This document shows, one piece after another, positions 1 to 57,962 of a stretch of 57,962 bases of DNA. The stretch spans positions 1 to 57,962 of the forward strand of contig CALQZN010000001.1 in NCBI GenBank assembly GCA_943349675.1, read 5' to 3'. The notes below the pieces were generated by a model. The model had not been told where the DNA came from, did not search any database, and worked only from the letters and a program-made list of their open reading frames with translations. This stretch comes from Candidatus Nomurabacteria bacterium. GTDB taxonomy: Bacteria; Patescibacteriota; Minisyncoccia; Phycocordibacterales; SBAW01. Numbering within the stretch: the stretch's first letter is position 1; each line of letters opens with the position of its first letter. Made by a program: the position numbers and the translations under genes.

Positions 1-1
1 T

Positions 2-436
2 AGACCATGCACCCCAAAAAATGCCGAGCATACCACTCACCCACGCAGTGCGTTTAAAAGAATGCGTCAGGGCTTGTTGCAGCACATACCAACCAAGCAC
101 CACAGAAATGATGGCGTGCCACGCAAGCCCTGTCCACGAAATAGTAAACGGGAAAGGGATCCCTTCTGCACCAAAAAGAGTCATCGCAAACACACCTTCA
201 ACAAGCCAGCCAAAAAACGCGCCAATTAAAAATATGGCCCATATGCTCCGCGCCTTATACTCTTGCATCAAAATAAGACAGATATACGCCGCGACTGTAT
301 ATACCGCCCATGTCGCAAAAAAAGATCCAAACGTATCTTCCCCCTCTCGCCAAAACGACCAGAACACACGCTCAGAGTAAAAAAAACCAAATATAGCCGG
401 TTGCAATTGCAATAATAAGACGGCCAAAAAAACCAT
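2..436 (-). CDS. integral membrane protein, 3' end cut by window edge (absent from ORF track)
   Basis: Manual translation from ATG (434-436, minus): MVFLAVLLLQLQPAIFGFFYSERVFWSFWREGEDTFGSFFATWAVYTVAAYICLILMQEYKARSIWAIFLIGAFFGWLVEGVF... The frame stays open to position 2 and has several hydrophobic spans. Confidence 0.5.
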   Translation of the reverse strand, partial: MVFLAVLLLQLQPAIFGFFYSERVFWSFWREGEDTFGSFFATWAVYTVAAYICLILMQEYKARSIWAIFLIGAFFGWLVEGVFAMTLFGAEGIPFPFTISWTGLAWHAIISVVLGWYVLQQALTHSFKRTAWVSGMLGIFWGAWS

Positions 437-487
437 GTACGTTTATAAGTCTCATGGGGTTGTTGTACCAGCAATTTTAGACCCTCT

Positions 488-605
488 GTTCTGGCGGTTA
501 GCTACTCTCCCGCGCGGTAAAGCGCAGTACCATCGCCACTAGCGAGCTTAACTTCCGTGTTCGGAATGAGAACGGGTGTGACCCCACCGTTAAACCACCA
601 GAACA
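488..605 (-). rRNA. rrf: 5S rRNA
   Basis: The reverse complement reads TGTTCTGGTGGTTTAACGGTGGGGTCACACCCGTTCTCATTCCGAACACGGAAGTTAAGC...GGGAGAGTAGCTAACCGCCAGAACA, a canonical 5S sequence. Confidence 0.9.
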
Positions 606-719
606 TAAGGTCCAAAAGTAAATATGTAGTAACAACAAATTATTGCGATTCTCAAGTCTTTGCCCGCCGCAGTCCCATCCTTTTTACAGGACGAAGGCGG
701 GCTCTCACTCACAAGAGGA

Positions 720-4005
<3,286 letters not shown>

Positions 4006-4216
4006 CCTTTCTCTTGTGAGAGAGAAAAGGAGACTTAAGAACCGCAATAATTTGTTGTTATATATTTTTCTACAGTTCTAAAATCGCTTTCACGATTTTA
4101 GATTTACCTTGCCCATCTCCACTAAGCTGAAAAGACCCGTATGGGAAATTTCTCAATGGGATGGAATTTGTGTTGTCAAAGAAGCTCGCACTCTTCAGAT
4201 TTTTTCCAACAAAAAA

Positions 4217-4238
4217 GCCGCTTTTGGAAGCGGCGGCG
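4217..4238 (-). terminator. hairpin plus U-run (minus sense) in the rRNA leader
   Basis: Minus sense reads GCCGCTTccaaAAGCGGC followed by TTTTTTG. Confidence 0.5.
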
Positions 4239-4302
4239 AGCCACAAAGGCCTACCGTCTCTTCTAGGGTTGCTTTAACGTGGTCAACATATCTGTACAAA
4301 GG

Positions 4303-4331
4303 AGTATATAGGAGTATATAAAGGGTGTCAA
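4303..4331 (-). promoter_or_regulatory. sigma70-type promoter upstream of 23S
   Basis: Minus strand reads TTGACA-N17-TATACT (plus strand: tgtcaa 4326-4331, agtata 4303-4308). It overlaps a tandem 10-mer ggagtatata x2 (4301-4320). Confidence 0.55.
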
Positions 4332-4389
4332 ACCTGGGAGCCATGGAGGAAGAGCCCCTCTATTTTGGCCTGTATATACAATAAAAAAA

Positions 4390-4417
4390 CCACCCCCAGC
4401 GGTACCGCTGGGGGTGG
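4390..4417. terminator. bidirectional rho-independent terminator
   Basis: The hairpin CCACCCCCAGCGGtaCCGCTGGGGGTGG is flanked by A7 and T6 runs, downstream of the 4446-5132 CDS. Confidence 0.8.
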
Positions 4418-4445
4418 TTTTTTGAGACTCAAAAAGAAGGCGGTA

Positions 4446-5132
4446 TTAACGCTTGTTCTGCATGTCCTCGCGAGTGCGCTCAAGGAAACGTGCTGCCGCA
4501 TCTTGCCCACCCAAACCAAATGCCAAACCAAAGGCAAGTGCGAGCGCTACTACAATACCAGTGAAGAGTGTCTGGAGTACTCCTTGTGCAATTTGGAGTT
4601 GCTCGAGTGCTGCCAAAATTGCAAAGAGCCAAATGGTCCAACGTGCAAGTGTTCCTGCAAAGCCAGCAGCTTTAATACCAGCTGCGCGCGCAGACCCAGC
4701 GACAACACCATATACAACTTCAGCAACAACTGCTGCAACTAAAATAATAAGCGCAGCAACAATCACACTTGGAAGGAAGCTCACGATCTGCTGGATAAAG
4801 AAGGTCACTTGACCGAGGTTAAGTGCATTGAGTGCGGCGATAAGGAAAGCTAGGATGATAAACCATTTCACCAGCATCCCCATAAACATGCCTGCATTCA
4901 ATTTGTAGCCAGCACGATTAACGACAGGTTCAAACCCGGCAGTGCGGAGCGCGTGGTCAACTTTGAGCGCTTTGATAGCCTCTTCGATAACCCACCCAAC
5001 CCACACAGCGATAACCCACCCAACGACAAAAATAATAATAGCGAGCAGAAGGTTCGGAAGAAAATTAACCGTGCTTGCAAGCAAGTCCTCAAACGACTGC
5101 TGCAATACATAGCCCCATTGCTGAAGGATCAT
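4446..5132 (-). CDS. membrane protein with conserved TM-helix repeats (mechanosensitive-channel-like N-terminal type)
   Basis: From the ORF track. ATG at M13 is preferred as the start. The protein has multiple hydrophobic helices and repeated GxVxxA/L motifs. Confidence 0.6.
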   Translation of the reverse strand: MILQQWGYVLQQSFEDLLASTVNFLPNLLLAIIIFVVGWVIAVWVGWVIEEAIKALKVDHALRTAGFEPVVNRAGYKLNAGMFMGMLVKWFIILAFLIAALNALNLGQVTFFIQQIVSFLPSVIVAALIILVAAVVAEVVYGVVAGSARAAGIKAAGFAGTLARWTIWLFAILAALEQLQIAQGVLQTLFTGIVVALALAFGLAFGLGGQDAAARFLERTREDMQNKR

Positions 5133-5200
5133 GATATCTAAATACAGTAAACGAATAATAACGAACACTTCTATTGTAGCCCCTCTACCCCGGCTCTTTT

Positions 5201-5220
5201 TGGGTCGCTGTGGATAAGGC
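5201..5220. repeat. solo arm of palindromic repeat family A (perfect DnaA-box 9-mer)
   Basis: The sequence tgggtcgcTGTGGATAAgg matches the family A right arm (ctgggTGTGGATAAgt). It lies in the loop of the hairpin GGCTCTTT...AAAGAGCC (5192-5229). Confidence 0.6.
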
Positions 5221-5228
5221 TAAAGAGC

Positions 5229-5807
5229 CTACTTAGCACTCAAATCAAGCTTGTCGAGCAACACCTTGTGCGGATAATCCAGCACATCCCGCACCAACTT
5301 GTCATTCATATTGGCGCGGTACAAAAAGTCATTGCTTGTAAGCAGCGCATAACGTACTTCCTTCCCTATCTCAGCCTCAAGACCTCGGATGCGCTCGCGC
5401 AACTTACGTTCTTGCATTTTATCCCCCACCACAAACAGGTCCAACCTGTCATCCCAGTGCCCCATAAAAATTCCAGACAACACAACAAACTTCAGTGTCC
5501 CTGTGCCGCGAATGCGCTTTACAATGTCTGCTCCACGAGCGGGCGCGTTGAGTAATAAATTTTGGAGGGCCAGTGTGTATTCAAATTGTGTATTAAGAGC
5601 GTACCGTACACCCTTACCTCTGGTACTGCGTACCGCTAGACCAATGCGACAAAAAAGTTCTACTTCGTGGCGCGCCTCTGTGTCAGACACGCGAGCGCGA
5701 CGTGCAATGTCGCTAAGCAAAAGCGACTGGCGCGGGTTAAACAAAAAAAGTCGGAGGAGTTTTGTCCGGCCAGCTGACCCAAAGAGTTTCTGTAGTTTAT
5801 CAGTCAT
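5229..5807 (-). CDS. putative winged-helix transcriptional regulator with a nucleotidyltransferase-like C-terminal half
   Basis: The N-terminal segment LLRLFLFNPRQSLLLSDIARRARVSDTEARHEVELFCRIGL looks wHTH-like. The function is not established. Confidence 0.45.
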   Translation of the reverse strand: MTDKLQKLFGSAGRTKLLRLFLFNPRQSLLLSDIARRARVSDTEARHEVELFCRIGLAVRSTRGKGVRYALNTQFEYTLALQNLLLNAPARGADIVKRIRGTGTLKFVVLSGIFMGHWDDRLDLFVVGDKMQERKLRERIRGLEAEIGKEVRYALLTSNDFLYRANMNDKLVRDVLDYPHKVLLDKLDLSAK

Positions 5808-5902
5808 GCAGTAAATAAAAGTGTTACTTGGCTATTCTATGCAAAATACCGAAGGTGCGCAAAGACACACAAATGTGACAAAAGAAAGTCCCAGAAAAAA
5901 GA

Positions 5903-5925
5903 AAACCTACTCAAAAAAGAGTAGG
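5903..5925 (-). terminator. rho-independent terminator (minus sense)
   Basis: Minus sense reads CCTACTCttttttGAGTAGG followed by TTTTCTTTTTT. Confidence 0.6.
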
Positions 5926-6170
5926 CGGGCATAGGAGGGGGTGGTGGATGAAGAAAGAGCAAAAGGTGGAAAGAAGGATGGATGGGTGGGCGGGTGGAGA
6001 TAAAAAGAACTGAAGTTAAAGACAATAGGAAGTGGGGTGAGCGTGTAAAAAACAGAGGCTCGAAGATGTGGGCGCTGGCAGCAACCACAGTAGGTGTAAC
6101 CCTCAGGCCTCCACTGTCAGACTCTACTTAGTACTACTCACCTACACGCAGAAAAGTTACATACAAAAAA

Positions 6171-6192
6171 ACACCCAGCACATGCCGGGTGT
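6171..6192. terminator. bidirectional terminator downstream of rplL
   Basis: The hairpin ACACCCaGCacatGCcGGGTGT is flanked by A7 and T7 runs. Confidence 0.7.
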
Positions 6193-6233
6193 TTTTTTGT
6201 ATCAAGGTTTAAAGTTGCTTACTTAAGCTCAAC

Positions 6234-6300
6234 CTTGTCACACATAATTTCTTGCTAGAAATTTGCGCGACCCCGCCTCGGCACGACTGCCTCCGGCCGA
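6234..6300 (-). repeat. structured repeat family B, copy B1
   Basis: The copy contains GTCACACAT, the hairpin AATTTCT-tgct-AGAAATT, the core GCGCGACCCCGCCTCGG, the hairpin GGCA-cgac-TGCC, and the tail CTCCGGCC. Confidence 0.8.
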
Positions 6301-6308
6301 AAAGTTGC

Positions 6309-6737
6309 TTACTTAAGCTCAACTTTTCCTCCTGCAGCTTCAACTGCTTTTTTGAGTGCTTCTGCATCCTCTTTCTTCATTCCTTCTTTAAGGACTGATG
6401 GGACTGCGTCAACAAGGTCTTTTGCTTCTTTAAGTCCAAGTGAAAGCGCGTCTTTAACGGCTTTAATAACCTGCACCTTTGCGGCACCCGCGTCAGTTAG
6501 GTGTGCGTTAAAAGAAGACTTCTCTTCTGCTGCGTCCCCTGCTGCTGCTGGGCCCGCTACGGCAACTGCTGCAGCCGAGACACCCCAATGGCCCTCGAGG
6601 GTTTTAACCAACTCGTGGAGCTCGAGTACCGACATTTTTTCAACTGCACTTACGATATCTTTAAACTTTGCAGGGACCTCTACCTTACTTTCTGCTGCAG
6701 GCTCAGCTGCAACCGGAGCTTCTGTTTCGTCTGCCAT
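6309..6737 (-). CDS. rplL: 50S ribosomal protein L7/L12
   Basis: The C-terminal domain ...[56 protein letters not shown] is typical of L7/L12. The start is taken at MADETE; the N-terminus carries an extension of about 25 aa. Confidence 0.9.
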
Positions 6738-6747
6738 ATTTTTATAA

Positions 6748-7236
6748 TTATTCTCCCTTGTCAGCTTTTGCATTAAGCACTACTGCAAAACGCTGCAACG
6801 GACTATTAATAAGTTGTACAAACTGCGCACGGAGTGTCTGCATTCCAGGGATTGCCGCAATCGCTTTTATCTCGGTTGCATCAACATACTTGCCGCCAAA
6901 TACACCACCAGCAAATGCCAAGTGTTCGGGAAATTTCTTCACAAACACTGCCAACTCACGGGCTGGTGCCAATTCATCGGCACCGTACGCCAAAGCAATC
7001 TCGCCTTCAAGTACTGGTACCTCTCCTTGGAACTTTTGCGCATCAAGCGCGCGCTGCACAAGAGTCTTTTTTGCAACAGTGTAGCCAACCTCGCTTGCAC
7101 GAAGTGCTTTGCGCATTTCGTTCTGCTCGGCAACGGTCAAACCTTTAAACTTGGCAAACACTATGGTTGCCGCGTTTGAAGCGATGCCACTCATCTTCTC
7201 TATAATCTCTACCTTTTTCTCTTTGGTAATTGCCAT
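6748..7236 (-). CDS. rplJ: 50S ribosomal protein L10
   Basis: The sequence [15 protein letters not shown]...[15 protein letters not shown]...AYGADE is L10-like, and the gene sits directly upstream of rplL. Confidence 0.85.
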
Positions 7237-7242
7237 ACCCAA

Positions 7243-7363
7243 ATTCGATCATTATTCTTCTGTAGGGCTTGAGTTCGACCTCGACAGGCTGTCCGTTATG
7301 TAATAGTGGACAATTACTTCCCTTTTGGGGAGACCCGCTTTCTTTGGCCCTATGCAAAGCAGA
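7243..7363 (-). promoter_or_regulatory. candidate L10 (rplJ) autoregulatory leader
   Basis: The 5' UTR contains AAAGAAAGCG (7336-7345). This is identical to the GTPase-associated-centre segment of this window's own 23S (2817-2826). Confidence 0.35.
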
Positions 7364-7522
7364 TTATCTTGGGAGCGCTAGGTTGTCAACCGGTCCAGGA
7401 GGCGTAGTTTCCAACTGTGGCGCTACGACAATAATCACCCCAAACGCAAGCGCGAGTATAACCAAAAAACCCAGGGCAAAATGCCGAAACGTTTTTGTAA
7501 AATACCTGTCCATCCACTCCAT
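7364..7522 (-). CDS. small single-pass membrane protein (hypothetical)
   Basis: ORF track frame. The sequence MEWMDRYFTKTFRHFALGFLVILALAFGVIIVVAPQ has one TM helix. Confidence 0.3.
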   Translation of the reverse strand: MEWMDRYFTKTFRHFALGFLVILALAFGVIIVVAPQLETTPPGPVDNLALPR

Positions 7523-7526
7523 ACTA

Positions 7527-10046
7527 CTATGGCCCATAGACGAATGGAACAACGCGATACAAATGGCTGGGCGGAGCAAGATGTTCGGCAATGCCTCGTG
7601 TTAAGTACACACTAAACTGAGAAAACAAAGGTTCAGTAGTTACTGCCATAAACATCGGCGTGCCCGCCGCCACAGGCACTTCGTCGCCCATACGTGAGCG
7701 CCTAAACAACACTTCATTTCTGGCATCTTGTGCTTGGTAAAGAGGAGTCGAGCTCCCCTCAACTCCAACATAAAAACCAACACGCCGCGTGACGCTACTC
7801 GCGGCAAAACCAGTATAAAATAGGCATTCAGAAAAAGTGCTCTGTATGTGGTCGCCCGGGCGCACAATGCCTGGACTATCCAAACAACTAAAACCAACCG
7901 AAGGGGCCTGTTTACTGTTTTCTTCAAACGGTGTTCCAAGCACTGTGTTGCCTTCCCTATCTTTGACTGGACTTGCAGCAAAATAATATCCATCGTTACT
8001 TGCCCAACTGTCTACCAACTCTCCCGGAGCTGCCGCGCTTTTACGTTCCATCGACAAATTACTTTTCTCTACACCCCAAGGTGTATAGCGGGTAGTAGAG
8101 CCAACGGCACCACCACACCACCCTTCGCATGCCGACACTGGCGGCGTTTTGTCTAACACTAAAGTGGTAGATCCAACTTCCCAAACCAGCAACAACTCTT
8201 CTCCAGAAGCACTCAGTGGCACAAACGGTACAACCGGCGTATAGCTTGTGCTGGTATATATTTTAGAATTACGAAAAACACCGTCGCTACGTACAAATGT
8301 GTACGTAGGGGCCACCGACACCCTGTGCCCAGTGACAGCAGCAAACGTAGCGTAAAAGTCGCTCATAGGGTTAAGTGGTATGCGCTGCGCATTTTCTCCC
8401 ACCGTCACCAAAGCTATGTGCGCAAAGTCGAGCCAATAGTCGGTGCGGTTTTGAAGCTCCATCCACTGATCTTCCGTCGACGCGTTAGTACCAGCCCACC
8501 CAATTTCACTAATCACCAACGGACGAGTTGCAACAAAAAGTGAGTATGCCGACGACGTTGCAGCAGTACCTGCCGTGTCGTATGCAACTACCCGCACAGT
8601 AGAACTTGCGTTGTCGGCAAGTAAAATTGTCGCCGTATTTACCGTGGCAGTCACCTCTGCGTCCCCCACAAATATTTTATATTGTGCCGCAGCAGGAGGC
8701 GCGCTCCAAACAACATGCACCTCTCTAGTCGGCACGAGACAAAACTCTTTTTTTAAAGAGTATGCACACTCTAGTATTTGTACGACAGGCGGTGTTGTAG
8801 ACGCAGTAAACAGTCCAACGGGGGTCGTAGTCGCCGGCGACAAAGGGGTTGGCTCTTCGCTCGGCGTTGACTGTACCACAGCCGCGGTCTCTTTTTTACT
8901 GTGTCTACTTATGTATCGCATAACGACTGAGTCACCAGTCTCAGTAGAAGGCCCTGTTTGAGACCCAGCAACTCTGCCGCGAAGTGCGGTTGCAACCGCT
9001 GCGCCTTGCCTGTTGGCCTGCAAATCTTTTACATCAGATCCTTCAAGGCTTGACCCGTACAAACTCTTTACCACTTCAAAATCTTTTACACTGTCTTCTG
9101 GACTCCGAGGCTTTGGCGCACTTGCAACCCCAAAAGCACTTTGCACCAGCGCATACCCTTTTTGCACGGCACTCGCAGCAACATTAAACACAACCACCCC
9201 ACCTTGATATGTCAAAACTGCCCCTTCGCGAACAACATAGGCTGTTGGGTCGGCCACTCCAAAAACTATTTGCTGCGTACGGTAGCTAAGCGTTGTTTGG
9301 GGAACAGTAAAACAATCCCCCGCGCTTGTGCCACTTGCTCGGAGCTGCCCCAACCCGTCAGAAATTTCAGAAATTACACGCTCAGGCGCACCTTTCAAAT
9401 ATGCACCAGCAAAAGAGTGCCCAGGAAAGGCACTCTTAAAATCTTCAACAAGCAGTGGCATGTCTGCATTTGGCGGCAGCGGAGGTTTTGCACCAACTTT
9501 ACGCGCAGTGTCGGCCACCAGACGTATCATCAAGTCTTGTTTTGCTGTAATGTATTTGCCACTACCGGCAGTAACTGTGGCAGGGCTGCCGACGTTGTAT
9601 ACACCCAACGATTCTTTGGGCACCCCGTGGCCAAGTAAATAGTCGTACATGGCGTTGGTATAAAACGCCCCTTGGGAATGCCCCACAAGAAATACTTTCC
9701 GCGTCGTAACCTCTGGATGGATTTGTGTGAGTATAGTTTGTAAGTCAAAATCTGTTATAGAGCTGCCAAATATCTGCGCCGCCGCCTGCGCCAAATCCCC
9801 AGCCCCAGCCAAGTGGGTGGGGTTGTAGCCAACACGAACCACCACAGACTCTCCTTTATATTCCGCACCTAGATACCCTTGTAAGGCCTTGGCGTTTGCA
9901 TTTGCTTCGTCTTTAGATTTAAAAATTCCATTTACAAATATCACCGTGTAGTTCTTTTCTGAACAAGATAAAGCGTCCACGCGAAAAGGTAGAAATAAAA
10001 ATATACAGAAAACTATCTTGCTAATGTGTCCACAGAAACGTCGCAT
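7527..10046 (-). CDS. secreted alpha/beta-hydrolase (lipase-like GHSQG) fused to Ig-like and lamin-tail-domain-like modules
   Basis: The N-terminus has a signal-like segment. The nucleophile elbow is VFLVGHSQGAF. The LTD-like motif is VISEIGWAGTNASTEDQWMELQN. Confidence 0.65.
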   Translation of the reverse strand: MRRFCGHISKIVFCIFLFLPFRVDALSCSEKNYTVIFVNGIFKSKDEANANAKALQGYLGAEYKGESVVVRVGYNPTHLAGAGDLAQAAAQIFGSSITDFDLQTILTQIHPEVTTRKVFLVGHSQGAFYTNAMYDYLLGHGVPKESLGVYNVGSPATVTAGSGKYITAKQDLMIRLVADTARKVGAKPPLPPNADMPLLVEDFKSAFPGHSFAGAYLKGAPERVISEISDGLGQLRASGTSAGDCFTVPQTTLSYRTQQIVFGVADPTAYVVREGAVLTYQGGVVVFNVAASAVQKGYALVQSAFGVASAPKPRSPEDSVKDFEVVKSLYGSSLEGSDVKDLQANRQGAAVATALRGRVAGSQTGPSTETGDSVVMRYISRHSKKETAAVVQSTPSEEPTPLSPATTTPVGLFTASTTPPVVQILECAYSLKKEFCLVPTREVHVVWSAPPAAAQYKIFVGDAEVTATVNTATILLADNASSTVRVVAYDTAGTAATSSAYSLFVATRPLVISEIGWAGTNASTEDQWMELQNRTDYWLDFAHIALVTVGENAQRIPLNPMSDFYATFAAVTGHRVSVAPTYTFVRSDGVFRNSKIYTSTSYTPVVPFVPLSASGEELLLVWEVGSTTLVLDKTPPVSACEGWCGGAVGSTTRYTPWGVEKSNLSMERKSAAAPGELVDSWASNDGYYFAASPVKDREGNTVLGTPFEENSKQAPSVGFSCLDSPGIVRPGDHIQSTFSECLFYTGFAASSVTRRVGFYVGVEGSSTPLYQAQDARNEVLFRRSRMGDEVPVAAGTPMFMAVTTEPLFSQFSVYLTRGIAEHLAPPSHLYRVVPFVYGP

Positions 10047-10630
10047 GCGTTTGTATTCACTAACCCGTAACTAGTAGAAAAATCAAATGCTTCTTGTTTT
10101 TTTTCATTCCTAAGGCGTGTATTAAATACCAACCCTTCTACTTCACTTACTCGCTGATCAATAATCTTTCCAAATTCCACCAAATTTTCACGAGGATGCG
10201 TAAGCGAGAGGCAAAAGTTTGCACGCGAGTCTTCCTCAGCAACAGCCTTCCAGGTTTCACTATCAAAAACTTCTGTTAAAAACATTTGTTGCGTAAGGGC
10301 ATACTGCAACTGCGCCGCGCGGACACGAGGGGAGTCGGGGTACTTTTCAAAAATAGCCAACTCTACATCATCCCGAACACCGTTGTTGTTTGCATCAACA
10401 CCTTCCACCGTCGCATCATTTTCTTGTTTGCTGGGTGGGGGAGGGAGGTTATCTCCCAATACGTCCGCCAGAGTAATTTTCTGCGCATGGATGTGTGCAA
10501 CAGCTTGCTGTGTTTTTTCTTCTTCTCCTATAGCCCACACACGATATAGCACCACCGCCACATATGCGGCCCCTAGAATAAAAAGTGGCCAACGCGCCCA
10601 TTGCCAAACTCGTCTAAGCGAGGGCTTCAT
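10013..10630 (-). CDS. membrane-anchored hypothetical protein
   Basis: ORF track. It has an N-terminal TM segment (WPLFILGAAYVAVVLY). ATG at M3 is preferred as the start. Confidence 0.5.
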   Translation of the reverse strand: MKPSLRRVWQWARWPLFILGAAYVAVVLYRVWAIGEEEKTQQAVAHIHAQKITLADVLGDNLPPPPSKQENDATVEGVDANNNGVRDDVELAIFEKYPDSPRVRAAQLQYALTQQMFLTEVFDSETWKAVAEEDSRANFCLSLTHPRENLVEFGKIIDQRVSEVEGLVFNTRLRNEKKQEAFDFSTSYGLVNTNACDVSVDTLAR

Positions 10631-10657
10631 GAACAAACTCTACCACCCCTACCCTGC

Positions 10658-10721
10658 AAAAAGTTATCCACAGTTTTGCTTACAAAGGACTGACCTTCGT
10701 GGGTTCAGGTGTGGATAAGTG
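10658..10721. repeat. palindromic repeat family A, copy A1 (two perfect DnaA-box 9-mers)
   Basis: TTATCCACA lies at 10664-10672 and its complement TGTGGATAA at 10710-10718. The inner hairpin is CTTACAAAGG-actga-CCTTCGTGGG. Confidence 0.85.
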
Positions 10722-10749
10722 GCACAACAGAAAGCGGTATGATTTTGAT

Positions 10750-11442
10750 ATGCGTCGAGATGCCCACTTAGCATCCGGTGAGACTTACCACATTTATAAT
10801 CGTGGCGCTCACAAACAAAGACTTTTTACCTGCAAAGAAGACTACGACCGTTTTTTGTTGCTTTTACATATAACCAATACAACAGAGCCAGTAGACACAC
10901 GAACTCTTTTTGAAAAATACAGAGGAAAACCTTTCGTGAATATATTTACGTCAGAGAAACCGGGAAAAACTCTTGTTGACGTACTAGCATTCTCTCTGCT
11001 GTCTAACCACTTTCATTTAATTTTGCGTCAAAAAGCTGACCACGGCATCAGCACGTTTCTTCGAAAAGTTTTGACCGGATACTCAATGTATTTCAATACA
11101 AAATATACCCACAGCGGTATTTTATCCCAAGGTCCATTTAAAAGTCGGCACATCGACGACCAAACTTACTTTCGTTATATTTTTTCGTATGTACATTTAA
11201 ACCCTCTTGACCGCCTTGAACCTTCTTGGAAGATGGGGGTATTTGCGAATAAAGATGCCGCTATACACTTCCTCAACACCTATAGATATTCAAGTTTTTA
11301 TGATTATTTCGTAGCCGAGAGACCCGAGAGGGCTATTCTTGCATATGATGAGCGGCCAGATTTTCTAAAAACACAAAATGATCTCGAGGAGTTTCTGGCC
11401 TGGTATGCCCCACCGCCTCTTACGAAGATTGGTCTCTTGTAA
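10750..11442 (+). CDS. RAYT / IS200-like Y1 (HUH) transposase family protein
   Basis: The HUH motif is SNHFHLIL and the catalytic Tyr motif is YIFSYVHLNPL. The start is moved to ATG 10750 because the upstream part of the track ORF is repeat A1. Confidence 0.75.
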   Translation: MRRDAHLASGETYHIYNRGAHKQRLFTCKEDYDRFLLLLHITNTTEPVDTRTLFEKYRGKPFVNIFTSEKPGKTLVDVLAFSLLSNHFHLILRQKADHGISTFLRKVLTGYSMYFNTKYTHSGILSQGPFKSRHIDDQTYFRYIFSYVHLNPLDRLEPSWKMGVFANKDAAIHFLNTYRYSSFYDYFVAERPERAILAYDERPDFLKTQNDLEEFLAWYAPPPLTKIGLL

Positions 11443-11450
11443 AACTCTAC

Positions 11451-12086
11451 CTAGCGGGAGCGCTTGATGGAGCGGGTGGAGCCCAAGATTGGCAAGTCGC
11501 CTTTTATTGGAACTGATGCGTTAATTGCCACAACTTCCAGCTGGACCTTTTGCCCTGCTTTTGCTTTTGCAGAAATATTTGCAGCAACCGTAAGCGTGAT
11601 CGATTGCCCAGGAGAGAGAATGATAGCGCTATCTAAATCTACCTGGCTGCCGCTGAGTGATTTTGGAGTACTGGCGGCAGTGTTGGCGCCCACAACCATA
11701 ACACCCTCAACATTAGTGTTTTTGCCTTTTCCTGTTTGCTCGACTGTAATACTGTAAATAGTTGCGGGCGCATTAGTGCTGTTGGTTAAGGCAAAAGTGG
11801 TAAAGGGTACCGCAGAGTCGCCCGGCACTACAGAAGTATTGTCTGGCCGTGTTGCTTCGACAAATGAGAGACTTCCAGAATGGGCGCCGGGCGCCACACC
11901 TGCCGAGCTTCCCATAAGTGCCCGCCACACACCCGCTATAGTTGCATCGTCTGCACCAAAAGAAACCAGCAACAACACTATTGCATTTGCTTGGCCAGGG
12001 GCGAGTGCTGCTTGGGCTGGCACCGCAAAACCACACACCCCTACCAAAAACAGCGCACCTAAAATATGAGAAGTGACGCGTCGCAT
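11451..12086 (-). CDS. secreted protein, paralogous N-terminal module to the 12978-15068 surface protein
   Basis: It has a signal peptide ...AVPAQA. The module QANAIVLLLVSFGADDATIAGVWRALMG matches QISSIIGLLQSFGADAATIANVQASLNG in the larger protein. Confidence 0.55.
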   Translation of the reverse strand: MRRVTSHILGALFLVGVCGFAVPAQAALAPGQANAIVLLLVSFGADDATIAGVWRALMGSSAGVAPGAHSGSLSFVEATRPDNTSVVPGDSAVPFTTFALTNSTNAPATIYSITVEQTGKGKNTNVEGVMVVGANTAASTPKSLSGSQVDLDSAIILSPGQSITLTVAANISAKAKAGQKVQLEVVAINASVPIKGDLPILGSTRSIKRSR

Positions 12087-12113
12087 ACACCTAGTATACC
12101 AGAGCACTTCTAT

Positions 12114-12737
12114 TTATTTTGTGAACTTAAAAGAAGCCAGGATGGTGCGGTAGGCGTCGAGCGTTGCAGCCTCGTTGGCAACGTTTATTTCGTACCATAC
12201 ACCGTTGCGTTGAATTGGGATAATAAAGAACGAGCAGTCAGGGTCTGTTTTGGTTGGTTTGCAATCTAACCCATCTGGAAACATGTACGCAGTAGCAGCT
12301 TGCCCACCCACCGTCACCGTTTCAGTTTTTGAAGTTTGGTTTTTGATGGTACGCTCTTTACGATTGATAGTTACAGAAAATCTCTGGGGCGAAAACGGCT
12401 TTGTGTCGTGCACACTCACAATAGAGGGCATGTTGTTTTGAGCATCCACCATAGAAGTTTCGGGCTCTAGTACCCAACTGGATGGGTACGCGAAAGAGTA
12501 ACCAAAAGCAGCATTTGTGTACGTTTTTGTATTTGCAGCAGGGGCTGTAGTCGAAGATGGAGCAGGGGCGGCAGTAGACGCCGCACTCGTACTCGTACTC
12601 GCCACTGGAGACGCTTCTGGCACAGTAGCAACCACACCTACGTTATTAGTTGCAGGTTTTTGCATCTTAGCTACGAAGAAAATCCCAAGCCCTAAAACTA
12701 CACACGCTGCAATAACAACCATCGTTTTTTGATTCAT
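12114..12737 (-). CDS. membrane-anchored hypothetical protein
   Basis: ORF track. It has an N-terminal TM segment, an Ala/Ser/Thr/Pro-rich linker, and a GGAGG motif upstream of the ATG. Confidence 0.5.
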   Translation of the reverse strand: MNQKTMVVIAACVVLGLGIFFVAKMQKPATNNVGVVATVPEASPVASTSTSAASTAAPAPSSTTAPAANTKTYTNAAFGYSFAYPSSWVLEPETSMVDAQNNMPSIVSVHDTKPFSPQRFSVTINRKERTIKNQTSKTETVTVGGQAATAYMFPDGLDCKPTKTDPDCSFFIIPIQRNGVWYEINVANEAATLDAYRTILASFKFTK

Positions 12738-12776
12738 ACCTCCATCCTACCACTTTTGGAAAGGCGTGCTTTGTGT

Positions 12777-12840
12777 AAAAAGTTATCCACAGTTCTGTCT
12801 ACGAAGGTCAGTCCTTTGTAAGCCTGGGTGTGGATAAGTC
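12777..12840. repeat. palindromic repeat family A, copy A2 (central hairpin inverted relative to A1)
   Basis: TTATCCACA lies at 12783-12791 and TGTGGATAA at 12829-12837. The inner hairpin is CTACGAAGG-tcagt-CCTTTGTAAG. Confidence 0.85.
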
Positions 12841-12889
12841 AAAAAATGGAAGGAGACCGCGGAAATAGAGCAGCGCACACAAAACAAAA

Positions 12890-12912
12890 AACCACCCCTT
12901 TCGGAGTGGTTT
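12890..12912 (-). terminator. rho-independent terminator of the surface-protein gene
   Basis: Minus sense reads CCACTCCgaaaGGGGTGG followed by TTTTTTG. Confidence 0.7.
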
Positions 12913-12977
12913 TTTGTTGAACATCTTGAGACTAGGTAAACCTATTCTCAATCTGCATCAAGCAGTAGCTATTGCTA

Positions 12978-15068
12978 TTACTGGATGTAGAGACCTGTAA
13001 GGGTGTTCGTATTGAACGAACCAAGGTCGAAGTTGTAGAGATTCGCAGTAGCGTCCTGGCTAGTGGTATCCCATGAGAAGCCGGTGAGTTTAACACCCGC
13101 GTTCACATTGTCGCCACCCGCAGGGATAGATACTGTGAAGGTGAAGTTACGAGTCTCGCCAGCGTCAAGCACAAAACGCTTGTCGCCACTGTTGAGAACG
13201 TCGTTACTATCTGAACTATCTGCAGTAACGATACCTGTACCGTAAGCGGTAAAGCCTGAGGTTGTGGTACCGGTTGTTGAATCAGTGGTGGTTGCCCATG
13301 TCACTGTTCCAGCTGCAGCAGGAATACCAGCTGCTACGTCACCGTCAAAGTAGGCGGTGTCGTCACCATTGTTGGTAACTGAGAACTTGATAGTGAAGTC
13401 AGCAACGTCCGGAGCATTTGCAATAGAACCAACAGTTTTAGTTGCTGTTGAGCTCTTGTAGGTAACCGTTATACCGTTTTCACTATAGAACGACTGCGCA
13501 TTGCCGCCAGCTGCACCAGATGGAGTAACTGTCTCACCGTTATCATCTTCAACATCCCAAGCAACGAGACTTGAAGTTGTAGAAGCGGTCAAAGAGTCAC
13601 CATTGTCTGGCTCACCAGTGTCAGTGTCGAAGATGTCAACAACGATCGAGAAGTTCTCGGTATCGCCTTTAGCAATTTCGATGTCAACGTTGTCAAAGAC
13701 AACTTCTTCGTATGTGCCTGCACTTGCAGGAACGTTTTCAGTCTTAACAAGAGTCGAGCCCTTCATAAGGTGTACGCGCTTGACGATATCGCCAACGTTT
13801 GTTGCACCAGAAACTAGGAGACCAACTGGCATGTCCTCAATGTGAACATCCTGGTCGTCAGCCTCAAGCTCGAACTCAAGAACAGTTACGTCTTCTGTAT
13901 CGGAAGTGTCATCAACAACCACGAGGCCAGCCTCTGGACTGTCATCGCCTTCACGAATAGTAAGCGTACCTGTGTCAGATGCGGTAACTGAGAATGTCTC
14001 GTAGTCACCTGAACCATCAAGGCTGTAACCGCCGTCATACGTTTCAGAGATACCTACAGCGTCAACTGCACGAATGCCAGTATCATCGATACCAACTTCG
14101 AGTACAGTTGCTACGTCACCAGTGTCAATGTTGTTGACAGCAGAAACCGCTACGTACATATCAGCTGTTTTACCTTCACGCACGATGCCTTTCAAGCCAG
14201 TGAAGCGTGCCTCAAAAAGGTCGCTTGTACTTGAATCCTCCTCAATGTCACTAACGTCGACAGTTGCGAGTTTTTTACCATCGAGCCAAAGAGATACTTC
14301 GGTGATGTAGTCATCGAGCTGTGTGCTTTCGCCACCAGTTGCGTCATCAAGGTCAATGAGAACGTCAACACGTTCAATCATCATGTCAGAATCCTCAGCC
14401 TCGAGTTCGAGACCAAGAACTTGTACATCTTCATCGCCTTCATCAACATCACTCTCGACGTCGCCAAGAAGGCCGTTTACATCAAGAGTACCTTCACCGC
14501 CCTGAAGACCTGTTGGGGTTGTAGGGGTAGTTGGGTTAACAGGTGTACCTGGAGTTGTGCCCGAGCACTTTGCAGCAATAGTTGTGCGAGTTACTGGACC
14601 AACATACCCAGCTGCTGGGGTGATAGCGTTTGCAGTCTGGAACTTGATAACCGCAGCGCGAGTTGCAGGACCAAAGGTTGAGGTCTCCATACCTGGAGAA
14701 CCAGCACCTGTAGCTGCTACTTGGGTTGCAGCGCTCATGTTCAAGAATTTCTGGAGGGCCATAACATCAGCGCCGGTTGCACCGACAGTGAGGTCGCGGG
14801 TCCATACAGAAGCGTTACATGCCATAGAGCCACCTGTTGATGGAGTTGTTGGCATTGTAGGCGCTGTGCCATTAAGAGAAGCTTGAACGTTTGCGATAGT
14901 TGCAGCGTCAGCACCAAAAGACTGGAGAAGTCCGATGATACTGCTTATTTGACCTGAGGTCAGTGCTGCTGCGCGAACTGGAGCTGCTGCGCCAAGCACA
15001 AGTGCAAAGGCGACCGCGACACCAGCAGCTACAGCAACGAGTTTTGTGTAACTGTGAGTAATAGTCAT
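12978..15068 (-). CDS. large acidic cell-surface protein with a peptidoglycan-binding-like domain
   Basis: It has a signal or anchor segment. The PG_binding_1-like segment is GATGADVMALQKFLN...FGPATRAAVIKFQ. Long Asp/Thr/Gly-rich beta-type repeats follow. Confidence 0.65.
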   Translation of the reverse strand: MTITHSYTKLVAVAAGVAVAFALVLGAAAPVRAAALTSGQISSIIGLLQSFGADAATIANVQASLNGTAPTMPTTPSTGGSMACNASVWTRDLTVGATGADVMALQKFLNMSAATQVAATGAGSPGMETSTFGPATRAAVIKFQTANAITPAAGYVGPVTRTTIAAKCSGTTPGTPVNPTTPTTPTGLQGGEGTLDVNGLLGDVESDVDEGDEDVQVLGLELEAEDSDMMIERVDVLIDLDDATGGESTQLDDYITEVSLWLDGKKLATVDVSDIEEDSSTSDLFEARFTGLKGIVREGKTADMYVAVSAVNNIDTGDVATVLEVGIDDTGIRAVDAVGISETYDGGYSLDGSGDYETFSVTASDTGTLTIREGDDSPEAGLVVVDDTSDTEDVTVLEFELEADDQDVHIEDMPVGLLVSGATNVGDIVKRVHLMKGSTLVKTENVPASAGTYEEVVFDNVDIEIAKGDTENFSIVVDIFDTDTGEPDNGDSLTASTTSSLVAWDVEDDNGETVTPSGAAGGNAQSFYSENGITVTYKSSTATKTVGSIANAPDVADFTIKFSVTNNGDDTAYFDGDVAAGIPAAAGTVTWATTTDSTTGTTTSGFTAYGTGIVTADSSDSNDVLNSGDKRFVLDAGETRNFTFTVSIPAGGDNVNAGVKLTGFSWDTTSQDATANLYNFDLGSFNTNTLTGLYIQ

Positions 15069-15592
15069 ATTTTCTAATTCGAACAATTAATAATTACTTG
15101 TAAACGACGAGTAATGAGAACCGAACAGGTCTACCCGGCTTGCACGTTGCGACACGCAACTTTCTCTCTTTATCTCCTATTAAAGAAGGAGGGAAAGCCG
15201 TAGTCGCCAAAGCGCTAGCGTTTGGTAGCAAAAATGGTAGGGGAGTTTCAGTCGTTTGCATCCGTGGGCGGGACAAGGAATTTCTGTACGTACATCCAAA
15301 GTTTATGACGCAGTAAGTAGAGACTACTTACAACGCGCTTTGGGAATCTGCTTTGTTTATTCTGTTGTCAACGAACAATTCATGCAGTCTTAATCTACAG
15401 ACTCGAATTGCCGACATTTAGTCGCTACACCACAGTATATGGTGCGTTTGTGTAGAACTGCAAAAATACCCTGTGGACAACAGCACAAAGGCCGGCTTGA
15501 CCGGCGCCCCAGATATGCAGCTTCCACGTGCTCCAAATCTACATGAAACTGGGCGCATGGTCAACGCCAAACTGAGCCACAGGACTTGACTC

Positions 15593-16318
15593 TTACAAAA
15601 TAGGGACGTACAGACTCCAGCGCCGCTCACCAACCTTCTGTATGACCTTTTGCTGCACAAGGACAGCTAGCTCTCGCTGTATGGTTTTCTCGCTACATCC
15701 CTGCACCACGCGGGCAATGTCTTTTATAGAAACACCCTTATTTTTGAGCACAAAATCACGTATACGTTCCGTGCGCTCTTGCTGTCCTTTAGATACAAGT
15801 TTTTGAGTATCCTGACTTTTAAAAACATTGTGTCCTTTACTGTCCTTTATAGGCTCTGCCTGCAGTAGGCCAGCCCCCAGTGCGTTGCTTTGGCCTTGCT
15901 CCACCTGCGGCACCGCAAAGTCCTGCGCTGATGCAAAAGGGGAGAGGCGAACACTTGCGGCAAACTTCTCTATCAACGCCTCGTATTCTTGCGCGAGTAT
16001 CTGTGCATTTTCTTTTACAATAACGCCATTGGTTTGCAAAAGACGGATGCTCGATAGGAGCACGAGGAGGTCTGCGAGTACTGACTCTGCGCTAACGTTA
16101 CCCAAGGCAAAATATGCAATTTGCCTGGGCAACATCCCGGCTGAACGAGAAAGTTCTACTAACTCCCCTCGCCTGCCTTCTGAGACACTATTAGACAACG
16201 CAATAAGAACGTGGGCAATTTTTTCTGACTTTAAAAAACAAAAGTACCAATCACCGCGTCCTTTAAAAAGGGCTGATTCTACTGCAAATTCATGGAAGTT
16301 TTTTTTGTTATCAGACAC
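15593..16318 (-). CDS. hypothetical protein with a C-terminal wHTH (DeoR-like)
   Basis: The C-terminus IRDFVLKNKGVSIKDIARVVQGCSEKTIQRELAVLVQQKVIQKVG looks like a wHTH. Confidence 0.45.
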   Translation of the reverse strand: MSDNKKNFHEFAVESALFKGRGDWYFCFLKSEKIAHVLIALSNSVSEGRRGELVELSRSAGMLPRQIAYFALGNVSAESVLADLLVLLSSIRLLQTNGVIVKENAQILAQEYEALIEKFAASVRLSPFASAQDFAVPQVEQGQSNALGAGLLQAEPIKDSKGHNVFKSQDTQKLVSKGQQERTERIRDFVLKNKGVSIKDIARVVQGCSEKTIQRELAVLVQQKVIQKVGERRWSLYVPIL

Positions 16319-16473
16319 AGTTTTGTCTCTTATTTGACCTTAATCTATACTTAACGACCTTTACATTGTCTCAGACGTCTTTTTATACTCTGTGTCCTTG
16401 AGTATACCGGCCCTTTAGAGCGAGCGCAAAATTTTCTAAACACTTCCATGACTCGTGGTAGAATTGGCTGAAT

Positions 16474-18690
16474 ATGGCTCGCAAAAGCAGTAAACAAAAA
16501 GAACGCACAGCGGGGCTTCCTGCTGCAACCAAGCGCGCCATTGTGGTGGTGCTGTTGTTTATATTGGGTATCTTTTTAACCCTCGCCGCATTTGGTGCGG
16601 CAGGCATCGCAGGCTCAGACGCCTATCGACTTTTTGCGTATCTACTTGGTGTTGGATATTTTTTGTTGCCGGTGCTTTTTTTCGTACTTGCGGGCACCGC
16701 ACTTAAGGCAGAGGCAACCGGGTTTACACCCCTTAAAATTGGCGCGAGCGTGCTTTTTATTTTGGCAGGTCTTGGATTTATCGACATTATTGCTGGAAAA
16801 GGCGGGCTCGTGGGCAGCGCTATAGGAAACCCTGCAGTGCACTTTCTTGATATCTATGCAGCACTCATTGTGCTCGGCGGACTTTCACTCACTTCTCTTC
16901 TTATCATCCTTGAAGGGAAATTGTCGCTTCAAATACTAGGAGAAGCAGCAGAGTCTCCTAGATTCGCTGGCCTTTGGGAACGTATCCGTGGCAAAAAAGA
17001 TGATATAGACCCAGCGATCGCAAACCTTCCAGAGCTAGAAGATGAGGCGGAAGATCAACAAGAGGGGAGCTACGAAGAAGAACAAGGAGGGGCAGAACAG
17101 CCCACACCTCGACGCGTCGCGACGGCAACGCCCGATAGAGAAACGCAGGCGCGGAACTCTGCTGCAGTGCTTAAAAGTTTGCTTGGCCAATACACTCCCC
17201 CACCCCTTTCTCTTTTAGAGCGAGACAAAGGCCGCCCTGGAGTAGGAGACATAAAAGCCAACGCAAATATTATTAAACGCACGTTAGCCAACTTTGGCAT
17301 CGTGGTCGAGTTGGACGAAATATCTATTGGACCATCAGTTACAAGGTACGCTATTAAACCAGCCGAAGGTGTACGCCTGCAAAAAATAGTCGGTCTGCAA
17401 ACTAACCTAGAATTGGCGCTCGCCGCACACCCTGTGCGCATCGAGGCCCCAATACCAGGCAAGTCATTGGTTGGTATTGAGGTGCCCAACTCTGCCAAAG
17501 TGACCGTTGGGCTAGGTACGCTTTTGGAAGCGCAAGAATTTAATGACTCACACAAACCACTTCTTGTAGCACTGGGGCGTGACATCGCAGGAGGATCGCA
17601 TTTTGGCAACGTTGCAAAAATGCCACACATGCTTATTGCTGGCGCCACAGGCTCGGGCAAATCGGTCACTATACACGCCATAATTAACTCATTGCTGTAC
17701 CGCTGTGGCCCACAACAACTGCGTTTTTTGATGATTGACCCTAAGCGCGTGGAACTTACTCTGTACAACAAACTCCCACACCTCCTGACCCCTGTTATTA
17801 CCGACCCCAAACGCGCAATTATGGCACTACGTTGGGCCGGCAAAGAAATGGATCGCCGCTACAATATTTTAGAAGCTGAGCGTGTGCGCGATATAGAGTC
17901 GTACCATCAAAATGTCCTTACCCCAGCGCTCGAGAAGCTCCGCAAAAAAGGGACCCCAGACGAAGGAGACGTGGTACCGGAAGCTATGCCATACATTGTG
18001 GTTGTTATCGATGAGTTGGCGGATATTATGCAAACCTTCCCGCGCGAACTTGAGGCTGCTATTGTGCGGCTTGCGCAGATGAGCCGCGCTGTGGGTATAC
18101 ACCTTATGCTTTCGACCCAACGCCCAAGCGTTAACGTTATAACCGGCTTAATCAAAGCAAACGTCCCCGCCCGCTTAGCTCTGCAAGTCGCCAGCCAGAT
18201 AGACTCGCGCACGATACTCGACCAAGGTGGAGCAGAAAAATTACTGGGCGCCGGCGACATGTTGTACCTAGGCGGAGAAATGGGTAAACCAATACGCCTC
18301 CAGAGTGCGTTTATTGGTGAAGCGGAGGTTAAAAAAGTGACTGACTTTATCGCCGAGCATAACGACGACGAGTTGCCTGTCGACATCACCGCGCCAGCGC
18401 CCGGAGTGACCAGCATTTCACTCACTGACTCGCCCGCAAGTGGCGGAGGGTTTGATGACGATGTAGACGACGACATGTACGAAGCTGCCCGCGCCGCCGT
18501 ACTGGAAGCAGGCAAAGCCTCGACCTCGTACATCCAGCGGAAGTTACGTGTTGGCTACGCCCGCGCAGCACGACTGGTCGACATGCTCGAAGAGCGCGGC
18601 GTCATAGGCCCGGGTGACGGCGCAAAACCACGCGAAGTGCTCCAGCGAGGCCCCACAGCAGGAGACACCCCACCTACCGATGCGGAATAG
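16474..18690 (+). CDS. ftsK: DNA translocase FtsK/SpoIIIE
   Basis: It has N-terminal TM helices, the Walker A motif GATGSGKS, and a gamma-domain wHTH (YIQRKLRVGYARAARLVDMLEERGVIG). Confidence 0.9.
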   Translation: MARKSSKQKERTAGLPAATKRAIVVVLLFILGIFLTLAAFGAAGIAGSDAYRLFAYLLGVGYFLLPVLFFVLAGTALKAEATGFTPLKIGASVLFILAGLGFIDIIAGKGGLVGSAIGNPAVHFLDIYAALIVLGGLSLTSLLIILEGKLSLQILGEAAESPRFAGLWERIRGKKDDIDPAIANLPELEDEAEDQQEGSYEEEQGGAEQPTPRRVATATPDRETQARNSAAVLKSLLGQYTPPPLSLLERDKGRPGVGDIKANANIIKRTLANFGIVVELDEISIGPSVTRYAIKPAEGVRLQKIVGLQTNLELALAAHPVRIEAPIPGKSLVGIEVPNSAKVTVGLGTLLEAQEFNDSHKPLLVALGRDIAGGSHFGNVAKMPHMLIAGATGSGKSVTIHAIINSLLYRCGPQQLRFLMIDPKRVELTLYNKLPHLLTPVITDPKRAIMALRWAGKEMDRRYNILEAERVRDIESYHQNVLTPALEKLRKKGTPDEGDVVPEAMPYIVVVIDELADIMQTFPRELEAAIVRLAQMSRAVGIHLMLSTQRPSVNVITGLIKANVPARLALQVASQIDSRTILDQGGAEKLLGAGDMLYLGGEMGKPIRLQSAFIGEAEVKKVTDFIAEHNDDELPVDITAPAPGVTSISLTDSPASGGGFDDDVDDDMYEAARAAVLEAGKASTSYIQRKLRVGYARAARLVDMLEERGVIGPGDGAKPREVLQRGPTAGDTPPTDAE

Positions 18691-19066
18691 TCGCCCACAC
18701 GTACGCGATTCTTCCAAATGGGTCGTGACGTCTGTGTTCATTTTTTGTGCTCTTACGGTTGTTGGGTACGGCCTATTTGAAGGGCGGCGACTACTCCAAG
18801 GCCCCAAAATAAGCATTTACTCCCCCACAGACGGCTCGTCCACGTCGACCACCGCCGTTTTGGTTAGCGGAGTAGCCCATAACGTGTCTTTTTTGACCTT
18901 GGACGACCAACCTGCATTTACGGACGAGTCAGGCTATTTTGCGGTCACACTCTCCCCGCCCCCGGGGTATACTGTAGTGACCGTGGCGGCAGTAGACAGG
19001 TTTGGCCGCCGGGCGTCCAAAAGTGTTTCGTTAAACGTTTTTAATTATTGTCCTAATGCTACATAA
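18680..19066 (+). CDS. membrane-anchored Ig-like-domain protein (hypothetical)
   Basis: The internal ATG overlaps the ftsK stop. One TM segment is followed by a beta-rich domain. Confidence 0.45.
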
Positions 19067-19071
19067 ATCGC

Positions 19072-20136
19072 ATGGCTTTTAATAAAAAGAAAGAGGTAGT
19101 GCCGAAGACAATGGGTACCCGTGACTCATCTGCTATAGACGCCGCTATTCGCGAGATAAAAACAAAGTTTGGTGACGAAGCGATAATGAAACTAGGCGAC
19201 ACCCCACGTGTCGACATCGACGCCATACCCTCGGGCTCTATTGGCTTGGACTGGGCGCTTGGTATTGGTGGATACCCACGAGGGCGCATTTTGGAAATAT
19301 TTGGCCCCGAGTCGTCCGGCAAGACCACCCTATCACTGCATGCCATTGCCGAAGCCCAGAAAAAAGGAGGAGTATGTGCCTTTATTGATGCAGAACACGC
19401 ACTTGACCCGCAATATGCCGAAAAAATAGGCGTCAAATTAAATGAGCTGCTCGTCTCGCAGCCCGACACAGGCGAACAAGCGCTCGAGATTGTTGAGTCG
19501 CTGGTGCGATCGGGCAAAATCGATATTATTGTCATTGACTCTGTCGCAGCACTTACCCCAAAAGATGAGATAGAGGGCGACATGGGGCAAAGCCACGTGG
19601 GCAAGCAAGCACGGCTAATGTCACAAGCGCTGCGCAAATTGACCGCCATAACGTCGAAGTCTAAAACCGTGGTGATTTTTATAAACCAAATCCGCATGCA
19701 AATTGGCATGATGTTTGGCAATCCGGAAACTACACCCGGCGGAAAGGCGCTTAAGTTTTACACCAGCGTACGACTCGACATTCGCCGCATAGCACAAATC
19801 AAAAAAGGAGAAGAAGTTGTAGGCGGTAGACACCGCGTAAAAGTGGTTAAGAATAAAGTTGCTGCACCGTTTCGCAAAGTTGAGTTTGACCTACTCTACA
19901 ACGAAGGCATCTCTCGCGAAGGCGAATTGTTGGCATTGGGCGAGAGTTTGGGGATAGTCAAAAAAAGCGGCTCATCATATGCTTTTGGCGAAGAGAAGCT
20001 CGGACGTGGCTATGATGCCTCTCGAACTTACCTGCGAGAAAACACAAAAATAGCGAACGAGTTGCTTAAACAAATCCGCACATCGCTTGAAACTAACACC
20101 CCAGGCAAAGTCAGTGGTGGAGACTCCGACGACTAA
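19072..20136 (+). CDS. recA: recombinase RecA
   Basis: The Walker A motif is GPESSGKTT, and the sequence ...[18 protein letters not shown]... is typical of RecA. Confidence 0.95.
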
Positions 20137-20459
20137 GCAAACCTACCTTCTATCCGAGTTAGTGAACGGAGCGCATCAGCCAATAAGAGCCCGAGCGTTA
20201 CGCTACCCACCACCAGCGCAAGCTGGACCACAAGCGTGGTGCCCAAAACTGCGGACAGTACGAACGTGCCGATATTAAATATGCCACCCTTGGCTACTGT
20301 AGCCAGGTTGATCAGTACATTAGACAGTGATACAAACGCCACAATACCTACAAAAGACAGCGCCAGCCCGTACATTTTAAACGCAAAGACGCTGGTACAC
20401 TGCCGCACCGCATAGATTACCGCGACACCGGCCATCACTTGTTGTTCTATTTTACTCAT
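20133..20459 (-). CDS. small polytopic membrane protein (possible anti-sigma partner)
   Basis: ORF track. It lies directly downstream of the sigma factor gene and has three hydrophobic helices. Confidence 0.4.
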
Positions 20460-20473
20460 GGTCTTTATTATAA

Positions 20474-21079
20474 TTAAATTTTTGTAGTAATAGTTTCGTA
20501 CATGCGTCTGAACTCGTGCTTTGCCCTATGTACCCGAGTTTTAACTGCCCCGACACTCAAGCCTTCAACTGCAGCTATCTCCTCTTGCGATTTGCCTTCG
20601 ATAAAAAATAGAGTGAGTACACGAGCAAACGACTCGGGCATTTTTGCAAACACTGACGCAACTTCGTCTATAAACTCCTTCTTTTCAAACTGCCGCAAGT
20701 TTTTATCTGGAATCAGCGCCCAGATTTCTTCGTCTAGGTCTGCCCGCTGTGCGCCTTCCTTTTTGCGTTTTGCGTAGTGGGTCAAGGCAGTGTTAATTAG
20801 TATACGATACCCCCAAGACGAAAAACTTGCCCCTTCTTGTTTTTTAAACTTTAAAGCATTGAGGTATATTTTTGTAAAAGCTTCCTGCACAACATCCTCT
20901 GCCTCTTGGCGGTCTCGGACAATACCCTGTGCTTTACGTAAAAAAGGCTCTTCGTACTTTTGTACCAGCTGTGCAAACACAGACGGTTTAGACAGCGACA
21001 AAAGCAACAATTCTTCATCTTCCATCGTTTGTGGAAGTGATACTTTTTCTACTTCATCTAAGGATAAGTATTCCTTCAT
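20474..21079 (-). CDS. RNA polymerase sigma-70 family (ECF-like) factor
   Basis: Region 2 is like DVVQEAFTKIY and region 4 is like IAAVEGLSVGAVKTRVHRAKHEF. Confidence 0.75.
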   Translation of the reverse strand: MKEYLSLDEVEKVSLPQTMEDEELLLLSLSKPSVFAQLVQKYEEPFLRKAQGIVRDRQEAEDVVQEAFTKIYLNALKFKKQEGASFSSWGYRILINTALTHYAKRKKEGAQRADLDEEIWALIPDKNLRQFEKKEFIDEVASVFAKMPESFARVLTLFFIEGKSQEEIAAVEGLSVGAVKTRVHRAKHEFRRMYETITTKI

Positions 21080-21163
21080 GGTCACAGCATATATCATATG
21101 GGCCTCTATTCCTACAACCTCCCCATACGCCCTAAAGTTGCAGAGCGGGGATTTTTAAGTACA

Positions 21164-21763
21164 ATGGCCAGCATGCTTGAATATAATGAAATTTTGCCAA
21201 AAAAAGTAATTCTCATGGACGGCGAGCCCTATGAAGTGCTTGATGCGCACGTCTTTCGTAAACAAATGCGCAAACCGGTCAATCAGACAAAGCTCCGCCA
21301 TTTGATTACCGGCAAAGTGACAGAGCAAGCCTTCCACCAGTCTGAAAAAGCAGAGGAGGCTGACTTGTCACTTAAACCTGTTAAGTATTTATATACTAAC
21401 AAGGGTGAATTTTGGTTTTGTAGCGAAAAAAACCCAGCAGATAGGTTTACACTCACTCAAGACACTGTAGGGACTGCGGGACAATTTTTAAAACCAAACG
21501 CAGTGGTTGAAGCGCTGGTATTTGACGAGCCGGGCAATGACGACGAGGGTAAAATAATTGCAGTGCGTGTACCTATTAAAGTAGAGCTTACTGTAAAAGA
21601 AGCACCACCAGCCGTGCGCGGAAACACCGCACAAGGCGGCAGCAAACAAATAGTTCTTGAGACGGGGGCCACCATTAACGCTCCCCTGTTTATAAACGAG
21701 GGCGACGTGGTGCGCATTAATACCGAAACGGGCGAATACGTTGAGCGAGTAGATAAGAAATAA
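21164..21763 (+). CDS. efp: elongation factor P
   Basis: The sequence MASMLEYNEILPKKVILMDGEPYEVLDAHVFRKQMRKPVNQTKL is EF-P-like. The start is at M23 of the track ORF. Confidence 0.85.
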   Translation: MASMLEYNEILPKKVILMDGEPYEVLDAHVFRKQMRKPVNQTKLRHLITGKVTEQAFHQSEKAEEADLSLKPVKYLYTNKGEFWFCSEKNPADRFTLTQDTVGTAGQFLKPNAVVEALVFDEPGNDDEGKIIAVRVPIKVELTVKEAPPAVRGNTAQGGSKQIVLETGATINAPLFINEGDVVRINTETGEYVERVDKK

Positions 21764-21771
21764 TTTAAAAT

Positions 21772-21805
21772 AAAAAATCCCCGAGACATTCTCGGGGATT
21801 TTTTA
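21772..21805. terminator. bidirectional terminator (efp / rpsR convergent)
   Basis: The hairpin TCCCCGAGacattCTCGGGGA is flanked by A and T runs. Confidence 0.8.
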
Positions 21806-21817
21806 TTTGGAAGTGAC

Positions 21818-22018
21818 TTAACGAACAATGTAGGGCAAGAGTGCCATAAAACGAGCACGTTTGACCGCCTCTGCAAGTGCGCGTTGGTTAGGGGCAGAGA
21901 GGCCAGTCCGACGACGTGGCATTATTTTGCCATGAGGATTCAAGAACTTCTTCAATATCTCGGTATCTTTGTAGTCGATACGCTGGAATTGCGCGACGTA
22001 TGTATCTTTAGTTGGCAT
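21818..22018 (-). CDS. rpsR: 30S ribosomal protein S18
   Basis: The sequence ...[50 protein letters not shown] is S18-like. Confidence 0.9.
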
Positions 22019-22041
22019 GATAATTTTTGTAGTTATTACGT

Positions 22042-22479
22042 TTAAAAAGGAATATCGTCTGGGTTAATATCTTCTGCTGGGTAGTCTATCGCGTCATCCT
22101 TTGGATGTGCTGCTGGCGCTTGCGACGCTCCGGTGTCTGCATACCCACTACTTGCCCCACCACTACCGCGTGAACCAAATTGTACGCGCTCGGCGACTAT
22201 TTCAGTCCGGTACTGCTTGACCCCATCTTTGTCCCAACTACGGGTCTGGATGCGGCCTTCAATAAGTGCCTGGCTCCCCTTTTTGAGATACTGTGCCGAC
22301 GTCTCTGCTTGGCGACCAAACACAACTACATTGTGGAATTCTGGCACATCTTCCCACCGCTCATCTTTTTTAACACGGCGGTTAGTGGCTACTCCAAAAG
22401 ACGCAACTTGCGCACCCGATGGCAAAGACTTTACCTCTGGGTCGCGAGTCAGGTTACCAAAAAGAATGACTTTATTCAT
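22042..22479 (-). CDS. ssb: single-stranded DNA-binding protein
   Basis: It starts [16 protein letters not shown], has an OB fold, and ends in the acidic tail DDIPF. Confidence 0.9.
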
Positions 22480-22499
22480 ACTGCTTAGTATATACCTTC

Positions 22500-23027
22500 T
22501 TAGGCCACTAGGGCGTCTATCGACTTGTCGATATCTGCATCAGACACAGGGCCTGTTTTCTCTGCCTCTGCTTCTGGTTTTTTGATAGTCTCGCCTTCCA
22601 AGCGGTCAGAGGCAAACACGGCACGACGTGGTGCTTGGGTAATATCTTCACGCACAGTCTCGATAAGCAAGAAGCGCAGCACGTCGCGCATGCCACGAAG
22701 CGATATTTCGAACGCAGGGATTGCCTCGCGCTCGAGAGCAAATTTAATAAAACCAAAATATGCATCGTTGTACTTGTCACGGCGGCCAACATTTGCTCGC
22801 TCTACAGTGTACGCAAGCACTATTTTTTTTGGGAACTGCTCACTAATAATTTCAGCACTCCCAAGCGCTTGACGGACTTTCTCTACCACGCCTGCTACCC
22901 CGTCTTCTGGGATAGTAGGCACGACGTGAAAGCCGACCTCGTATACGACGCGCTCGCCTGCATCAGCAGATGAGTCAATCGCTTGGGTTAATCCTTCTTC
23001 AGGATGCGATTTTGTAACCATGGCCAC
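22500..23027 (-). CDS. rpsF: 30S ribosomal protein S6 (with N- and C-terminal extensions)
   Basis: It has an S6-like core, YEVGFHVVP...LAYTVER...YFGFIKF, and sits in the rpsF-ssb-rpsR order. Confidence 0.8.
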   Translation of the reverse strand: MAMVTKSHPEEGLTQAIDSSADAGERVVYEVGFHVVPTIPEDGVAGVVEKVRQALGSAEIISEQFPKKIVLAYTVERANVGRRDKYNDAYFGFIKFALEREAIPAFEISLRGMRDVLRFLLIETVREDITQAPRRAVFASDRLEGETIKKPEAEAEKTGPVSDADIDKSIDALVA

Positions 23028-23060
23028 ACTGTACCAGAATATTTGAGGAATGCAACCGGG

Positions 23061-23888
23061 CTATGACAGGCCAAAAACCCGTTGTGCCGTAAGGAGTATT
23101 TGCTCGCGCAGCGCCTCTTCCCCCACCCCTTTGATTTCGGCGAGTTTGCGGACAATGTCCGGTATGTACATGGGCTCGTTGCGTTTGCCGCGGTTGGGCA
23201 CCGGCGTGATGTAAGGCGCGTCAGTCTCGGAAAGCAGCATGTCCAGCGGTGTGTTGCGTACCACCTCGTCGTAGTCGTGCGTGAAGGTCACGACACCTGT
23301 GAATGACAAAGTGAAACCAATGTCGAGAAATTGTTTTGCCACTTCCCACTGTCCTGCAAAAAAGTGTACGTCCCCTTGTACTTTTGCGTGTGTTTTGAGT
23401 AGCTCCAGTGCATCTTTGTATGCATCCCCACCCTCGCCACTGCGGATGTGCAACATGAGCGGCTTGTTCAACGTATTGGCCAACTCTATTTGCGCAACAA
23501 ACGCTTCGTACTGTATTTTTTTTGTCTCTTCGTCGAGCCGATAGTAGTCGAGCCCACACTCACCCACCGCGATTACCTTGGGGTCTTGCCCCAATTTTTT
23601 ATAAAACTCAAAATCAAACACCTCGCCTCGGCTTACAAACTCCTTCCCACCCTCGCCAAGCTCTTTGGTGTCGTGGTACGACTTTGCGGTATGCACGGGG
23701 TGCAGCCCTATAGTTGCGTATACGTCGTCGCGACCCTGCGCCACTTCCACTGCCGCATGTGAGGTGTCTTGCTGGGTGCCTACCAAGTTCATCCCCACCC
23801 CTGCCTCTTTAGCGCGCGCAAAAACCTCTTCTCGGTCAACATCGTATGCAACAAATTGCACGTGTGTATGTGCGTCGAAGTAGCGCAT
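23061..23888 (-). CDS. tatD: TatD family metal-dependent hydrolase
   Basis: The sequences MRYFDAHTHV...GLHPVH...GECGLDY are TatD-like. Confidence 0.85.
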   Translation of the reverse strand: MRYFDAHTHVQFVAYDVDREEVFARAKEAGVGMNLVGTQQDTSHAAVEVAQGRDDVYATIGLHPVHTAKSYHDTKELGEGGKEFVSRGEVFDFEFYKKLGQDPKVIAVGECGLDYYRLDEETKKIQYEAFVAQIELANTLNKPLMLHIRSGEGGDAYKDALELLKTHAKVQGDVHFFAGQWEVAKQFLDIGFTLSFTGVVTFTHDYDEVVRNTPLDMLLSETDAPYITPVPNRGKRNEPMYIPDIVRKLAEIKGVGEEALREQILLTAQRVFGLS

Positions 23889-23890
23889 AG

Positions 23891-25324
23891 TTAGTCTTTA
23901 CGAGGGAACAAGTTTTCAGGTTTTTTGTTTTCAACAATAGCTTGTTTAAGCGCTTCACTAACCGCTGGCGTAAACGGGCCGAGCAGTCGAGCGATTGTAT
24001 ACAACTCTTGCGTAAGCTCAAAGATTATTTTCTTCCCTGCTGCGGCATCTGTTTTTACCACTTTAAACGGCTCTGTCTGGGTAATTTTTTGGTCCAATGC
24101 GCCCACTTGCTCAAATACAAACCCGAGTGCTTTATGTACCTCAAAATTTTCCAGCGCCTCCGCGTATTCTTTAGGAAATGGCGCAGCCTCTGGGTGCGTG
24201 CCGTTTTCTAAGTGTGTCTGCGCCAACTGCATAACCCGCGCGGCCAAGTTACCAAGTCCATTTGCCAAGTCAGCGTTGTACGCATCTTTAAACGCCTCTC
24301 GTGTAATGTCACCATCTTCAAACGGCGATATGTGCCGAGCCAAGTAGTAACGTACAGCATCGGTGCCATACTCTGCCAACAACTCTTCTGGATCGATAAC
24401 ATTCCCAAGTGTCTTGGACATTTTTTTGCCGCCCGAGGTAATAAACCCATGCACCAAGAGCGATTTGGGTAGTGGCACCCCCGCCGACAGCAGCATAGCG
24501 GGCCAAATAGCAGCATGGAAGCGTAAAATATCTTTACCCATCACGTGCACTTGTGCAGGCCAAAACTTTGCAAACAATTCGCCCCCTTGTCCGTACCCCA
24601 GAGCCGTAATGTAATTAGCAAGAGCGTCACACCACACATACATAACCTGGGTATCGTCGCCCGGCACAGGTATGCCAAGACTCTGTGGCCAGTCTGCTTT
24701 GCGTGGGCGCGAAAAACTTACGTCTTGTAAACCTTCGTTAAGTAATGAGAGGATCTCATTTTTGCGTGACTCCGGCACCACGCTAAACTCATCCGATTCT
24801 ATTTTTTCTTTAATAACGTTCGTGTATTTTGAAAGCTTAAAGAAGTAATTTTCTTCCTTTAAAAATTGAGGCTCCACTCCATGGTCAGGGCATTTGCCAT
24901 CTACTAAATCTTTCTCAGTGACAAATGCCTCGTGCCCCACACAATACAGCCCTTCGTATTCTTTCTTGTAGATATCACCCGCCGCTACCAACTTTTGCCA
25001 CAGTGCTTGTGCGCCTGGCCAATGTTTTTGTTGGTCGGTTGTGCGGATAAATTGGTCGTAGGAAATATTAAGTTCGCCAAACAATGACGCAAACTTGTCC
25101 ACAATCTCATCCAAAAAAATTATTGGGTCCTTCCCTTCTTTGCGGGCAGCATCGATCATTTTTTGCGTGTTTTCGTCAGAGCCGGTCAAAAAATACACTT
25201 CGTTTCCGACAAGGCGTTGGTACCGCGCTAAAATATCACTCACAGTGGTGGTGTAGGCATGACCCAGATGCAATTTTGCATTGGGGTAAAAAATGGGCGT
25301 CGTAATATAAAAAGTCTTGGCCAT
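23891..25324 (-). CDS. metG: methionyl-tRNA synthetase (short form, no C-terminal tRNA-binding domain)
   Basis: The HIGH-type motif is PNAKLHLGHAYT and the KMSKS motif is KMSKTLGN. Confidence 0.9.
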   Translation of the reverse strand: MAKTFYITTPIFYPNAKLHLGHAYTTTVSDILARYQRLVGNEVYFLTGSDENTQKMIDAARKEGKDPIIFLDEIVDKFASLFGELNISYDQFIRTTDQQKHWPGAQALWQKLVAAGDIYKKEYEGLYCVGHEAFVTEKDLVDGKCPDHGVEPQFLKEENYFFKLSKYTNVIKEKIESDEFSVVPESRKNEILSLLNEGLQDVSFSRPRKADWPQSLGIPVPGDDTQVMYVWCDALANYITALGYGQGGELFAKFWPAQVHVMGKDILRFHAAIWPAMLLSAGVPLPKSLLVHGFITSGGKKMSKTLGNVIDPEELLAEYGTDAVRYYLARHISPFEDGDITREAFKDAYNADLANGLGNLAARVMQLAQTHLENGTHPEAAPFPKEYAEALENFEVHKALGFVFEQVGALDQKITQTEPFKVVKTDAAAGKKIIFELTQELYTIARLLGPFTPAVSEALKQAIVENKKPENLFPRKD

Positions 25325-25333
25325 GACACAAAA

Positions 25334-26413
25334 CTACTGCCCTTCTGCACCGGGCGCAAGGCCCGACTTTACCAACAAACGCGCCTTTCTCTTTTCAATA
25401 TCGTTTACCAATTCTTGTATTGCCCCCGCAATAGGGACGGACAACAGTACTCCCAAGAAGCCCACCAGTTTAAGCCCCACCAAAAGCGCCAAAATAACCA
25501 ACAAGGGCGGTACACCCACCACCTTTTTTACTACCACGGGGTAAATCAAATGCGCCTCAAACTGCTGCACAATTACGTAGAGGCCTGTCACCAGTAGGGC
25601 TTGGGTCACTCCCCCAAACGAAAAGGCAATTATCACCGCCGGTATTGCTGCCAAAAATTGCCCAAACACCGGAATAAGCTCAAACAGCGCAGCAAGCACC
25701 GCAAGCAGCAGCGGGTGCGGGACCCCCAAAATCAAAAGCCCCAGGTACAACAACACCCCAACAATCACTCCCAGTATCAACTGCCCTTGCATCCATTTAC
25801 CTATTTTGTCTTGGCTGCGCTTCCACAAATCCAACACATACGCCTCGTGTTGTACCGGCGTGATAAGGCGCAAAAAGTCGTCTACCCCTGTTTCTTGCAC
25901 AGAAAAGTAAAATGAAAAAACCACAATGAGCACGAGAGACGTGAGTCCGCCAAAAAATGCCGAAACAGTAGTAAACATCCCACCCGTCGAATTTGCAAGG
26001 GTGTTTGACATGTCACGCAAAAAGTCAGCCGAGGAGAGGGTGCTGGCAAAGTTACCAGGCAACAGTCCATGGGTTACGTCTGCCAAGTTAAATGCCGAAA
26101 GCGTTGCTGGCAGCTGCTGCAAAAAGTTCGCGGCATCGTTTAAAACTGGCGGGATAAAAAAGAAGAGTATAGTAGAAAAAGCCGTTATAACTCCAGCGTA
26201 AATAAAAATGACCGAAAAAAGCCGGTTCGCTCCCTGCCGCATCAAAGCCCCTACCCCAGGTTCAATTGCCGAAGCGATTACCACCGCAGAAAGTACGATA
26301 AGCACGATGTCTCGCAAATACCACAATAGCCCCACAAGACCGAGCAACAGGAGGATCTTAACGACACTCCCCGTCGTGATATGGACGCTTATATCACGGT
26401 TTTCCATAGGCAC
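25334..26413 (-). CDS. AI-2E family transporter (PerM-like permease)
   Basis: It is a polytopic membrane protein with a typical UPF0118 layout. Confidence 0.7.
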   Translation of the reverse strand: MPMENRDISVHITTGSVVKILLLLGLVGLLWYLRDIVLIVLSAVVIASAIEPGVGALMRQGANRLFSVIFIYAGVITAFSTILFFFIPPVLNDAANFLQQLPATLSAFNLADVTHGLLPGNFASTLSSADFLRDMSNTLANSTGGMFTTVSAFFGGLTSLVLIVVFSFYFSVQETGVDDFLRLITPVQHEAYVLDLWKRSQDKIGKWMQGQLILGVIVGVLLYLGLLILGVPHPLLLAVLAALFELIPVFGQFLAAIPAVIIAFSFGGVTQALLVTGLYVIVQQFEAHLIYPVVVKKVVGVPPLLVILALLVGLKLVGFLGVLLSVPIAGAIQELVNDIEKRKARLLVKSGLAPGAEGQ

Positions 26414-26425
26414 ATACTACCACGT

Positions 26426-27814
26426 CTACCCTTTAATTTTAGCCATCAACATCTGTGCCAACTCTGCCACAGGCATGCGCTTCTGCTCGCCACTGTCGCG
26501 GTCACGCACAGTAACCGTGTCCTTCAGTTCTGCATTCTCGCCTAGCGTGTCGAAGTCAACGGTAATGCAAAATGGTGTACCAATTTCGTCTTGGCGGCGG
26601 TAGCGTTTGCCAATATTGCCGTTGTCGTCCCACACAATTTGTGGAATTTCTTTTTTAAGCTGCGTATACACTTCGCGCGCCTTCTCTACCAACTCGGGTT
26701 TATTTTTAAGTAAAGGAAAGACAGCAGCTTTAACCGGAGCCAGATGCGCAGGGAATTTGAGGTATACGCGCTTTTCTCCGCCCAACTCGTCTTCGGTGTA
26801 TGCTTTCACCAGCACGGCCAACAGATGGCGACCGACACCAAAAGTAGGCTCCAGGACATGCGGCACAAATTTTTCGTTTGTCTGCGGGTCCATATACTGC
26901 AAATCAACACCGCTGTGTGTAATATGATTTTTAAGGTCAAAGTCTGTGCGGTATGCAAGGCCGCCTATTTCATCAAACTTGTGCGGATAGTTAAAGTGGA
27001 AGTCCACTGTGCGTTTGGAGTAGTGCGCACGCTCTCCATCTGGGATCTCGACTTCACGGATGTCCTCTGGCGCAAAACCCAAAAGACTAAACCAGTTGTG
27101 CATTTGCTTTTGCCAATAGGCAAAATGTTCTTCCCAAGTTTTTTCTTCGATAAAGTACTCAAACTCCATTAATTCTAGCTCTCGTACGCGAAAAACAAAG
27201 TCGCGTGGCGCTATTTCGTTGCGGAAGTTGCGCCCAATTTGAGCGATACCAAACGGCAGCTTTGGATGATACGAGTCTAAGATGTTCTTAAAATTCACAA
27301 ACATCCCCTGCGCCGTCTCGGGACGCATGTATACAGTCGTGTCTGTACCATCGACTGAACCAACAGATGTTTTAAACATCATGTTGAACTGCTGTGGCGT
27401 TGAAAGGTCGTTACCGCCGGGGCTTTTTATTTTTTTCTCTGTAATGACTACACCCATTTGCTCAAGCGTCATACCCGTAGGGTCTACCCCAACATCCTCA
27501 AGCAGGTGGTCAGCACGGTAGCGTTTTTTGGTTTTTACATCCGTAACGAGCGGGTCGTTAAATCCACCCACGTGGCCACTTGCCTCCCATACTTTTGGGT
27601 TCATTAAAATTGCCGAATCAAGGCCGTACATGTCGTCACGCGACTCAACAAAAAAACGCCACCACAAATTTTCTATATTTTTTTTGAGGGCTACTCCCAA
27701 AGGCCCATAGTCCCAAGTACCCGCCAAGCCGCCATAAATTTCTGAGCCTTGGTACACAAAGCCGCGACGCTTACACAGCGACACGATTTTCTCCATTACA
27801 TTTTCTTCCGTCAT
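26426..27814 (-). CDS. glyQS: glycyl-tRNA synthetase (dimeric class II type)
   Basis: The sequences CKRRGFVYQGSEIYGGLAGTWDYGPLG and ...FRNEIAPR... are GlyRS-like. Confidence 0.9.
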   Translation of the reverse strand: MTEENVMEKIVSLCKRRGFVYQGSEIYGGLAGTWDYGPLGVALKKNIENLWWRFFVESRDDMYGLDSAILMNPKVWEASGHVGGFNDPLVTDVKTKKRYRADHLLEDVGVDPTGMTLEQMGVVITEKKIKSPGGNDLSTPQQFNMMFKTSVGSVDGTDTTVYMRPETAQGMFVNFKNILDSYHPKLPFGIAQIGRNFRNEIAPRDFVFRVRELELMEFEYFIEEKTWEEHFAYWQKQMHNWFSLLGFAPEDIREVEIPDGERAHYSKRTVDFHFNYPHKFDEIGGLAYRTDFDLKNHITHSGVDLQYMDPQTNEKFVPHVLEPTFGVGRHLLAVLVKAYTEDELGGEKRVYLKFPAHLAPVKAAVFPLLKNKPELVEKAREVYTQLKKEIPQIVWDDNGNIGKRYRRQDEIGTPFCITVDFDTLGENAELKDTVTVRDRDSGEQKRMPVAELAQMLMAKIKG

Positions 27815-27816
27815 AA

Positions 27817-29811
27817 TTATTGCTTTTGCACCACCTGCCCCATTGAGTTATTAAAACCGCTATCTGTGCTCAAAGATGTTGTAGGGGGCACAGCACTTGC
27901 CACTACAGGAACTTGTGCAAACCGATCTTGCCCCGTCAGCCGTGCTTCGCCTGTAAGCGCCGGAGACTGGCCTATCTGGCTCGTACTTGGGTTAAATGCT
28001 ACCTGAAACGCTGCCGTGCGCGCCCCAGCGCCGTACCCAGCACCCGGCTTTACATCGCCCAAGACCCACGTAACGGTGCGACTTGCAGCACTGTACTCCA
28101 CCCCGCTCCCCGCCTCTGCGCTCATAAACCGCACATACGGCGGCAGCACCGAAGAGACTGCAGTATTGGCTATAGTATTGGAAGAGTTGTTCACCGTCCA
28201 GACTATCGTGTACGTAGTACTTTGCTCGGCAACAGGCGGCATAGGGCCCGCGTTTACAAAGCTGCCCGAAAAATGTAGCGCCTGTGATGTTAATCCAATC
28301 AGCGACGCTATAGACACTCGTGCCGAAGCCGCCGAAGATACCGTACCAGACACTCTATCTTGCCCTTGCCGTACCGCCGAGACTGTTACATTTAAATCAA
28401 CTGTTGGATTTGCATACAGCGCCCCACCACTGTTCGGCGGCACTGTAGTAAAGGCAAAATGCAGCACCCCAGAGCCCCCAGGGGGGATAGATTCGAGCGA
28501 CGGCACCTGCGCTTTTGTCCAAATTATTGCCTTGTCTGATGATTGATAAAAACCATCAAAAGACTCTATGGAGTTTTTATCAAGCACCGCTCCTTTAAAT
28601 GCTAATTGGACCTCCAAGTTAGACACCGAGTCAGTCAGGTTGTTCTGCCATTCTACCGTACCTTGCACCTTTGTTCCTGCAGGAGCAGTAATAGATTCTG
28701 TCTTTCCATCCACCGCAATTACCGCACTAATAAACGGCCGCTCAACAGTGAGCGTTTGCGGTATGGTTAGAAATGGCACCCTAACTTGCGTGTCTGTTTG
28801 ATCAGAATTTGAGCCGGCAATAAACCGGAATACACGCTGGTCACCATCTTGGCCTTCAATTTTTCCAACAAGGCGAATCTTTTTACCTGCACCCGGCTCA
28901 ATAGTGCCCAAACGCCAAAGCGTGCCCCCAGCGTCAGCCACAGGGGTCGAGCGCACAACCGAGTATCCAAAAGGATACTGGGCTTGGATAACTACATTAT
29001 CAACTGCCGTGGCGGCGTTGCTTTGTACTGTTAGTTCTATATCAAACTGCTCTCCTGTGGTCGCTTTACTTGGAGCACTAACGCTAATAGAAATAGGCGA
29101 AGAACCAACAGTAAAGTCGGCCTCTACTTGTTTCTCAAAAATAGCGTTAGAGCCCGGGATGCTGTACTCGAGCCGTGCGCGCACTTTCTGCGGACTACCT
29201 TCTTGGCCGTAAAATACGGCACTCGCTGTACGTTTTATCTGCTGCCCCGAAGCAACGGAGCCCACGTTTTGCCGTTCATGCATAAGTGATTTTGTCTGAT
29301 CTTTTGGGTCACGAGCACCATCGGGATAGTCTATGACTAGGTCAGCGAGTTGCAGTGCTGCTTGGTTGCGGTTGTGTACAAGGATCTGAAATGACGTCTC
29401 TTTACCTCCGTCTATTAGAGACGGTGCAATAATTTGCATGTCGATATTTTGTGGCGAAATAGTGTTACCGCCTAAGAAAAACACGTACGCAGCAACCCCT
29501 GCACCCGCAGAAAAAAAGGCAAGCGAGAACAGGAAAAATTTTGTTGCAAACGATATTCGCTTTTTTTGTTTCATCGGAGTAAGCGCGTTAATGTCCCCAC
29601 CATGAAAGGAAGCTGGGGGTATGTGAGGCGCGGGAGGTGGCGGCACAGGTGGTGTCTTTTTTACTTCCTCCCAGACAACCGGCACAGGTTCTGCAGTATG
29701 AGTTTGCGGTAGTGGGGTTCGCTCTTCTGGATGCACTTCTGGAGCGTCCACACGAGAATAGAGCTTTTCTTTTAAGCCCTCAACAGAACCCCGTCTTTTG
29801 CCCCGCGCCAT
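27817..29811 (-). CDS. large membrane-anchored extracellular protein (hypothetical, beta-rich)
   Basis: ORF track. It has a charged N-terminus, one TM segment (FFLFSLAFFSAGAGVAAYVFF), then about 550 aa of beta-type sequence. Confidence 0.5.
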   Translation of the reverse strand: MARGKRRGSVEGLKEKLYSRVDAPEVHPEERTPLPQTHTAEPVPVVWEEVKKTPPVPPPPAPHIPPASFHGGDINALTPMKQKKRISFATKFFLFSLAFFSAGAGVAAYVFFLGGNTISPQNIDMQIIAPSLIDGGKETSFQILVHNRNQAALQLADLVIDYPDGARDPKDQTKSLMHERQNVGSVASGQQIKRTASAVFYGQEGSPQKVRARLEYSIPGSNAIFEKQVEADFTVGSSPISISVSAPSKATTGEQFDIELTVQSNAATAVDNVVIQAQYPFGYSVVRSTPVADAGGTLWRLGTIEPGAGKKIRLVGKIEGQDGDQRVFRFIAGSNSDQTDTQVRVPFLTIPQTLTVERPFISAVIAVDGKTESITAPAGTKVQGTVEWQNNLTDSVSNLEVQLAFKGAVLDKNSIESFDGFYQSSDKAIIWTKAQVPSLESIPPGGSGVLHFAFTTVPPNSGGALYANPTVDLNVTVSAVRQGQDRVSGTVSSAASARVSIASLIGLTSQALHFSGSFVNAGPMPPVAEQSTTYTIVWTVNNSSNTIANTAVSSVLPPYVRFMSAEAGSGVEYSAASRTVTWVLGDVKPGAGYGAGARTAAFQVAFNPSTSQIGQSPALTGEARLTGQDRFAQVPVVASAVPPTTSLSTDSGFNNSMGQVVQKQ

Positions 29812-29842
29812 GCATACAAGTATACATCATCCCCTTTTCGGT

Positions 29843-30355
29843 CTACCTTGTGATTGATATAGTTTGCCCTAATTCTGCAGCAGGTGCGCTGACTGTGATA
29901 CGACCCGTGGTAGTGTCACGCGAAATGGAGTAACAAGTGTTGTAGATACTCTCACTTGTATATGACGCCGCACAAGTGCTAGAGCCTGTAGGGTCGAAAG
30001 GAAGAGCCGTTATGTACGTAGGAACTAGACACGGCGCAAGGTCGTATCCTGTTGTGCCAGTCGTAATAGTCCCTCGCGCCCCACTTGCGCCAGCAACTTC
30101 ATAGGCAGCAGGTGGTGAGCCGCACATAAACACGCCTTTGTTGTCCGCAATGTTTTGACTTACCGCGTTTAAAATAGCCGTCACATTACTTGTGCGTTGA
30201 CTATTGCGCGCCTGCGCAAATTGTCTAGCTGGATTAATTGCCACAATCACGATAGTGGCAAGAATGGCAACAATACCAATAACAATTAAAAGCTCGATAA
30301 GGGTGAAACCACTTTGCCGAACATCAACCCGCGAACGTGCGGAAGGATATTTCAT
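29843..30355 (-). CDS. type IV pilin (prepilin N-terminal methylation motif)
   Basis: The prepilin motif is GFTLIELLIVIGIVAILA. Confidence 0.85.
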   Translation of the reverse strand: MKYPSARSRVDVRQSGFTLIELLIVIGIVAILATIVIVAINPARQFAQARNSQRTSNVTAILNAVSQNIADNKGVFMCGSPPAAYEVAGASGARGTITTGTTGYDLAPCLVPTYITALPFDPTGSSTCAASYTSESIYNTCYSISRDTTTGRITVSAPAAELGQTISITR

Positions 30356-30434
30356 TTTCTTAAAAAATTAGAAACTCAATAAATCTGACTTAAGCGTATC
30401 ACGAAAAAATAAACAACTACGCGACGTGCCCAGA

Positions 30435-30839
30435 CTATGTGGATACCTCTTCCCAAGAAATTATTTGAAACTCGTCGTCGATAACCACATCTAGGTTTGT
30501 GTGTGCTGTTTGGTACGTCGCACGTATAACAAACTCTTTGTATGCACCTGTAGTAATTATTGAATCTAATACACACGTACCACCTTCAAATGTTGTGGTT
30601 GCGTGACCTGAAAAGAGTGGGTCTTTTACAATATATAGGAGGGTCTGCTCGACACACGCATCCGCAAGCGCCTCACTACGCAACTTAAACTCTCTATCTA
30701 AAACATTTGAACGCACATACCAACCCCTCACACTTCCCGATGTCGCCAAAAGCAGCAAAGAAGCTGAGATAACAACAGCGGAGGTAAAAGCAATATACCC
30801 CCTTTGAGAGTTACGCATGCTTTTAAAATACCACATCAC
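30435..30839 (-). CDS. putative minor pilin or pilus assembly protein (PilX-like N-terminus)
   Basis: The N-terminal segment is RGYIAFTSAVVISASLLLL, and the gene lies in the pilus cluster. Confidence 0.45.
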   Translation of the reverse strand: MMWYFKSMRNSQRGYIAFTSAVVISASLLLLATSGSVRGWYVRSNVLDREFKLRSEALADACVEQTLLYIVKDPLFSGHATTTFEGGTCVLDSIITTGAYKEFVIRATYQTAHTNLDVVIDDEFQIISWEEVST

Positions 30840-30865
30840 CGAGGTACGTTTGGTATACTGTATCT

Positions 30866-31066
30866 ATGAGCAGTTTTCTTATTATTGGATTGGGTATTTT
30901 TGTATTTATAGTGGTTGTAGCTATTTGGTCTACGGACACCTCTACAGAAGCGCTCGAGATAGACGCGGAAGAGACTGCAGAAGTAACCGAGGAAGGACCA
31001 AACATAGAACCCCTTCCTCCTAAACCACAACAGGAGTATCAAGGAGGCGCAGGTGACAGTCAATAA
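30866..31066 (+). CDS. small TM protein with an acidic tail (hypothetical)
   Basis: ORF track, MSSFLIIGLGIFVFIVVVAIW... It is the only plus-strand ORF inside the minus-strand pilus cluster and has no clear RBS. Confidence 0.25.
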   Translation: MSSFLIIGLGIFVFIVVVAIWSTDTSTEALEIDAEETAEVTEEGPNIEPLPPKPQQEYQGGAGDSQ

Positions 31067-31070
31067 ATTT

Positions 31071-31577
31071 TTATTGTATATATTTTTCTATTTCAAAAAC
31101 CTCCTTACCTATAGTAAATACCAGCCCCATACCAGCAGGCATTCCCCTGCTTGGCGCAATGTAGTAAAACGATAGGTCTTTTACTGACACATTTGGCGTT
31201 GTGAGCGACACAAAAGAGAGCGCGTCACTTCGTCGCATCTCAATGGTGCCACTTGCACTATTTAAACGAATGGTCACAGGGTTAAAATCTCCCTCGTGCA
31301 CTATAAGCGCTGTCGTGGATGGATGGGCACTTGAAGGTTGAGAGATACTTTGAGCGCTTGTAAGTATCCTATCGATTTTCTGAAGCACAAAACTTCCCTC
31401 TTCTTGCGTAGAAATACGCACACCGTCAGCCTGCATGCTTTCTAATAATTGCCAAGCAGTAACTAGGGCGCTTGCCATCAATATCGACAACAAGCCCATA
31501 TACACAAGCGTCTCTACCAGAGTAAACCCACGTTGCTTGCGACAGGTATTAAAAAATTTATTATATACTGTCCACAT
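31071..31577 (-). CDS. minor pilin / pseudopilin
   Basis: The prepilin motif is RGFTLVETLVYMGLLSILM. Confidence 0.7.
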   Translation of the reverse strand: MWTVYNKFFNTCRKQRGFTLVETLVYMGLLSILMASALVTAWQLLESMQADGVRISTQEEGSFVLQKIDRILTSAQSISQPSSAHPSTTALIVHEGDFNPVTIRLNSASGTIEMRRSDALSFVSLTTPNVSVKDLSFYYIAPSRGMPAGMGLVFTIGKEVFEIEKYIQ

Positions 31578-31585
31578 GTTATAAT

Positions 31586-33064
31586 TTATTGCCCAGAAAT
31601 CACCTCTATCGAAATACTTCCTTGTCCTGTGGCATATAAAACTCCTGCCGCGTAATCAAATCCTCCAAAACTAGCTCCAGCAAGGGCATGCGTTGAGACG
31701 AGAGAGATGTCGCCACCAGAAACGCCCCAAACCTGAACTTCTTTTTTTGACTTTGGAGTTGTTATAAACATCAGGGATCCAACAACCATCAAACTACTAA
31801 CTCCTGTATCTATGTTTTGTGCAGCTATTATTGGTAATCCAACTCCAGGATTAGTACTATCGAATACATATACATCAGGGCCAGCGGGGGTAGAAGCTCT
31901 TCCAAAATACAATCGATTACCTAGCGGGTACACACTGAGCCCGTTTTGCGCTCCCGGCAAGTCATGCCGTGACACTAAAACTTCTGCAGCGGCTCCGATA
32001 TTTGTCGCATCAGTTACGTCGTATACTTTCAACTCAGCCCCTAATTGGCTCGTCGCCATGTAGGCAAAACGTTTATGCACACCTGACACCAAACGCTCTT
32101 CTATAGCAAAACCATTCACGGTTACACCCAACTCTACCCCACCACCTAACTCTACCGGGTCACTTGGATTAGATACATCAAAAATATGCATTTCTGGCCC
32201 CGCTGTATATCTAGTAAGCACGTAAAGACGGTCGTCATAGTAGTACAACTTGTGGCCACCCGGCTCCGAACCATTGGGAGCAACATTATTTAACGTACGA
32301 CTTGCTACCTGCATAGGATTGTACAGGTCCGTCACTTCTATAACTGCCATCTGGCTAGTGGTAGCATCCACGGCAACGTACGCATATTTTTTAACTTCAC
32401 CAGAGGGACCTCTCCACACAACAGCATCAACAGCAACGATGGGTGCAGGCATAGTAAAACTGTTTGCAAATGAACCAGACGTTATATTATGTTCCCCCGG
32501 AACAAGGGTTTTTGTGTCAAAAATAAAAAAATAAGGCGACTTTGTACTACCCACATATAACAAACCTTGTAACTCATCTATCGAAATAGGATAACCCTCA
32601 GACAAAGCACCTTCAGCAATTTTTTTAGGCGCCACCCAAGAATCTGTCGCCATATCGGCGCCACAGTCCGCACCTAAAGCTAGTGCCGTTTTAATATCTG
32701 TAAAAATGGTTGGCAACTCTACTGTCTGTATATGTGCATTCTTCCAACTAACTTCGCTAAATACTTGTTTTTGACAACGTGTGTAATCTACTACGGTCAA
32801 CGTTTGTAGATACGGACGCTCACCTAACCAAACTGACGAAGTAGAAGTTATGCTTGAAAAATTTTGTTTCGAAGACTTTCCACGTTCAAGAAGTATATGT
32901 GCCCGTACAAGCGCCTTGGTTGTTATTTGCGCATCAATTACCAGAGCTTCTGTCCCTAAAACTACAAGTAGAGACGCTGTAATGCTAAGCATGCACAAAG
33001 CGGAAGCAATGAGTATCTCGAGCGTACTTACACCACGGGGACTACCAAGTAATTGCGCCTTCAT
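31586..33064 (-). CDS. pilin-like N-terminus fused to an LVIVD-type beta-propeller
   Basis: The N-terminus is GVSTLEILIASALCML. Repeated hydrophobic-x-V/I-x-D strands follow (YAYVAVD...VIEVTD, RLYVLT...IFDVSNP, FAYMAT...VYDVTD, RLYFGR...VYVFDSTNP). Confidence 0.6.
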   Translation of the reverse strand: MKAQLLGSPRGVSTLEILIASALCMLSITASLLVVLGTEALVIDAQITTKALVRAHILLERGKSSKQNFSSITSTSSVWLGERPYLQTLTVVDYTRCQKQVFSEVSWKNAHIQTVELPTIFTDIKTALALGADCGADMATDSWVAPKKIAEGALSEGYPISIDELQGLLYVGSTKSPYFFIFDTKTLVPGEHNITSGSFANSFTMPAPIVAVDAVVWRGPSGEVKKYAYVAVDATTSQMAVIEVTDLYNPMQVASRTLNNVAPNGSEPGGHKLYYYDDRLYVLTRYTAGPEMHIFDVSNPSDPVELGGGVELGVTVNGFAIEERLVSGVHKRFAYMATSQLGAELKVYDVTDATNIGAAAEVLVSRHDLPGAQNGLSVYPLGNRLYFGRASTPAGPDVYVFDSTNPGVGLPIIAAQNIDTGVSSLMVVGSLMFITTPKSKKEVQVWGVSGGDISLVSTHALAGASFGGFDYAAGVLYATGQGSISIEVISGQ

Positions 33065-33521
33065 AATTTATGAAAATGTTTGCAATACGAACGTCATCTT
33101 TTATTTCTATAGTAGTTGGTACCGATGTTGCAGTAAGTTGTTCAAAAAGAACAATGGGAAATAGTGTGTCGAAGTGAGACTTTTTGGCAATAAAATTATT
33201 TGCAGTAACATACTCGTTTGTTGGGTCGTTAACCACACACGCGTTACGAAAAATAACGTACTGTGAACCTTGAAAGCACACACCGTGCGCCGAATTATGT
33301 ATATTGTTTAAAGCTCGACTACGTGCCTTTTCCAGCACACTAACCAGTATTTGTTGTTCGGCATGGAAGACGTATCTTTTGTAACTGTCCATACCTATAA
33401 AAAGAGCCGACCCCAGCAAGATAGTTGTTATCCCGATAACCACCAACAACTCTACCAAGGTAAATCCTTGTGGGGCGTTGTATCCAAATCTAGCGAGGTG
33501 TAAGTCGTGATGTAATTTCAT
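33042..33521 (-). CDS. pseudopilin (GspH/FimT-like)
   Basis: The prepilin motif is QGFTLVELLVVIGITTILL. Confidence 0.7.
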   Translation of the reverse strand: MKLHHDLHLARFGYNAPQGFTLVELLVVIGITTILLGSALFIGMDSYKRYVFHAEQQILVSVLEKARSRALNNIHNSAHGVCFQGSQYVIFRNACVVNDPTNEYVTANNFIAKKSHFDTLFPIVLFEQLTATSVPTTIEIKDDVRIANIFINYEGAITW

Positions 33522-34572
33522 ACATAGGTGTAATAACCGCAATTGCTACAAAACCAACAACCAACCCCATCATCACCATCAACACAGGCTCGACCGCAGA
33601 GGAAAGTTGTTTTGTTTGCTCGTCGACCTCACTTTCTTGCATGTCAGACACATACGCCAACGAGCTAGCAAGAGTACCTGTGCGCTCGCCTATAGCAATA
33701 ATATGTCGTGCCATGTCAGGAAAAATTTTATGATAGCGCACTAAACCTTGAGAAACTGACTCACCTCGCTGTATTGATTGAGCCAATTGCAAACACATGC
33801 GTTTATAAACAACATTTTTTGTAACGTCAGCGGTTACTAGTAACGCTTCCGACAAACGCATACCGCTGAGAAGCAGCAGCCCGAGCGTGCGGCAAAAGTT
33901 TGTTACGTTGTAACTGCAAACTAAATTTTTTACCAATGGGATACCCAACACTCCTGTTGCCACTCGCCACCTAACCTGCTGCCATTTTTGCTGCGCAAAG
34001 AAAAAAGCGGCAATAGCGGCAACACCTAGTAACAAAAGTAGAAGTCCAAAATTGGACAAAAAGTTACTGACCCATACCAATATCCGAGTCGAGAGAGGCA
34101 GAGCTATCTGGAGACTGGTAAACACTGGTAAAATTTTTGGGAAAATATACATAATGAGCAGTATGGTGACGCCCGCTGTCCCTACTGCTATACAGGCCGG
34201 ATATAAAAGTGCTCCAATAACTTTCATCTTGAGTGCTTGTTTTTTCTTCAGTTCGTCAGCTACATACGAAAGACTAACTCCTAGCGTGCCACTACTTTCC
34301 CCTACTCGAATAAGGTTGATAACAAAATCACTAAACACTCGCGTATGTTTTTGTAGACTAGTGGACAAGAACTGCCCACTAGAGACGTCTGCAATAACCT
34401 GATCAAGTATTGCCGCCTTTTCTTTTGATTTAGTTTGGGCCCGCAACACACCAAGAGATTCCACAATAGGGACCTCTGCATTTATAAGGAAAGATAATCT
34501 CTTCACAAACAACATTTGTTCCTTTATGGAAAAACGTACAAAAAAGAATTTGATTTTTTTAAAATTATTCAT
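33490..34572 (-). CDS. pilC: type II secretion system F family platform protein (PilC)
   Basis: It has a duplicated GspF-type domain and three TM segments, and lies downstream of the ATPase. Confidence 0.8.
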   Translation of the reverse strand: MNNFKKIKFFFVRFSIKEQMLFVKRLSFLINAEVPIVESLGVLRAQTKSKEKAAILDQVIADVSSGQFLSTSLQKHTRVFSDFVINLIRVGESSGTLGVSLSYVADELKKKQALKMKVIGALLYPACIAVGTAGVTILLIMYIFPKILPVFTSLQIALPLSTRILVWVSNFLSNFGLLLLLLGVAAIAAFFFAQQKWQQVRWRVATGVLGIPLVKNLVCSYNVTNFCRTLGLLLLSGMRLSEALLVTADVTKNVVYKRMCLQLAQSIQRGESVSQGLVRYHKIFPDMARHIIAIGERTGTLASSLAYVSDMQESEVDEQTKQLSSAVEPVLMVMMGLVVGFVAIAVITPMYEITSRLTPR

Positions 34573-35782
34573 GCATGGTGCGCATCAATTCATACACACT
34601 TGTAAGTCCCCGGCGTGCTTTGTTAAGGCCATCTTGAAGCATTGGCGTCATGCCTTTTTCCACGGCAACTTTTTGTATCTGTGCCGCAGAGGCTTTGGTT
34701 AAAATAGCTTCGCGAACTTGAGCGTCCACCACCAACACCTCATTTACCCCCACCCTACCCAAATATCCACTGTTGTCGCACAACTCGCAACCTTTACCTA
34801 TAAAAAAGGAGGACTCACGGAGTCCTCCTAACGATATACTTTCAGACAAACTTGCGTACTCACTTTCTGACAAAATATGTGCAATTTTACAATTGTCACA
34901 AATTTTACGCACTAACCGTTGTCCAATAGCTAAGGACACGGTTGATGCAACCAAATAAGGGTCGACGCCCATATCAAGCAACCGCGGAAGGGTGCTGGCA
35001 GAATCGTTTGTGTGTAGCGTCGACAACAACAAATGCCCGGTCAAAGCAGTGTTAATAGCAATGCCTGCCGTTTCTGGATCACGAATCTCCCCAACCATAA
35101 TAATGTTAGGGTCTTGGCGCAAAATTGACCGCAAACCTGTCGCAAACGTTAGACCTGTTTTTGGCTGTATTTGTATCTGTGTAATACCATTAACCGCATA
35201 TTCCACAGGATCTTCTATAGTCACAATTGAAACTTCTTTAGTGTTCAATAATTTAATAAGCGTATATAAAGTTGTGGTCTTCCCCGAACCTGTTGGTCCA
35301 GTTGCCAACACCATGCCGTCCGATCGACGCACGGTGCGAAATATTTTATTCTGATCTTCTTCACTAAAACCCAAACTGCCAAGAGTGTGTTGTTCGGGCA
35401 AGTCAATAAGTAACCGCAGCACCGCGTTTTCTCCATAATACGTTGGCGTAATAGATACTCGTACGTCTATGGGCACAGCGCCCTCCCCAACAATACGGAA
35501 GCGACCATCTTGGGCGGCCTGATGCTCATCGGTACGCAACCATGCCAACACCTTAATACGAGAGATTATTTCTGAATGAATATTTTTACTCAATAAAAAT
35601 TTTTCATGCAGCACCCCGTCGATGCGCACGCGCACTTTTACTGCACTATCGGTCGGGTCGATGTGTATATCTGACGCACGCAACAAGTGGGCTTGGCGCA
35701 CCAAAGCATCAACAAGGTCAATAATGGAGACATCGCCACCTCGGGAAAGAACATCTTCAACAGTTCCTTCATGTGGCTCCAT
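34565..35782 (-). CDS. pilB: type IV pilus assembly ATPase (PilB/GspE family, short form)
   Basis: The Walker A motif is GPTGSGKTTTLY and there is a Cys cluster CDNC...CELC. ATG 35782 is preferred because the track GTG start at 35815 lies inside repeat A3. Confidence 0.85.
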   Translation of the reverse strand: MEPHEGTVEDVLSRGGDVSIIDLVDALVRQAHLLRASDIHIDPTDSAVKVRVRIDGVLHEKFLLSKNIHSEIISRIKVLAWLRTDEHQAAQDGRFRIVGEGAVPIDVRVSITPTYYGENAVLRLLIDLPEQHTLGSLGFSEEDQNKIFRTVRRSDGMVLATGPTGSGKTTTLYTLIKLLNTKEVSIVTIEDPVEYAVNGITQIQIQPKTGLTFATGLRSILRQDPNIIMVGEIRDPETAGIAINTALTGHLLLSTLHTNDSASTLPRLLDMGVDPYLVASTVSLAIGQRLVRKICDNCKIAHILSESEYASLSESISLGGLRESSFFIGKGCELCDNSGYLGRVGVNEVLVVDAQVREAILTKASAAQIQKVAVEKGMTPMLQDGLNKARRGLTSVYELMRTMHE

Positions 35783-35805
35783 CAAACTTTGATTATATCG
35801 CTTTG

Positions 35806-35865
35806 AGTTATCCACACCCGAGCTTACAAAGGTCAGTCCTTTGTAAGTAAAACTGTGGATAACTT
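35806..35865. repeat. palindromic repeat family A, copy A3 (reverse orientation of A1)
   Basis: TTATCCACA lies at 35808-35816 and TGTGGATAA at 35854-35862. The inner hairpin CTTACAAAGG-tcagt-CCTTTGTAAG is perfect. Confidence 0.85.
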
Positions 35866-35866
35866 T

Positions 35867-36448
35867 TTACAAGCCGGTGGCGCCGAGGGACTCGTTGATG
35901 GCACGGATAAGAAGGTTGCGAGAGCGAGTAACCTCTGCCGTAAGTTCCATAGAAAAAAAGTCTGCCTCGATAAACGGTGCTATTTCTGGCGTATGCGGCA
36001 GGTACCCCAGGTGCGCCAGCACACGCAGCACCAGCACACACTCGATACTCTCGGCATCCGCATCAGTTTGGGCACGAGCTAGATAGTTAAGACCCTCTGC
36101 AACCGTTGTATATAAATCTCCCGTCGGCTCTTCGCCGTGTATAAGGCGCAGCAGCAACCGTGCGATACGGCCCGCCGCCCGACGGCGCACAGGCGACGTG
36201 CCGAGGTATTCTCTCGACAGATGTTCGGCGCCAACCAACTTCCACTCGTACCTTCCGCGCACCAACGAAAATTTACCGTGGGTCAGTGTCTCGAGCCCAT
36301 AGCGCAACTTTGACTGCTCGACGCGAGCACTGCGTGCCGCCGCACGTACCAGCCCCAGGTCTTTAGTTAAAATTGCGACGAGCGTATTGGCTTCCCCTGC
36401 CCCTTTTTTTGCAAGCACAAGCCCTTCTGTCGCAATAATTTTATGCAT
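35867..36448 (-). CDS. recO: DNA repair protein RecO
   Basis: The N-terminal OB region (ATEGLVLAKKGAGEANTLVAILTKDLGLV) and the overall length fit RecO. Confidence 0.7.
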   Translation of the reverse strand: MHKIIATEGLVLAKKGAGEANTLVAILTKDLGLVRAAARSARVEQSKLRYGLETLTHGKFSLVRGRYEWKLVGAEHLSREYLGTSPVRRRAAGRIARLLLRLIHGEEPTGDLYTTVAEGLNYLARAQTDADAESIECVLVLRVLAHLGYLPHTPEIAPFIEADFFSMELTAEVTRSRNLLIRAINESLGATGL

Positions 36449-39400
36449 GCGCCTCTAAACTTGCCAGACCGGTTGTTTGCATAATTTCTGCGCGGTGTTT
36501 TTTTATTACCGCTATTTCTTCTTCACTCCCCACAAAAGTATAAGTTGGACGATCGGCAATAGTGAGCCCTTGGTCTTTGCGCCACCCTTGGATGTGGCGA
36601 ACGATATCGCGCACCATACCTTCTTCTTTCAACTCTGGCGTGATTGTTGTATCCAGCGCCACCTCTTCTGTAAGATTTGAGTCTTCCACCACTTCCTTTA
36701 CATTCAACTCCTCTGCAATCAACGTGTGTAGTGACGCCTCACGTGGAAGTTGCTTTACCGTAAGCGACGCAAGCGGTTGGCGGATTTTAACTCCCGCACG
36801 CTCGCGTAACTCCAAACCTTTGGAAGCGAGGTCACGCACTTGTTGCATGCCTTCAATCAGTGAGGTGTCTACATGCCCTGCAGTAGGCCAGTCACAGAGA
36901 TGGACGCTCTGTGCCCCGCTTTCTGTCTTTGTGCGCAAATACAAGTCCTCTGCAAAAAACGGCATGACGGGCGCAACAAGGTGTGCCGTGGTGTGCAACA
37001 CAAAACGTAGCGTTGAGAGTGCTTGCACTTTGTCATCGCCCTCGACTTTAAAACGGTCACGAGACCGACGCAGATACCACGTTGAGAGGTCATCAACAAA
37101 GCTATTGAGTGGCCGTGTTGCCACATCAAGCTCGTACGACTCAAAACCTTTTGTAGTATCCCTCACCAACTCAGCAAGGCGCGACAGTATCCATCGATCG
37201 AGCGGGTGCGAGGAAGAGGCGTGGGGCACCACCTCTGGCGAGGCATACAGGTCGTAAAAACTCCGCACGTTGTCGAGCCGCATCAATAATTTTTTTGAAA
37301 CTTCTTCAACTCCGCGGGCAGAAAAGCGCAAATCCTCACCCCGAATAACTGGTGTAGAGAGAAGATACTGACGCAGCGCGTCGGCACCAAAGGTGTCGAC
37401 CAACTCCATAGGGTCGGGATAATTTTTGAGTTTTTTACTCATCTTGCGACCGTCTTGCGCCAACACCAGTCCATTGGTAACCACTGCCTTGTACGAGCTT
37501 TTACCAAACAGTGCAGTACTCAGTACGATCATGGAGTAAAACCACCCGCGAGTCTGGTCGATACCTTCGGCAATAAAATCAGCTGGATATCCTTTTGGGG
37601 AAAAACCAAACAGTCGTTTGGGGTTAAACGTATCGCGTACAAAAGGATAGTGGTTTGACGCAAAAGGCATAGAGCCCGACTCAAACCAGCAGTCAAACAC
37701 GTCAGGTACGCGCTTCCACTCGCCCCGGAGCGAGTCCCCCATAAGTACATCGTCGATGTATGGGCGATGCAGGTCAAGCTCATAGTTTTCGTTATGGGGA
37801 AACGGGACAAAAGGGAGCTCTGCTACCTGAGCATTGTCGAGCATTAAAGCCCGCGTAAAGCCTGTGGTAGGCTGCCTCCCAACAACTTGTTGCAACGCCC
37901 AAAGAGTCCCACCGTGCGAAACTATAAGTATGTTTTTACCACTATACCTGCGTTCAACCTCAAAAATAAACTCACCTACAGCACGGCAGAGGTCGGGCGT
38001 CACATGAGCAACCTCCCCCAAACGGGTGTCCACCATAACAGCAGCATCTGGAAGGCCGAGTTTTTGTGCCAACAGACGCGCTGTTTCTTTGGTGCGCAAA
38101 AAAGGCGACGTAACGATCATGTCTATTTTTTTTGATGCAAGCGTTCGCGCAGAAGCCAATACTTGAGCCTTACCTTTTTGCGTCAAGTTGTTATGCGGGT
38201 CGCCTTGTACATCTTCTACATCGTCAACATTTGACTGCGCTTCCCCGTGTCGCATCACAAAGTAGCTATTACCCGACCGACGCACCATACCGAGCAACTC
38301 TTCAACAGAGCCCACCACTTTAATTTCTTTTGTCTTGCTATGTCGCCATGCGGGGATGGGCGCACCCCAATAGCGGCTGCGTGATATCGCCCAGTCAGGA
38401 GCATTTTGCAGCAAGTTTGCAAAACGGCCCGGACCCACATGTTCGGGCACCCAGCGCACCTTAGCGTTTTCTTTAATAAGTTTGCTTTTTATTGCTGATA
38501 CTTTTACAAACCACGAATTTGCTGCCCAATTAAGGAGCGGGGTGTCGCAGCGCCAACAATGCGGGTAGGAATGGGTAATTTTTTCTTGTTTATATAAGAG
38601 CCCACGTTGCTGTAGATGCTCCGCAATTTTTACGTCGGTCTCCATGTGGCGACCCTTAGGCTTCACCGGCATATGGGCAAAGTCAGCAACAGTTGCAATA
38701 AATTTACCGTCATCCGTTACGTGATGGATAAGGGGTATCTTCTCCTTCTGCGCAAGTTCCAAATCCTCGGCGCCATACGCAGGCGAAAGATGGACAATAC
38801 CTGTACCGTCCTCCAGCGTCACATACGGCGCTGCGTACACGCGCCACGCATGCGTCTTATGTTTGTGCACCTGGTCGGCAAAATAATTAAACGGAGGGGT
38901 GTAGTACTTCCCCACCAAGTCTTTGCCTAAAATCTCTCCATATATTTTGGCGTCTGCGCCCAACACTTTTTCTGCCAATTCTTTAGCAACCACCACAAAC
39001 CCGTCATCTGTACGGACTTTAACGTACATGGCTTGGGCGCTCACTGCCGCCGCAGTGTTGCCCGGCAGAGTCCACGGCGTTGTGGTCCATATAAGCAACG
39101 AGGTTTCAGGCTCGTCGACAAGCGGCAATTTTACTGTCACGGCGATATCTTCGATATCTTGGTAGCCTTGCGCTACTTCGAAGTTTGACAGCGTAGTGCC
39201 ACAACGTGGACACAGATGCATCGCCTTAAAACCTTCGTACAAAAGTTTTTTACTGTACAACTTTTTAAAAGCCCACCACACGCTTTCGGTGTAGGAGGCA
39301 TCCATGGTTTTGTAGTCATGCTCCATGTCGGCCCAGCGACCGATACGTGGGATAATCCGACGCCACTCATCTGCATAGCGCAGCACGGCGCCCTGCGCTG

Positions 39401-39791
39401 CTGCATTAAACTTCTCTACCCCAAACTGCTCAATATCGCGTTTTGTTTTAAAGCCAAGCTCCTGCTCTATCTGATTCTCAAGTGGTAAGCCGTGGCAGTC
39501 CCACCCCCATTGACGCAAAACCCGATACCCTTGCATCGTGCGATAGCGAGGTATCGCGTCTTTAAGTGCGCTTTGTAAAATGTGGCCAAAGTGTGGAAGC
39601 CCTGTTGCAAACGGCGGCCCGTCGTAAAAAACATACTCGCCTTTGGGGGCAGGCTTTTCGAGCGATTTTTTAAAAATACCTTCCTTGTTCCAAAAATCGA
39701 GCACGGCCTCTTCGCGCTCGGCTAGCGGCCCCTTTTTTGACTTTTCAGGCTCGTGGTGCGCCTCTTCCCCTTCCTGGGCTTTTGAATCCAT
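36441..39791 (-). CDS. ileS: isoleucyl-tRNA synthetase carrying an inserted histidine-phosphatase-like domain
   Basis: The HIGH motif is PHFGHIL and the KMSKS motif is KMSKKLKN. The editing-domain motif is TTTPWTLPGN. An extra ~160 aa containing RHGE...SHGG lies between VGSVEELL and LDLHRPYID. Confidence 0.9.
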   Translation of the reverse strand: MDSKAQEGEEAHHEPEKSKKGPLAEREEAVLDFWNKEGIFKKSLEKPAPKGEYVFYDGPPFATGLPHFGHILQSALKDAIPRYRTMQGYRVLRQWGWDCHGLPLENQIEQELGFKTKRDIEQFGVEKFNAAAQGAVLRYADEWRRIIPRIGRWADMEHDYKTMDASYTESVWWAFKKLYSKKLLYEGFKAMHLCPRCGTTLSNFEVAQGYQDIEDIAVTVKLPLVDEPETSLLIWTTTPWTLPGNTAAAVSAQAMYVKVRTDDGFVVVAKELAEKVLGADAKIYGEILGKDLVGKYYTPPFNYFADQVHKHKTHAWRVYAAPYVTLEDGTGIVHLSPAYGAEDLELAQKEKIPLIHHVTDDGKFIATVADFAHMPVKPKGRHMETDVKIAEHLQQRGLLYKQEKITHSYPHCWRCDTPLLNWAANSWFVKVSAIKSKLIKENAKVRWVPEHVGPGRFANLLQNAPDWAISRSRYWGAPIPAWRHSKTKEIKVVGSVEELLGMVRRSGNSYFVMRHGEAQSNVDDVEDVQGDPHNNLTQKGKAQVLASARTLASKKIDMIVTSPFLRTKETARLLAQKLGLPDAAVMVDTRLGEVAHVTPDLCRAVGEFIFEVERRYSGKNILIVSHGGTLWALQQVVGRQPTTGFTRALMLDNAQVAELPFVPFPHNENYELDLHRPYIDDVLMGDSLRGEWKRVPDVFDCWFESGSMPFASNHYPFVRDTFNPKRLFGFSPKGYPADFIAEGIDQTRGWFYSMIVLSTALFGKSSYKAVVTNGLVLAQDGRKMSKKLKNYPDPMELVDTFGADALRQYLLSTPVIRGEDLRFSARGVEEVSKKLLMRLDNVRSFYDLYASPEVVPHASSSHPLDRWILSRLAELVRDTTKGFESYELDVATRPLNSFVDDLSTWYLRRSRDRFKVEGDDKVQALSTLRFVLHTTAHLVAPVMPFFAEDLYLRTKTESGAQSVHLCDWPTAGHVDTSLIEGMQQVRDLASKGLELRERAGVKIRQPLASLTVKQLPREASLHTLIAEELNVKEVVEDSNLTEEVALDTTITPELKEEGMVRDIVRHIQGWRKDQGLTIADRPTYTFVGSEEEIAVIKKHRAEIMQTTGLASLEAHA

Positions 39792-40123
39792 ATATAAGAG
39801 AATATAGCACCGTTAAAGGTTTTTTCCCATTAGCTTCTCTCTGAAGAGAAAAGGTGCTACTTTGTAAAAAGGTCAACCAAAAAGGCATACGCGATGCACA
39901 TCTGCTCAAGAAATCCGGGACTTACGGTCGCCGAGTGCGGTCGGTGTGGCGACGAACCCTGCGCCGCGCAATTTGCAGCAAACCAAGACCAACAAGCCAG
40001 ATCATGGTCGGAAAGCTTGGCAACCCGGGCGGAAAAGGCTGCACTTGATGCCAAGATCGTTACTAACCCTCGAGGTACTCATATCTTGTAAAATCTAGGG
40101 ACTAAACAAAAGCAGTAGCCCTA

Positions 40124-40150
40124 AAACAGATAGCATCACGCTATCTGTTT
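40124..40150. terminator. bidirectional terminator downstream of argS
   Basis: The hairpin AAACAGATAGCatcacGCTATCTGTTT is followed by ATTTTTT. Confidence 0.75.
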
Positions 40151-40169
40151 ATTTTTTAACCTTCGCCTA

Positions 40170-48584: not shown

Positions 48585-49136
48585 TTAAATTCTCTTAATC
48601 TGCAAGAAGTCGAGCTCTACCGGTGTTTCGCGGCCAAACATGGACACCAGCACCTTTACCTTGCCACGACTCTCGTCTACCTCGCCCACTTTGCCATCCA
48701 GGTCTTTAAATGGCCCATCAACAATAACCACGGAGTCCCCTGCTGCAAAGTCGATGGCGTGTTTAACCGAGCCTTCCTTCTCTTGCATGCGACCAAGGAG
48801 CGCATCCACCTCGTGCTGTTTGAGCGGAACTGGGTTGACACCTGAGCCTACGAAGCCCGTCACACGTGGCGTGTTGCGCACCACAAACCAAGACTGATCA
48901 TCGACAGTCATCTCTACCAAGACATACCCTGGGTACACCTTTTCTTCTTCCTCTACACGGCGACCACCTTTAATTTTGATAGTGCGCTCGGTTGGCACCA
49001 CAACGTTAAAAATTTTGTCCGAGATACCAAGCGACTCTATGCGTTGGCGCAAGTTACGTGCCACCGCGTTTTCGTACCCGGCATAGGTGTGTATCGCGTA
49101 CCACGCGCGCCCAACACTGTTATCTTGTTTTGCCAT
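48585..49136 (-). CDS. nusG: transcription termination/antitermination factor NusG
   Basis: The NGN domain is WYAIHTYAGYENAV and the KOW motif is GDSVVIVDGPFKDLDGKV. Confidence 0.9.
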   Translation of the reverse strand: MAKQDNSVGRAWYAIHTYAGYENAVARNLRQRIESLGISDKIFNVVVPTERTIKIKGGRRVEEEEKVYPGYVLVEMTVDDQSWFVVRNTPRVTGFVGSGVNPVPLKQHEVDALLGRMQEKEGSVKHAIDFAAGDSVVIVDGPFKDLDGKVGEVDESRGKVKVLVSMFGRETPVELDFLQIKRI

Positions 49137-49148
49137 GATAATTTTAGG

Positions 49149-49319
49149 TTAGATGATTTGTTTGACGACAGAGGTAAACACATAGTCCCAAAGCCCGAGG
49201 TACACGGCTGTCACCAAAGAGACGGCGATAACTACTACTGTATACACCACAGCTTGGCGTTTTGTTGGCCAAGATACGTGCCGCATTTCCGCACGAACGT
49301 CTTTAAAGTATTGCAACAT
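49149..49319 (-). CDS. secE: preprotein translocase subunit SecE (56 aa, below the ORF-track cutoff)
   Basis: Manual translation gives MLQYFKDVRAEMRHVSWPTKRQAVVYTVVVIAVSLVTAVYLGLWDYVFTSVVKQII. The gene sits directly upstream of nusG. Confidence 0.8.
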   Translation of the reverse strand: MLQYFKDVRAEMRHVSWPTKRQAVVYTVVVIAVSLVTAVYLGLWDYVFTSVVKQII

Positions 49320-49369
49320 AAGTTATTTTTGCCATTTTTAAAAGCCCCGGAGGGCTTTTTATGATCCAA

Positions 49370-49398
49370 ATAGTAGTCCTATAAGGCGATTTTGTCAA
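49370..49398 (-). promoter_or_regulatory. sigma70-type promoter for secE-nusG-rplK
   Basis: Minus strand reads TTGACA-N17-TACTAT. Confidence 0.5.
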
Positions 49399-49458
49399 CA
49401 AAGCAAAAACCCGTACCCCAGAGCAAGAGGTACGGATAGCTGCTCGTTTTTAGTTTGG

Positions 49459-50289
49459 TTATCGAATTTCGTACGTAACTGAGACATCGTTGACGAGCTT
49501 GTTCTGCCCCACAGATATCTCTGGACTAGCCATCTTAGCGTCTTGTGCTACTGCACCCCCACGAGCATACATCATAGGCGATGGGTAGCCACCGCCGTTT
49601 TCGCTAAACGACACCACCCGCACCAGTGACACGCCCAAAGCATCCGCAAGTGCTTCTGCCTTTTCTTTTGCATCATCTATTGCCTTGTCGCGAGCTTGTT
49701 CCTGTACACCAGTTGGGTCGTCAAACGTGAAATTAAGTCCACTTACTTCCGTAGCGCCCTTGGTGCCAACACCCGCAAGCAACTCACCCGCTTTTTTGGT
49801 GTCGCGTACCTTTACTGTTGTAGTTTGGCGCACTTCGTAGCCCCGGAGCACTTGTTTGCCTGGTGGACAATACGTGGCACTAGGTACGTTGCTCCCGATA
49901 GGACCGGGGCAAACACTGTTTTGATAGTCGTACTGAGGGTTAATAGAATAGTCACTTGTTTGGATATCCTTTTTGTCTACCCCAGCGCCAGTCAAATACG
50001 CAGTAGCCGCGTTTGCTTTTGTTGTTGCATCTGCTTGCGCATCAGCGACAGCCAGTTTGGTAGAGACAACCGAGAAAGAAAATGTGGCAATGTCTGGCAC
50101 TGCAACCATTTCTCCATGGCCAGAGACGGTAATAGTATTTGTCGCAGCCATTCCTGTGCCAACGTAGCGGAGTCCCATTAAACTACTCACTACTTCCACT
50201 ACCAAAAACAGCGCGAGCACACTTACCGTAATGAGTAAGGCTTTACGCAAACGCTCTCCTGTTTGACCTTCAAACGGCATTCCTTCCAT
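49459..50289 (-). CDS. SIMPL-domain (DUF541) secreted protein
   Basis: It has an N-terminal TM segment and the typical SIMPL organisation (...ITVSGHGE... and a C-terminal ...EISVGQNKL...). Confidence 0.6.
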   Translation of the reverse strand: MEGMPFEGQTGERLRKALLITVSVLALFLVVEVVSSLMGLRYVGTGMAATNTITVSGHGEMVAVPDIATFSFSVVSTKLAVADAQADATTKANAATAYLTGAGVDKKDIQTSDYSINPQYDYQNSVCPGPIGSNVPSATYCPPGKQVLRGYEVRQTTTVKVRDTKKAGELLAGVGTKGATEVSGLNFTFDDPTGVQEQARDKAIDDAKEKAEALADALGVSLVRVVSFSENGGGYPSPMMYARGGAVAQDAKMASPEISVGQNKLVNDVSVTYEIR

Positions 50290-50341
50290 ATAATTTCTTT
50301 TATTACTATATAAACATCGCTGGGGACTCTTGGTTGTGACG

Positions 50342-51022
50342 TTATTGGACCGATTTGATTACCGACATAATCTGGGCATACGGCAGAGCGCCAGAAATTG
50401 GCATACCTTTGCCTGTTTTAGTGTTAAGTACAACAGTAAATGGCGTACCACTACCTCCGTTGCTTTGTGCCTCTGTTGTGTCGGTTGCTATTTTGTCTGC
50501 ATATTTACCAGAGGCAGCGCAGGCAGCAAACTTGGCTGGGTCGGCCCCTAACCCTTTTGCCACTTCTGCGTAGTACGCACTACCGAGCTTTGCTTGGTTT
50601 GCAAACAATATATCTGCAAACTGCCAAAAACCAGCACTACCGAGCTGCTCTGCCACACACTCAGACGCCTCTGCCGAAGGCTGTGCCTCTGGGTGGATGC
50701 TGGTCAAAGGTAGTTGCCTGTACACCCAAGCGATCTGTCCGTTTGATTCATCAACAATTTTTTTGAGTGTAGGGTGTATGACGTTGCAGTACGGGCACTG
50801 AAAGTCAGAATATTCTACGAGCACAATTGGAGCGTCTGCAGAGCCGCGTACATGGTCGGTTGCAGAGGGTGGGCGAACTTCTGCCGCGGCAGTAGGCGCA
50901 CCACCTTCAACGGCAGGCGCCTTATTGCTGGTAAATAGTATGGCCCCAGCGATAAGTACTCCAGCGATAAGTATAGAAACGGAAGGTGTAATCTCTATTT
51001 TTTTTGTTTCAGACATGAGCAC
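50342..51022 (-). CDS. DsbA-family thiol:disulfide oxidoreductase
   Basis: It has an N-terminal TM segment and the CxxC active site FQCPYC. Confidence 0.8.
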   Translation of the reverse strand: MLMSETKKIEITPSVSILIAGVLIAGAILFTSNKAPAVEGGAPTAAAEVRPPSATDHVRGSADAPIVLVEYSDFQCPYCNVIHPTLKKIVDESNGQIAWVYRQLPLTSIHPEAQPSAEASECVAEQLGSAGFWQFADILFANQAKLGSAYYAEVAKGLGADPAKFAACAASGKYADKIATDTTEAQSNGGSGTPFTVVLNTKTGKGMPISGALPYAQIMSVIKSVQ

Positions 51023-51037
51023 ATTGTACCATTCCTA

Positions 51038-51484
51038 CTATTTTGGTCGAGATTTGAGCAAATCCCGAATTTCTTCAAGCAATCGCTCCTGCGCTGGCTT
51101 GGTGTGGGCAGGGGCGGCAGCATCACCCTGGTTAAACAACCGTTTACGCGCAACAGATATAAGCTTAAATACAACAAAAATAGAGAGCGCTATAACAAAA
51201 AAGTTTAGTATCGTTTGTGCAAATGCTCCCCAGTTAAGCAGTATCGGGGTGTCCCCTACAGCAATATTGAGCGACAGCTTTTTTATATCAGTAGTACTAC
51301 CTGTAATGAGCCCCAAGGCCGGTGTAATAATGTCGGCAACGAGGGAGTTTACGATTGCACTAAACGCGTTGCCAATAACCACCGCAATTGCCAAGTCAAA
51401 GGCGTTGCCCTTAACAGCAAAATTTTTAAACTCAGACCAAAACCCAAAAGCTTTTGTGCGTATGTTTGCTTTTATTTTTGCCAT
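51038..51484 (-). CDS. mscL: large-conductance mechanosensitive channel
   Basis: The sequence FKNFAVKGNAFDLAIAVVIGNAFSAIVNSLVADIITP is MscL-like. Confidence 0.9.
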   Translation of the reverse strand: MAKIKANIRTKAFGFWSEFKNFAVKGNAFDLAIAVVIGNAFSAIVNSLVADIITPALGLITGSTTDIKKLSLNIAVGDTPILLNWGAFAQTILNFFVIALSIFVVFKLISVARKRLFNQGDAAAPAHTKPAQERLLEEIRDLLKSRPK

Positions 51485-51489
51485 ACGTT

Positions 51490-52005
51490 TTATTGGCGAT
51501 TGTGTAGTTTTTCTACATCCTGCATAAGTTTTTGCAACCCACTTCGAATCTCGTCCAGTGTTTTCTCTTGCCCTGCCTGAGAAGCCTCTTCTGCCTTCTC
51601 GTCTTCAGTCATCTCTTCCACGTCTTCTTGAATCTCGTCGACGTCTTCTTGGATTTCATCAACGTCCTCCTGAATCTCGTCCACATCTTCTTGGATCTCG
51701 TCGATATCTTCTTGAATCTCTTCGATGTCTTGCTCAACATTTTCGATAGTCCGTGTTGTGTAGTTGATGGTCATCTGTATAAAAATCGACAAGTAAATTG
51801 CTTCCAAAGAAACAATGGTGGTCAAAATCAAAAGCATCCGTTCAAATGGCAAAACTCCAAATTGCACCAACAAAAAACTACCCAAAAACAAAAACGTGTG
51901 TAGGACGACAGACTCAAGTGAGCCGACCGCACGTGTAACCCCAAGAGCCAGTTGCTCTATTTGTTCTTTTGGCTCTTTTCGTTTTTCTTTACCTTTTTTA
52001 GCCAT
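51490..52005 (-). CDS. DUF1003-like membrane protein with an acidic heptad-repeat tail
   Basis: It has two TM helices with the motif TIVSLEAIYLSIFIQ. Repeats (D/E)EIQEDV x5-6 follow. Confidence 0.55.
   Translation of the reverse strand: MAKKGKEKRKEPKEQIEQLALGVTRAVGSLESVVLHTFLFLGSFLLVQFGVLPFERMLLILTTIVSLEAIYLSIFIQMTINYTTRTIENVEQDIEEIQEDIDEIQEDVDEIQEDVDEIQEDVDEIQEDVEEMTEDEKAEEASQAGQEKTLDEIRSGLQKLMQDVEKLHNRQ
51618..51732 (-). repeat. in-frame 21-nt tandem repeat (~5.5 units)
   Basis: The unit gacgtcttcttg(a/g)at(c/t)tcgtc encodes DEIQEDV units. Confidence 0.8.
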
Positions 52006-52064
52006 ACATAAAACACTACCTCAACACTCTCGATTGTACCACCGACCTTTGTGCACGCCGCAAT

Positions 52065-53168
52065 TTATCGCATCGTTTTAAGTTTTTGCTCAACTGCAAA
52101 CCGCTCGACCCCCAACTCAATAAGACGCGTAATGAGGTCAGTATATGAGATACCAGCAGCGCCCCAGAGCCTTGGGTACATACTTACATTCGTAAATCCT
52201 GGCATGGTGTTTATTTCGTTTACAAACAACGTACCCTCTTTCGTATAAAAAAAGTCCACGCGGGCTAGACCCTCACATGAGAGGGTTTTAAATACCAAAG
52301 TAGCGAGACTTCGCAAACGCTCCGTGGCTTCGGTTGGAATGTCGGCAGGTATAATGAGCGACGCACCGTCCTCGTCAATATATTTTGCATCGTATGAGTA
52401 AAATTCGTGATGCGGAATAATCTCCCCCACTCCCGAAGCGTCTGGATTTTGGTTGCCAAGCACCGCGCATTCAAGTTCTCTTCCGGCGACAAACTCCTCG
52501 ACAATAATTTTTGTATCAAATTCGAACGCATGCGCCACAGCTTCTTCAAACTCCTGTTTGTTTTTTGCCTTACTCACCCCCACAGATGAACCCAAGTTTG
52601 CTGGTTTTATAAACAAGGGAGTCCCTAGCTCCATAGAAATCTCTACAAAATCAACAACCTCTCCCTGGCGTAAGACTTTAAACTTTGCAATGGGCAGGCC
52701 GGCATCACGCAGCAAGCGCTTCATTACGTCTTTGTCCATCCCCACCGCCGAGCCAAGTACACTGGCCCCTACAAACGGCACGCCGGCCAATTTGAGCAAG
52801 CCTTGGACTGTGCCATCTTCGCCAAACGGCCCGTGAAGTATAGGGAAGACAACATCAACCGCGGGCAGCACACCCGAACGCGAGAGGTTGGTGACTTCAC
52901 CACTACTTTGTGGCACAAGCGCCACACTTTCGTTGCCGAGCGTGTTTAAAGCGATGGTTTTAGGGTCGCTGGTGTTGAGCAAAAACTCTGCCTGGTTAGG
53001 CAACAGCCAATGGCCAGCTTTGTCTATTGCGATAAGGCAAACCTCATATTTATTTTTATCTATCGCGTCAGCAATGTTTTTGGCCGACTGTAGCGACACC
53101 TCGTGCTCGGCCGACTTGCCGCCAAAGAGTATTCCGACCCGTAGCTTTTTACCTTCCATTACTCCCAA
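52065..53168 (-). CDS. ddl: D-alanine--D-alanine ligase
   Basis: The sequences VGILFGGKSAEHEVSLQSA and ...HGPFGEDGTVQGLL...EINTMPGFT are Ddl-like. Confidence 0.9.
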   Translation of the reverse strand: MGVMEGKKLRVGILFGGKSAEHEVSLQSAKNIADAIDKNKYEVCLIAIDKAGHWLLPNQAEFLLNTSDPKTIALNTLGNESVALVPQSSGEVTNLSRSGVLPAVDVVFPILHGPFGEDGTVQGLLKLAGVPFVGASVLGSAVGMDKDVMKRLLRDAGLPIAKFKVLRQGEVVDFVEISMELGTPLFIKPANLGSSVGVSKAKNKQEFEEAVAHAFEFDTKIIVEEFVAGRELECAVLGNQNPDASGVGEIIPHHEFYSYDAKYIDEDGASLIIPADIPTEATERLRSLATLVFKTLSCEGLARVDFFYTKEGTLFVNEINTMPGFTNVSMYPRLWGAAGISYTDLITRLIELGVERFAVEQKLKTMR

Positions 53169-53203
53169 TATAACACCAGAGTGATAGAGAGGTTTCGAGC
53201 AGT

Positions 53204-53686
53204 CTAGTGGCTTTCGTACTCGGTGTAGAGCGGCACACCCAGACGCATGGCCTCAAGCCCCGCACGAACGCGAGAACCTATGGTGGGGCGCAGCAGCTTC
53301 AGCGCTTCGTCTTGACTACAAAACTGGTATGCCTCTATTTCTTGTTCTTCCAACACAATGCGGGCAATTTGGGCTGCTCCAAGGACGCCACCAAAAAAGG
53401 TAAACTCGACCGAGTCATATGCTTCCGCTTTGTTGGGGAAATTTCTTTCGTACTGAACTATTAAAAAAGTGAGTTGAGGGATCTCCAGCCCTATTTCCTC
53501 TTTGATTTCGCGGACACATCCGTCGTGGGGAGACTCCAGCGCGTCAATAACACCTCCCGGAACACTCCACCCTTCTCGATAGCTTTGCTTTACAATAAGC
53601 AGCTCATCTTTTTCATTTAAAAATATCGCTGCACAGCCTACATGCCTCTTGGGTAAGGACGCGAGATATTCTGCATATGGCAACAT
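53204..53686 (-). CDS. NUDIX hydrolase
   Basis: The Nudix box is GGVIDALESPHDGCVREIKEEIGL. Confidence 0.8.
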   Translation of the reverse strand: MLPYAEYLASLPKRHVGCAAIFLNEKDELLIVKQSYREGWSVPGGVIDALESPHDGCVREIKEEIGLEIPQLTFLIVQYERNFPNKAEAYDSVEFTFFGGVLGAAQIARIVLEEQEIEAYQFCSQDEALKLLRPTIGSRVRAGLEAMRLGVPLYTEYESH

Positions 53687-53722
53687 AGTGCAGATTGTAC
53701 GTTATTTTATCTTTTATTACTC

Positions 53723-53741
53723 TGGGTGACCGATGGGACTC
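53723..53741 (-). repeat. duplicated 3' end of tRNA-His (19 bp, identical to 53915-53933)
   Basis: tgggtgaccgatgggactc occurs at both positions. Confidence 0.9.
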
Positions 53742-53916
53742 CTTTTTGCCCGTCGGCTCGAATCGTTGCGCATGGCTCACGATATACTCGCCTCCTCCTT
53801 AAAAAGCCTCGGGCCCTCGCTGTTTTGCTACGCAAGCTCGGGTCCCGTTCGATTCCCAAGCAACGCTCGCGTTGCAAAACTACCCAACCTTGCGGCTGGG
53901 TAGTTTTGTCACCGTG

Positions 53917-53989
53917 GGTGACCGATGGGACTCGAACCCACAACAACTGGTACCACAAACCAGGGCTCTACCATTGAGCTACGGCCACC
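53917..53989 (-). tRNA. tRNA-His (GTG) with encoded G-1 and C73
   Basis: It folds as a cloverleaf by hand: G-1, acceptor GTGGCCG/CGGTCAC, anticodon arm CTGGT-TTGTGGT-ACCAG, T arm GTGGG-TTCGAGT-CCCAT. Confidence 0.85.
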
Positions 53990-54036
53990 ATTGAACGCTT
54001 GTTTTTATACCACAAAAACCACCAAACCGATACTGA

Positions 54037-55026
54037 TCATGCGGTTTGGTTTTTGAGCTCCCGTCTTGAAGAGTAGTATGAGAACGCAATAAACCCAAGA
54101 CCAATACCTGCGGTGATTACCTCGGGCACGTGGACAACAAGTCCCGCAAACATCGCCATTGCAAGCCCAAAAATAGCCCAATGCGCACCGTGCTCGAGGT
54201 ATTTAAGGGTATCGAGTGTTTTTGCACGCACCAAAAAGACAGTGAGTGAGCGGACAAAGTACGCACCGATACCGAGGCCCACTACAATGATTGGTAGCGC
54301 TGTGGTAAGTGCAAAAGCTCCAATGACGCCGTCGAGCGAGAATGCGGAGTCCAGGAGGTTTAGGTACACAAACATCACTGCGCCCGAGCGCACCACATGT
54401 TTTGACTCGACATTGAGCCCATTTGCCACCCCTTCCGTCACTGTAAACAAAATGATTCCGATGAGCCCACTGCGCAAAATAGTTGCCGCCGAGTCGTGCG
54501 AGAAAAACGAAAGTACGACGAGCATAAGCATCGCAAGCGCTGCCTCTATCGCCTCGATACTTCCCCACTTAGCCAAGTACTTTTCAACAACAGCTATCCA
54601 GTGGATAGTTTTGCCAATATCAAAAAAGAATTTAAGCGACACCATCAGCAAGAATGCCCCACCGAATGCTTTTATCGACGCATCTGCACCAAGCAGCAAC
54701 CGCGTATATTCGGCAGGGTCGGTAAAGGCAAGGAGGGTAATGGCTATAGGTGAGACAAATGCGACAATACTTACAATAAGGATTGGGAGTATCAAGCGCG
54801 TCCCTACCACCGAGAGCAAAATACCCCAGGTCAAAAAGCGTCGCTGCCACAGGGCAGGCATTTCTTTAAGTACTTTGGCGTTTACGACCGCGTTGTCGAA
54901 CGACAATGTGACTTCCAAAATAACCAACAACACTGCAAGCAAAAAAGCTGCTGGACCGCCCCACCACAGCACTGCAAGGAGCCCGAGCACCGACGCGACA
55001 GTAGGGGCGATAAAAATTTTGTACAT
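54037..55026 (-). CDS. TerC family integral membrane protein
   Basis: The motif LSFDNAVVNA appears near the N-terminus, and the protein has about 9 TM helices. Confidence 0.8.
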   Translation of the reverse strand: MYKIFIAPTVASVLGLLAVLWWGGPAAFLLAVLLVILEVTLSFDNAVVNAKVLKEMPALWQRRFLTWGILLSVVGTRLILPILIVSIVAFVSPIAITLLAFTDPAEYTRLLLGADASIKAFGGAFLLMVSLKFFFDIGKTIHWIAVVEKYLAKWGSIEAIEAALAMLMLVVLSFFSHDSAATILRSGLIGIILFTVTEGVANGLNVESKHVVRSGAVMFVYLNLLDSAFSLDGVIGAFALTTALPIIVVGLGIGAYFVRSLTVFLVRAKTLDTLKYLEHGAHWAIFGLAMAMFAGLVVHVPEVITAGIGLGFIAFSYYSSRRELKNQTA

Positions 55027-55054
55027 GACAATTATTATAGTTTATTTTGCTTCT

Positions 55055-55118
55055 GGTCACAGATATTTTTCTGCTGAAAAATTCCGCGACCCCGCCTCGA
55101 CGCCGTCGCGTCTGCGGC
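55055..55118 (-). repeat. structured repeat family B, copy B3
   Basis: The copy contains GGTCACAGAT, the hairpin ATTTTTC-tgct-GAAAAAT, the core CCGCGACCCCGCCTCGA, the hairpin GACGC-cgtc-GCGTC, and the tail CTGCGGCT. Confidence 0.8.
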
Positions 55119-55144
55119 TCACAAAATGTGTCCCACACATTTTG

Positions 55145-55226
55145 TGCCCAGGACTGGACTTGAACCAGCATGTCTTGCGACGTTACCACCTCAAGGTAAT
55201 GGGTCTACCAATTTCCCCACCTGGGC
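55145..55226 (-). tRNA. tRNA-Leu (GAG)
   Basis: The acceptor is GCCCAGG/CCTGGGC and the anticodon loop is TTGAGGT. It has a long variable arm and the T arm GGTTCAAGTCC. CCA is not encoded. Confidence 0.85.
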
Positions 55227-55235
55227 ATGTTTGTA

Positions 55236-55724
55236 TTATGCGCTAACTTGCTCCTCTTGTGGAGCCTCTGCTGTTGGCTCCTCCACTTCGGACACCTCTT
55301 CTACAACAGCTGCAGGGGCAGCTTTTTCAACCTGGACAGATTTACGCATAGCACGCTTAACGTCGCGAGTAGCCTTCTCGCGGATGAAGTACAGCTTTGC
55401 GCGGCGAGTGCGGGTGCGGCGCAATACTTCAATAGAGTCAATCATGGGCGAGTAAAGTGGGAAGATTTTCTCTACTCCAACACCGCTGGCAACCTTACGA
55501 ACAGTAAACATCGCCCCAGGCTCACTACCGTGTTTAACTGCCAATACCAAGCCTTCAAACGCCTGTTTGCGGTAGTTTTTGGTCACCACCTCTTTTTTGT
55601 TAGCCCCCTTGCTCTTTTTGAGCTCTTCAATTTTTTGCCACACACGCACACTGTCGCCAGCGCGGATACCAAGCGCTGCGCGCTCTTGCATGTTTATAGG
55701 GGTCGTTTGTACGGCTGATTTCAT
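55236..55724 (-). CDS. rplS: 50S ribosomal protein L19 (with acidic C-terminal extension)
   Basis: The sequence GDSVRVWQKI...FEGLVLAVKHGSEPGAMFTVRKVASGVGVEKIFPLYSPMIDSIEVLRRTRTRRAKLYFIR is L19-like. Confidence 0.9.
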   Translation of the reverse strand: MKSAVQTTPINMQERAALGIRAGDSVRVWQKIEELKKSKGANKKEVVTKNYRKQAFEGLVLAVKHGSEPGAMFTVRKVASGVGVEKIFPLYSPMIDSIEVLRRTRTRRAKLYFIREKATRDVKRAMRKSVQVEKAAPAAVVEEVSEVEEPTAEAPQEEQVSA

Positions 55725-55756
55725 ATCAATATAGGTTACAGGACTGTACCACAAGC

Positions 55757-56473
55757 TTAAACGCTTCGCAATTCCTTCTCTGCCTGCACAAAATCGGGCG
55801 GCAGCGGCGCCTCAAATGTCCGCTCACCCCCGCGAGGGATCTTTACAGTGAGGGATAGCGCGTGGAGCGCCAGCCTATCAAACCCCAGTAGGGCTTCGCG
55901 TCTTGATGCATAGAGCCTATCAGCCACGATAGGGCGTTGTATCGCTGCAAAGTGCACACGGATTTGGTGTGTGCGACCAGTTTTTGGAAACACCTCTACA
56001 TAGGTAACTTCCGGAGTACGAGTTATAACCCGGTACATCGTCAGAGCCTCGCGCATAACACCATAGGCATTTTTTGCAGAGCGCGGGCCTGTGCCGCCGC
56101 GCGTGCTGCCAATTGGCTTGTCGATAATACCCCTATCATCTTTAATATTGCCGTATACAAATGCGCGATACACTTTGCGTACCTCTCTTGCCTGAAATTG
56201 ACTCTTTAAAAAATCAAAACTCTCTTGGGTACGGGCAACGATCAAGACCCCCGAAGTTTCGCGGTCAATGCGGTGCACGATACCTGGGCGGTCGATAACC
56301 GTGCCGTCGGCCAAAGTCTGCGGCTCCCCTACCCCCACAATGTCGGGGTACTCGGCAAGTAGCCAGTCGACCAGCGTTGCGCGGTCATGCTTGCCGTCGG
56401 CGTGCACGGCCAGGCCTGCGGGTTTGTTGACGACAATAACCGAGTCATCTTCGTATAGGACGGTGGGTTCCAC
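55757..56473 (-). CDS. RluA-family pseudouridine synthase (no S4 domain)
   Basis: The motifs are VVNKPAGLAVH and HRIDRETSGVLIVART. The GTG start lies 4 nt from the tRNA-Val 3' end. Confidence 0.85.
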   Translation of the reverse strand: MEPTVLYEDDSVIVVNKPAGLAVHADGKHDRATLVDWLLAEYPDIVGVGEPQTLADGTVIDRPGIVHRIDRETSGVLIVARTQESFDFLKSQFQAREVRKVYRAFVYGNIKDDRGIIDKPIGSTRGGTGPRSAKNAYGVMREALTMYRVITRTPEVTYVEVFPKTGRTHQIRVHFAAIQRPIVADRLYASRREALLGFDRLALHALSLTVKIPRGGERTFEAPLPPDFVQAEKELRSV

Positions 56474-56477
56474 TTTG

Positions 56478-56550
56478 TGCGCGGTGAGGGGCTCGAACCC
56501 CCGACCTTCTCAGTGTAAATGAGTTGCTCTACCAACTGAGCTAACCGCGC
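56478..56550 (-). tRNA. tRNA-Val (TAC)
   Basis: The acceptor is GCGCGGT/ACCGCGC, the D arm is GCTC-AGTTGGTA-GAGC, the anticodon loop is TTTACAC, and the T arm is GGGGG-TTCGAGC-CCCTC. Confidence 0.85.
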
Positions 56551-56617
56551 ATCGGCCTTAGGCCGAACCCTACTGTACCCCTATTTGGGGAGGTTTTCAA
56601 TACTTTCAAAATCTCAT

Positions 56618-56665
56618 GGTCACAAGTATTTTTCCTGACGGAAAAATCTCGCGACCCCGCCTCGC
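56618..56665 (-). repeat. structured repeat family B, copy B4 (short form)
   Basis: The copy contains GGTCACAAGT, the hairpin ATTTTTCC-tgac-GGAAAAAT, and the core TCGCGACCCCGCCTCGC. It has no second hairpin. Confidence 0.8.
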
Positions 56666-56681
56666 AGTTTATAGAGGAATC

Positions 56682-56760
56682 GGTCACAGGTTCCAGCCTG
56701 CTGGCTGGCCCCGCGACCCCGCCTCACTCGCCTACGCTCGCTCCGGCCTTCGATTCCTCG
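56682..56760 (-). repeat. structured repeat family B, copy B5 (stem fully replaced)
   Basis: The copy contains GGTCACAGGT, the hairpin CCAGCC-tgct-GGCTGG, the core CCGCGACCCCGCCTCAC, then ...CTCCGGCC and TTCGATTCC. Confidence 0.8.
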
Positions 56761-56816
56761 TAGTACCTCCAGCAACAAGACAAAACCGCACAATAGGTGC
56801 GGTTTTGTCTTGTTGG

Positions 56817-56888
56817 GTGCCCCCGCGAGGAATCGAACCTCGAATAACGGCTTAGAAGTCCGCAGTTATATCCGTTTAACTACAGGGG
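56817..56888 (-). tRNA. tRNA-Arg (TCT)
   Basis: The acceptor is GCCCCTG/CGGGGGC, the D arm is GTTA-AACGGATA-TAAC, the anticodon loop is CTTCTAA, and the T arm is CGAGG-TTCGATT-CCTCG. There is one A-G mismatch at 31-39. Confidence 0.8.
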
Positions 56889-56901
56889 CTACCCGGGCAT
56901 A

Positions 56902-57525
56902 TTACCCTAAAAACGGCAAGATACACCACCACACTATCGCGTACAGCACGCCAAGCGCCAACACAGCACCACCAAACCACAAAAAGTACCGGTCGACGAT
57001 GTCGATCACATGTTTGCCATAGCGGCCTGTAAGATACAAAAGCGCGGCCATCCGAGCCCCCCGCCCCACAAAATGCCCCGCAATAAAGAGGAAGAAATTA
57101 ACTTGTAGAAAACCTGCTGCGTAAATAAAGAGCTTGTCTGGCACTGGGGTAAACGATGTTGTGACCATCGTCAAAAATATATGCGAACCAAAGAGATGCT
57201 GTGCGGCCAAAAACGCATGTTGCATCGCATCGCTACGCAACAACAACGGGCCCAGCTGTGTAAATAGAAAGTACGCTATGAAGTAACTAACTATTGCCCC
57301 AGCAATTGATGCAGTTAGGGCGATTGCCAAGTACGCCTTCCACCGCTTAGGGTGCGCCAGCATAAGCGCCACCATAAAAATCTCTGGTGCGATTGGTAAA
57401 AAAATAGTATCAAAGAAGGCAATAATCCCGAGCCATCCCAACGCATGCTTACTTTCTGCATGCCGCACAAACCACTGCCATAACTGGTTCCGATGTGTGG
57501 CTAAACGGGCAAAAAGCAGCTTCAT
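56902..57525 (-). CDS. YqaA/DedA-superfamily membrane protein
   Basis: The motif FFDTIFLPIAPEIFMVAL is typical, and the protein is polytopic. Confidence 0.6.
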   Translation of the reverse strand: MKLLFARLATHRNQLWQWFVRHAESKHALGWLGIIAFFDTIFLPIAPEIFMVALMLAHPKRWKAYLAIALTASIAGAIVSYFIAYFLFTQLGPLLLRSDAMQHAFLAAQHLFGSHIFLTMVTTSFTPVPDKLFIYAAGFLQVNFFLFIAGHFVGRGARMAALLYLTGRYGKHVIDIVDRYFLWFGGAVLALGVLYAIVWWCILPFLG

Positions 57526-57534
57526 AGTACAAAA

Positions 57535-57864
57535 TTATCTCGCAGCAGAGCCCGGAGGTGCCGCAGATTCAAACAAATGTAGTGGCTCACCATCATCCCC
57601 GCCCGCCGCCAATATCATCGCCTGACTCTCGAGCCCCATCATAGTGCGCGGCGCTAGGTTAGTCACAAACGCACATTTCTTCCCCACCAAAGTAGTTGTG
57701 TCAGGAAAATGTTTTGCAATACCCGAAACCACTTGGCGTTTTTCTGTCCCAAAGTTTACTTCCAAACGCAGCAATTTTTCTGACCCAGCAACAGGCTCGG
57801 CCAGCATAATTTCGCCAACGCGAATTTCTACTTTTTTAAAATCATCAATTGAAATAGGTTCCAT
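57535..57864 (-). CDS. stand-alone tRNA-binding domain protein (CsaA/Trbp111-like)
   Basis: The sequence FKKVEIRVGEIMLAEPVAGSEKLLRLEVNFGTEKRQVVSGIAKHF is an OB-fold tRNA-binding motif like the MetRS C-terminus. Confidence 0.75.
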   Translation of the reverse strand: MEPISIDDFKKVEIRVGEIMLAEPVAGSEKLLRLEVNFGTEKRQVVSGIAKHFPDTTTLVGKKCAFVTNLAPRTMMGLESQAMILAAGGDDGEPLHLFESAAPPGSAAR

Positions 57865-57962
57865 ATACTGTTTAGAGGAAATAGAAGCAAATAGAGTATC
57901 GACGGAGTCTTTCGCAGCGCGGCGGCGCGAGAACGAGCAAATTTTTAGCAAAAAATTATGCG

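Follow-up and report, generated by a model that had tools for sequence, protein, structure and literature searches.

A family of guide-bearing structured-RNA cassettes associated with duplicated gene ends in Patescibacteria and Elusimicrobia

Behind the ribosomal protein gene rplL of a Candidatus Nomurabacteria bacterium, the end of the gene is present twice, and the two copies flank a member of what we conclude is a large, undescribed family (family B) of guide-bearing structured-RNA cassettes that duplicate gene ends. The repeat would be the footprint of a small non-coding cassette (~90 nt) in the rplL 3' UTR, the unit of which would comprise the last codons and stop, a 9-nt guide and a three-way-junction core ending in UGUGAC; this core end abuts the displaced older gene end exactly. 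Cassettes of the same design are found in ultra-small (CPR) bacteria at more than 100 ends of tRNA, 5S rRNA and ribosomal-protein genes. The explanation we favour, which we regard as probable but well short of secure, is a guide-directed, gene-end-regenerating, non-autonomous mobile RNA cassette whose homing targets are the 3' parts of abundant RNAs or of the genes for them.

A search of the whole window (the full 57,962-nucleotide stretch of DNA that was analysed) located the 23-mer AAAGTTGCTTACTTAAGCTCAAC at two exact sites, 6211-6233 and 6301-6323, with no further site even when 3 mismatches were allowed; the chance expectation is 0, matches having been obtained in 0 of 100 shuffles. The exact duplication described in an earlier note on this DNA is thus confirmed, and there is no third site. 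The full repeat is 26 nt long with one mismatch (6211-6236 versus 6301-6326). All features of this locus are on the minus strand. Translation identifies rplL (ribosomal protein L7/L12) at 6309-6737, with its stop codon at 6309-6311 and a C-terminus ending in KVELK; the exact protein is found in 38 blocks of public assemblies and matches Pfam Ribosomal_L12. As the earlier note had it, the proximal copy ends the intact rplL gene and the distal copy is followed by a terminator: the functional gene end is AAAGTTGAGCTTAAGTAA (K V E L K and stop; 6309-6326), the displaced one is AAGGTTGAGCTTAAGTAA plus GCAACTTT (6211-6236), and 3' of the latter an intrinsic-terminator-like hairpin (6161-6202) closes the rplL transcription unit. 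The 67 nt between the repeats (6234-6300) are unique as a whole and yet part of a repeat family, again as proposed. The description of the repeat itself needs one correction: the TAA and the last four codons stand, but the 8 nt that had been labelled 3' flank (GCAACTTT on the minus strand) mostly overlap the guide CAACTTTTC, and the original rplL 3' UTR may contribute perhaps just the first bases of GCAACTTT.

Read 5' to 3' along the transcribed strand, the locus consists of GGA, the insertion point, AAAGUUGAGCUUAAGUAA, a G, CAACUUUUC, the conserved 62-nt core ending in UGUGAC (6237-6298, supported by model R1, covariation and MFE fold), the core junction, AAGGUUGAGCUUAAGUAA, GCAACUUU and the terminator. 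Model R1 matches this copy, B1, at 6223-6312 with 82.9 bits (E=1.8e-24). The insertion point in rplL can be deduced to lie between GGA and AAAGTTG, because UGUGAC is joined directly to AAAGTTG in four other loci (L002, L004, L009 and L010). The antisense guide CAACTTTTC (9 nt; 6299-6307) is the reverse complement of GAAAAGTTG in rplL and crosses the insertion point by 2 nt; as CAACUUUUC it is the reverse complement of GAAAAGUUG in the rplL reading frame, and it aligns as the 5' strand of P1 in model R1. From its sequence, CAACUUUUC can pair either with the real rplL end, in a 'closed' hairpin across the stop codon for which the proximal copy AAAGTTGAGCTTAAGTAA supplies the 5' strand and loop, or with the distal copy, which supplies the 3' strand of an 'open' P1. 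The antisense guide, the covarying three-way-junction core and the strict co-orientation with the upstream gene had all been missed in the earlier note.

The core folds as a three-way junction. P1 is made of the guide and flanking target; it is followed by a GCC-G-GA/GA-GGC helix with a G bulge and tandem G-A/A-G, by P2, a variable hairpin with a GGG linker after it, and by P3, which has a GUCGCG/UGUGAC base, two invariant G.U pairs, a bulged A and a common AGCA loop. Among the matches listed, 112 distinct copies aligned to the model have 91% of cells paired versus 67% when shuffled, although this alignment leans towards the proposed structure because it was fitted to model R1; the covariation score of these 112 copies (0.56 versus 0.14) was reached by 0 of 500 shuffles, slid controls gave 0.06-0.09, and compensatory changes were present at 27 of the 30 pairs. 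An independent MAFFT alignment of 51 short-form copies gave 87% of cells paired versus 68% shuffled and a covariation score of 0.50 versus 0.15, which again none of 500 shuffles reached (slid controls, 0.08-0.12). The minus strand of B1 has an MFE of -50.2 kcal/mol (z=-5.3) with the junction recovered, and the opposite strand folds at -33.6 kcal/mol (z=-2.9). Since the minus-strand fold is much the better one and two G.U pairs of P3 are invariant, a sense-strand RNA is indicated, and the core is a structured single strand, most likely of RNA. The three-way junction, the substrate-like P1 and the precise junction 3' of UGUGAC are suggestive of a self-cleaving ribozyme.

Three further full copies and one truncated copy were matched by model R1 in the window; the four full copies, all on the minus strand and scoring 75-83 bits, sit 3' of rplL, rplK, tRNA-Leu and tRNA-Arg. 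Copy B2 (47979-48068, 75.0 bits) lies behind rplK (48067-48489) and has the same layout as B1, with the guide ACGTCCACC (also written ACGUCCACC) and a distal gene end, GTGGACGTGAAATAA (GUGGACGUGAAAUAA), that encodes VDVK and a stop with one synonymous change; the duplication is here ~17 nt, and a terminator hairpin follows on the 3' side (47929-47964), so that B1 and B2 are each placed between stop codon and terminator hairpin. The base of P3 in B2, CCCGCG/UGUGGG, carries a double compensatory change at an otherwise invariant position. Copy B3 (55042-55133, 75.0 bits) is directly behind tRNA-Leu (55144-55226), and its P1 is a closed hairpin formed from the tRNA trailer and the guide. Behind tRNA-Arg (56816-56889) there is a nested pair, in which the full copy B4b (56669-56762, 80.0 bits) apparently disrupted B4a, a truncated minus-strand copy that retains only the P3 half (56619-56658, 29.8 bits, model positions 40-77). 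The guide of B4b, GAGGAATCGAA, is antisense to the T arm of tRNA-Arg, and the copy is followed by the T-loop duplicate CGATTCCTC.

A pattern scan of one genome per species (GAGGCGGGGTCGCG, 15-35 variable positions, TGTGAC) returned at least 120 loci, nearly all in Patescibacteria or Elusimicrobia; among the matches listed, the labels are Saccharibacteria, Paceibacteria, Nomura-, Adler-, Kaiser- and Berkelbacteria, WWE3, Microgenomates and Elusimicrobia, and two or three are obvious chance matches. A 14-nt core is common to distant phyla, an invariance that is partly built in because the scan fixed core sequence. When applied to the listed loci (0.72 Mb), model R1 gave 113 matches at E<=1e-6, more divergent copies among them. 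No Rfam 15 family matched the element at the gathering score in the window and 18 loci, and at E<=10 nothing covered it in the window copy and in L029, including hammerhead, HDV, twister, twister-sister, pistol, hatchet, group I intron and HEARO; the Rfam scans returned just terminator look-alikes, tRNAs and rRNAs. Neither did a search of the literature on CPR tRNAs, introns, ribozymes and mobile elements, and for the core sequence, bring up a relevant published description. Even read with the greatest caution, these results point to a widespread RNA family with strong covariation that is new and has no entry in Rfam.

Most of the copies among the matches listed lie 45-150 nt 3' of an intact tRNA gene. 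A duplicate of the 3' part of the tRNA is visible in 48 of the 81 tRNA-linked copies among these matches, and it always begins at the same T-loop base, the junction between UGUGAC and C56 being exact in all 48; in ~20 of them its far end coincides with the annotated tRNA end to within -2 to +3 nt. Flanking duplications, the presence of which in all family B copies the earlier note had proposed to check, are a general feature of the family. Duplicate lengths at tRNA-linked copies range over 9-57 nt and more, the longer ones being mostly tandem units, and the spacing between repeat copies across the family is 62-110 nt. That a duplicate stops where the tRNA does need not point to an RNA intermediate, since selection to keep the tRNA functional would account for it equally. 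A second class of copies, to which B3 belongs, has its insertion near the acceptor 3' end, with guides ending in UUUGUG plus CA and a flank that starts with CACAAA; further copies are located in or beside 5S rRNA and near the 5' parts of tRNAs.

In 37 of 74 copies among the matches listed, the 9-14 nt before RGCCGGA are perfectly antisense to the T loop and T stem of the upstream tRNA, and the guide is therefore specific to each tRNA. In 44 of 44 T-loop copies, the dinucleotide that precedes RGCC is complementary to the target dinucleotide on the upstream side of the insertion point, and these pairs covary (TT/AA in 38, TG/CA in 3, and TC/GA, CG/CG and GT/AC in one each, again among the matches listed); the same 2-nt overlap is seen at rplL (GA/UC) and rplK (GG/CC). 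Because the pairing spans the insertion point in all of these cases, the guide reads the uninterrupted target. Guides also pair better with the proximal than with the distal copy (12 versus 1, with 31 ties; p=0.001). In other species the rplL guide covaries with the rplL codons (L067, L107, L127 and L162), and in general the arms of P1 differ from copy to copy and match the local target (CAACTTTT, ACGTCCAC, GGAATCG and others).

Two other identities for the tRNA-linked copies were set aside. The GCACCA tails had raised the suspicion of a tmRNA, a tRNA-like RNA or a permuted tRNA, but ARAGORN shows these tails to be duplicates of the upstream tRNA end. Removal of the element restores a tRNA in 57 cases, as would removal of an intron, yet an intact tRNA is nearly always present anyway, upstream of 55 of the 57 tRNA-linked copies (L066 being an exception); rplL and rplK are intact as well. 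Two copies, L073 and L066, are intron-like in that they have no intact upstream copy, and L073 was missed by the deletion test owing to masked bases.

These boundaries and lengths bear on whether family B could be a DNA-level miniature transposon (MITE- or PATE-like), mobilized in trans by a transposase such as a single-strand HUH enzyme acting on folded DNA, with P1 as the terminal inverted repeat and the gene-end copy as a long target-site duplication. In its favour, IS200/IS605 elements use short DNA guides adjoining hairpins; the inverted termini, the direct flanking repeats, the short length, the large number of copies and the lack of an ORF would suit it too, and G.T pairs are possible in single-stranded DNA just as G.U pairs are in RNA. 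The 'inverted repeats', however, differ in each copy and equal the target rather than being specific to the element, and orientation tracks the upstream gene, 79 elements having a same-strand tRNA within 300 nt upstream as against 6 with an opposite-strand tRNA (among the matches listed). No transposase was found among the ~40 window ORFs scanned, and the duplications, which are 9-57 nt or longer, fixed at one boundary and variable at the other, depart from the 2-10 bp target-site duplications of insertion sequences and MITEs (PMC11602168), a discrepancy that the earlier note had pointed out for the repeat at rplL. We therefore think this mode of origin improbable.

Less likely still in our estimation is a family of attL/attR remnants, left by an integrase-bearing island or phage that lost its interior, as in a CIME. 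The regenerated gene end speaks for it, as does the block of identity from a T-loop position to the tRNA 3' end, which is the block characteristic of tRNA-targeting integrases. The resemblance to attL/attR that the earlier note perceived is accordingly real as regards the intact gene and displaced partial copy; it fails in that no integrase was found among the ~40 window ORFs scanned and that only 62-110 nt separate the copies. The same 62-nt core, moreover, is found between dozens of different target-matched repeat pairs, and an att remnant leaves the antisense guide and the covarying core without a role. One match, which would favour such an origin, came from a viral contig, but that match is a tandem array in its own right, in a locus where no tRNA was detected, and therefore gives no sign of a phage attP.

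A long duplication flanking a short insert is also what Cas1- or casposase-type staggered integration would produce, the 23-mer then being a CRISPR repeat or a casposon target duplication, as the earlier note had suggested. This is already contradicted: the duplicated length varies (9-57 nt and more), the window has shown neither a cas1 gene nor a leader or an array of unrelated spacers, and the 'spacer' is the same conserved structured core everywhere. We give it almost no weight.

To see whether the duplication goes together with the insert, we compared 80 metagenomic relatives of rplL (44-85% identity), 73 of which have at least 120 nt downstream. The second gene end is absent from 69 of these 73 informative relatives, which supply the empty sites that the earlier note proposed to look for, and is present in four (L162, L146, L147 and L148), each of which has a guide-bearing insert. 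That note would have considered the duplication independent of the element if relatives lacking the element still carried the duplicated 23-mer; among the 73 there is no such relative. The insert of L162, the RplL of which is ~61% identical, is a family B element. In L146-L148 the order is stop codon, antisense guide, ~100-nt core and second gene end, and these cores are unrelated to that of family B while sharing its layout: model R1 found no significant match in the rplL inserts of L146-L148 or in an insert at tRNA-His. We infer that the duplication arose through insertion.

All 10 assemblies that encode an identical RplL carry the element. No insertion event between near-identical genomes was seen among these 10 strains; as all of them are already filled, no recent insertion was caught. 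Their proximal copy, guide and core differ by just 0-3 nt, and three distal haplotypes are found, AAGGTTGAGCTTAAGTAAGCAACTTT (in the window), AAAGTTGAGTTGAAATAATCAAATCC and one ending in TAAGCAAATATAAAATAGC. Because distal copies in other strains with an identical RplL are without the GCAACTTT stretch, the perfection of the 23-mer in this strain is probably secondary; the perfect 23-mer, with its copy of the guide, would have arisen by later homogenisation between proximal and distal copies.

A comparison of proximal and distal ends at 11 rplL and rplK loci revealed 23 synonymous or stop-to-stop changes versus 5 non-synonymous ones, a bias with P=3.6e-10 if 25% is taken as the neutral expectation and 2.6e-5 if the expectation is raised to the 43% that correspond to constraint on the proximal copy only, and an in-frame stop codon is retained in all distal copies. 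Both copies thus seem, from their sequences, to descend from working gene ends. Either the cassette, on entering a genome, would import its own gene end (homing, with an attP-like logic), or the distal copy would sometimes be used; we lean towards a cassette that carries its own gene end.

Several of these observations could also be accounted for by a cis-acting RNA that serves the host in 3' UTRs and tRNA trailers, as a self-cleaving or processing ribozyme, a stabiliser or a translation-sensing switch, with P1 built from local sequence, the second gene end as an alternative pairing partner, and copies that spread by local duplication and are kept by selection. The element always keeps inside the transcription unit, downstream of the stop codon or tRNA end and ahead of the terminator, its closed P1 spans the stop codon, and its core is highly conserved; B3 was found in all strains sampled (10 of 10 strain loci). 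The guide covaries with rplL codons across species, and the L162 copy, with a guide that tracks the codons, equally fits a vertically inherited, selected host function. Against this stand the 69 of 73 rplL relatives that manage without the element, the patchy distribution over phyla despite a near-identical core, the unrelated cores with the same layout at the same site, and the use of several tRNA, 5S and mRNA targets. There are also tandem arrays (L010, L038, L129, L086, L022 and L135), the nested truncated pair B4a/B4b, and rearrangements between strains: the tRNA-Arg/tRNA-Val cluster varies among strains that have an identical neighbouring protein, one having a B3-like copy and two lacking an intact tRNA-Val. 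We consider a host-serving RNA unlikely, though the most serious of the competing explanations.

With a mobile cassette as the preferred reading, a copy-specific guide would recognise highly expressed genes by their uninterrupted 3' part (tRNA T loops, tRNA acceptor ends, 5S rRNA, rplL and rplK), and the cassette would insert and regenerate the gene end such that the gene is kept intact. Tandem arrays would arise because the regenerated gene end stays a target. An RNA intermediate would be involved, either through ribozyme-like cleavage and ligation or through reverse transcription in trans; no reverse transcriptase, integrase or recombinase, transposase or Cas1 was found among the ~40 window ORFs scanned, which are housekeeping genes. 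It is conceivable, but on the doubtful side, that the core is catalytic and links its own 3' end to the target at a position 2 nt within the guide duplex, the reaction taking place in RNA or within an R-loop. The joined product could then be fixed by reverse transcription, recombination or displacement synthesis, and fixation would leave a precise boundary on one side and a variable one on the other, much as target-primed retrotransposition does.

More speculatively, family B and the look-alike cores may together constitute a programmable mobile RNA, a ~60-nt catalytic junction acting as a minimal RNA-guided 'homing ribozyme' without an element-encoded protein, an idea that we put forward only tentatively. 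The 5' guide of such a ribozyme would pair with the target and the UGUGAC end would be joined at a fixed distance from the junction; the RNA would become fixed in the genome along with a regenerated gene end, and would live as a parasite of tRNA, 5S rRNA and ribosomal-protein gene ends in ultra-small bacteria. A new guide could possibly come from a short hairpin perfected by template-switch 'quasi-palindrome correction'. Schemes in which the guide originates by hairpin-capping, snap-back or template switching were set aside, as none of them yields the observed order unless extra assumptions are made.

If our explanation is correct, Patescibacteria and Elusimicrobia carry an undescribed, very compact, base-pairing-guided element that spares essential genes, and a new kind of mobile or structured RNA joins the few systems that use guides. 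Its scaffold, ~60 nt long, would come with a simple rule for the guide: 2 nt on the upstream side of the reaction site and at least 7 nt on the downstream side. Many of the small 'pseudo-tRNA ends' and assembly breaks in these genomes would also be explained, and for annotation, the duplicated gene ends, tandem units and rearrangements affect the calling of tRNA genes and operon ends in metagenome-assembled genomes.

To place family B among known systems, we compared its arrangement with those of mobile elements and guided RNAs. Insertion sequences and MITEs have terminal inverted repeats that are identical across the copies of a family and a fixed short duplication, whereas the P1 arms of family B are copy-specific and its duplications are 26 nt at rplL, ~17 nt at rplK and 9-57 nt and more at tRNAs. 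Bacterial MITEs, REP/BIME, ERIC, Correia and RPE repeats are likewise short, numerous, foldable and co-transcribed, and are recombination hot spots; unlike them, family B has a target-complementary guide, a precise 3' junction and termini that are not specific to the element. Integrative elements and CIMEs that target tRNA and tmRNA genes share with it an intact gene with a displaced partial copy and a repeat that extends from a fixed T-loop point to about the tRNA 3' end, and the synonymous differences between copies suggest that family B, too, imports its own gene end. It differs from them in having a non-coding structured interval of 62-110 nt in place of kilobase-scale cargo, no recombinase in the window and an antisense guide to its own target, and in using the ends of protein genes and 5S rRNA as well.

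A programmable segment beside a conserved scaffold is a trait in common with IS200/IS605, the bridge RNA of IS110, the omega RNA of IscB/TnpB and TIGR-Tas, but the scaffold of family B is unrelated to theirs and has no protein gene associated with it. In TIGR arrays, dual repeats of 8-12 nt are combined with 9-nt spacers and an adjoining gene for a Nop-domain Tas protein (PMC12045711), and these arrays so differ from family B in unit structure and in the adjacent protein gene. The combination of one precise and one variable junction with variable, sometimes long duplications is reminiscent of target-primed reverse transcription by LINEs and SINEs, and SINEs are also non-autonomous short copies linked to tRNA genes; family B, in contrast, is bacterial, has no poly(A) tail and no identified reverse transcriptase, and carries its guide at the 5' end where LINEs and SINEs have microhomology at the 3' end. 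Homing group I and II introns resemble it in that a short guide (the internal guide sequence, or EBS-IBS) pairs with the exon at the insertion point, in that they home to the same conserved site in other genomes, and in the rare family B copies inside tRNA genes (L073 and L066). The family B core of ~62 nt is far smaller, there is no Intron_gpI match, and splicing is not needed because the gene is usually left uninterrupted and its end duplicated.

The closest working analogy, one of arrangement rather than of family membership, would be the R2 retrotransposon, which has at its 5' end an HDV-like ribozyme that builds its P1 from 28S rRNA sequence. Family B has neither an HDV fold or Rfam match nor an ORF, its guide varies by copy, and it has many targets. 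In both, however, upstream host-gene sequence and the 5' region of the element form P1 in a co-transcript, and in both the target is a highly expressed RNA gene.

The layout of family B, ~90-nt non-coding cassettes in which an antisense guide is followed by a 62-nt three-way-junction core and a second gene end, recurs at the 3' end of rplL in three other lineages of the CPR, the ultra-small Patescibacteria (loci L146:1530-1720, L147:1540-1760 and L148:1515-1740, each numbered internally). In these inserts the stop codon is followed by an antisense guide, a core of ~100 nt, and a second gene end that is synonymous with the first, and the cores are unrelated to that of family B. Because the three loci share the layout and carry unrelated cores, the cassette architecture extends beyond one family.

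Within the window, a second type of cassette with the family B layout lies on the minus strand (53722-53915) behind tRNA-His (53916-53988). Its guide-like sequence, GGGAATCGAA, is antisense to the T loop of tRNA-His with one mismatch, and the tRNA 3' end is present again as GAGTCCCATCGGTCACCCA at 53723-53741, after a core of ~120 nt that differs from the family B core. The cassette gave no match to R1, the RNA model of family B, and the predicted fold of its RNA was not significant; it is found in every strain locus that we compared. R1 itself has a weak partial match at the edge of the window (57911-57961, 16.5 bits, E=0.004), on the plus strand and thus opposite to the other copies in the window, which may be a degenerate family B copy.

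Copies of family B and their surroundings differ among strains. The cluster of elements at tRNA-Arg/tRNA-Val, equivalent to window positions 56470-56900, varies among loci L216-L221 (about 1100-1560) despite an identical DUF475 protein: in L218, tRNA-Arg together with B4b, the copy behind it, is replaced by a copy resembling B3, the one behind tRNA-Leu, and the intact tRNA-Val is missing from the cluster in both L216 and L221. The elements thus seem to be hot spots of recombination. At a contig end of another strain (L010:3426-3646), at least 2.5 head-to-tail copies of the unit of gene end, guide and core follow one another at 90-nt intervals. This could be a genuine tandem array, or it could result from the assembly of a repeated or circular unit.

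Two further kinds of repeat were noted. A hairpin with a CUGC loop and a variable stem (for example, GCAGGCAAA-CTGC-TTTGCCTGC) recurs around the elements, in their spacers and in their flanking sequence, at many loci, among them L046, L061, L071, L092, L116, L117 and L133, and it often occupies the position at which one would look for a terminator. A palindromic repeat family (window 10655-10720, 12774-12843 and 35799-35871) has arms that end in the DnaA-box-like TTATCCACA / TGTGGATAA, and the sequences flanking L040 and L064 carry similar units. The interval that separates the rplL terminator from the gene after it (5837-6150) holds a purine-rich stretch (GGAGGGGGTGGTGGATGAAGAAAG...) and a strain-conserved segment, which may constitute another non-coding feature. 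At 51602-51731, within an ORF, a 21-nt unit occurs five times in tandem, corresponding to a seven-residue protein repeat.

The 23S rRNA match in the window (716-4009) spans 3294 nt, exceeding the 2925 positions of the model, so the gene probably holds at least one insertion or intron; a group I intron is present in the 23S of L070, a related locus. Two family B elements are located inside tRNA genes, one at the boundary of the D arm and anticodon stem (L073:2740-2844) and the other in the T loop (L066:199-290). Neither has an intact tRNA copy upstream of the element, and their placement is an intron-like arrangement.

Follow-up and report, generated by a model that had tools for sequence, protein, structure and literature searches.

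Family B, a widespread structured repeat inside duplicated gene 3' ends of Patescibacteria and Elusimicrobia, and its probable nature as a base-pair-targeted mobile element

We analysed a stretch of 57,962 nt (hereafter the window) of contig CALQZN010000001.1 from a Candidatus Nomurabacteria bacterium, and found that a repeat occurring in it, Family B, belongs to a large, widespread and apparently undescribed family of Patescibacteria (CPR) and Elusimicrobia, of which the window copies are local representatives. On balance we consider it probable that its members are non-autonomous homing-type mobile elements, targeted by base pairing, probably moving through an RNA intermediate and served by an enzyme located elsewhere. 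A first-pass annotation of the same DNA had described five copies with a common core and paired stems. The family is real, and the core, stems and loops are present where that annotation had placed them; B1, B2, B3 and B5 are full copies, but B4 (56618-56665) turns out to be a half copy at 29.9 bits.

Besides these four full copies and the half copy B4, which all lie on the plus strand, a covariance-model scan of the window returned nothing comparable. The near-invariant core GCGACCCCGCCTC occurs five times and only on the plus strand, at 6267, 48023 (two mismatches), 55086, 56651 and 56713, a number of matches reached by none of 100 dinucleotide shuffles. Covariance-model scores are 76-81 bits for B1, B2, B3 and B5, and B4 consists of the long-hairpin half alone, the complete version of which is found in a strain contig (L140). 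A diverged sixth candidate at 57905-57962 runs off the end of the window and is similar to a diverged copy elsewhere (L004 1110-1191). Along the host-gene sense strand the architecture is U - [D] - (0 to ~80 nt, in many cases forming a hairpin) - X' - core - [D] - Z, in which U is the gene body, D the gene 3' end, present twice, and Z the native downstream DNA, while X' is a segment of 8-13 nt complementary to the target across the insertion point, covering 2-4 nt upstream and the first ~10 nt of D. The features located in the window are the following.

6237..6298, minus strand: B1 core (covariance-model match 6224-6310, 81.3 bits)
6299..6307, minus strand: B1 X' segment CAACUUUUC (read from the sequence)
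6301..6323, minus strand: B1 direct repeat copy 1, functional rplL end with codons V E L K, stop and 8 nt (perfect 23-bp repeat; rplL translation)
6211..6233, minus strand: B1 direct repeat copy 2, displaced rplL end (23-bp repeat)
47992..48054, minus strand: B2 core, variant GGGCCCGCG...UGUGUGGG with compensated pairs (covariance-model match 47980-48066, 78.0 bits)
48055..48062, minus strand: B2 X' segment CGUCCACC (9-nt inverted match 47986-47994 / 48055-48063)
48071..48083, minus strand: B2 direct repeat copy 1, functional rplK end (17/18 identical if extended through the stop codon)
47983..47995, minus strand: B2 direct repeat copy 2, original rplK end (direct junction to the gene body in the empty-site contig)
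55055..55119, minus strand: B3 core, 3' of tRNA-Leu(GAG) (covariance-model match 55043-55131, 76.3 bits)
55120..55146, minus strand: B3 spacer hairpin CACAAAAUGUGU-GGG-ACACAUUUUGUG (sequence and fold)
56618..56665, minus strand: B4 truncated copy, reduced to the long hairpin P3 with the GAGGCGGGG junction (match to model positions 38-75 at 29.9 bits)
56682..56748, minus strand: B5 core, with GC-rich P3 and an hp2 of the GAGCG-UAG-GCGAG type (covariance-model match 56670-56760, 79.8 bits)
56749..56760, minus strand: B5 X' segment CGAGGAAUCGAA (complementarity to tRNA-Arg(TCT))
56674..56681, minus strand: remnant of the duplicated tRNA-Arg 3' part at B5, GAUUCCUC, from tRNA position 57 (joined to the B4 residue)
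57905..57962, plus strand: diverged sixth candidate, ..ACGGAG..GCGCGGCGGCGC-GAG..GAGCAAAUUUUUAGCAAAAAAUUAUGCG (17.9 bits, E = 0.012)

ORF, tRNA and rplL/rplK checks agree with the first-pass annotation in that all copies have one orientation and lie 3' of minus-strand genes; the copies do come after the genes it had named, but in fact they sit inside a duplicated gene 3' end. Around B1 the perfect 23-bp direct repeat (6211-6233 / 6301-6323) comprises the final rplL codons and the stop, with the operon terminator at 6202-6161 after copy 2, and other strains use different synonymous codons in copy 2 (GTTGAGTTGAAATAA). The X' of B1 is complementary to GAAAAGUUG, the start of the duplicated rplL end, and overlaps repeat copy 1. 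A 13-bp direct repeat around B2 (47983-47995 / 48071-48083) likewise comprises the final rplK codons and the stop, and the X' of this copy is complementary to GGUGGACG in the last rplK codons; in both genes the stop codon falls within the loop of the X:X' hairpin. At B3 the 3' arm of the spacer hairpin takes the place of X' and the 5' arm opens with the final bases of tRNA-Leu, and the X' of B5 is complementary to the T-loop and the 3' strand of the T-stem of tRNA-Arg(TCT) (UUCGAUUCCUCG). The window copies are placed between the gene end or stop codon and the terminator, and the element is predicted to ride in the host-gene transcript, upstream of the terminator. In the same window the tRNA-His gene is followed by an unrelated insert of ~174 nt, which also has a position-57-to-end duplication; membership of Family B was rejected for this insert, which has no model match and a fold z of -1.2 and is found in this species only.

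The folding strand is the minus strand, that is, the sense strand of the host genes, and not the plus strand on which the architecture had been drawn previously, since GTCACA pairs with GCGAC via G-U pairs. The pairing GTCACA(N)(N) / (N)(N)GCGAC extends hairpin 1 to a 15-bp helix in which two G-U pairs form on the minus strand only, and fold z values are -5 to -7.7 on the minus strand compared with -2 to -5 on the plus strand (B1, -5.4 versus -3.0; B3, -7.7 on the minus strand). In addition, GCC in CCCGCCTC pairs with GGC in CTCCGGCC, and the supposed two independent hairpins are actually a three-way junction formed by P1, an outer helix from the flanks, P2, in which GCC/GGC leads through a GA/GA-type internal loop to a variable hairpin, and P3, a 15-bp hairpin whose base GUCG/UGAC holds a conserved G-U pair. 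On the minus strand the B1 core reads GGCCGGAG, hp2, GAGGCGGGGUCGCG, the long hairpin P3 and UGUGAC. B2 starts with CCCACACA in place of GGTCACA, and its core change GCGGGCCC compensates by pairing with CCCACACA. A second hairpin and a common end element had been attributed to all copies, which does not apply to B5, where a clean second hairpin is absent, nor to B3, which ends in CTGCGGCT instead of CTCCGGCC. The element ranges in size from about 52 to 131 nt.

The compensatory replacement of stems is far above the controls. In 51 sequences 85.9% of the cells are paired compared with 68.2% after shuffling, and both sides have changed in 25 of the 32 pairs, values matched by none of 500 shuffles, whereas slid registers of the same alignment all remain at or below 43% pairing. 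With 114 model-aligned copies the figures are 90.3% and, in the control, 67.0%. The P2a pairs GCC/GGC are replaced by GGC/GCC or UAC/GUA in copies found independently of the search pattern, and the best flank helix has a mean of 5.39 bp compared with 3.48 ± 0.12 bp with shuffled partners. As the search pattern fixed GGTCACA and CGCGACCCCGCCTC, the invariance of those columns in the loci that it retrieved comes from the search itself. A kissing interaction of the AA-CUGC-UU spacer hairpin with the AGCAG loop of P3 was discarded, the two showing no consistent co-occurrence.

The pattern scan detected at least 120 loci in species-level genomes of Patescibacteria (many classes) and Elusimicrobia, and an identical 44-nt segment of P3 and junction recurs in at least five species-level genomes. 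Among the 126 listed copies from these loci, 82 are located 46-332 nt 3' of a same-sense tRNA and none 3' of an opposite-sense one, the tRNA-linked copies listed representing 31 different anticodons; further targets are rplL, rplK, rpsI and a topA-like gene, and one copy (L002) lies antisense within a 5S rRNA copy. The insertion point in tRNA genes of the T-loop class is 56|57: where the listed repeats are 10 nt or longer, all 37 begin at tRNA position 57, and 21 of these 37 stop where the tRNA does (0 or +1). In a second tRNA class the insertion point is the very end of the tRNA, and in protein genes it lies a few codons ahead of the stop. The target sequences differ, with TTC|GA in tRNAs, GAA|AAGTTG in rplL and GGG|TGGACG in rplK. 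Gene-end duplications range from 5 to ~101 nt (23 at B1, 13-17 at B2, 17-21 in most tRNA cases, 56 in L012 and ~101 in L085, the last two taking in native downstream DNA) and the repeats are separated by 50-140 nt. Since D is either duplicated or brought by the donor, the host gene is left intact. Of 53 T-loop copies, 19 have an X' that pairs better with the functional tRNA and two an X' that pairs better with copy 2; where copy 2 is down to 6.1/10 identity, X' pairing is still 8.9/10, which suggests that X' is retained or renewed during the decay of copy 2. Some copies (e.g. L036, L115 and L001) have a poor match between X' and the site.

Presence/absence and copy-number polymorphism, duplications and turnover demonstrate that the elements are mobile. 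At rplK the site is empty in L131, with the gene otherwise identical, and filled in L132 and L133, and the X' segment of B2 is missing from the empty site as well; L131 is the sole empty site and is located at a contig end, and an empty rplL site sought in JGI metagenomes gave no match. At rplL a tandem array is present in L130, the downstream copy occurring as three alleles, one with different synonymous codons, and further tandem arrays are found in L019, L096 and L061. The spacer from tRNA-Arg to tRNA-Val varies by strain, with rearranged copies and a B3-like unit at the B4 site, and the B3 spacer hairpin accompanies a B3-like core at another locus (strain contig L141). Of the roles that the first-pass annotation had suggested, a mobile-element substrate is the one that best fits the empty site, the tandem arrays, the flanking duplications and the differences between strains.

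The mechanism of this mobility we infer as follows. X' would act as a base-pairing guide that selects the site, and a D-spacer-X'-core unit would be copied, in a homing-like spread, from a filled locus into an empty or filled one. The intermediate would most likely be RNA, namely a read-through host transcript; its copying by a reverse transcriptase would be primed at a nick in the target site, with the far end of the insertion resolved through homology and the enzyme(s) working in trans. The duplications, with the left end fixed at 56|57 and the right end varying, have the form expected of SINE-like or target-primed insertion, in which duplications of variable length start from a defined first nick. 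Counting against this explanation, tyrosine integrases classically leave direct repeats of the same extent, T-loop to tRNA end, and sequence alone does not distinguish RNA from single-stranded DNA; the lack of a recurrent enzyme gene near the listed copies, the poor X' matches of some copies, the antisense copy within 5S rRNA and the position of the sole empty site at a contig end weigh against it too.

We also put forward, tentatively and as an unlikely reading, that Family B is a protein-less RNA-guided retro-homing element, a naturally occurring equivalent of the guide RNA used in prime editing. RNA transcribed from a filled locus would then consist of a 5' guide (X'), a scaffold of ~65 nt and a 3' tail. 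X' would pair with the sense strand across the insertion point, the scaffold would be bound by a trans-acting nickase and reverse transcriptase, and the 3' tail, which is gene-end copy 2, would anneal to the nicked antisense strand and prime the copying of scaffold and guide into the target, with the near-universal tRNA T-loop serving as a seed for hops between tRNA species. In a variant of this mechanism the three-way junction itself may be catalytic, as a putative new ribozyme class cutting or joining at the site specified by the guide.

Folded single-stranded DNA, as the substrate of a trans-acting recombination or transposition enzyme that inserts a small single-stranded circle or strand, is in our opinion unlikely. 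The helix between X' and the target could mimic a double-stranded target, as in attC or CTX-phage attP for tyrosine recombinases, or the target could be read by a small number of bases where a subterminal hairpin begins, as with the HUH transposase of IS200/IS605. The strict strand specificity, the hairpin-rich ends, the tandem arrays and excision-like empty sites, and the pairing of the core-adjacent 2-4 nt of X' with the bases immediately 5' of the insertion point all agree with such a substrate, and integration of D-spacer-X'-core at the U/D boundary gives the observed order with copy 1 derived from the donor. However, the neighbourhoods of the listed copies lack a tnpA, integrase or Xer-like gene, IS200/IS605 elements insert without the duplication of 5 to ~101 nt seen here, the conserved G-U pairs and the GA/GA tandem mismatches are features that RNA helices typically show, every tRNA-linked listed copy follows the direction of tRNA transcription, and the T-loop, the rplL end and the rplK end have no common sequence for a site-specific recombinase. 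Integron attC sites and IS200/IS605 ends do resemble Family B in stems that conserve structure over sequence, in strand specificity and in a few hairpin-foot bases that pair with the target; Family B differs in its three-way junction with invariant junction sequence, its target duplications and its conserved G-U pairs, and neither an integron integrase nor TnpA is found near the copies. IS200/IS605-derived PATEs have subterminal hairpins, no target duplication and insertion 3' of a fixed tetra- or pentanucleotide, and this assignment was rejected: Family B has hairpins, but its T-loop class regularly shows duplications (37/37) and the targets differ.

It is rather improbable that Family B is a cis-acting RNA of the host, a putative module of the 3' UTR or tRNA trailer that would serve stability, processing of the 3' end or termination, that spreads only via occasional duplication or recombination and in which the pairing of X' with the gene end is the functional feature. 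Such a module would account for copies that are always sense and within transcription units, between gene end and terminator, for junction nucleotides kept across phyla in covarying helices, for the complementarity of X' to the functional gene copy despite the decay of copy 2, and for the rplL and rplK stop codons in the loop of the X:X' hairpin. It is at odds with tandem arrays of up to several units, truncated and chimeric copies, perfect long target duplications and hosts as diverse as unrelated genes and 31 tRNA species, and a regulatory module has no need of a second gene-end copy. Given the placement from stop codon to terminator, a role as 3'-UTR stabiliser or in processing may exist as a side effect, but alone it fails to account for presence/absence polymorphism in one population with rplK otherwise identical.

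The least probable reading, and a very improbable one, is that the copies are integrase scars, left as miniature remnants by prophages or integrative elements that target tRNAs, or derived from these and mobilisable in cis, with the core as attP arm residue. Direct repeats from the T-loop to the tRNA 3' end, here of 17-21 nt, are said, in work of Williams from 2002, to be the classic footprint of integrases with T-loop crossover; such repeats are present in Family B (37/37 at the start, 21/37 at the end), copy 1 at rplL looks donor-derived and the unrelated ~174-nt tRNA-His insert has the same duplication. Against this, the repeats are only 50-140 nt apart with no integrase gene or larger element between them, and no integrase gene is near any of the 120 listed loci. 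One match was found in 2.9 million viral contigs, an Elusimicrobia-type tandem array, and none in the phage and plasmid collections INPHARED and PLSDB. Furthermore, the covariation is of the RNA type, on one strand and with G-U pairs, X' complements the T-loop rather than copying it, the protein-gene and tRNA-end targets are unrelated in sequence, and the 56-nt and ~101-nt repeats contain native downstream DNA. Integrative elements that target tRNA genes, with tyrosine integrases crossing over in the T-loop, share with Family B the direct repeat, a functional gene end that apparently comes from the incoming unit, and tandem insertions at the same site; by contrast, the Family B unit is ~100 nt and has no integrase, one core serves 31 tRNA species and protein genes, and the site is seemingly set by base pairing and not by a core sequence recognised by a protein.

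The genome context was read from 8-kb pieces. When ORFs of 90 aa or more lying no further than 3 kb from the 126 listed copies were clustered, no reverse transcriptase, transposase, integrase or nuclease gene recurred; the biggest neighbour protein family is found at 11 of 120 listed loci and the recurrent families are housekeeping only. Pfam analysis of 19 window ORFs likewise gave no reverse transcriptase, transposase or integrase, the neighbours of the window copies being housekeeping genes, and nothing recognisable was found at L032, where the repeat is 1 kb away.

The first-pass annotation had recognised no named motif, and this stands. Neither of the outcomes by which it would have judged its observation refuted has occurred: the wider scan enlarged the family to more than 120 loci, the covariation holds, and Rfam gave no match. 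A search of the whole window against Rfam 15, which includes ribozyme, HEARO, IS605-orfB, tRNA-like and SRP families, gave rRNA and tRNA only at gathering scores, and around B1 and B3-B5 at E up to 10 there was no overlap with the core, the weak matches falling on neighbouring terminators and tRNAs. The phage and plasmid collections agree, and a literature search by sequence words and topic found nothing relevant to the element. Self-cleaving ribozymes (hammerhead, twister, pistol, hatchet and HDV-like) were rejected on the same Rfam search with E up to 10, and known ribozyme cores compared by eye with the alignment did not fit; the hammerhead core, CUGANGA / GAAA / UH, is incompatible with junction strands of GGCCGGAG / GAGGCGGG / 0-1 nt. 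A tRNA-like or tmRNA reading of TTCGATTCC, right of the core, was dismissed because this is the reverse complement of the 3' half of the T-arm of the neighbour tRNA, loop included; ARAGORN found no additional tRNA or tmRNA. A T-loop intron is incompatible with the complete upstream tRNA, and a group II or other self-splicing intron with host tRNAs and ORFs that are intact unspliced, a length of 60-130 nt and no match to an Rfam intron. An origin of copy 2 from mature tRNA found no support: CCA in copy 2 and not in the gene is seen in a few cases (L045, L067 and L038), but most copy 2 segments run on into unrelated sequence, and the long repeats include terminators.

Like Family B, bacterial MITEs (Correia/ERIC/RUP) and REP/BIME are short repeats that encode no protein, occur in many copies, mostly at gene 3' ends and within transcripts, can fold, and vary in copy number from strain to strain. 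Family B differs from them in having neither terminal inverted repeats nor a fixed-length target duplication, in being a three-way junction with RNA-type covariation rather than a simple palindrome, in carrying a segment complementary to its own target, and in inserting within gene ends with the gene end duplicated and the gene intact. A classical MITE, derived from a DDE transposon, was excluded on both counts, as the ends are GGTCACA... / ...CTCCGGCC and the reverse complement GGCCGGAG matches at only 4/7 bases, and as the duplications range from 5 to ~101 nt. REP/BIME, which are imperfect palindromes of 20-40 nt with a conserved GTAG-type head and a RAYT transposase, were excluded by the branched three-way fold of 52-131 nt and by the lack of a recurrent neighbour protein within 3 kb of the listed loci.

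Retrohoming and target-primed systems comprise group II introns, SINE/LINE, the hybrid cDNAs of the Mauriceville retroplasmid with tRNA, and DGR homing. Like Family B, these elements base-pair on either side of the point of insertion and leave target duplications that differ in length; also shared are flanks co-converted from the donor, a regenerated target that allows repeat insertion, and a structured 3' end beside the priming site. Unlike these, Family B has no group II domains, GUGYG/AY ends, nearby reverse transcriptase gene, poly(A) or internal promoter and, as judged from its sequence, is not spliced from the host RNA; no record of a bacterial SINE-like element of this kind was found in the sources searched. 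Guide-plus-scaffold systems include the bridge/seek RNA of IS110 and the omega RNA of IscB/TnpB, with pegRNA as an engineered analogue. In these a target-complementary 5' segment stands beside a conserved scaffold, as in Family B, and the primer-binding site of a pegRNA corresponds to the 3' tail of Family B (D copy 2), which at the position matched by the 5' segment is complementary to the opposite DNA strand; the Family B scaffold is, however, far smaller (~65 nt) and matches no Rfam family, and its putative guide has only 8-13 nt and no adjacent cognate protein gene.

Few mobile elements have been recognised in the small genomes of CPR bacteria and Elusimicrobia, and this family adjoins a large share of their tRNA genes. 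Its members show a route by which a parasite may enter essential genes without harm, through insertion at the last bases that leaves a working gene end. Where metagenome assemblies show pieces of tRNA 3' ends, tandem arrays or broken contigs at such loci, the family provides an explanation. At a minimum, Family B provides a well-supported structured RNA or DNA motif for the annotation of CPR genomes; the combination of a target-complementary stretch and a scaffold makes it a candidate for a base-pair-guided insertion system with a very small RNA, which would be of interest for genome engineering.

The five copies of Family B, the small structured repeat at gene 3' ends, lie where the first-pass annotation had placed them and in a single orientation, the core GCGACCCCGCCTC being matched on the plus strand every time, at 6267 (B1, rplL), 48023 (B2, rplK, with two mismatches), 55086 (B3, tRNA-Leu), 56651 and 56713 (B4 and B5, tRNA-Arg). 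Five core matches were reached in none of 100 shuffles, a repeat finder independently clusters the copies (families D3 and D4), and every stem and loop listed by that annotation can be read in the sequence. In a scan of the whole window with filters off, the Family B covariance model R1 scores 76-81 bits on each of four full copies and 29.9 bits on B4, of which only half is present, and it picks up a weak diverged candidate at 57911-57961 (+) that is interrupted by the window end; beyond these no score in the window exceeds 9 bits.

The window also holds a second repeat family of ~66 nt (D2) with three intergenic copies (10655-10720, 12774-12839 and 35799-35864), whose inverted arms AGTTATCCACA / TGTGGATAACT correspond to the DnaA-box consensus TTATCCACA and whose ~40-nt centre itself covaries. 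Five to seven tandem 21-nt (7-codon) repeats, family D1, occupy 51600-51746 within a minus-strand ORF (51490-52005). The 23S rRNA match at 716-4009 (minus) covers 3,294 nt where the model has 2,925 nt, which leaves ~370 nt of inserted sequence, in one or more pieces; CPR rRNA genes commonly contain intervening sequences.

Family B corresponds to no named motif, in agreement with the annotation: Rfam 15 at gathering scores returns rRNA and tRNA only, no core is overlapped by any Rfam match at E up to 10, BLAST against phage and plasmid collections gives no Family B match, and a full-text literature search by core sequence and by topic yielded no relevant paper. Among 2.9 million viral contigs a single one matches. 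Further copies do occur in other genomes: the pattern GGTCACA-N(15-35)-CGCGACCCCGCCTC, run on a one-genome-per-species collection, matched at least 120 loci. The matches listed belong to Patescibacteria of many classes (Paceibacteria/Parcubacteria, Saccharibacteria, Microgenomates, Berkelbacteria, WWE3 and others), to Elusimicrobia (nine, forming their own subfamily with a long hp2, the variable hairpin on helix P2) and to a few bins with other labels; labels are as in the records, and all related sequences are metagenome bins. R1 detects additional copies in the same 8-kb pieces around these loci. Core length among the matches listed is 52-131 nt, with a mode of 63, and an identical 44-nt P3 helix plus junction is present in at least five species.

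Family B has a conserved single-strand fold on the sense strand of its hosts. The minus strand is the sense strand for rplL, rplK, tRNA-Leu and tRNA-Arg, as the annotated placement implied, and the minus-strand RNA of the five copies folds with z = -5.4, -5.1, -7.7, -4.9 and -3.6, compared with -3.0, -2.6, -5.2, -2.0 and -2.1 for the plus strand, because UGUGAC:GUCGCG uses two G-U pairs that are C-A mismatches on the plus strand. Along the minus strand, from 5' to 3', the order of parts is X' - (A/G)GCC-GGA - [hp2] - GA-GGC - GGG - GUCGCGnn-[stem-loop]-nnUGUGAC-C, X' being the segment beside the core that is complementary to the target. The paired stems of the originally proposed two-hairpin architecture are retained but its plus-strand reading is replaced by a three-way junction on the minus strand, in which P1 is formed by the flanks of the element, P2 consists of a GCC/GGC helix, a small purine-rich internal loop and the variable hairpin, in that order, and P3, a hairpin of 15 bp, has one bulged base.

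The claimed covariation of the stems is borne out by an alignment of 51 distinct copies (A1, MAFFT), in which standard pairs fill 85.9% of cells against 68.2 +/- 0.7% in shuffles, both sides have changed in 25 of 32 pairs, and the covariation score is 0.477 against 0.157 when shuffled, every measure being reached in 0 of 500 shuffles; sliding the partners by 1-3 columns leaves pairing at only 38-43%. A second alignment of 114 model-aligned copies (A2), which leans towards the model, is 90.3% paired against 67.0%. As the collection scan pattern fixed GGTCACA and CGCGACCCCGCCTC, the invariance of those columns is built in, and variable positions were judged from copies found by R1 without the pattern and from strain variants. 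P2a covaries, GCC/GGC becoming GGC/GCC in the related loci L021 and L004 and in strain contig L141, and is UAC/GUA in a different L004 copy. The second G-U pair can become G-C (variant GCGCGCA...CGCGUGAC in L130), while the P3 base GUCG/UGAC, including the first G-U pair, is unchanged among the pattern-independent copies and strain variants. The diverged (+) candidate at the window end, on the opposite strand (57905-57962, 17.9 bits, cut there), resembles a diverged L004 copy (1110-1191) in which P2a is UAC/GUA instead of GCC/GGC.

At the insertions the end of the gene is present twice; the duplicated stretch has a constant proximal border and a distal border that varies. B1 is flanked by two perfect copies of AAAGTTGCTTACTTAAGCTCAAC, comprising the last four codons of rplL, the stop and 8 nt, and B2 by two copies of the rplK end; in both, and family-wide, the gene-proximal bases beside the core are the reverse complement of the repeat start. 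The best helix between the flanks averages 5.39 bp against 3.48 +/- 0.12 bp for shuffled partners, with one register dominant. Among the matches listed, 37 tRNA-linked copies have a repeat of 10 nt or more; tRNA position 57 is its first base in all 37, and in 21 of them it stops where the tRNA does (0 or +1), longer repeats reaching 56 nt (L012) and ~101 nt (L085, including a terminator and a further hairpin, with X' directly after the first repeat copy). X' is complementary to tRNA positions 54-66, loop bases included, and thus spans the insertion point, covering three bases upstream (GAA:TTC) and ten downstream; in a subclass GA stands opposite G57-A58 as a tandem G-A mismatch. A second class, B3 among others, has a hairpin and the core right where the tRNA ends; 2-4 bp of the hairpin stem lie within the tRNA end, and the repeat is short or absent. 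On the host sense strand the general formula is U - [D] - (spacer) - X' - core - [D] - Z, where U is the gene body, D the gene end present twice (copy 2 being the distal one), Z the native downstream DNA and D-spacer-X'-core the unit.

In 30 of 126 copies among the matches listed (e.g. L046, L074, L085, L095, L118) a hairpin with a variable stem and a conserved AA-CUGC-UU top stands between the tRNA end and X', with 86 further occurrences at other places in the loci examined. Since in L085 it falls within the native sequence that was duplicated, it may not belong to the element and may instead be a tRNA trailer or terminator hairpin typical of the lineage. Separately, the last 18 nt of tRNA-His in the window (position 57 to end, GAGTCCCATCGGTCACCC, minus strand) are repeated 174 nt downstream:

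53724-53741, minus strand, tRNA-His end repeat
53742-53915, insert between the repeats
53916-53933, minus strand, tRNA-His end repeat

The position-57-to-end logic is that of Family B, whereas the cargo is unrelated; it carries TTGGGAATCGAA, antisense to the T-arm of another tRNA, has no significant fold (z = -1.2) and was found only in contigs of the window's species.

Among the matches listed, 82 of 126 copies have a same-sense tRNA gene 46-332 nt upstream, with at least 31 anticodons represented, and none of the 126 has an upstream tRNA in the opposite sense; protein-gene hosts are rplL and rplK in the window and, in the matches listed, rpsI (twice) and a topA-like C-terminus (twice). No protein gene is attached to the element, no protein family recurring within 3 kb of the copies in the 8-kb pieces of the matches listed, and the window copies neighbour housekeeping genes. 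At B1 and B2 the terminator lies beyond both the element and the second copy of the gene end, which places the element within the host transcript. GTGACC at the 3' end of B3, together with an AATAAT 18 nt on, scores as a sigma-70-like promoter (55031-55060, minus) just upstream of a TerC/DUF475 gene, for which B3 might, on this consensus match, furnish the -35 box. A family member in L002 (960-1110) lies antisense inside a second, interrupted 5S rRNA copy adjoining the intact gene; 5S helix II naturally has GGTCACAC, the same heptamer as the element end. In L014 (120-360) and L033 the element is upstream of tRNA-Ser(GGA); on one side of it stands a diverged piece of the 5' part of that tRNA, on the other a piece of the anticodon loop, and its X' CUUUUCAA is the complement of UUGGAAAG in that loop, so tRNA sites other than the T-loop are used as well.

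Gain, loss, tandem re-insertion and recombination are all seen between strains. L131, the single empty site found, has an identical rplK protein and reads ...ATGGGGGTGGACGTGAAATAAACTCAAAACTATATA, terminating 15 nt past rplK as expected at a polymorphic bubble; at the filled rplK sites (L132, L133 and the window) GTGAA is followed by GTAA-GAAA-CGTCCACC-core-GGTGGACGTGAAATAAACTC. All ten strain contigs with an identical rplL protein are filled, yet they differ, L130 bearing the unit in a tandem array and the downstream rplL copy having three alleles among the ten. The allele of L122, L124 and L129 encodes V-E-L-K-stop by other codons (TTG AAA TAA) and is followed by its own downstream sequence, and therefore looks like the original rplL end; judging from these alleles, the functional end looks to have arrived with the unit. 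Further tandem arrays occur in L019, L096 and L061. The tRNA-Arg to tRNA-Val spacer also varies: L140 has a complete version of the truncated B4, its first element carrying another P3, L143 has an extra element immediately after tRNA-Arg, and L141 has a B3-like unit at the B4 site, with the spacer hairpin and 3' flank of B3. L141 contains in addition an extra ~550-nt insert with a 145-aa ORF directly after tRNA-Arg (265-830, relative of window ~56800), where the window has the spacer hairpin and B5. In a set of 53 T-loop copies, the functional tRNA is the better pairing partner of X' in 19 and copy 2 in 2, with a tie in 32, a comparison mildly biased by keeping the most tRNA-complementary of several candidate core starts; with copy 2 at 6.1/10 identity, X' pairing is still 8.9/10. 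X' behaves as though kept or renewed during the decay of copy 2.

Family B fails the defining tests of a classical MITE, a REP, an IS200/IS605 derivative, an intron and a known ribozyme. It resembles MITEs in being small, protein-less and at gene ends, tRNA-targeting integrative elements in the position-57-to-end repeat and restored gene end, and retrohoming elements in pairing across the site, variable duplication and flank co-conversion, and it operates somewhat similarly to a guide-plus-scaffold RNA. Given the failed tests, and as it shows only the repeat among the features of integrase sites, we place it as a variant non-autonomous mobile element, with a real chance that it is something more unusual.

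We propose that X' selects the site by base pairing. The T-loop being nearly universal, one lineage could reach many tRNA species, in keeping with those copies in which the match of X' to the site is confined to the part nearest the loop. A filled site retains an intact target, hence the tandem arrays and a distal copy that is possibly much older than X'. D-spacer-X'-core could be copied out of a filled locus, with a nick at the U/D boundary as the priming point and the other end resolved by homology within the gene, or a small circle bearing it could integrate; the rplL alleles, with a donor-type functional copy and a target-type distal one, fit both. The main rival to an RNA intermediate is a route through folded single-stranded DNA. 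We favour RNA because G-U and G-A features are conserved, because the element is strictly co-oriented with transcription and lies within transcripts, and because the distal duplication boundary varies, as is typical of target-primed reverse transcription. With such an intermediate, copy 2 of D, at the 3' end of the RNA, would pair with the antisense strand that has been nicked, much as a primer-binding site does. A putative effect on the host side is plausible, in which Family B would give tRNA precursors and ribosomal-protein mRNAs a stable structure at the 3' end.

Follow-up and report, generated by a model that had tools for sequence, protein, structure and literature searches.

Most known REP/RAYT systems are from Proteobacteria, and what they do in the cell is still debated; REP/REPIN populations typically comprise tens to hundreds of copies. 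A related arrangement was found here in a CPR bacterium, in a stretch of DNA of 57,962 nucleotides that is referred to in its entirety as the window. As in the E. coli system of YafM and its REP/BIME elements (4ER8), a gene for a Y1 HUH enzyme with the class-2 Y-x3-NP motif occupies a fixed chromosomal position and is flanked by a short palindromic hairpin that is also present in other intergenic regions. The hairpin likewise combines fixed bases with a covarying stem, and the E. coli protein is the best structural match of the protein encoded here. The palindromes of the window, designated family A, differ from classical REPs in lacking the GTAG/CGTC tag, and their copy number is very low, in single figures per ~20–60 kb sampled. 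Further differences are that one hairpin lies over the stop codon of the gene, that several lineages have another within the coding sequence, and that DnaA-box 9-mers bracket the hairpin at a fixed 12 nt. Because its structure and arrangement agree with REP/RAYT while the GTAG/CGTC tag is absent, we classified the locus as a REP/RAYT variant, not as a plain member.

The REPINs of Pseudomonas fluorescens are described as long imperfect hairpins with bulges (PMC3116915), a description that also suits the elements reported here. REPINs are further described as inherited vertically together with a single-copy RAYT (PMC3116915; 10.1101/2022.05.22.493013), and vertical inheritance with a RAYT-type gene at a fixed place is probably shared by the present system. 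Inverted hairpin doublets are another common feature, which was observed in lineages L155 and L134. In contrast to REPINs, the unit of the window lineage consists of one hairpin with two box arms instead of two REPs, and family A exhibited no sign of recent replication in the lineages compared. In subclass 2.1 of TnpA_REP (TIRYT), a Y1 protein carries a C-terminal Bac_DnaA_C-like or HTH domain and is associated with terminal inverted repeats (PMC6006769). The flanking repeats of this subclass, GGGG[AT][CG]A[CG], are unlike DnaA boxes, and no REP-like hairpins were found for it (PMC6006769). The protein studied here is likewise a long Y1 protein whose C-terminal extension is conserved, its gene is bracketed by inverted repeats (in lineage L127), and in both cases a Y1 enzyme is tied to DnaA-type recognition. 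The arrangement is, however, reversed: the DnaA-like domain of subclass 2.1 resides in the protein, whereas here the boxes reside in the DNA and no such domain is detectable.

The IS200/IS605 elements (TnpA of IS608 and ISDra2) share with the present locus the Y1 HUH fold, subterminal hairpins at both gene ends, and the lack of a target-site duplication. They differ from it in that the gene described here is conserved and syntenic across a whole class-level clade and does not behave as a multi-copy IS, and in that its Y-x3-NP motif and 230-aa length are of the class-2 type. DnaA boxes outside oriC, on the other hand, occur at DnaA-regulated promoters, at datA and DARS in E. coli, and as DnaA-box clusters in B. 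subtilis, and the outside end of IS50/Tn5 contains a DnaA box. To our knowledge, none of these systems has a REP-type hairpin between inverted boxes at a fixed spacing. The perfect consensus 9-mers reported here, which are candidate DnaA sites, are likewise located outside oriC and beside promoters; the IS50/Tn5 end would offer an earlier example of a host initiator that acts on the end of a mobile element.

Palindromes of Family A

The 9-mer TTATCCACA, which fits the DnaA-box consensus TTWTNCACA, was found without mismatch at seven places in the 58-kb window (5209−, 10664+, 10710−, 12783+, 12829−, 35808+, and 35854−). By arithmetic, ~0.44 occurrences of an exact 9-mer are expected on both strands of 58 kb, which agrees with the initial annotation, where fewer than one per window had been expected. 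Variants with one mismatch stayed near chance (21 in total vs. 12 ± 3.7 in shuffles). Six of the seven perfect sites lie inside three oriented, nested palindromes of ~64 bp, designated A1, A2, and A3, which were joined into one repeat family by a repeat search of the window. The number of seven sites given initially was right, but they are not independent events, six being copies of one repeat. The three full palindromes with a fixed 46-bp box spacing were confirmed: the boxes are 46 bp apart from start to start in all three, the 9-mer is perfect on all six arms, and 12 nt separate the box from an invariant AAGG on every arm.

Copy A1 (10658–10721, + strand) reads AAAAAG-TTATCCACA-gttttgc-TTACAAAGG-actga-CCTTCGTGG-gttcagg-TGTGGATAA-GT. 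It is located between the divergent starts of a 207-aa gene (ATG at 10630, − strand) and the Y1 gene (ATG at 10750, + strand), and is directly upstream of the latter RAYT-like gene, as had been noted initially. The name lipase operon, under which the minus-strand neighbor had been described, is not kept here; the 207-aa and 839-aa products gave no Pfam or NCBIfam match. Copy A2 (12777–12840, + strand), whose inner hairpin is TACGAAGG-tcagt-CCTTTGTA, is positioned downstream of the intrinsic terminator of a 702-aa gene and 39 bp upstream of an ATG at 12737 (− strand). Of the three, copy A3 (35804–35867, − strand) is formed best: its outer arms measure 11 bp, and all 10 bp of its inner stem are paired. 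The element follows immediately on the recO stop codon, and 10 nt separate its right box from a downstream TATAAT hexamer, which is itself 9 nt from an ATG (35782). The gene starting there had been named pilB; a family search assigned its product to the GspE/PilB-type ATPases, and it is hence termed pilB-like.

The 10-bp inner hairpin that had been given for each copy is perfect in A3 only; in A1 and A2, 7 of the 10 positions form pairs. The elements are oriented and not symmetric. Their orientation is given by a flank common to A1–A3, AAAAAGTTATCCACAGTTYT, which places A1 and A2 on the + strand and A3 on the − strand, and the 5-nt loop of A2 is flipped relative to that of A1. All three copies lie within promoter-containing intergenic regions. 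The position 25–60 bp upstream of minus-strand genes that had been ascribed to them is roughly true, but they turn different ends toward the adjoining genes, and the −10 hexamer is not equally far from the nearest box (21 nt for A1, 33 nt for A2, and 10 nt for A3), the −10 hexamers here and below being consensus matches and not mapped starts. The GTAG/CGTC tetranucleotide was absent from the stem foot of A1–A3.

Among the other genes of the window are tRNAs, a 5S gene, and a 23S rRNA gene that is longer by ~370 bases, and many ORFs of the window have no Pfam family. Neither dnaA, dnaN, nor oriC was found in the window or in any Parcubacteria locus fetched, which confirms the early statement that the region is not oriC. 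Identical or near-identical genes were present on contigs from several independent ENA, NCBI, and Logan assemblies; the elements are no assembly artefact.

The RAYT-like Y1 Gene

The gene beside A1 (10750–11442, + strand) encodes a 230-aa RAYT-like Y1 HUH transposase homolog with HFH at residues 87–89 and the motif Y147-x3-N151-P152. The residues H87, H89, Y147, N151, and P152 were invariant in an alignment of 22 homologs. Such a Y---NP motif is the signature of class 2 (TnpA_REP) (PMC6006769). The protein scored 18.9 bits against Y1_Tnp (cutoff 23) and 28.6 against REP_Tyr_transpos (cutoff 80), and homologs of it exceed the Pfam threshold. A PDB sequence search with the protein gave no meaningful match. 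The fold was examined on an AF2 model (pLDDT 81, pTM 0.83), for which the top PDB match was 4er8, the E. coli RAYT with its REP hairpin (E = 4.9e-5; TM-score 0.62, normalised to the target), followed by TnpA of IS608 and of ISDra2. The gene beside A1 is hence a class-2 Y1 HUH transposase homolog.

Approximately 800 homologs of this protein were found, of which the named sources are Parcubacteria, Paceibacterota, Adlerbacteria, Kaiserbacteria, or Minisyncoccia; the window was assigned on this ground to a CPR bacterium of the Parcubacteria/Paceibacterota. The gene order FtsK ... Y1 ... L10-L12 ... MscS ... rRNA is kept in lineages L127, L128, L134, L148, L150, L155, and L158, and protein identity across the syntenic Y1 lineages was 82%, 67%, and 54–58%. 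Because it stands at the same place in lineages down to 54–58% identity, the Y1 gene behaves as a vertically inherited, apparently domesticated RAYT and not as an insertion sequence.

The C-terminal part of the Y1 protein was also considered as a box reader resembling DnaA domain IV. This candidate gained no support; no DnaA-like domain was detected in sequence or fold searches. Pfam at E ≤ 10 gave only Y1_Tnp and weak, sub-threshold unrelated families, with no Bac_DnaA_C or HTH; hhalign of the Y1 protein against E. coli DnaA domain IV gave a probability of 0.3%; and no DnaA structure was among the top 50 fold matches of the Y1 model. The C-terminal 75 aa modelled alone reached a pLDDT of 57.

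Hairpins Around and Inside the Y1 Gene

Each of the eight Y1-gene lineages sampled has a hairpin copy upstream of the Y1 gene, and hairpins both upstream and at the 3′ end were observed in the window and in L127, L128, L134, L148, L150, L152, and L158. The upstream hairpin of the relatives lies 2–40 nt before the Y1 start codon. The 3′ hairpin overlaps or immediately precedes the Y1 stop codon in all but the Kaiserbacteria loci (L155–L157); L155 has two hairpins upstream and one within the coding sequence, and none was found at its Y1 3′ end.

The stem of this hairpin is lineage-specific. It reads TACAAAGG in the window, TACGAAGG in L128, TGCGAAGG in Adlerbacteria, GACGAAGG in Kaiserbacteria, and CTTCAAGG in L158, so that both stem arms vary together between lineages around an invariant apical AAGG/CCTT. 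Among 35 distinct copies, changes on both sides were found in 6 of 10 stem pairs. The copies were chosen by a filter (an AGG/CCT anchor and ≥7 of 10 pairs), which inflates the percentage paired but not the compensatory changes in the lower stem. The covariation score was 0.383 vs. 0.137 in shuffles, none of 500 being as high, and slid controls gave ≤0.114.

In some lineages the hairpin is multiplied. L134 has a bare hairpin seven times within 1.1 kb around the Y1 gene and no TTATCCACA anywhere in 17 kb, and in L155 nine hairpins were counted over 16 kb, most of them arranged as inverted doublets. In both of these lineages there are doublets that are dispersed, with hairpins 30–60 nt apart. In L127, inverted repeats of 56 nt with 95% complementarity lie on both sides of the Y1 gene. 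Away from the Y1 gene, two copies were found in the 58 kb of the window (A2 and A3); L160 has one copy in 20 kb.

A further hairpin is placed inside the coding sequence, at codons ~56–62, in L134, L150, L152, L155, and L158. It resembles the flanking hairpins of its own lineage closely, and exactly in L134, L150, and L155, and the residues that it encodes vary with it (YKGQSFV, YQGRSFI, and YEGESFV). The window retains only a degenerate trace of the internal copy (10918–10938, + strand), TACAGAGGAAAACCTTTCGTG, within the Y1 coding sequence at the motif YRGKPFV. Taken together, the flanking of the Y1 gene, the fixed AAGG/CCTT, and the covarying stem identify the inner hairpin as the probable REP-like partner of this gene.

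Inversion of the Y1 Gene at A1

The Y1 gene is inverted relative to its neighbors in the window, whereas it has the same direction as its neighbors in all relatives. In BLAST, positions 10661–11442 of the window aligned to L127 and L128 in the direction opposite to that of both flanks, with breakpoints at the center of A1 and at 11442–11449. The two halves of A1 match the elements U-right and D-right of the relatives; one half resembles their element at the Y1 start codon, and the other resembles the element by the 230-aa gene. The other junction is a decayed half-element (11419–11442, + strand), CTTACGAAGA-ttggt-CTCTTGTAA, which overlaps the 3′ end of the Y1 gene and encodes its C-terminus PLTKIGLL*. 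At this position the relatives have a full hairpin followed by TGTGGATAA. Because the halves of A1 match two different elements and the second junction survives, A1 is evidently the recombinant joint of an inversion of the Y1 gene between two flanking palindromes. The rearrangement may have occurred by homologous recombination or by Y1 strand exchange.

The Box as a Separate Module

The seventh perfect TTATCCACA (5217–5209, − strand) had been regarded as a solo arm of the palindrome. It is instead a stand-alone box without a palindrome, followed after 30 nt by TACAAT (5178–5173) upstream of an MscS-like gene, and it is kept in L127 and L131. Another stand-alone box, TTGTCCACA (15480–15472, − strand; site 15434–15480), is followed by the stretch TTTTTGCA and a −10-like TATACT 32 nt downstream. 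This architecture was observed in seven lineages upstream of a large gene with a PG-binding domain: TT(A/G)TCCACA is followed by a TTTTTGC stretch and then by a −10-like hexamer 28–32 nt downstream, and the flanks diverge. No Rfam family was found in the leader downstream of the 15472 box. A total of 31 boxes were counted in 229 kb of non-redundant loci against ~3.5 expected; 16 are beside hairpins, 10 are in the promoter geometry (the background frequency of such a −10 hexamer being 0.09), and the rest are at about the chance level.

The link between box and hairpin varies among lineages. TTATCCACA is joined to the hairpin in the window, L127, L128, L141, L165, and a distant Adlerbacteria locus, the last of which has the layout box-gttct-hairpin ... 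hairpin-Y1-hairpin-N8-box, and the box is missing from all hairpins of L134, L155, and L158. The box arms are a module separable from the hairpin, since they are absent from the hairpins of some lineages and present alone at promoters. The initial proposal that the elements are REP-type substrates of the Y1 enzyme can accordingly be kept for the inner hairpin, which flanks the Y1 gene, has a covarying stem, and is matched by the fold of the protein, but not for the arms.

Since the same 9-mer stands alone upstream of promoters, the box is most likely read by a trans-acting DNA-binding protein of the host. DnaA is the natural candidate for this reader, because TTATCCACA is a canonical DnaA box and TTGTCCACA a variant of it. 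The initial suggestion of DnaA-regulated sites is backed indirectly by the stand-alone boxes, which keep 28–32 nt to −10 hexamers in seven lineages. These sites read TTATCCACA or TTGTCCACA, and the latter, whose third position falls outside the strict DnaA consensus (W = A/T), is the DnaA-box form used in actinobacteria. In L127, L128, and L165, one arm is often TTATCCCCA/TGGGGATAA, which deviates at position 7.

These sites raise the possibility, which we regard as appreciable though rather on the improbable side, that the palindromes are protein operators, where a pair of sites for DnaA or another dimeric or oligomeric regulator controls the promoters and the hairpin is incidental or a spacer. 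The perfect DnaA-box consensus on all six arms, the location of A1–A3 in promoter-containing intergenic regions, and the boxes standing alone 28–32 nt from −10 hexamers at orthologous promoters of seven lineages are consistent with such a role, as is the right box of A3, which holds 10–11 nt to the −10 hexamer of the pilB-like gene in three lineages despite divergence of the intervening sequence. An operator, however, leaves unexplained the box-less hairpins that bracket the Y1 gene and are multiplied around it in L134, L152, L155, and L158, together with the compensatory changes of the stem. Furthermore, the 10-, 21-, and 33-nt distances from box to −10 and the facing ends differ among the copies, the arm of relatives is often the non-consensus TTATCCCCA, and the Y1 protein exhibits no DnaA-like domain (0.3% by hhalign), its C-terminal part folding poorly alone. 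The remaining initial suggestions for the boxes and palindromes, titration of DnaA and a cruciform insulator, gained no support.

Folding, Stability, and Distribution

As single-stranded DNA, A3 folded at −19.1 kcal/mol (z −7.9 vs. shuffled controls), A2 at −10.9 kcal/mol (z −4.0), and A1 at −10.6 kcal/mol (z −3.2). REPs stabilise or terminate mRNAs in enterobacteria, and the 5′ stem-loop of IS200 occludes a translation start. A transcribed stem-loop that stabilises or ends an upstream mRNA, or that blocks a translation start, could account for this folding well below shuffled controls, for the start of A3 directly after the recO stop codon, and for the hairpins of the relatives 2–40 nt before the Y1 start and over its stop codon. 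We nevertheless consider a role at the RNA level improbable: the elements occur in both orientations relative to the nearest genes with a loop that is flipped between copies, a separate intrinsic terminator precedes A2, the stems of A1–A3 are not followed by a U-tract, an Rfam search gave no family at A1–A3, and the stand-alone boxes cannot be RNA structures. Scans for sigma-70 promoters and terminators called nothing at A1–A3.

The sites themselves are stable. A3 is identical in strain variants whose flanks differ, the pilB side being ~80% identical and the recO side carrying an insertion of 58 nt. Lineage L125 combines one A3 flank type with the other. A3 is also identical in a lineage with 95% RecO identity, and it shows small changes in a lineage with 86% RecO identity, where the loop is ACTGT and the right box TGGGGATAA. 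It is absent only where the gene order differs, and an orthologue of A2 was found in L128. Neither an insertion polymorphism nor an empty site was seen for A2 and A3 among the related lineages compared, nor was a transposition event seen in the lineages compared. Because of these orthologous positions in related lineages, A2 and A3 are, by all appearances, old residents. That A3 is 100% identical among strains may be due to a recombination mosaic and not to selection. Derivation of the elements as MITEs, that is, deletion derivatives of an IS with a DDE transposase and the terminal inverted repeat AGTTATCCACA, is very improbable, since the short palindromes with 11-bp terminal inverted repeats and the Y1 gene of L127 within its 56-nt inverted repeats (95% complementary), which would suit it, are set against the lack of a target-site duplication at any copy (A1, A2, or A3), the lack of a DDE transposase nearby, the Y1 HUH nature of the associated gene, and copies that are orthologously conserved and not polymorphic.

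The distribution of the composite element was examined in public data. A scan of a genome collection with AGTTATCCACA-N30-45-TGTGGATAA gave at least 120 loci. Among the matches listed, most were Streptomyces, other Actinomycetota, or Firmicutes by record title, and they probably include oriC-type DnaA-box pairs; neighboring genes were inspected for three of the listed loci. The inner hairpin was present in none of the matches listed. The inverted box pairs of L063, L077, and L018 (CPR/Planctomycete) are not beside dnaA or Y1 genes and are indistinguishable from chance, given the size of the collection searched. A metagenome scan with both inner arms and CACA/TGTG gave no match, and a second metagenome scan, with the half-element, gave 11 loci, but no more than two of these (L140 and L141) were real, so that the composite element is rare in public data. 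Viral contigs gave no match besides one that is chance-like.

Discussion

We consider it reasonably probable that family A is a composite, which combines the REP-like hairpin of a RAYT-like Y1 gene with arms for a host protein, probably DnaA. It was observed directly that the hairpin accompanies the gene and has a covarying stem, that the gene is syntenic and has been inverted, and that the box also exists on its own. Recognition and cleavage of the hairpin by the Y1 protein, binding of DnaA, and any regulatory effect are what we infer from these observations. A low copy number (3 in 58 kb of the window and 1 in 20 kb of L160), the lack of the GTAG/CGTC tag, and arms of the TTATCCCCA/TGGGGATAA type that are off the DnaA consensus count against the composite.

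By analogy with E. coli TnpA_REP and IS608 TnpA, the hairpin of such a composite would form on single-stranded DNA, where the Y1 protein may recognise it by its shape and its fixed apical bases and may cut or rejoin it. Since each copy is a palindrome, the copies flanking the Y1 gene could serve as inverted repeats for each other, and recombination between them would have inverted the gene and generated A1. The box would act by itself as a promoter-upstream site, ~47 nt before the presumed transcription start. Joined to the hairpin, it would set sites for the host protein on both sides of the Y1 hairpin and next to promoters, namely those of the pilB-like gene, the 207-aa genes, and the Y1 gene itself.

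A stronger version, which we regard as unlikely at present, is that the Y1 hairpin sites of Parcubacteria are wired to the replication initiator DnaA, with the domesticated RAYT-like enzyme acting on them. If this were true, the boxes 12 nt to either side could let DnaA open or bend the duplex and thereby extrude the hairpin for the single-strand-specific Y1 protein, or the DnaA boxes could alternatively couple the action of Y1 to replication. A few promoter switches controlled by DnaA and Y1 would then be expected, for example at the pilus/competence ATPase. Together, the co-evolving hairpins before, within, and at the end of the Y1 gene would form a self-regulating or self-rearranging circuit, of which the inversion of the gene would be one output.

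A full-text literature search gave no paper on REP/RAYT or the family A element in CPR. The present analysis adds a conserved RAYT-like gene that keeps its synteny across Parcubacteria, together with co-evolving hairpins. Because Parcubacteria have tiny genomes with little spare DNA, the pair of Y1 gene and hairpin is probably retained for a host function. Where a hairpin lies within the coding sequence, the encoded residues change along with it, an unusually clear case of a DNA-level constraint that overrides a protein-level one. The box provides a first candidate cis-regulatory motif for CPR promoters, and its pairing with the hairpin, together with its presence at promoters, points to a concrete connection, open to experiment, between a Y1 enzyme and either the replication initiator or some other regulator in these uncultured bacteria.

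Promoter-Like Sites and Leaders

Hexamers resembling the −10 element were located for four genes, namely TATAAT for the pilB-like gene (window 35782–35800), TAGAGT for the 207-aa gene (10630–10650), TATGAT for the RAYT-like Y1 transposase gene (10738–10752), and TAGGAT for the 12737 gene (12737–12755). Since only 6–9 nt separate each hexamer from the start codon as read from the sequence, the four mRNAs are suggested to be leaderless or nearly so. A conserved promoter-like site containing the DnaA-box-like 9-mer TT(A/G)TCCACA was also found approximately 350–400 nt upstream of the large PG-binding-domain gene. The interval between this site and the gene (window 15086–15440, minus strand) has a counterpart at the equivalent place in L127, L128, L134, L148, L150, and L158. 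It contains no long ORF and gave no match to Rfam; an extended leader and an unrecognised RNA are both possible.

rRNA and Other Genes

The 23S rRNA gene (window 716–4009, minus strand) was matched over 3294 nt against a model of 2925 positions, indicating that it carries approximately 370 nt of insertions. A LAGLIDADG ORF was observed in the rRNA region of a relative (L149). The isoleucyl-tRNA synthetase (window 36441–39791, minus strand), which is also present in L121 and L160, contains an inserted histidine phosphatase (His_Phos_1) domain in all three, and its gene is adjoined by a GcrA-family gene.

GC-Rich Repeats

The window holds a second repeat family, which is GC-rich and contains …GAAAAATTNCGCGACCCCGCCTCG…, at 6239–6299, 47995–48055, 55058–55118, and 56641–56664. 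For the copies at 6239 and 47995, 15–23 nt of adjacent sequence is directly duplicated on either side, as exemplified by aaagttgcttacttaagctcaac at both ends of the insert; judged from these flanks, the repeat looks like a target-duplicating insertion. A 58-nt GC-rich insertion between recO and the nested palindrome A3, whose presence varies among strains (L121, L123, and L125 versus the window), may be related to this family.

Hairpins around and within the Y1 Gene, and Elsewhere

In L128, the element at 9890–9962, upstream of the Y1 gene, contains its inner hairpin in doubled form, TACGAAGGtcagtCCTTCG-a-CGAAGGactgaCCTTCGTA, giving a palindrome of palindromes bracketed by TTATCCCCA and TGTGGATAA. 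In a Planctomycetia MAG of an unrelated phylum, the stretch between argF-like and argG-like genes (L018, 5660–5708) reads TTATCCACA-ata-GTAGGTCGGGCTTAAGCCCGACCTAC-cc-TGTGGATAA, a hairpin with a GTAG tag and an 11-bp stem between perfect, inverted DnaA boxes, which may be a chance occurrence or a parallel case.

A hairpin was further located within the Y1 coding sequence of L134 and L150 (both 10169–10189), L152 (2272–2292), L155 (10167–10185), and L158 (approximately 10175–10195), in each case matching closely or exactly the flanking hairpins of its own lineage. It sits at the protein motif K-Y-x-G-x-S-F, and the residues encoded there vary together with the hairpin. Such covariation in the compared sequences indicates a DNA- or RNA-level constraint within this protein-coding gene.

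What the first reader, a model, noticed from the sequence alone, without database searches (positions are those of the whole stretch)
37797..38279. Histidine-phosphatase (PGAM/CobC-like) domain inserted inside isoleucyl-tRNA synthetase
Two IleRS landmarks, ...APIPAWRHSKTKEIKVVGSVEELL and ...LDLHRPYIDDV, are separated by only about 15-20 residues in the IleRS sequences I recall (for example Thermus thermophilus). Here the ORF carries about 160 extra residues, aa ~505-665. They contain the branch-1 histidine phosphatase hallmarks: YFVMRHGEAQSN (RHG catalytic His), ...IVTSPFLRTKETA..., and ...ILIVSHGGTL (second His). The frame is continuous, so it is a true domain insertion and not a neighbouring gene. 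A phosphatase embedded in an aaRS could act on a nucleotide or tRNA-linked phosphate, or could be a moonlighting or regulatory module. I am not aware of a description of this architecture.
Basis: partly seen in the sequence, partly recalled or inferred. Interest (0 to 1): 0.65.

Follow-up and report, generated by a model that had tools for sequence, protein, structure and literature searches.

The report
Histidine phosphatase nested inside isoleucyl-tRNA synthetase
The enzyme that charges tRNA with isoleucine in this tiny "candidate phyla radiation" bacterium carries a complete, apparently active phosphatase domain spliced into one of its surface loops; hundreds of relatives share this layout, and no paper I could find describes it or says what it is for.

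Summary
One uninterrupted 1116-aa ORF (window 36441-39791, minus strand) is a type-2 IleRS. It holds about 170 extra residues (aa ~501-671) where solved IleRS structures have 6-9. The extra segment matches Pfam His_Phos_1 (78-85 bits; cutoff 21.7). It models confidently (pLDDT 88.9) as a branch-1 histidine phosphatase fold closest to GpgP, RosC, PspA, CobC and PhoE. It keeps all six phosphate-pocket residues: R514, H515, N521, R566, E593, H626.

The insertion lies in the CP3 subdomain. It is not an assembly artefact. All 120 closest full-length IleRS homologues carry it. So do at least 80 (up to 148) GTDB species representatives, whose informative record titles place them in Patescibacteria/Paceibacteria. 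About 290 50%-identity clusters match it at E<=1e-10. The catalytic residues are nearly invariant, and dN/dS is about 0.06-0.08.

The window's copie is a short form that lacks a ~32-aa cap. Relatives include IleRS with tandem phosphatase copies or added GNAT domains, and ValRS with up to four nested phosphatase domains.

The substrate is unknown. No specific family (dPGM, CobC, SixA, PspA) is matched. I found no published description.

The parts
36441..39791 (-). Complete ileS ORF: 1116 aa, type-2 (eukaryote-like) isoleucyl-tRNA synthetase carrying the nested domain
   Evidence: ORF listing. NCBIfam TIGR00392 ileS scores 861 bits against a cutoff of 621. Pfam finds tRNA-synt_1, Anticodon_1 and DUF5915. 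The best PDB matches are IleRS2 8C8U and eukaryotic IleRS.
38292..39791 (-). IleRS N-terminal part (aa 1-500): first half of the Rossmann fold with HIGH motif (HFGH, aa 67-70, window 39582-39593), CP core, CP1 editing domain (WTTTPWT motif), CP2, CP2-3 linker (APDWAISRSRYWG, aa 464-476) and the first half of CP3, ending at GSVEELL
   Evidence: Pfam tRNA-synt_1 covers aa 30-501. CP2/CP3 boundaries are taken from PMC7191050 and PMC7955072.
37779..38291 (-). Nested histidine phosphatase (branch 1) domain with its linkers, aa 501-671. This is the short form without the cap.
   Evidence: Pfam PF00300 at 85 bits. AF2 model pLDDT 88.9. Foldseek probability 1.0 to GpgP, RosC, PspA, CobC and PhoE. dN/dS is 0.064-0.076.
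38244..38252 (-). RHG motif: R514, H515 (predicted phospho-accepting nucleophile), G516
   Evidence: Aligns to R10/H11 of Rv2419c GpgP. R/H/G are 81/81 in the GTDB loci. R is 161/162 and H is 162/162 in the sample drawn from the profile-free search of representative proteins.
38229..38231 (-). N521, phosphate-pocket Asn
   Evidence: 81/81 in the loci. Aligns to N17 of Rv2419c.
38094..38096 (-). R566, second phosphate-binding Arg, in SPFLRTKETA
   Evidence: 81/81 and 166/167. Aligns to R60 of Rv2419c.
38013..38015 (-). E593, predicted general acid/base, in RLGE. The ~32-aa cap that follows this residue in long-form relatives is missing here.
   Evidence: 78 Glu plus 3 Asp of 81. 152 Glu plus 9 Asp of 163. 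Aligns to E84 of Rv2419c. The cap gap is visible in alignment A1. Insert lengths are 170-173 aa in the short form and 198-213 aa in the long form.
37914..37916 (-). H626, second catalytic His, in IVSHGG
   Evidence: 81/81 and 158/160. Aligns to H159 of Rv2419c.
36441..37778 (-). IleRS C-terminal part (aa 672-1116): second half of CP3 (LDLHRPYIDDV), second half of the Rossmann fold with KMSKK (aa 783-787, window 37431-37445), anticodon-binding domain, and the C-terminal DUF5915 domain
   Evidence: Pfam. PDB alignments.

Best explanation
The housekeeping IleRS of this Adlerbacteria-like Paceibacteria (CPR) bacterium carries a catalytically competent branch-1 histidine phosphatase module. The module is nested in the middle of the CP3 subdomain, at the hairpin that holds a zinc knuckle in Thermus IleRS.

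Shown:
- The architecture is real and in frame.
- It is inherited across a large clade.
- The module has the histidine-phosphatase fold.
- All six phosphate-pocket residues are retained under strong purifying selection.

Inferred: the module hydrolyses a phosphomonoester through a phospho-His515 intermediate. R514, N521, R566 and H626 would hold the phosphate, and E593 would protonate the leaving group.

My best guess for the role is an autonomous phosphatase that acts on a small phosphorylated metabolite or nucleotide-like substrate while tethered to the synthetase. Three observations make a geometry-critical coupling to the aminoacylation site less likely: the same module occurs at different sites and in tandem copies in Ile- and ValRS; the substrate cap is dispensable; and the nearest structural relatives are small-molecule phosphatases (GpgP, RosC, PspA, CobC, PhoE). 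The substrate is not identified.
For: Architecture and insertion point:
- Continuous ORF.
- Pfam His_Phos_1 at 78-85 bits against a cutoff of 21.7.
- Insertion mapped between residues that are 6-9 aa apart in solved IleRS structures, inside CP3 as delimited in PMC7191050 and PMC7955072.

Fold and catalytic residues:
- AF2 model pLDDT 88.9, pTM 0.85.
- Foldseek probability 1.0, TM about 0.6, to GpgP, RosC, PspA, CobC, PhoE and HFP.
- Residue-by-residue match to R10/H11/N17/R60/E84/H159 of Rv2419c.
- Near-invariance of these residues in 81 GTDB loci and in a sample not selected on motifs.

Selection:
- dN/dS for the insert is 0.064 against L081 and 0.076 against L084. IleRS core domains give 0.03-0.07 and the anticodon/C-terminal domains give 0.13-0.16.

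Distribution:
- All 120 best full-length homologues carry PF00300.
- At least 80, and up to 148, GTDB species representatives carry it.
- 293 50%-identity clusters match at E<=1e-10.
- Tandem and multi-site copies occur in IleRS and ValRS.

IleRS itself looks functional: HIGH, KMSKK and editing motifs are intact, and TIGR00392 scores above its cutoff.
Against: No activity was measured and no substrate was identified.

The short form in the window lacks the cap that normally shapes small-molecule specificity in this superfamily. That fits an open, SixA-like site for a macromolecular substrate equally well.

Both junction linkers are conserved (SGN before strand 1; PxPHN before LDLHRP). This hints at a fixed docking on CP3 rather than a loose tether.

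The insert diverges faster in amino-acid sequence than the synthetase core: about 50% identity where the body is about 70%.

I could not obtain a full-length model. The single-sequence run failed at pLDDT 33. So the position of the phosphatase site relative to the aminoacylation site, the editing site and the tRNA is unknown.
Confidence: 0.6

Rival explanations
1. The phosphatase acts in cis on something bound to the synthetase. Candidates are the 5'-monophosphate of tRNA-Ile (the only phosphomonoester of mature tRNA), a damaged 3'-phosphate end, the AMP or PPi product, or a phosphorylated residue of IleRS itself (for example one added by a HipA-like kinase toxin). On this reading it is a new accessory or repair activity of class Ia synthetases.
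For: CP3 starts directly after the CP2-3 linker, which lines the pocket for the tRNA 3' end (PMC7955072). Recurrent nesting specifically in the sister enzymes IleRS and ValRS points to a synthetase-related role. The cap-less short form gives an open SixA-like site; SixA is the only NCBIfam model whose match spans the deletion. The junction linkers are conserved.
Against: Copies occur at several different sites (CP1/CP2 region, CP3, after KMSKS) and in tandem arrays of 2-4. This is hard to reconcile with one precise geometry. I know of no characterised member of this superfamily that acts on RNA ends (from my own knowledge, not tested). The nearest structural neighbours are small-molecule phosphatases.
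Confidence: 0.2
2. Metabolic moonlighting: the nested domain supplies a housekeeping enzyme that the reduced genome otherwise lacks. The most provocative version is the phosphoglycerate mutase reported as undetectable in several shallow Parcubacteria clades. Another version is a PspA/CobC-type phosphatase.
For: Jaffe et al. [quoted passage not shown] The insert scores only 21-28 bits on TIGR01258, so that screen would have missed it. The best NCBIfam hit of the short form is the small archaeal dPGM model.
Against: All dPGM models fall far below cutoff (51 against 225 bits; 21 against 81.7 bits). The window's short form deletes the whole cap region, which in dPGMs carries the residues that bind the substrate carboxylate and second phosphate (from my own knowledge). 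I could not test co-occurrence with iPGM/ApgM across genomes.
Confidence: 0.07
3. The domain is now mainly structural or ligand-binding. It may replace the lost CP3 zinc knuckle, add bulk, or bind a phosphate or PPi as a sensor. Catalysis would be irrelevant or decaying.
For: The clade has lost the CP3 zinc-knuckle cysteines. The cap has been lost, possibly several times; 41 of 119 close homologues are short form, and crude NJ parsimony gives up to 17 changes. The insert evolves as fast as the least constrained IleRS domain. Two representatives have lost H626: P0008 (Tyr) and P0099 (Gln).
Against: The nucleophile His, both Arg, the Asn, the Glu and the second His are kept in 97-100% of several hundred highly diverged sequences. 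dN/dS is about 0.07. A purely structural role would not be expected to preserve the general-acid Glu and the nucleophile.
Confidence: 0.1
4. Artefact: an assembly chimera or a mis-joined neighbouring gene created an apparent fusion.
For: There is an abrupt change in similarity to the closest relative inside the insert. Nucleotides 142-1770 of ileS are 100% identical to L081. From nt 1771 (codon 590, the cap-deletion site) onward, divergence is about 19%.
Against: Both sides of that breakpoint are homologous IleRS-with-insert sequence. An independent contig (L084) is colinear across it with the same short form and the same downstream genes. The architecture is present in independent assemblies from several samples, in all 120 best homologues and in at least 80 GTDB species. 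The breakpoint is therefore a recombination or strain mosaic. It is not the source of the architecture.
Confidence: 0.01

Closest known systems
Small branch-1 histidine phosphatases: GpgP Rv2419c (4PZ9/4QIH), PhoE (1H2E), CobC (6E4B/6NRU), PspA (4IJ5), RosC (8S6Q), HFP (9MMH)
   Same: Same fold (Foldseek probability 1.0, TM about 0.6). Same six pocket residues, matching position for position R10/H11/N17/R60/E84/H159 of Rv2419c. The long form is of similar size, about 205 aa.
   Different: Those are free-standing enzymes with about 20% identity to the insert. The window's copy lacks the cap subdomain and is embedded in another enzyme. No equivalog model is satisfied.
NCBIfam NF040702 'ileS_w_GNAT': isoleucine--tRNA ligase, N-acetyltransferase domain-containing
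   Same: A curated precedent for a complete unrelated enzyme domain nested inside a bacterial IleRS. Some relatives found here carry both GNAT and His_Phos_1 (P0160, P0080).
   Different: The guest domain is different (GNAT, not a phosphatase). The window protein scores 322 bits against a cutoff of 1999, so it is not a member.
Bifunctional RNase H/acid phosphatase (PRK07238; M. tuberculosis Rv2228c, M. smegmatis RnhC)
   Same: A CobC/PhoE-like histidine phosphatase fused to a nucleic-acid enzyme. It is the best NCBIfam hit for the long-form insert (103 bits). The biological role of its phosphatase domain is also unclear, as far as I know.
   Different: That is an end-to-end fusion, not a nested insertion. 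The partner is RNase H. The score is well below the cutoff of 326.
CP3 subdomain of IleRS (zinc-binding in T. thermophilus, zinc-free in yeast, Candida and S. aureus)
   Same: Same host site. CP3 is already known to vary in topology between IleRSs (PMC7191050).
   Different: Known CP3 variants are 60-70 residues of simple secondary structure. Here CP3 hosts a 170-205-residue enzyme domain, and the zinc cysteines are lost.
SixA phosphohistidine phosphatase
   Same: Minimal, cap-less histidine phosphatase of about 160 aa. This resembles the short form in the window, and the TIGR00249 alignment spans the deletion.
   Different: 44 bits against a cutoff of 74.5. There is no evidence for a phosphoprotein substrate. 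Most relatives keep a cap.

Membership tests
Histidine phosphatase superfamily, branch 1 (Pfam PF00300) | Profile score above the Pfam gathering threshold | tested here: met
   77.9 bits (whole protein) and 85.1 bits (segment) against a cutoff of 21.7.
Histidine phosphatase superfamily, branch 1 (Pfam PF00300) | N-terminal RHG motif with the nucleophilic His, plus a second Arg, a second His, a pocket Asn and an acidic proton donor | tested here: met
   R514, H515, G516, N521, R566, E593 and H626 align to R10/H11/N17/R60/E84/H159 of Rv2419c. They are conserved in 97-100% of relatives.
Histidine phosphatase superfamily, branch 1 (Pfam PF00300) | Alpha/beta PGM-like fold | tested here: met
   AF2 pLDDT 88.9. 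299 PDB matches at E<=0.001. All 50 listed matches that carry a functional name are histidine phosphatases or PGMs.
Histidine phosphatase superfamily, branch 1 (Pfam PF00300) | Phosphatase or mutase activity via a phospho-histidine intermediate | not testable with these tools
   Needs an enzyme assay.
Cofactor-dependent phosphoglycerate mutase (dPGM) | Equivalog or subfamily model score; cap residues that bind the substrate | tested here: not met
   TIGR01258 gives 21 bits against 81.7. NF038349 gives 51 bits against 225. The cap region is absent from the window copy.
CobC alpha-ribazole phosphatase | TIGR03162 / PRK15004 equivalog score | tested here: not met
   45 bits against 162.9, and 42 against 250. 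The long form gives 81 against 162.9.
SixA phosphohistidine phosphatase | TIGR00249 equivalog score | tested here: not met
   44 bits against 74.5.
Isoleucyl-tRNA synthetase (class Ia) | ileS equivalog score; HIGH and KMSKS motifs; CP1 editing domain; anticodon-binding domain | tested here: met
   TIGR00392 gives 861 bits against 621. HFGH is at aa 67-70 and KMSKK at aa 783-787. WTTTPWT and GTGIVHLSPAYG are in CP1. Pfam finds Anticodon_1.
Isoleucyl-tRNA synthetase, type 2 (eukaryote-like, IleRS2) | Closest to IleRS2 and eukaryotic IleRS rather than IleRS1; DUF5915-type C-terminus instead of the IleRS1 zinc-binding C-terminus | tested here: met
   PDB E-values are 4e-207 for IleRS2 8C8U and 2e-201 for yeast, against 2e-88 for S. 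aureus IleRS1. PF19302 is present.
IleRS with nested GNAT (NF040702) | Exception-model score; GNAT domain present | tested here: not met
   322 bits against 1999. No GNAT hit in the window protein.

The most novel reading that the evidence does not exclude
Candidate-phyla-radiation bacteria have repeatedly nested active histidine phosphatase domains (and GNAT domains) inside the two sister synthetases IleRS and ValRS. On this reading the phosphatase performs a previously unknown cis-acting synthetase accessory function. It might work on the tRNA 5'/3' terminal phosphate, on an adenylate-related or inhibitor phosphate, or on a phosphorylated synthetase. That would make it a new kind of aaRS quality-control, repair or defence module. 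A separate novel reading is that it is the 'missing' phosphoglycerate mutase of Parcubacteria.
Probability: 0.2. Interest if true: 0.85.

Novelty: new variant of a known kind. Interest (0 to 1): 0.58.

Why it matters
Aminoacyl-tRNA synthetases are among the most conserved proteins known. Extra domains on them have repeatedly turned out to carry new biology, such as editing, signalling and regulation. Here a second, apparently active enzyme sits inside the catalytic body of an essential synthetase. It is fixed by selection across a large clade of ultra-small, host-dependent bacteria that otherwise shed genes, and it recurs in ValRS.

This gives a concrete, clonable target for asking what phosphate chemistry these organisms need next to tRNA charging. 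It also offers a natural example of tolerated domain insertion at CP3 for protein engineering. It is a cautionary case for annotation and metabolic reconstruction: PGAP names these proteins only 'class I tRNA ligase family protein', and HMM screens for PGM-family enzymes would miss them.

Tried and rejected
1. Full-length structure prediction from a single sequence failed (pLDDT 33). It used one of the two structure jobs, so I could not see where the domain docks on IleRS.

A 6-sequence alignment worked.

3. Assembly chimera. I examined this because of the sharp identity breakpoint at codon 590 against L081. I rejected it as the source of the architecture, since L084 is colinear across the point and the architecture is clade-wide.

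4. An alternative genetic code as the reason the first homologue search returned only 186-315-aa fragments. I rejected this. GTDB loci and the full-length search give uninterrupted 1050-1300-aa ORFs under table 11. The fragments are short-contig or frameshifted calls.

5. Assignment to a specific phosphatase family (dPGM, CobC, SixA, PspA, GpmB). All are far below the curated cutoffs.

6. Gene neighbourhood as a functional clue. The neighbours are argS, recO, type IV pilus genes and a thymidylate-metabolism cluster. They are conserved in relatives but say nothing about the phosphatase.

7. Insert-versus-body identity correlation across distant GTDB loci was weak (Spearman 0.16), probably because divergence is star-like and saturated. 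Binned analysis of closer homologues shows co-divergence.

8. Eight literature searches (six targeted at the architecture, plus for background) found no description of the architecture.

9. I looked for a homing-endonuclease ORF in the over-long 23S rRNA and found none of 110 aa or more.
Full report
**1. What is in the sequence**

Window 36441-39791 (minus strand) is one uninterrupted 1116-codon ORF. Pfam finds four elements in this order: tRNA-synt_1 (aa 30-501, resuming after aa ~670), His_Phos_1, Anticodon_1 and DUF5915. His_Phos_1 scores 77.9 bits in the whole protein and 85.1 bits on the excised segment, against a gathering cutoff of 21.7.

NCBIfam's ileS equivalog scores 861 bits against a cutoff of 621. 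The class I signatures HFGH (aa 67-70) and KMSKK (aa 783-787) and the CP1 editing motifs are intact. GC content runs smoothly through the region.

**2. Where the insertion sits**

The two landmarks GSxxEL and (L)D(L)HRPY(I)D are close together in every solved IleRS I aligned. They are 9 residues apart in T. thermophilus (1ILE 478/488), 8 in yeast (7D5C 489/498) and 6 in Candida (6LDK 498/505). In P. megaterium IleRS2 (8C8U), residues 461-483 correspond to query 486-669. In the window protein the landmarks are 170 residues apart.

Published domain boundaries place this point in the middle of CP3. Those boundaries are yeast CP3 459-526, Candida CP3 473-534, and the CP2-3 linker ARDWNVSRNRYWG, which matches window 464-476 (PMC7191050 and PMC7955072). 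CP3 begins directly after the linker that lines the pocket for the tRNA 3' end. Thermus CP3 carries a zinc knuckle at this hairpin. The window protein has lost those cysteines: WRHSKTKE replaces WVCQACGKE, and LMGDSLRGEW replaces LACACGGTM.

The enzyme is a type-2, eukaryote-like IleRS. Its best PDB matches are IleRS2 and fungal IleRS at E about 1e-200, against 2e-88 for S. aureus IleRS1.

**3. What the inserted segment is**

A 30-sequence alignment gave a confident AlphaFold2 model of aa 477-682 (pLDDT 88.9, pTM 0.85). Foldseek against the PDB returns histidine-phosphatase or PGM-fold proteins for every functionally named match listed, at probability 1.0 and TM about 0.6. The top matches are GpgP Rv2419c (also deposited as 'mycobacterial hydrolase'), RosC, PspA, CobC, PhoE and the riboflavin-pathway HFP. 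Sequence identity is about 21%.

The phmmer alignment to Rv2419c places window R514, H515, N521, R566, E593 and H626 on R10, H11, N17, R60, E84 and H159. No specific NCBIfam family is satisfied. The scores against cutoffs are: dPGM_arch 51/225, CobC 45/163, SixA 44/74.5, PspA 41/350 and TIGR01258 21/81.7. The long form of a relative scores best on the phosphatase half of the bifunctional RNase H/acid phosphatase, at 103/326. The segment is therefore a member of the superfamily but of no characterised subfamily.

**4. It is not an artefact, and it is clade-wide**

- All 120 best full-length homologues (61-92% identity) have PF00300 among their precomputed domains. Their named sources are Adlerbacteria, Nomurabacteria, Paceibacterota and Minisyncoccia.
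The 80 retrieved all cover the insert plus both junctions. The informative titles name Zambryski-, Adler-, Nomura-, Kaiser- and Taylorbacteria, Paceibacterota and 'Patescibacteria group'. The rest are generic: many automated 'uncultured Candidatus Saccharibacteria' labels, some plain 'bacterium' or 'uncultured bacterium', and one 'Spirochaetia' MAG (L039), which may be mis-binned.
- In every one of these loci the IleRS reading frame is continuous under table 11.
- An exhaustive HMMER search of 1.84 billion cluster representatives gave 293 clusters at E<=1e-10. Many are 1100-1200 aa long, with the match at aa ~460-700.
- The short fragments returned by the first search are partial gene calls, not free-standing proteins.

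**5. Selection**

In the 81 aligned loci, R514, H515, G516, N521, S562, R566 and H626 are invariant, and E593 is Glu in 78 and Asp in 3. One of the two scan patterns contained RHG, so I repeated the count on the HMMER-derived sample. The results were R 161/162, H 162/162, R566 166/167, E593 152 Glu plus 9 Asp of 163, and H626 158/160.

Nei-Gojobori dN/dS for the insert is 0.064 against the closest relative L081. It is 0.076 against L084 (dN 0.069, dS 0.91). These values are in the range of the Rossmann/CP core (0.03-0.07) and lower than the anticodon-binding and C-terminal domains (0.13-0.16).

Across 119 close homologues the insert diverges faster in amino-acid identity than the core. It is about 50% identical where the body is about 70%, similar to the C-terminal domain, and it tracks body divergence. 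The domain is therefore maintained by selection with its catalytic machinery intact.

**6. The window's copy is a derived short form**

Most relatives have a 198-213-residue insert. The window, L001, L003 and L004 have 170-173. Of 119 close homologues, 41 are short.

The missing ~32 residues lie between RLxE and the (P)EGGES motif. This is the cap excursion that shapes the substrate pocket in this superfamily. The core, including the Glu, is retained.

Against the long-form relative L085, the insert has dN 0.47, while the rest of the protein has 0.05-0.12. So cap loss came with a burst of change or with replacement of the insert. A crude NJ-parsimony count suggests several transitions between forms (up to 17). 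That tree is poorly resolved, so I do not rely on the number.

**7. Mosaicism at the cap-deletion site**

Against L081 (P0162, 92% aa identity), nucleotides 142-1770 of ileS (window 38022-39650) are 100% identical. From nt 1771 (codon 590, the R of RLGE) to the end of recO, the sequences differ at about 19% of positions. The upstream 9 kb is 97% identical.

This is a recombination tract, or a strain switch by the assembler. It does not create the architecture. Both partners are IleRS-with-insert. The independent contig L084 is colinear across the point with the same short form and the same downstream recO and pilus genes.

**8. Wider pattern**

- Some IleRS relatives carry two His_Phos_1 domains (P0104, P0151, P0122, P0132). 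In P0104 the two copies lie at two different sites.
- Others carry His_Phos_1 plus GNAT (P0160, P0080). P0080 also has an IS200-like domain.
- P0047 is a ValRS with four His_Phos_1 domains at two or more sites.
- About 18 further ValRS clusters carry PF00300. They come from Gracilibacteria, Doudnabacteria and Parcubacteria.
- NCBIfam already curates an 'ileS_w_GNAT' exception model.

Nesting of small enzyme domains in Ile- and ValRS is therefore recurrent in this radiation.

**9. Mechanism**

I regard three things as shown: the fold, the intact pocket, and selection on it. I infer the standard two-step mechanism, in which phosphoryl transfer to His515 is followed by hydrolysis with Glu593 as general acid/base.

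My best guess (confidence 0.6 for the package) is an autonomous, active phosphomonoesterase tethered to the synthetase. This is because copy number and insertion site vary between lineages and because the structural neighbours are small-molecule phosphatases.

A cis-acting role on tRNA or on the synthetase is the main rival (0.2). It is favoured by three things: the CP3 location next to the 3'-end pocket, the restriction to the sister enzymes IleRS and ValRS, and the open, cap-less short form.

A metabolic-replacement role is a speculative reading (0.07). Jaffe et al. 2020 reported PGM as undetected in several shallow Parcubacteria clades, with HMM thresholds this insert would not pass. I could not test it, and the missing cap makes it unlikely for the window protein. 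A purely structural role (0.1) fits poorly with the conserved nucleophile and general acid.

**10. Novelty**

Eight full-text searches found no description of a histidine phosphatase in IleRS or in any aaRS. Public databases carry the precomputed Pfam hits, and the proteins are named 'isoleucyl-tRNA synthetase' or 'class I tRNA ligase family protein'.

Domain accretion on synthetases is a known theme, and CP3 is known to vary. I therefore rate this a new variant of a known kind, of moderate to high interest, with function open.

Noticed in passing
window 38022-39650 versus 35867-38021 (compared with L081 9983-13925): Sharp mosaic. A 1630-nt block of ileS is 100% identical to the closest relative. 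From codon 590 (exactly the cap-deletion site) through recO, divergence is about 19% (dS 0.7-2). The first 140 nt of ileS are about 15% divergent and the upstream 9 kb is 97% identical. This is a recent recombination tract or an assembler strain switch.
   Followed up: partly
P0047; P0282-P0298, P0301: Valyl-tRNA synthetases from Gracilibacteria, Doudnabacteria and Parcubacteria also carry nested His_Phos_1 domains. P0047 has four copies at two or more sites, including the equivalent post-'ISRQxWWGHxIPxW' CP3 site.
   Followed up: partly
P0104, P0151, P0122, P0132, P0160, P0080, P0325: Some IleRS relatives have two His_Phos_1 domains; in P0104 one is in CP3 and one lies after KMSKS. Others have His_Phos_1 plus one or two GNAT domains, and one has an IS200-like Y1 transposase domain in the CP1 region. 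P0325 is a free-standing GNAT+His_Phos_1 fusion. NCBIfam has a curated 'ileS_w_GNAT' model (NF040702).
   Followed up: partly
window 38292-38363 and 37710-37778: The CP3 zinc-knuckle cysteines of Thermus IleRS (CxxC...CxC) are absent here. Some relatives keep only the second pair (for example LICDCG, LRCKCGG).
   Followed up: partly
window 716-4009 (-) and 489-602 (-): The 23S rRNA match spans 3294 nt against a 2925-position model, about 370 extra nt, as is often seen in CPR rRNAs. The largest ORF overlapping it is 109 aa. 5S lies adjacent. No 16S is in the window.
   Followed up: partly
window 39810-40165 versus L081 9253-9982: Relatives L081-L083 have a GcrA-like gene (PF07750, 195-207 aa) on the opposite strand between argS and ileS. 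The window has only about 356 nt of unrelated sequence there.
   Followed up: no
L081 14106-22328; window 33490-35815: Downstream of recO, the closest relatives carry a serine recombinase + N6/N4 DNA methylase + ResIII helicase + SMC/AAA_21 island, likely a mobile defence element. The window and L084 instead have type IV pilus genes (PilB-like T2SSE, PilC-like T2SSF). The island border coincides with the highly divergent ileS-3'/recO tract.
   Followed up: no
window 42978-47929: A compact thymidylate/folate cluster (SHMT, thymidylate kinase, dCMP deaminase-size ORF, thymidylate synthase, dCTP deaminase/dUTPase-size ORF, DHFR-size ORF) lies upstream of argS. It is syntenic with L081-L083.
   Followed up: partly
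window 36441-36448: The ileS stop region overlaps the recO start by 8 nt. The same overlap is seen in L081, L082, L084 and L085 (in L083 recO is called 23 nt downstream instead), which suggests translational coupling.
   Followed up: no
names: NCBI's pipeline names most of these proteins only 'class I tRNA ligase family protein', although the ileS equivalog model scores above cutoff. The insertion probably breaks the naming rules.
   Followed up: no

Follow-up and report, generated by a model that had tools for sequence, protein, structure and literature searches.

B5 and B4, two folded units in the spacer between a tRNA-Arg and a tRNA-Val gene, are probably two insertions of a family of protein-less structured elements that sits behind the ends of very conserved genes. 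The window analysed here (the whole stretch of 57,962 nt) is contig 1 of genome G000 (611 kb, 47 contigs, 48% G+C). We consider the element probably insertional and mobile because one and the same site is occupied in some relatives and empty in others and is shared by different subtypes, because there are tandem and truncated copies, because genomes carry anywhere from 0 to 25 copies, and because near-identical modules recur across loci and families with a patchy occurrence in the phylum. The covariation to which the initial annotation had pointed is real and far stronger than five copies suggest. That annotation missed the closure of B5 by inverted and direct copies of the tRNA-Arg T-loop/T-stem, as well as the presence or absence of an inserted unit at this site in relatives.

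All features of the locus described here lie on the minus strand, and the earlier placement of the element on this strand behind tRNA-Arg is supported. The host gene, tRNA-Arg(TCT), occupies positions 56816–56889 (ARAGORN; Rfam tRNA, 58.8 bits), and the downstream neighbor, tRNA-Val(TAC), positions 56477–56550 (ARAGORN; Rfam). Directly 3' of tRNA-Arg stands a trailer hairpin (56773–56815) with a 5-nt loop and no U-tract; it had been described as 16 bp long at 56778–56814, and we read it as 19 perfect pairs at about 56773–56815. A different hairpin replaces it in the closest relative, G009. In the sense direction, there follow arm X of B5 (56749–56759), the B5 core, which is a complete unit (56682–56748; 66.6 bits, E = 2.3e-13 with R1, the covariance model of the element built in this analysis), the direct repeat DR2 (56674–56682), and B4, a 5'-truncated unit (56618–56666; partial R1 match of 37.7 bits).

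The blocks common to both units, GGTCACA (56618–56624 in B4 and 56682–56688 in B5) and GCGACCCCGCCTC (56651–56663 and 56713–56725), and the 4-nt loop of hairpin 1 are all present in the sequence, as first noted. B5 continues with a second hairpin and then the CTCCGGCC tail (56741–56748); B4 does indeed have neither. The gap between the two units, given earlier as 16 nt, is actually 18 nt (core end at 56663 to B5 start at 56682). Over the whole window, the 13-mer GCGACCCCGCCTC occurs 4 times exactly and 5 times with at most two mismatches, against 0.9 expected, and the composite GGTCACA-N15-40-GCGACCCC occurs 3 times against 0 expected. A related but distinct repeat variant, TTTCGCAG-CGCGGCGGCGCG-AGAACGAGCAAATTTTTAGCAAAAAATTATGC, was seen at the contig end (window 57910–57961, plus strand) and at G000 C44:3495-3548 and C11:8131-8187; it shares the two-hairpin layout, does not have the GGGGTCGC/GTGAC blocks, and gives weak R1 scores of 26–28 bits.

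On the tRNA strand, the unit is built of two modules. Module 1 reads R-GNC-NNAG, hairpin 2, GA-GNC, and module 2 reads GG followed by the long hairpin GGUCGC-R-NN...A...NN-Y-GUGAC, in which one G·U pair never varies and one A is bulged; the core measures 65–130 nt, and the two modules together with the closing stem P0 make a three-way junction. In B5, module 1 is GGCCGGAG followed by hairpin 2 (with tandem G·A pairs) and GA, and module 2 is GAGGCGG followed by the long P1 hairpin GGUCGC...GUGACC. B4 keeps only module 2, that is, GAGGCGG and a P1 hairpin with an A/U-only stem, preceded by about 8 nt that resemble the end of hairpin 2.

The stems of hairpin 1 are wholly different in the two units and yet paired, as had been observed before: A/T-only ATTTTTCC/GGAAAAAT in B4 and CCAGCC/GGCTGG in B5. 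Hundreds of further copies, checked for unpaired stems, keep them paired. In a gap-free P1 alignment of 35 copies, 99.4% of the cells are paired and both sides have changed in 9 of the 15 pairs; one G·U pair is invariant, and the next pair varies among G·U, G-C, and A-U. None of 500 shuffles reached the P1 covariation score, and slid registers came nowhere near it. For the whole core (16 copies), 97.5% of the cells are paired, both sides have changed in 14 of the 23 pairs, and the score was likewise matched by none of 500 shuffles. The pairs changed on both sides include a 3-bp core helix, where covariation links N1 of GNC and the N of GAGNCGG.

The fixed-position A·C mismatches of the plus-strand long hairpin are G·U pairs on the minus strand, and the sense (tRNA-strand) fold is lower in energy in all of the 124 distinct copies (mean −19.6 vs. 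−12.9 kcal/mol); thus, the element works from the minus (tRNA) strand, in the form of RNA or single-stranded DNA. On this strand, B5 together with its arms has a folding energy of −46 kcal/mol (z = −4.24), with one three-way junction accounting for 80% of the ensemble, whereas the plus (antisense) strand has a z of only −1.46. The fold of B4 has an energy of −26.8 kcal/mol (z = −5.27). On the opposite strand, the tandem G·A pairs of B5 hairpin 2 would become pyrimidine clashes. Compensatory changes beyond the controls and a strand asymmetry carried by G·U pairs, both marks of a structured RNA, are present together. Such strong structural selection on one strand indicates that the fold matters for the spread of the element or for a role as RNA; the strong purifying signal on structure would also fit a host-useful RNA.

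The closing stem P0 is made by the flanks and does not belong to the conserved core. Both of its strands reproduce the final bases of the gene just upstream, the 5' strand (X) in inverted and the 3' strand (DR2) in direct orientation. In B5, arm X (sense GAGGAATCGAA, with the copied stretch GAGGAATCG(AA) at 56749–56759) is an inverted copy of TTCGATTCCTC, the 3' segment of the T-loop/T-stem of tRNA-Arg. The direct copy CGATTCCTC stands twice, as DR1 within tRNA-Arg (56827–56835; plus-strand gaggaatcg) and as DR2, the 3' strand of P0, at 56674–56682, which is the arrangement of direct repeats seen with tRNA-targeting elements. The first 9 nt of arm X form the 5' strand of P0 and make 9 contiguous pairs with DR2 (register 2,0). 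P0 is a general feature: 57 copies give 4.8 contiguous pairs in one fixed register, and permuting their downstream flanks lowers this value to 3.0 ± 0.2.

Right after GTGAC, the downstream arm opens a direct repeat of the host-gene end; in relatives, these repeats are 14–55 nt long and perfect or near-perfect, and that of B5 is cut short at 9 nt. The upstream arm X tracks the local tRNA even for unusual T-loops (TGCGA, TTCAA, and TGCAA). Behind tRNA genes, the sites are of two types: one has a repeat that starts at T-loop position C56, and the other a long trailer hairpin that begins at the final tRNA bases and whose 3' strand is the arm. The direct repeat is copied from the gene and not from the arm, because it equals the gene despite an imperfect X, as in G000 C8 (X = GGAGACGAGAA, DR2 = CGAGTCTCC, an imperfect complement), and because in the duplicated rplL hairpin of L003 the loop orientation is direct, not inverted. 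Snap-back synthesis of DR2 from arm X was rejected on the same grounds, DR2 being equal to DR1 even where X is imperfectly complementary.

At four loci (G000 C7 and C8, L024 in G030, and L029 in G007), the arm ends in ...GACGAGAA in place of the exact complement ...GACTCGAA, which against the repeat CGAGUC gives tandem G·A/A·G mismatches beside the junction; since this arm variant is heritable, arms are not newly copied from the target in every case. In several copies of the T-loop type (L014, L017, L018, L019, L026, and L038), a conserved extra hairpin separates the acceptor-complement of the arm from its T-stem-complement, and the split arm and DR2 then draw an acceptor/T-arm-like stack.

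Several loci carry further traces of duplicated gene ends. In L006 (G049:C21) and L009 (G039:C2), the front three-quarters of tRNA-Glu run straight into the unit, which replaces the T-arm, and a complete tRNA-Glu stands just downstream of the partial one; judging by these stranded 5' parts, units may also come to lie within a duplicated tRNA copy. Behind tRNA-Gly, L038 (G022:C2) shows three partial copies of the tRNA-Gly end: a T-loop-to-3'-end repeat flanks the unit, and a second repeat of 25 nt (tRNA end and trailer) follows about 90 nt further on, which looks like two nested events. At L049 (G010:C29), some 80–250 nt behind tRNA-Val, there is a larger structured insert of a different kind, with ...CTCGTGACC at its end and GGATTCTCAC and GAGATTCCTGT arms on its flanks, which may represent a longer family relative. 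A full unit with the T-loop-like arms GAGAGGGATTCGAA ... CGAATCTCACTC was found at G000 C3:6734-6809 (minus strand) with no tRNA gene within 600 nt.

The order tRNA-Arg(TCT), tRNA-Val(TAC), rluA-like gene is conserved in the genus, and the orthologous spacer holds 0, 1, 2, or 2.5 units. It measures 0 nt in G024 and 48 nt in G063, both with no unit; 37 nt in G014, with a hairpin only and no core; 109–197 nt in seven genomes with one unit each, the subtype of which differs; 265 nt in G000, the genome of the window, with B5 and B4; and 375 nt in G018, with 2.5 units. Some relatives carry units behind tRNA-Val, unlike the window. The hairpin without a core in G014 does not fit a simple model in which everything between the repeats was inserted.

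In G009, the closest relative, the rluA-like protein is 94% identical and the flanking DNA 80–83% identical on both sides. Window positions 56669–56817, comprising the trailer hairpin, arm X, and B5, have no counterpart there, and B4 aligns with module 2, the 3' half, of the single complete unit of G009. It should be noted that all of the comparisons involve different species that share about 80% of their DNA sequence, so that loss, recombination, or gene conversion could yield part of the pattern.

B4 had been taken as proof that the element is modular, which the wider comparison contradicts. The B4-type hairpin always follows a complete first module in six other genomes, and at this very site B4 aligns with the 3' half of the complete element of G009; from these sequence comparisons, B4 is best described as an older resident unit that is 5'-truncated, having lost its front half, and not as a product of modular design. 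A single deletion could explain both the loss of the front of B4 and the short 9-nt repeat of B5, and we infer that the repeat was probably shortened in this way.

The strict pattern of the element matched in 44 of the 61 related genomes, compared with 0 matches of the reversed control pattern. With model R1, matches were obtained in 53 of the 61 relatives, at 0–25 copies per genome and with a best E-value of 1e-18; the eight element-free relatives are all at least 95% complete, and four of them belong to the same genus. In an even sample across the phylum, the element occurs in 4 of 150 other genomes, with some copies at about 80 bits, near-consensus like those of the window. The copies are found behind tRNA and ribosomal-protein genes of ultra-small (CPR) bacteria. 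Of 13 confident copies in G000, 10 lie 25–150 nt behind a same-strand tRNA gene, and two further confident copies follow ribosomal-protein genes. Six other genomes, one of them from another family, carry an identical 45-nt B4-type module behind their tRNA genes for Ile, Lys, Val, or Ala.

The proposal that the whole region forms a single precursor transcript is doubtful. Between B4 and tRNA-Val lies a sigma-70-like promoter, TTGAAA-17-TACAGT (56572–56600; 1 found vs. 0.2 expected), which is near the consensus and has the same hexamers and spacing in G009. Judged from this motif, tRNA-Val probably has its own transcription start; in that case, the small hairpin TCGGCC-uua-GGCCGA (56552–56566), which is positioned as previously reported, falls in the tRNA-Val leader and outside the element. 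The stretch 56552–56566 is kept in G009 with a different loop. No convincing terminator was found in the spacer between the B5/B4 pair and tRNA-Arg, and the tRNA-Arg trailer would be the only transcript to include B5 and B4.

If the units are insertions, the element would spread by inserting behind the 3' end or the terminal hairpin of strongly conserved and highly expressed genes. Insertion would duplicate the 3' segment of the target, so that the gene stays intact, and arm X would pair with that segment and mark or select the site. The insert contains no ORF, and among reverse transcriptases, Y1 transposases, and TnpB, no mobilizing protein tracks the element in the 61 relatives. Reverse transcriptase genes are present in 16 of these genomes, including the element-free G013 and G037, and RVT_1 was not found in G000, G018 (25 copies), G021, G010, G026, or G009; retrotransposition, at which the front-truncated copies hint, was thus rejected, as reverse transcriptase genes do not co-occur with the element. 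Y1_Tnp is present in 36 of the 61 genomes, among them the element-free G013, G035, and G046, and was not found in the copy-rich G026 (16 copies), G041 (13), or G019 (11), so a Y1/RAYT mobilizer was discarded for want of co-occurrence across the 61 genomes. The TnpB zinc-ribbon domain exceeds the cut-off in one of the 61 genomes only, and TnpB was discarded likewise. The inserting enzyme is therefore not a reverse transcriptase, TnpB, or Y1 transposase from the same genome. In G000, a search for three recombinase families gave one tyrosine recombinase (C10), one weak resolvase match, and no other candidate; the IS110 transposase profile PF01548 had no match in this genome.

We put forward only tentatively, as a possibility with perhaps a modest chance of being right, that the element is a new guide-bearing mobile nucleic acid, in which a core of about 65 nt carries an arm complementary to a conserved gene 3' end that picks the site. 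Its targets would be tRNA, tmRNA, 5S rRNA, and ribosomal-protein mRNA, and the gene end would be regenerated as a long direct repeat, the pasting being done by host enzymes alone or by a catalytic fold of its own. At tRNA targets, the arm and repeat would form a mimic of the tRNA top half, and RNase P and RNase Z might excise the element RNA from the trailer.

The alternative that survives best, though we consider it unlikely, is that of a host-useful 3'-trailer RNA, a cis-acting three-way junction kept behind tRNA and ribosomal-protein genes and spread by ordinary duplication or recombination. It could serve as a block to 3' exonucleases, as a processing signal, or as a mimic of the tRNA top half on which RNase P, RNase Z, or the CCA-adding enzyme acts. 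Such a role would account for the constant sense orientation behind highly expressed genes, for the RNA-typical compensatory evolution, invariant G·U pair, and tandem G·A motifs, for the acceptor/T-arm-like stack of several T-loop-type copies, and for the fact that no transposase tracks the element. However, the RNA would have to be dispensable, being absent from 8 of the 61 relatives (all at least 95% complete) and present in up to 25 copies in others, and the orthologous site is without it in G024, G014, and G063. Truncated stubs like B4 and tandem arrays are common, the direct repeats of up to 55 nt go well past the needs of pairing, and near-consensus copies occur in distant classes with most of the phylum having none.

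A second alternative, which we regard as quite improbable, is a miniature cis-mobilizable att cassette, that is, a circle of about 150 nt or a folded single-stranded DNA that carries a copy of the tRNA 3' segment and enters the tRNA gene by Campbell-style integration. A tyrosine recombinase of the host or of a phage would act in trans and bind the folded core, much like the folded attP of CTX phage. The direct repeats run from T-loop C56 to, or just past, the tRNA 3' end, and this start matches the classical T-loop sublocation of integrase att sites, a class reportedly set out by Williams in 2002. Furthermore, pairing of X with DR2 restores the target in duplex form, the layout of a unit plus a bit and the tandem arrays suit the integration of circles, and G000 does encode one tyrosine recombinase. 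The targets, however, are many tRNAs and also rplL, rplK, and others, each with matching arms, which is not expected of one site-specific recombinase. No integrase gene stands beside any copy examined, and the strand asymmetry of the G·U and G·A pairs points to a single strand and not to duplex att DNA. Nor are there copies on viral contigs among the matches listed: two pattern scans of such contigs gave only chance matches among those listed, and the GAGNC prefix combined with a well-paired hairpin was found at 0 of the 236 viral-contig loci among the matches listed.

Finally, we give next to no probability to the reading that these are ordinary terminators or hairpins of tRNA spacers that look alike by chance: hairpins are frequent behind tRNA genes and two copies alone would be weak evidence, but the reversed control gave 0 matches against more than 120 true ones in the 61 genomes, no shuffle attained the covariation score or the share of paired cells, and R1 E-values reach down to 1e-18.

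Insertion of a structured element remains our preferred reading, and the element itself is apparently undescribed. The Rfam 15 scan of the window at gathering thresholds returned rRNA and tRNA only, and at E ≤ 10 the region 56400–56950 left B4 and B5 unmatched except for miRNA/snoRNA noise at about 15 bits. The 23S rRNA gene of the window (716–4009, minus strand) is 3294 nt long compared with a model of 2925 positions; the extra 370 nt or so are an intervening sequence or intron, and no 16S gene follows it in the window. The HDV-like, hammerhead, twister, pistol, and hairpin ribozymes and group II domain V were dismissed by an eye comparison of their layouts, backed by the Rfam scan, the helix order and the conserved junction letters being unlike those of the element. 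A K-turn is a doubtful fit: its non-bulged GA is present in the 3x2 internal loop NNA/GA, but the A that must follow the bulge is not conserved. A full-text literature search found no published description of the element.

Each of the known systems with which we compared the element shares one or two traits with it and fails on the defining ones. Integrative elements of tRNA and tmRNA genes and CIMEs, their derivatives that lack an integrase, likewise duplicate the stretch from the T-loop to the 3' end on both sides, leave the gene intact, and vary in presence and absence; in contrast, the present element has only about 100–200 nt, no integrase, a strand-specific three-way junction, an inverted copy of the target, and many different tRNA and protein-gene ends as targets, the arms matching each of them. 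MITEs and other small bacterial repeats (Correia, RUP, ERIC, BOX, and REP/REPIN) are similarly short, non-coding, multi-copy, and rich in hairpins, often 3' co-transcribed, with tandem or truncated copies and uneven copy numbers. Unlike MITEs, the element has no terminal inverted repeats of its own, since the inverted sequence that flanks it varies and is copied from each target, matching the local tRNA or gene end; its duplication is a variable 9–55 nt as opposed to short and fixed, and no parent IS is known. From REP/REPIN-RAYT systems, it differs in that Y1/RAYT genes do not track it.

Mobile systems that carry a guide (group II introns, IS110 bridge RNA, and the TnpB omega RNA of IS200/IS605, with PATEs) resemble the element in having a stretch complementary to their own insertion site, in inserting behind hairpins, and in a folded RNA-like core. 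Group II introns use EBS/IBS pairing, and class C introns insert behind terminator hairpins. The element, however, has no intron domains, no reverse transcriptase or TnpB gene, no IS110 gene in G000, and no Rfam match, and it duplicates its target, which these systems do not. With integron attC and CTX attP(+), it shares extrahelical bases and branched variable parts within a single-strand fold, as well as tandem arrays, but not the R/L box consensus, the integron integrase, or a cassette ORF context, and it lies at tRNA ends with arms copied from the target. TIGR-Tas arrays, which have alternating repeats of 8–12 nt and 9-nt spacers beside a Nop-domain Tas gene and are also reported from parasitic bacteria (PMC12045711), were ruled out by architecture, since the unit has 65–130 nt and long hairpins, shows no 9-nt periodicity, and stands behind tRNA genes.

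If mobile, the element would be among the smallest self-contained insertion units of bacteria, living in genomes of about 0.6 Mb that are otherwise almost free of repeats. As its arms are rewritten for each target and no transposase tracks it, it would point to programmable, pairing-directed insertion by host functions or to an as yet unrecognized enzyme, and either a programmable insertion or a new enzyme would be of interest for the study of mobile DNA and for genome engineering. If it is a host RNA instead, it would be a widespread and so far unknown 3' module on the tRNA precursors of CPR bacteria. In practice, the units create partial tRNA copies and "split" tRNA genes, which mislead annotation and the prediction of genomic islands.
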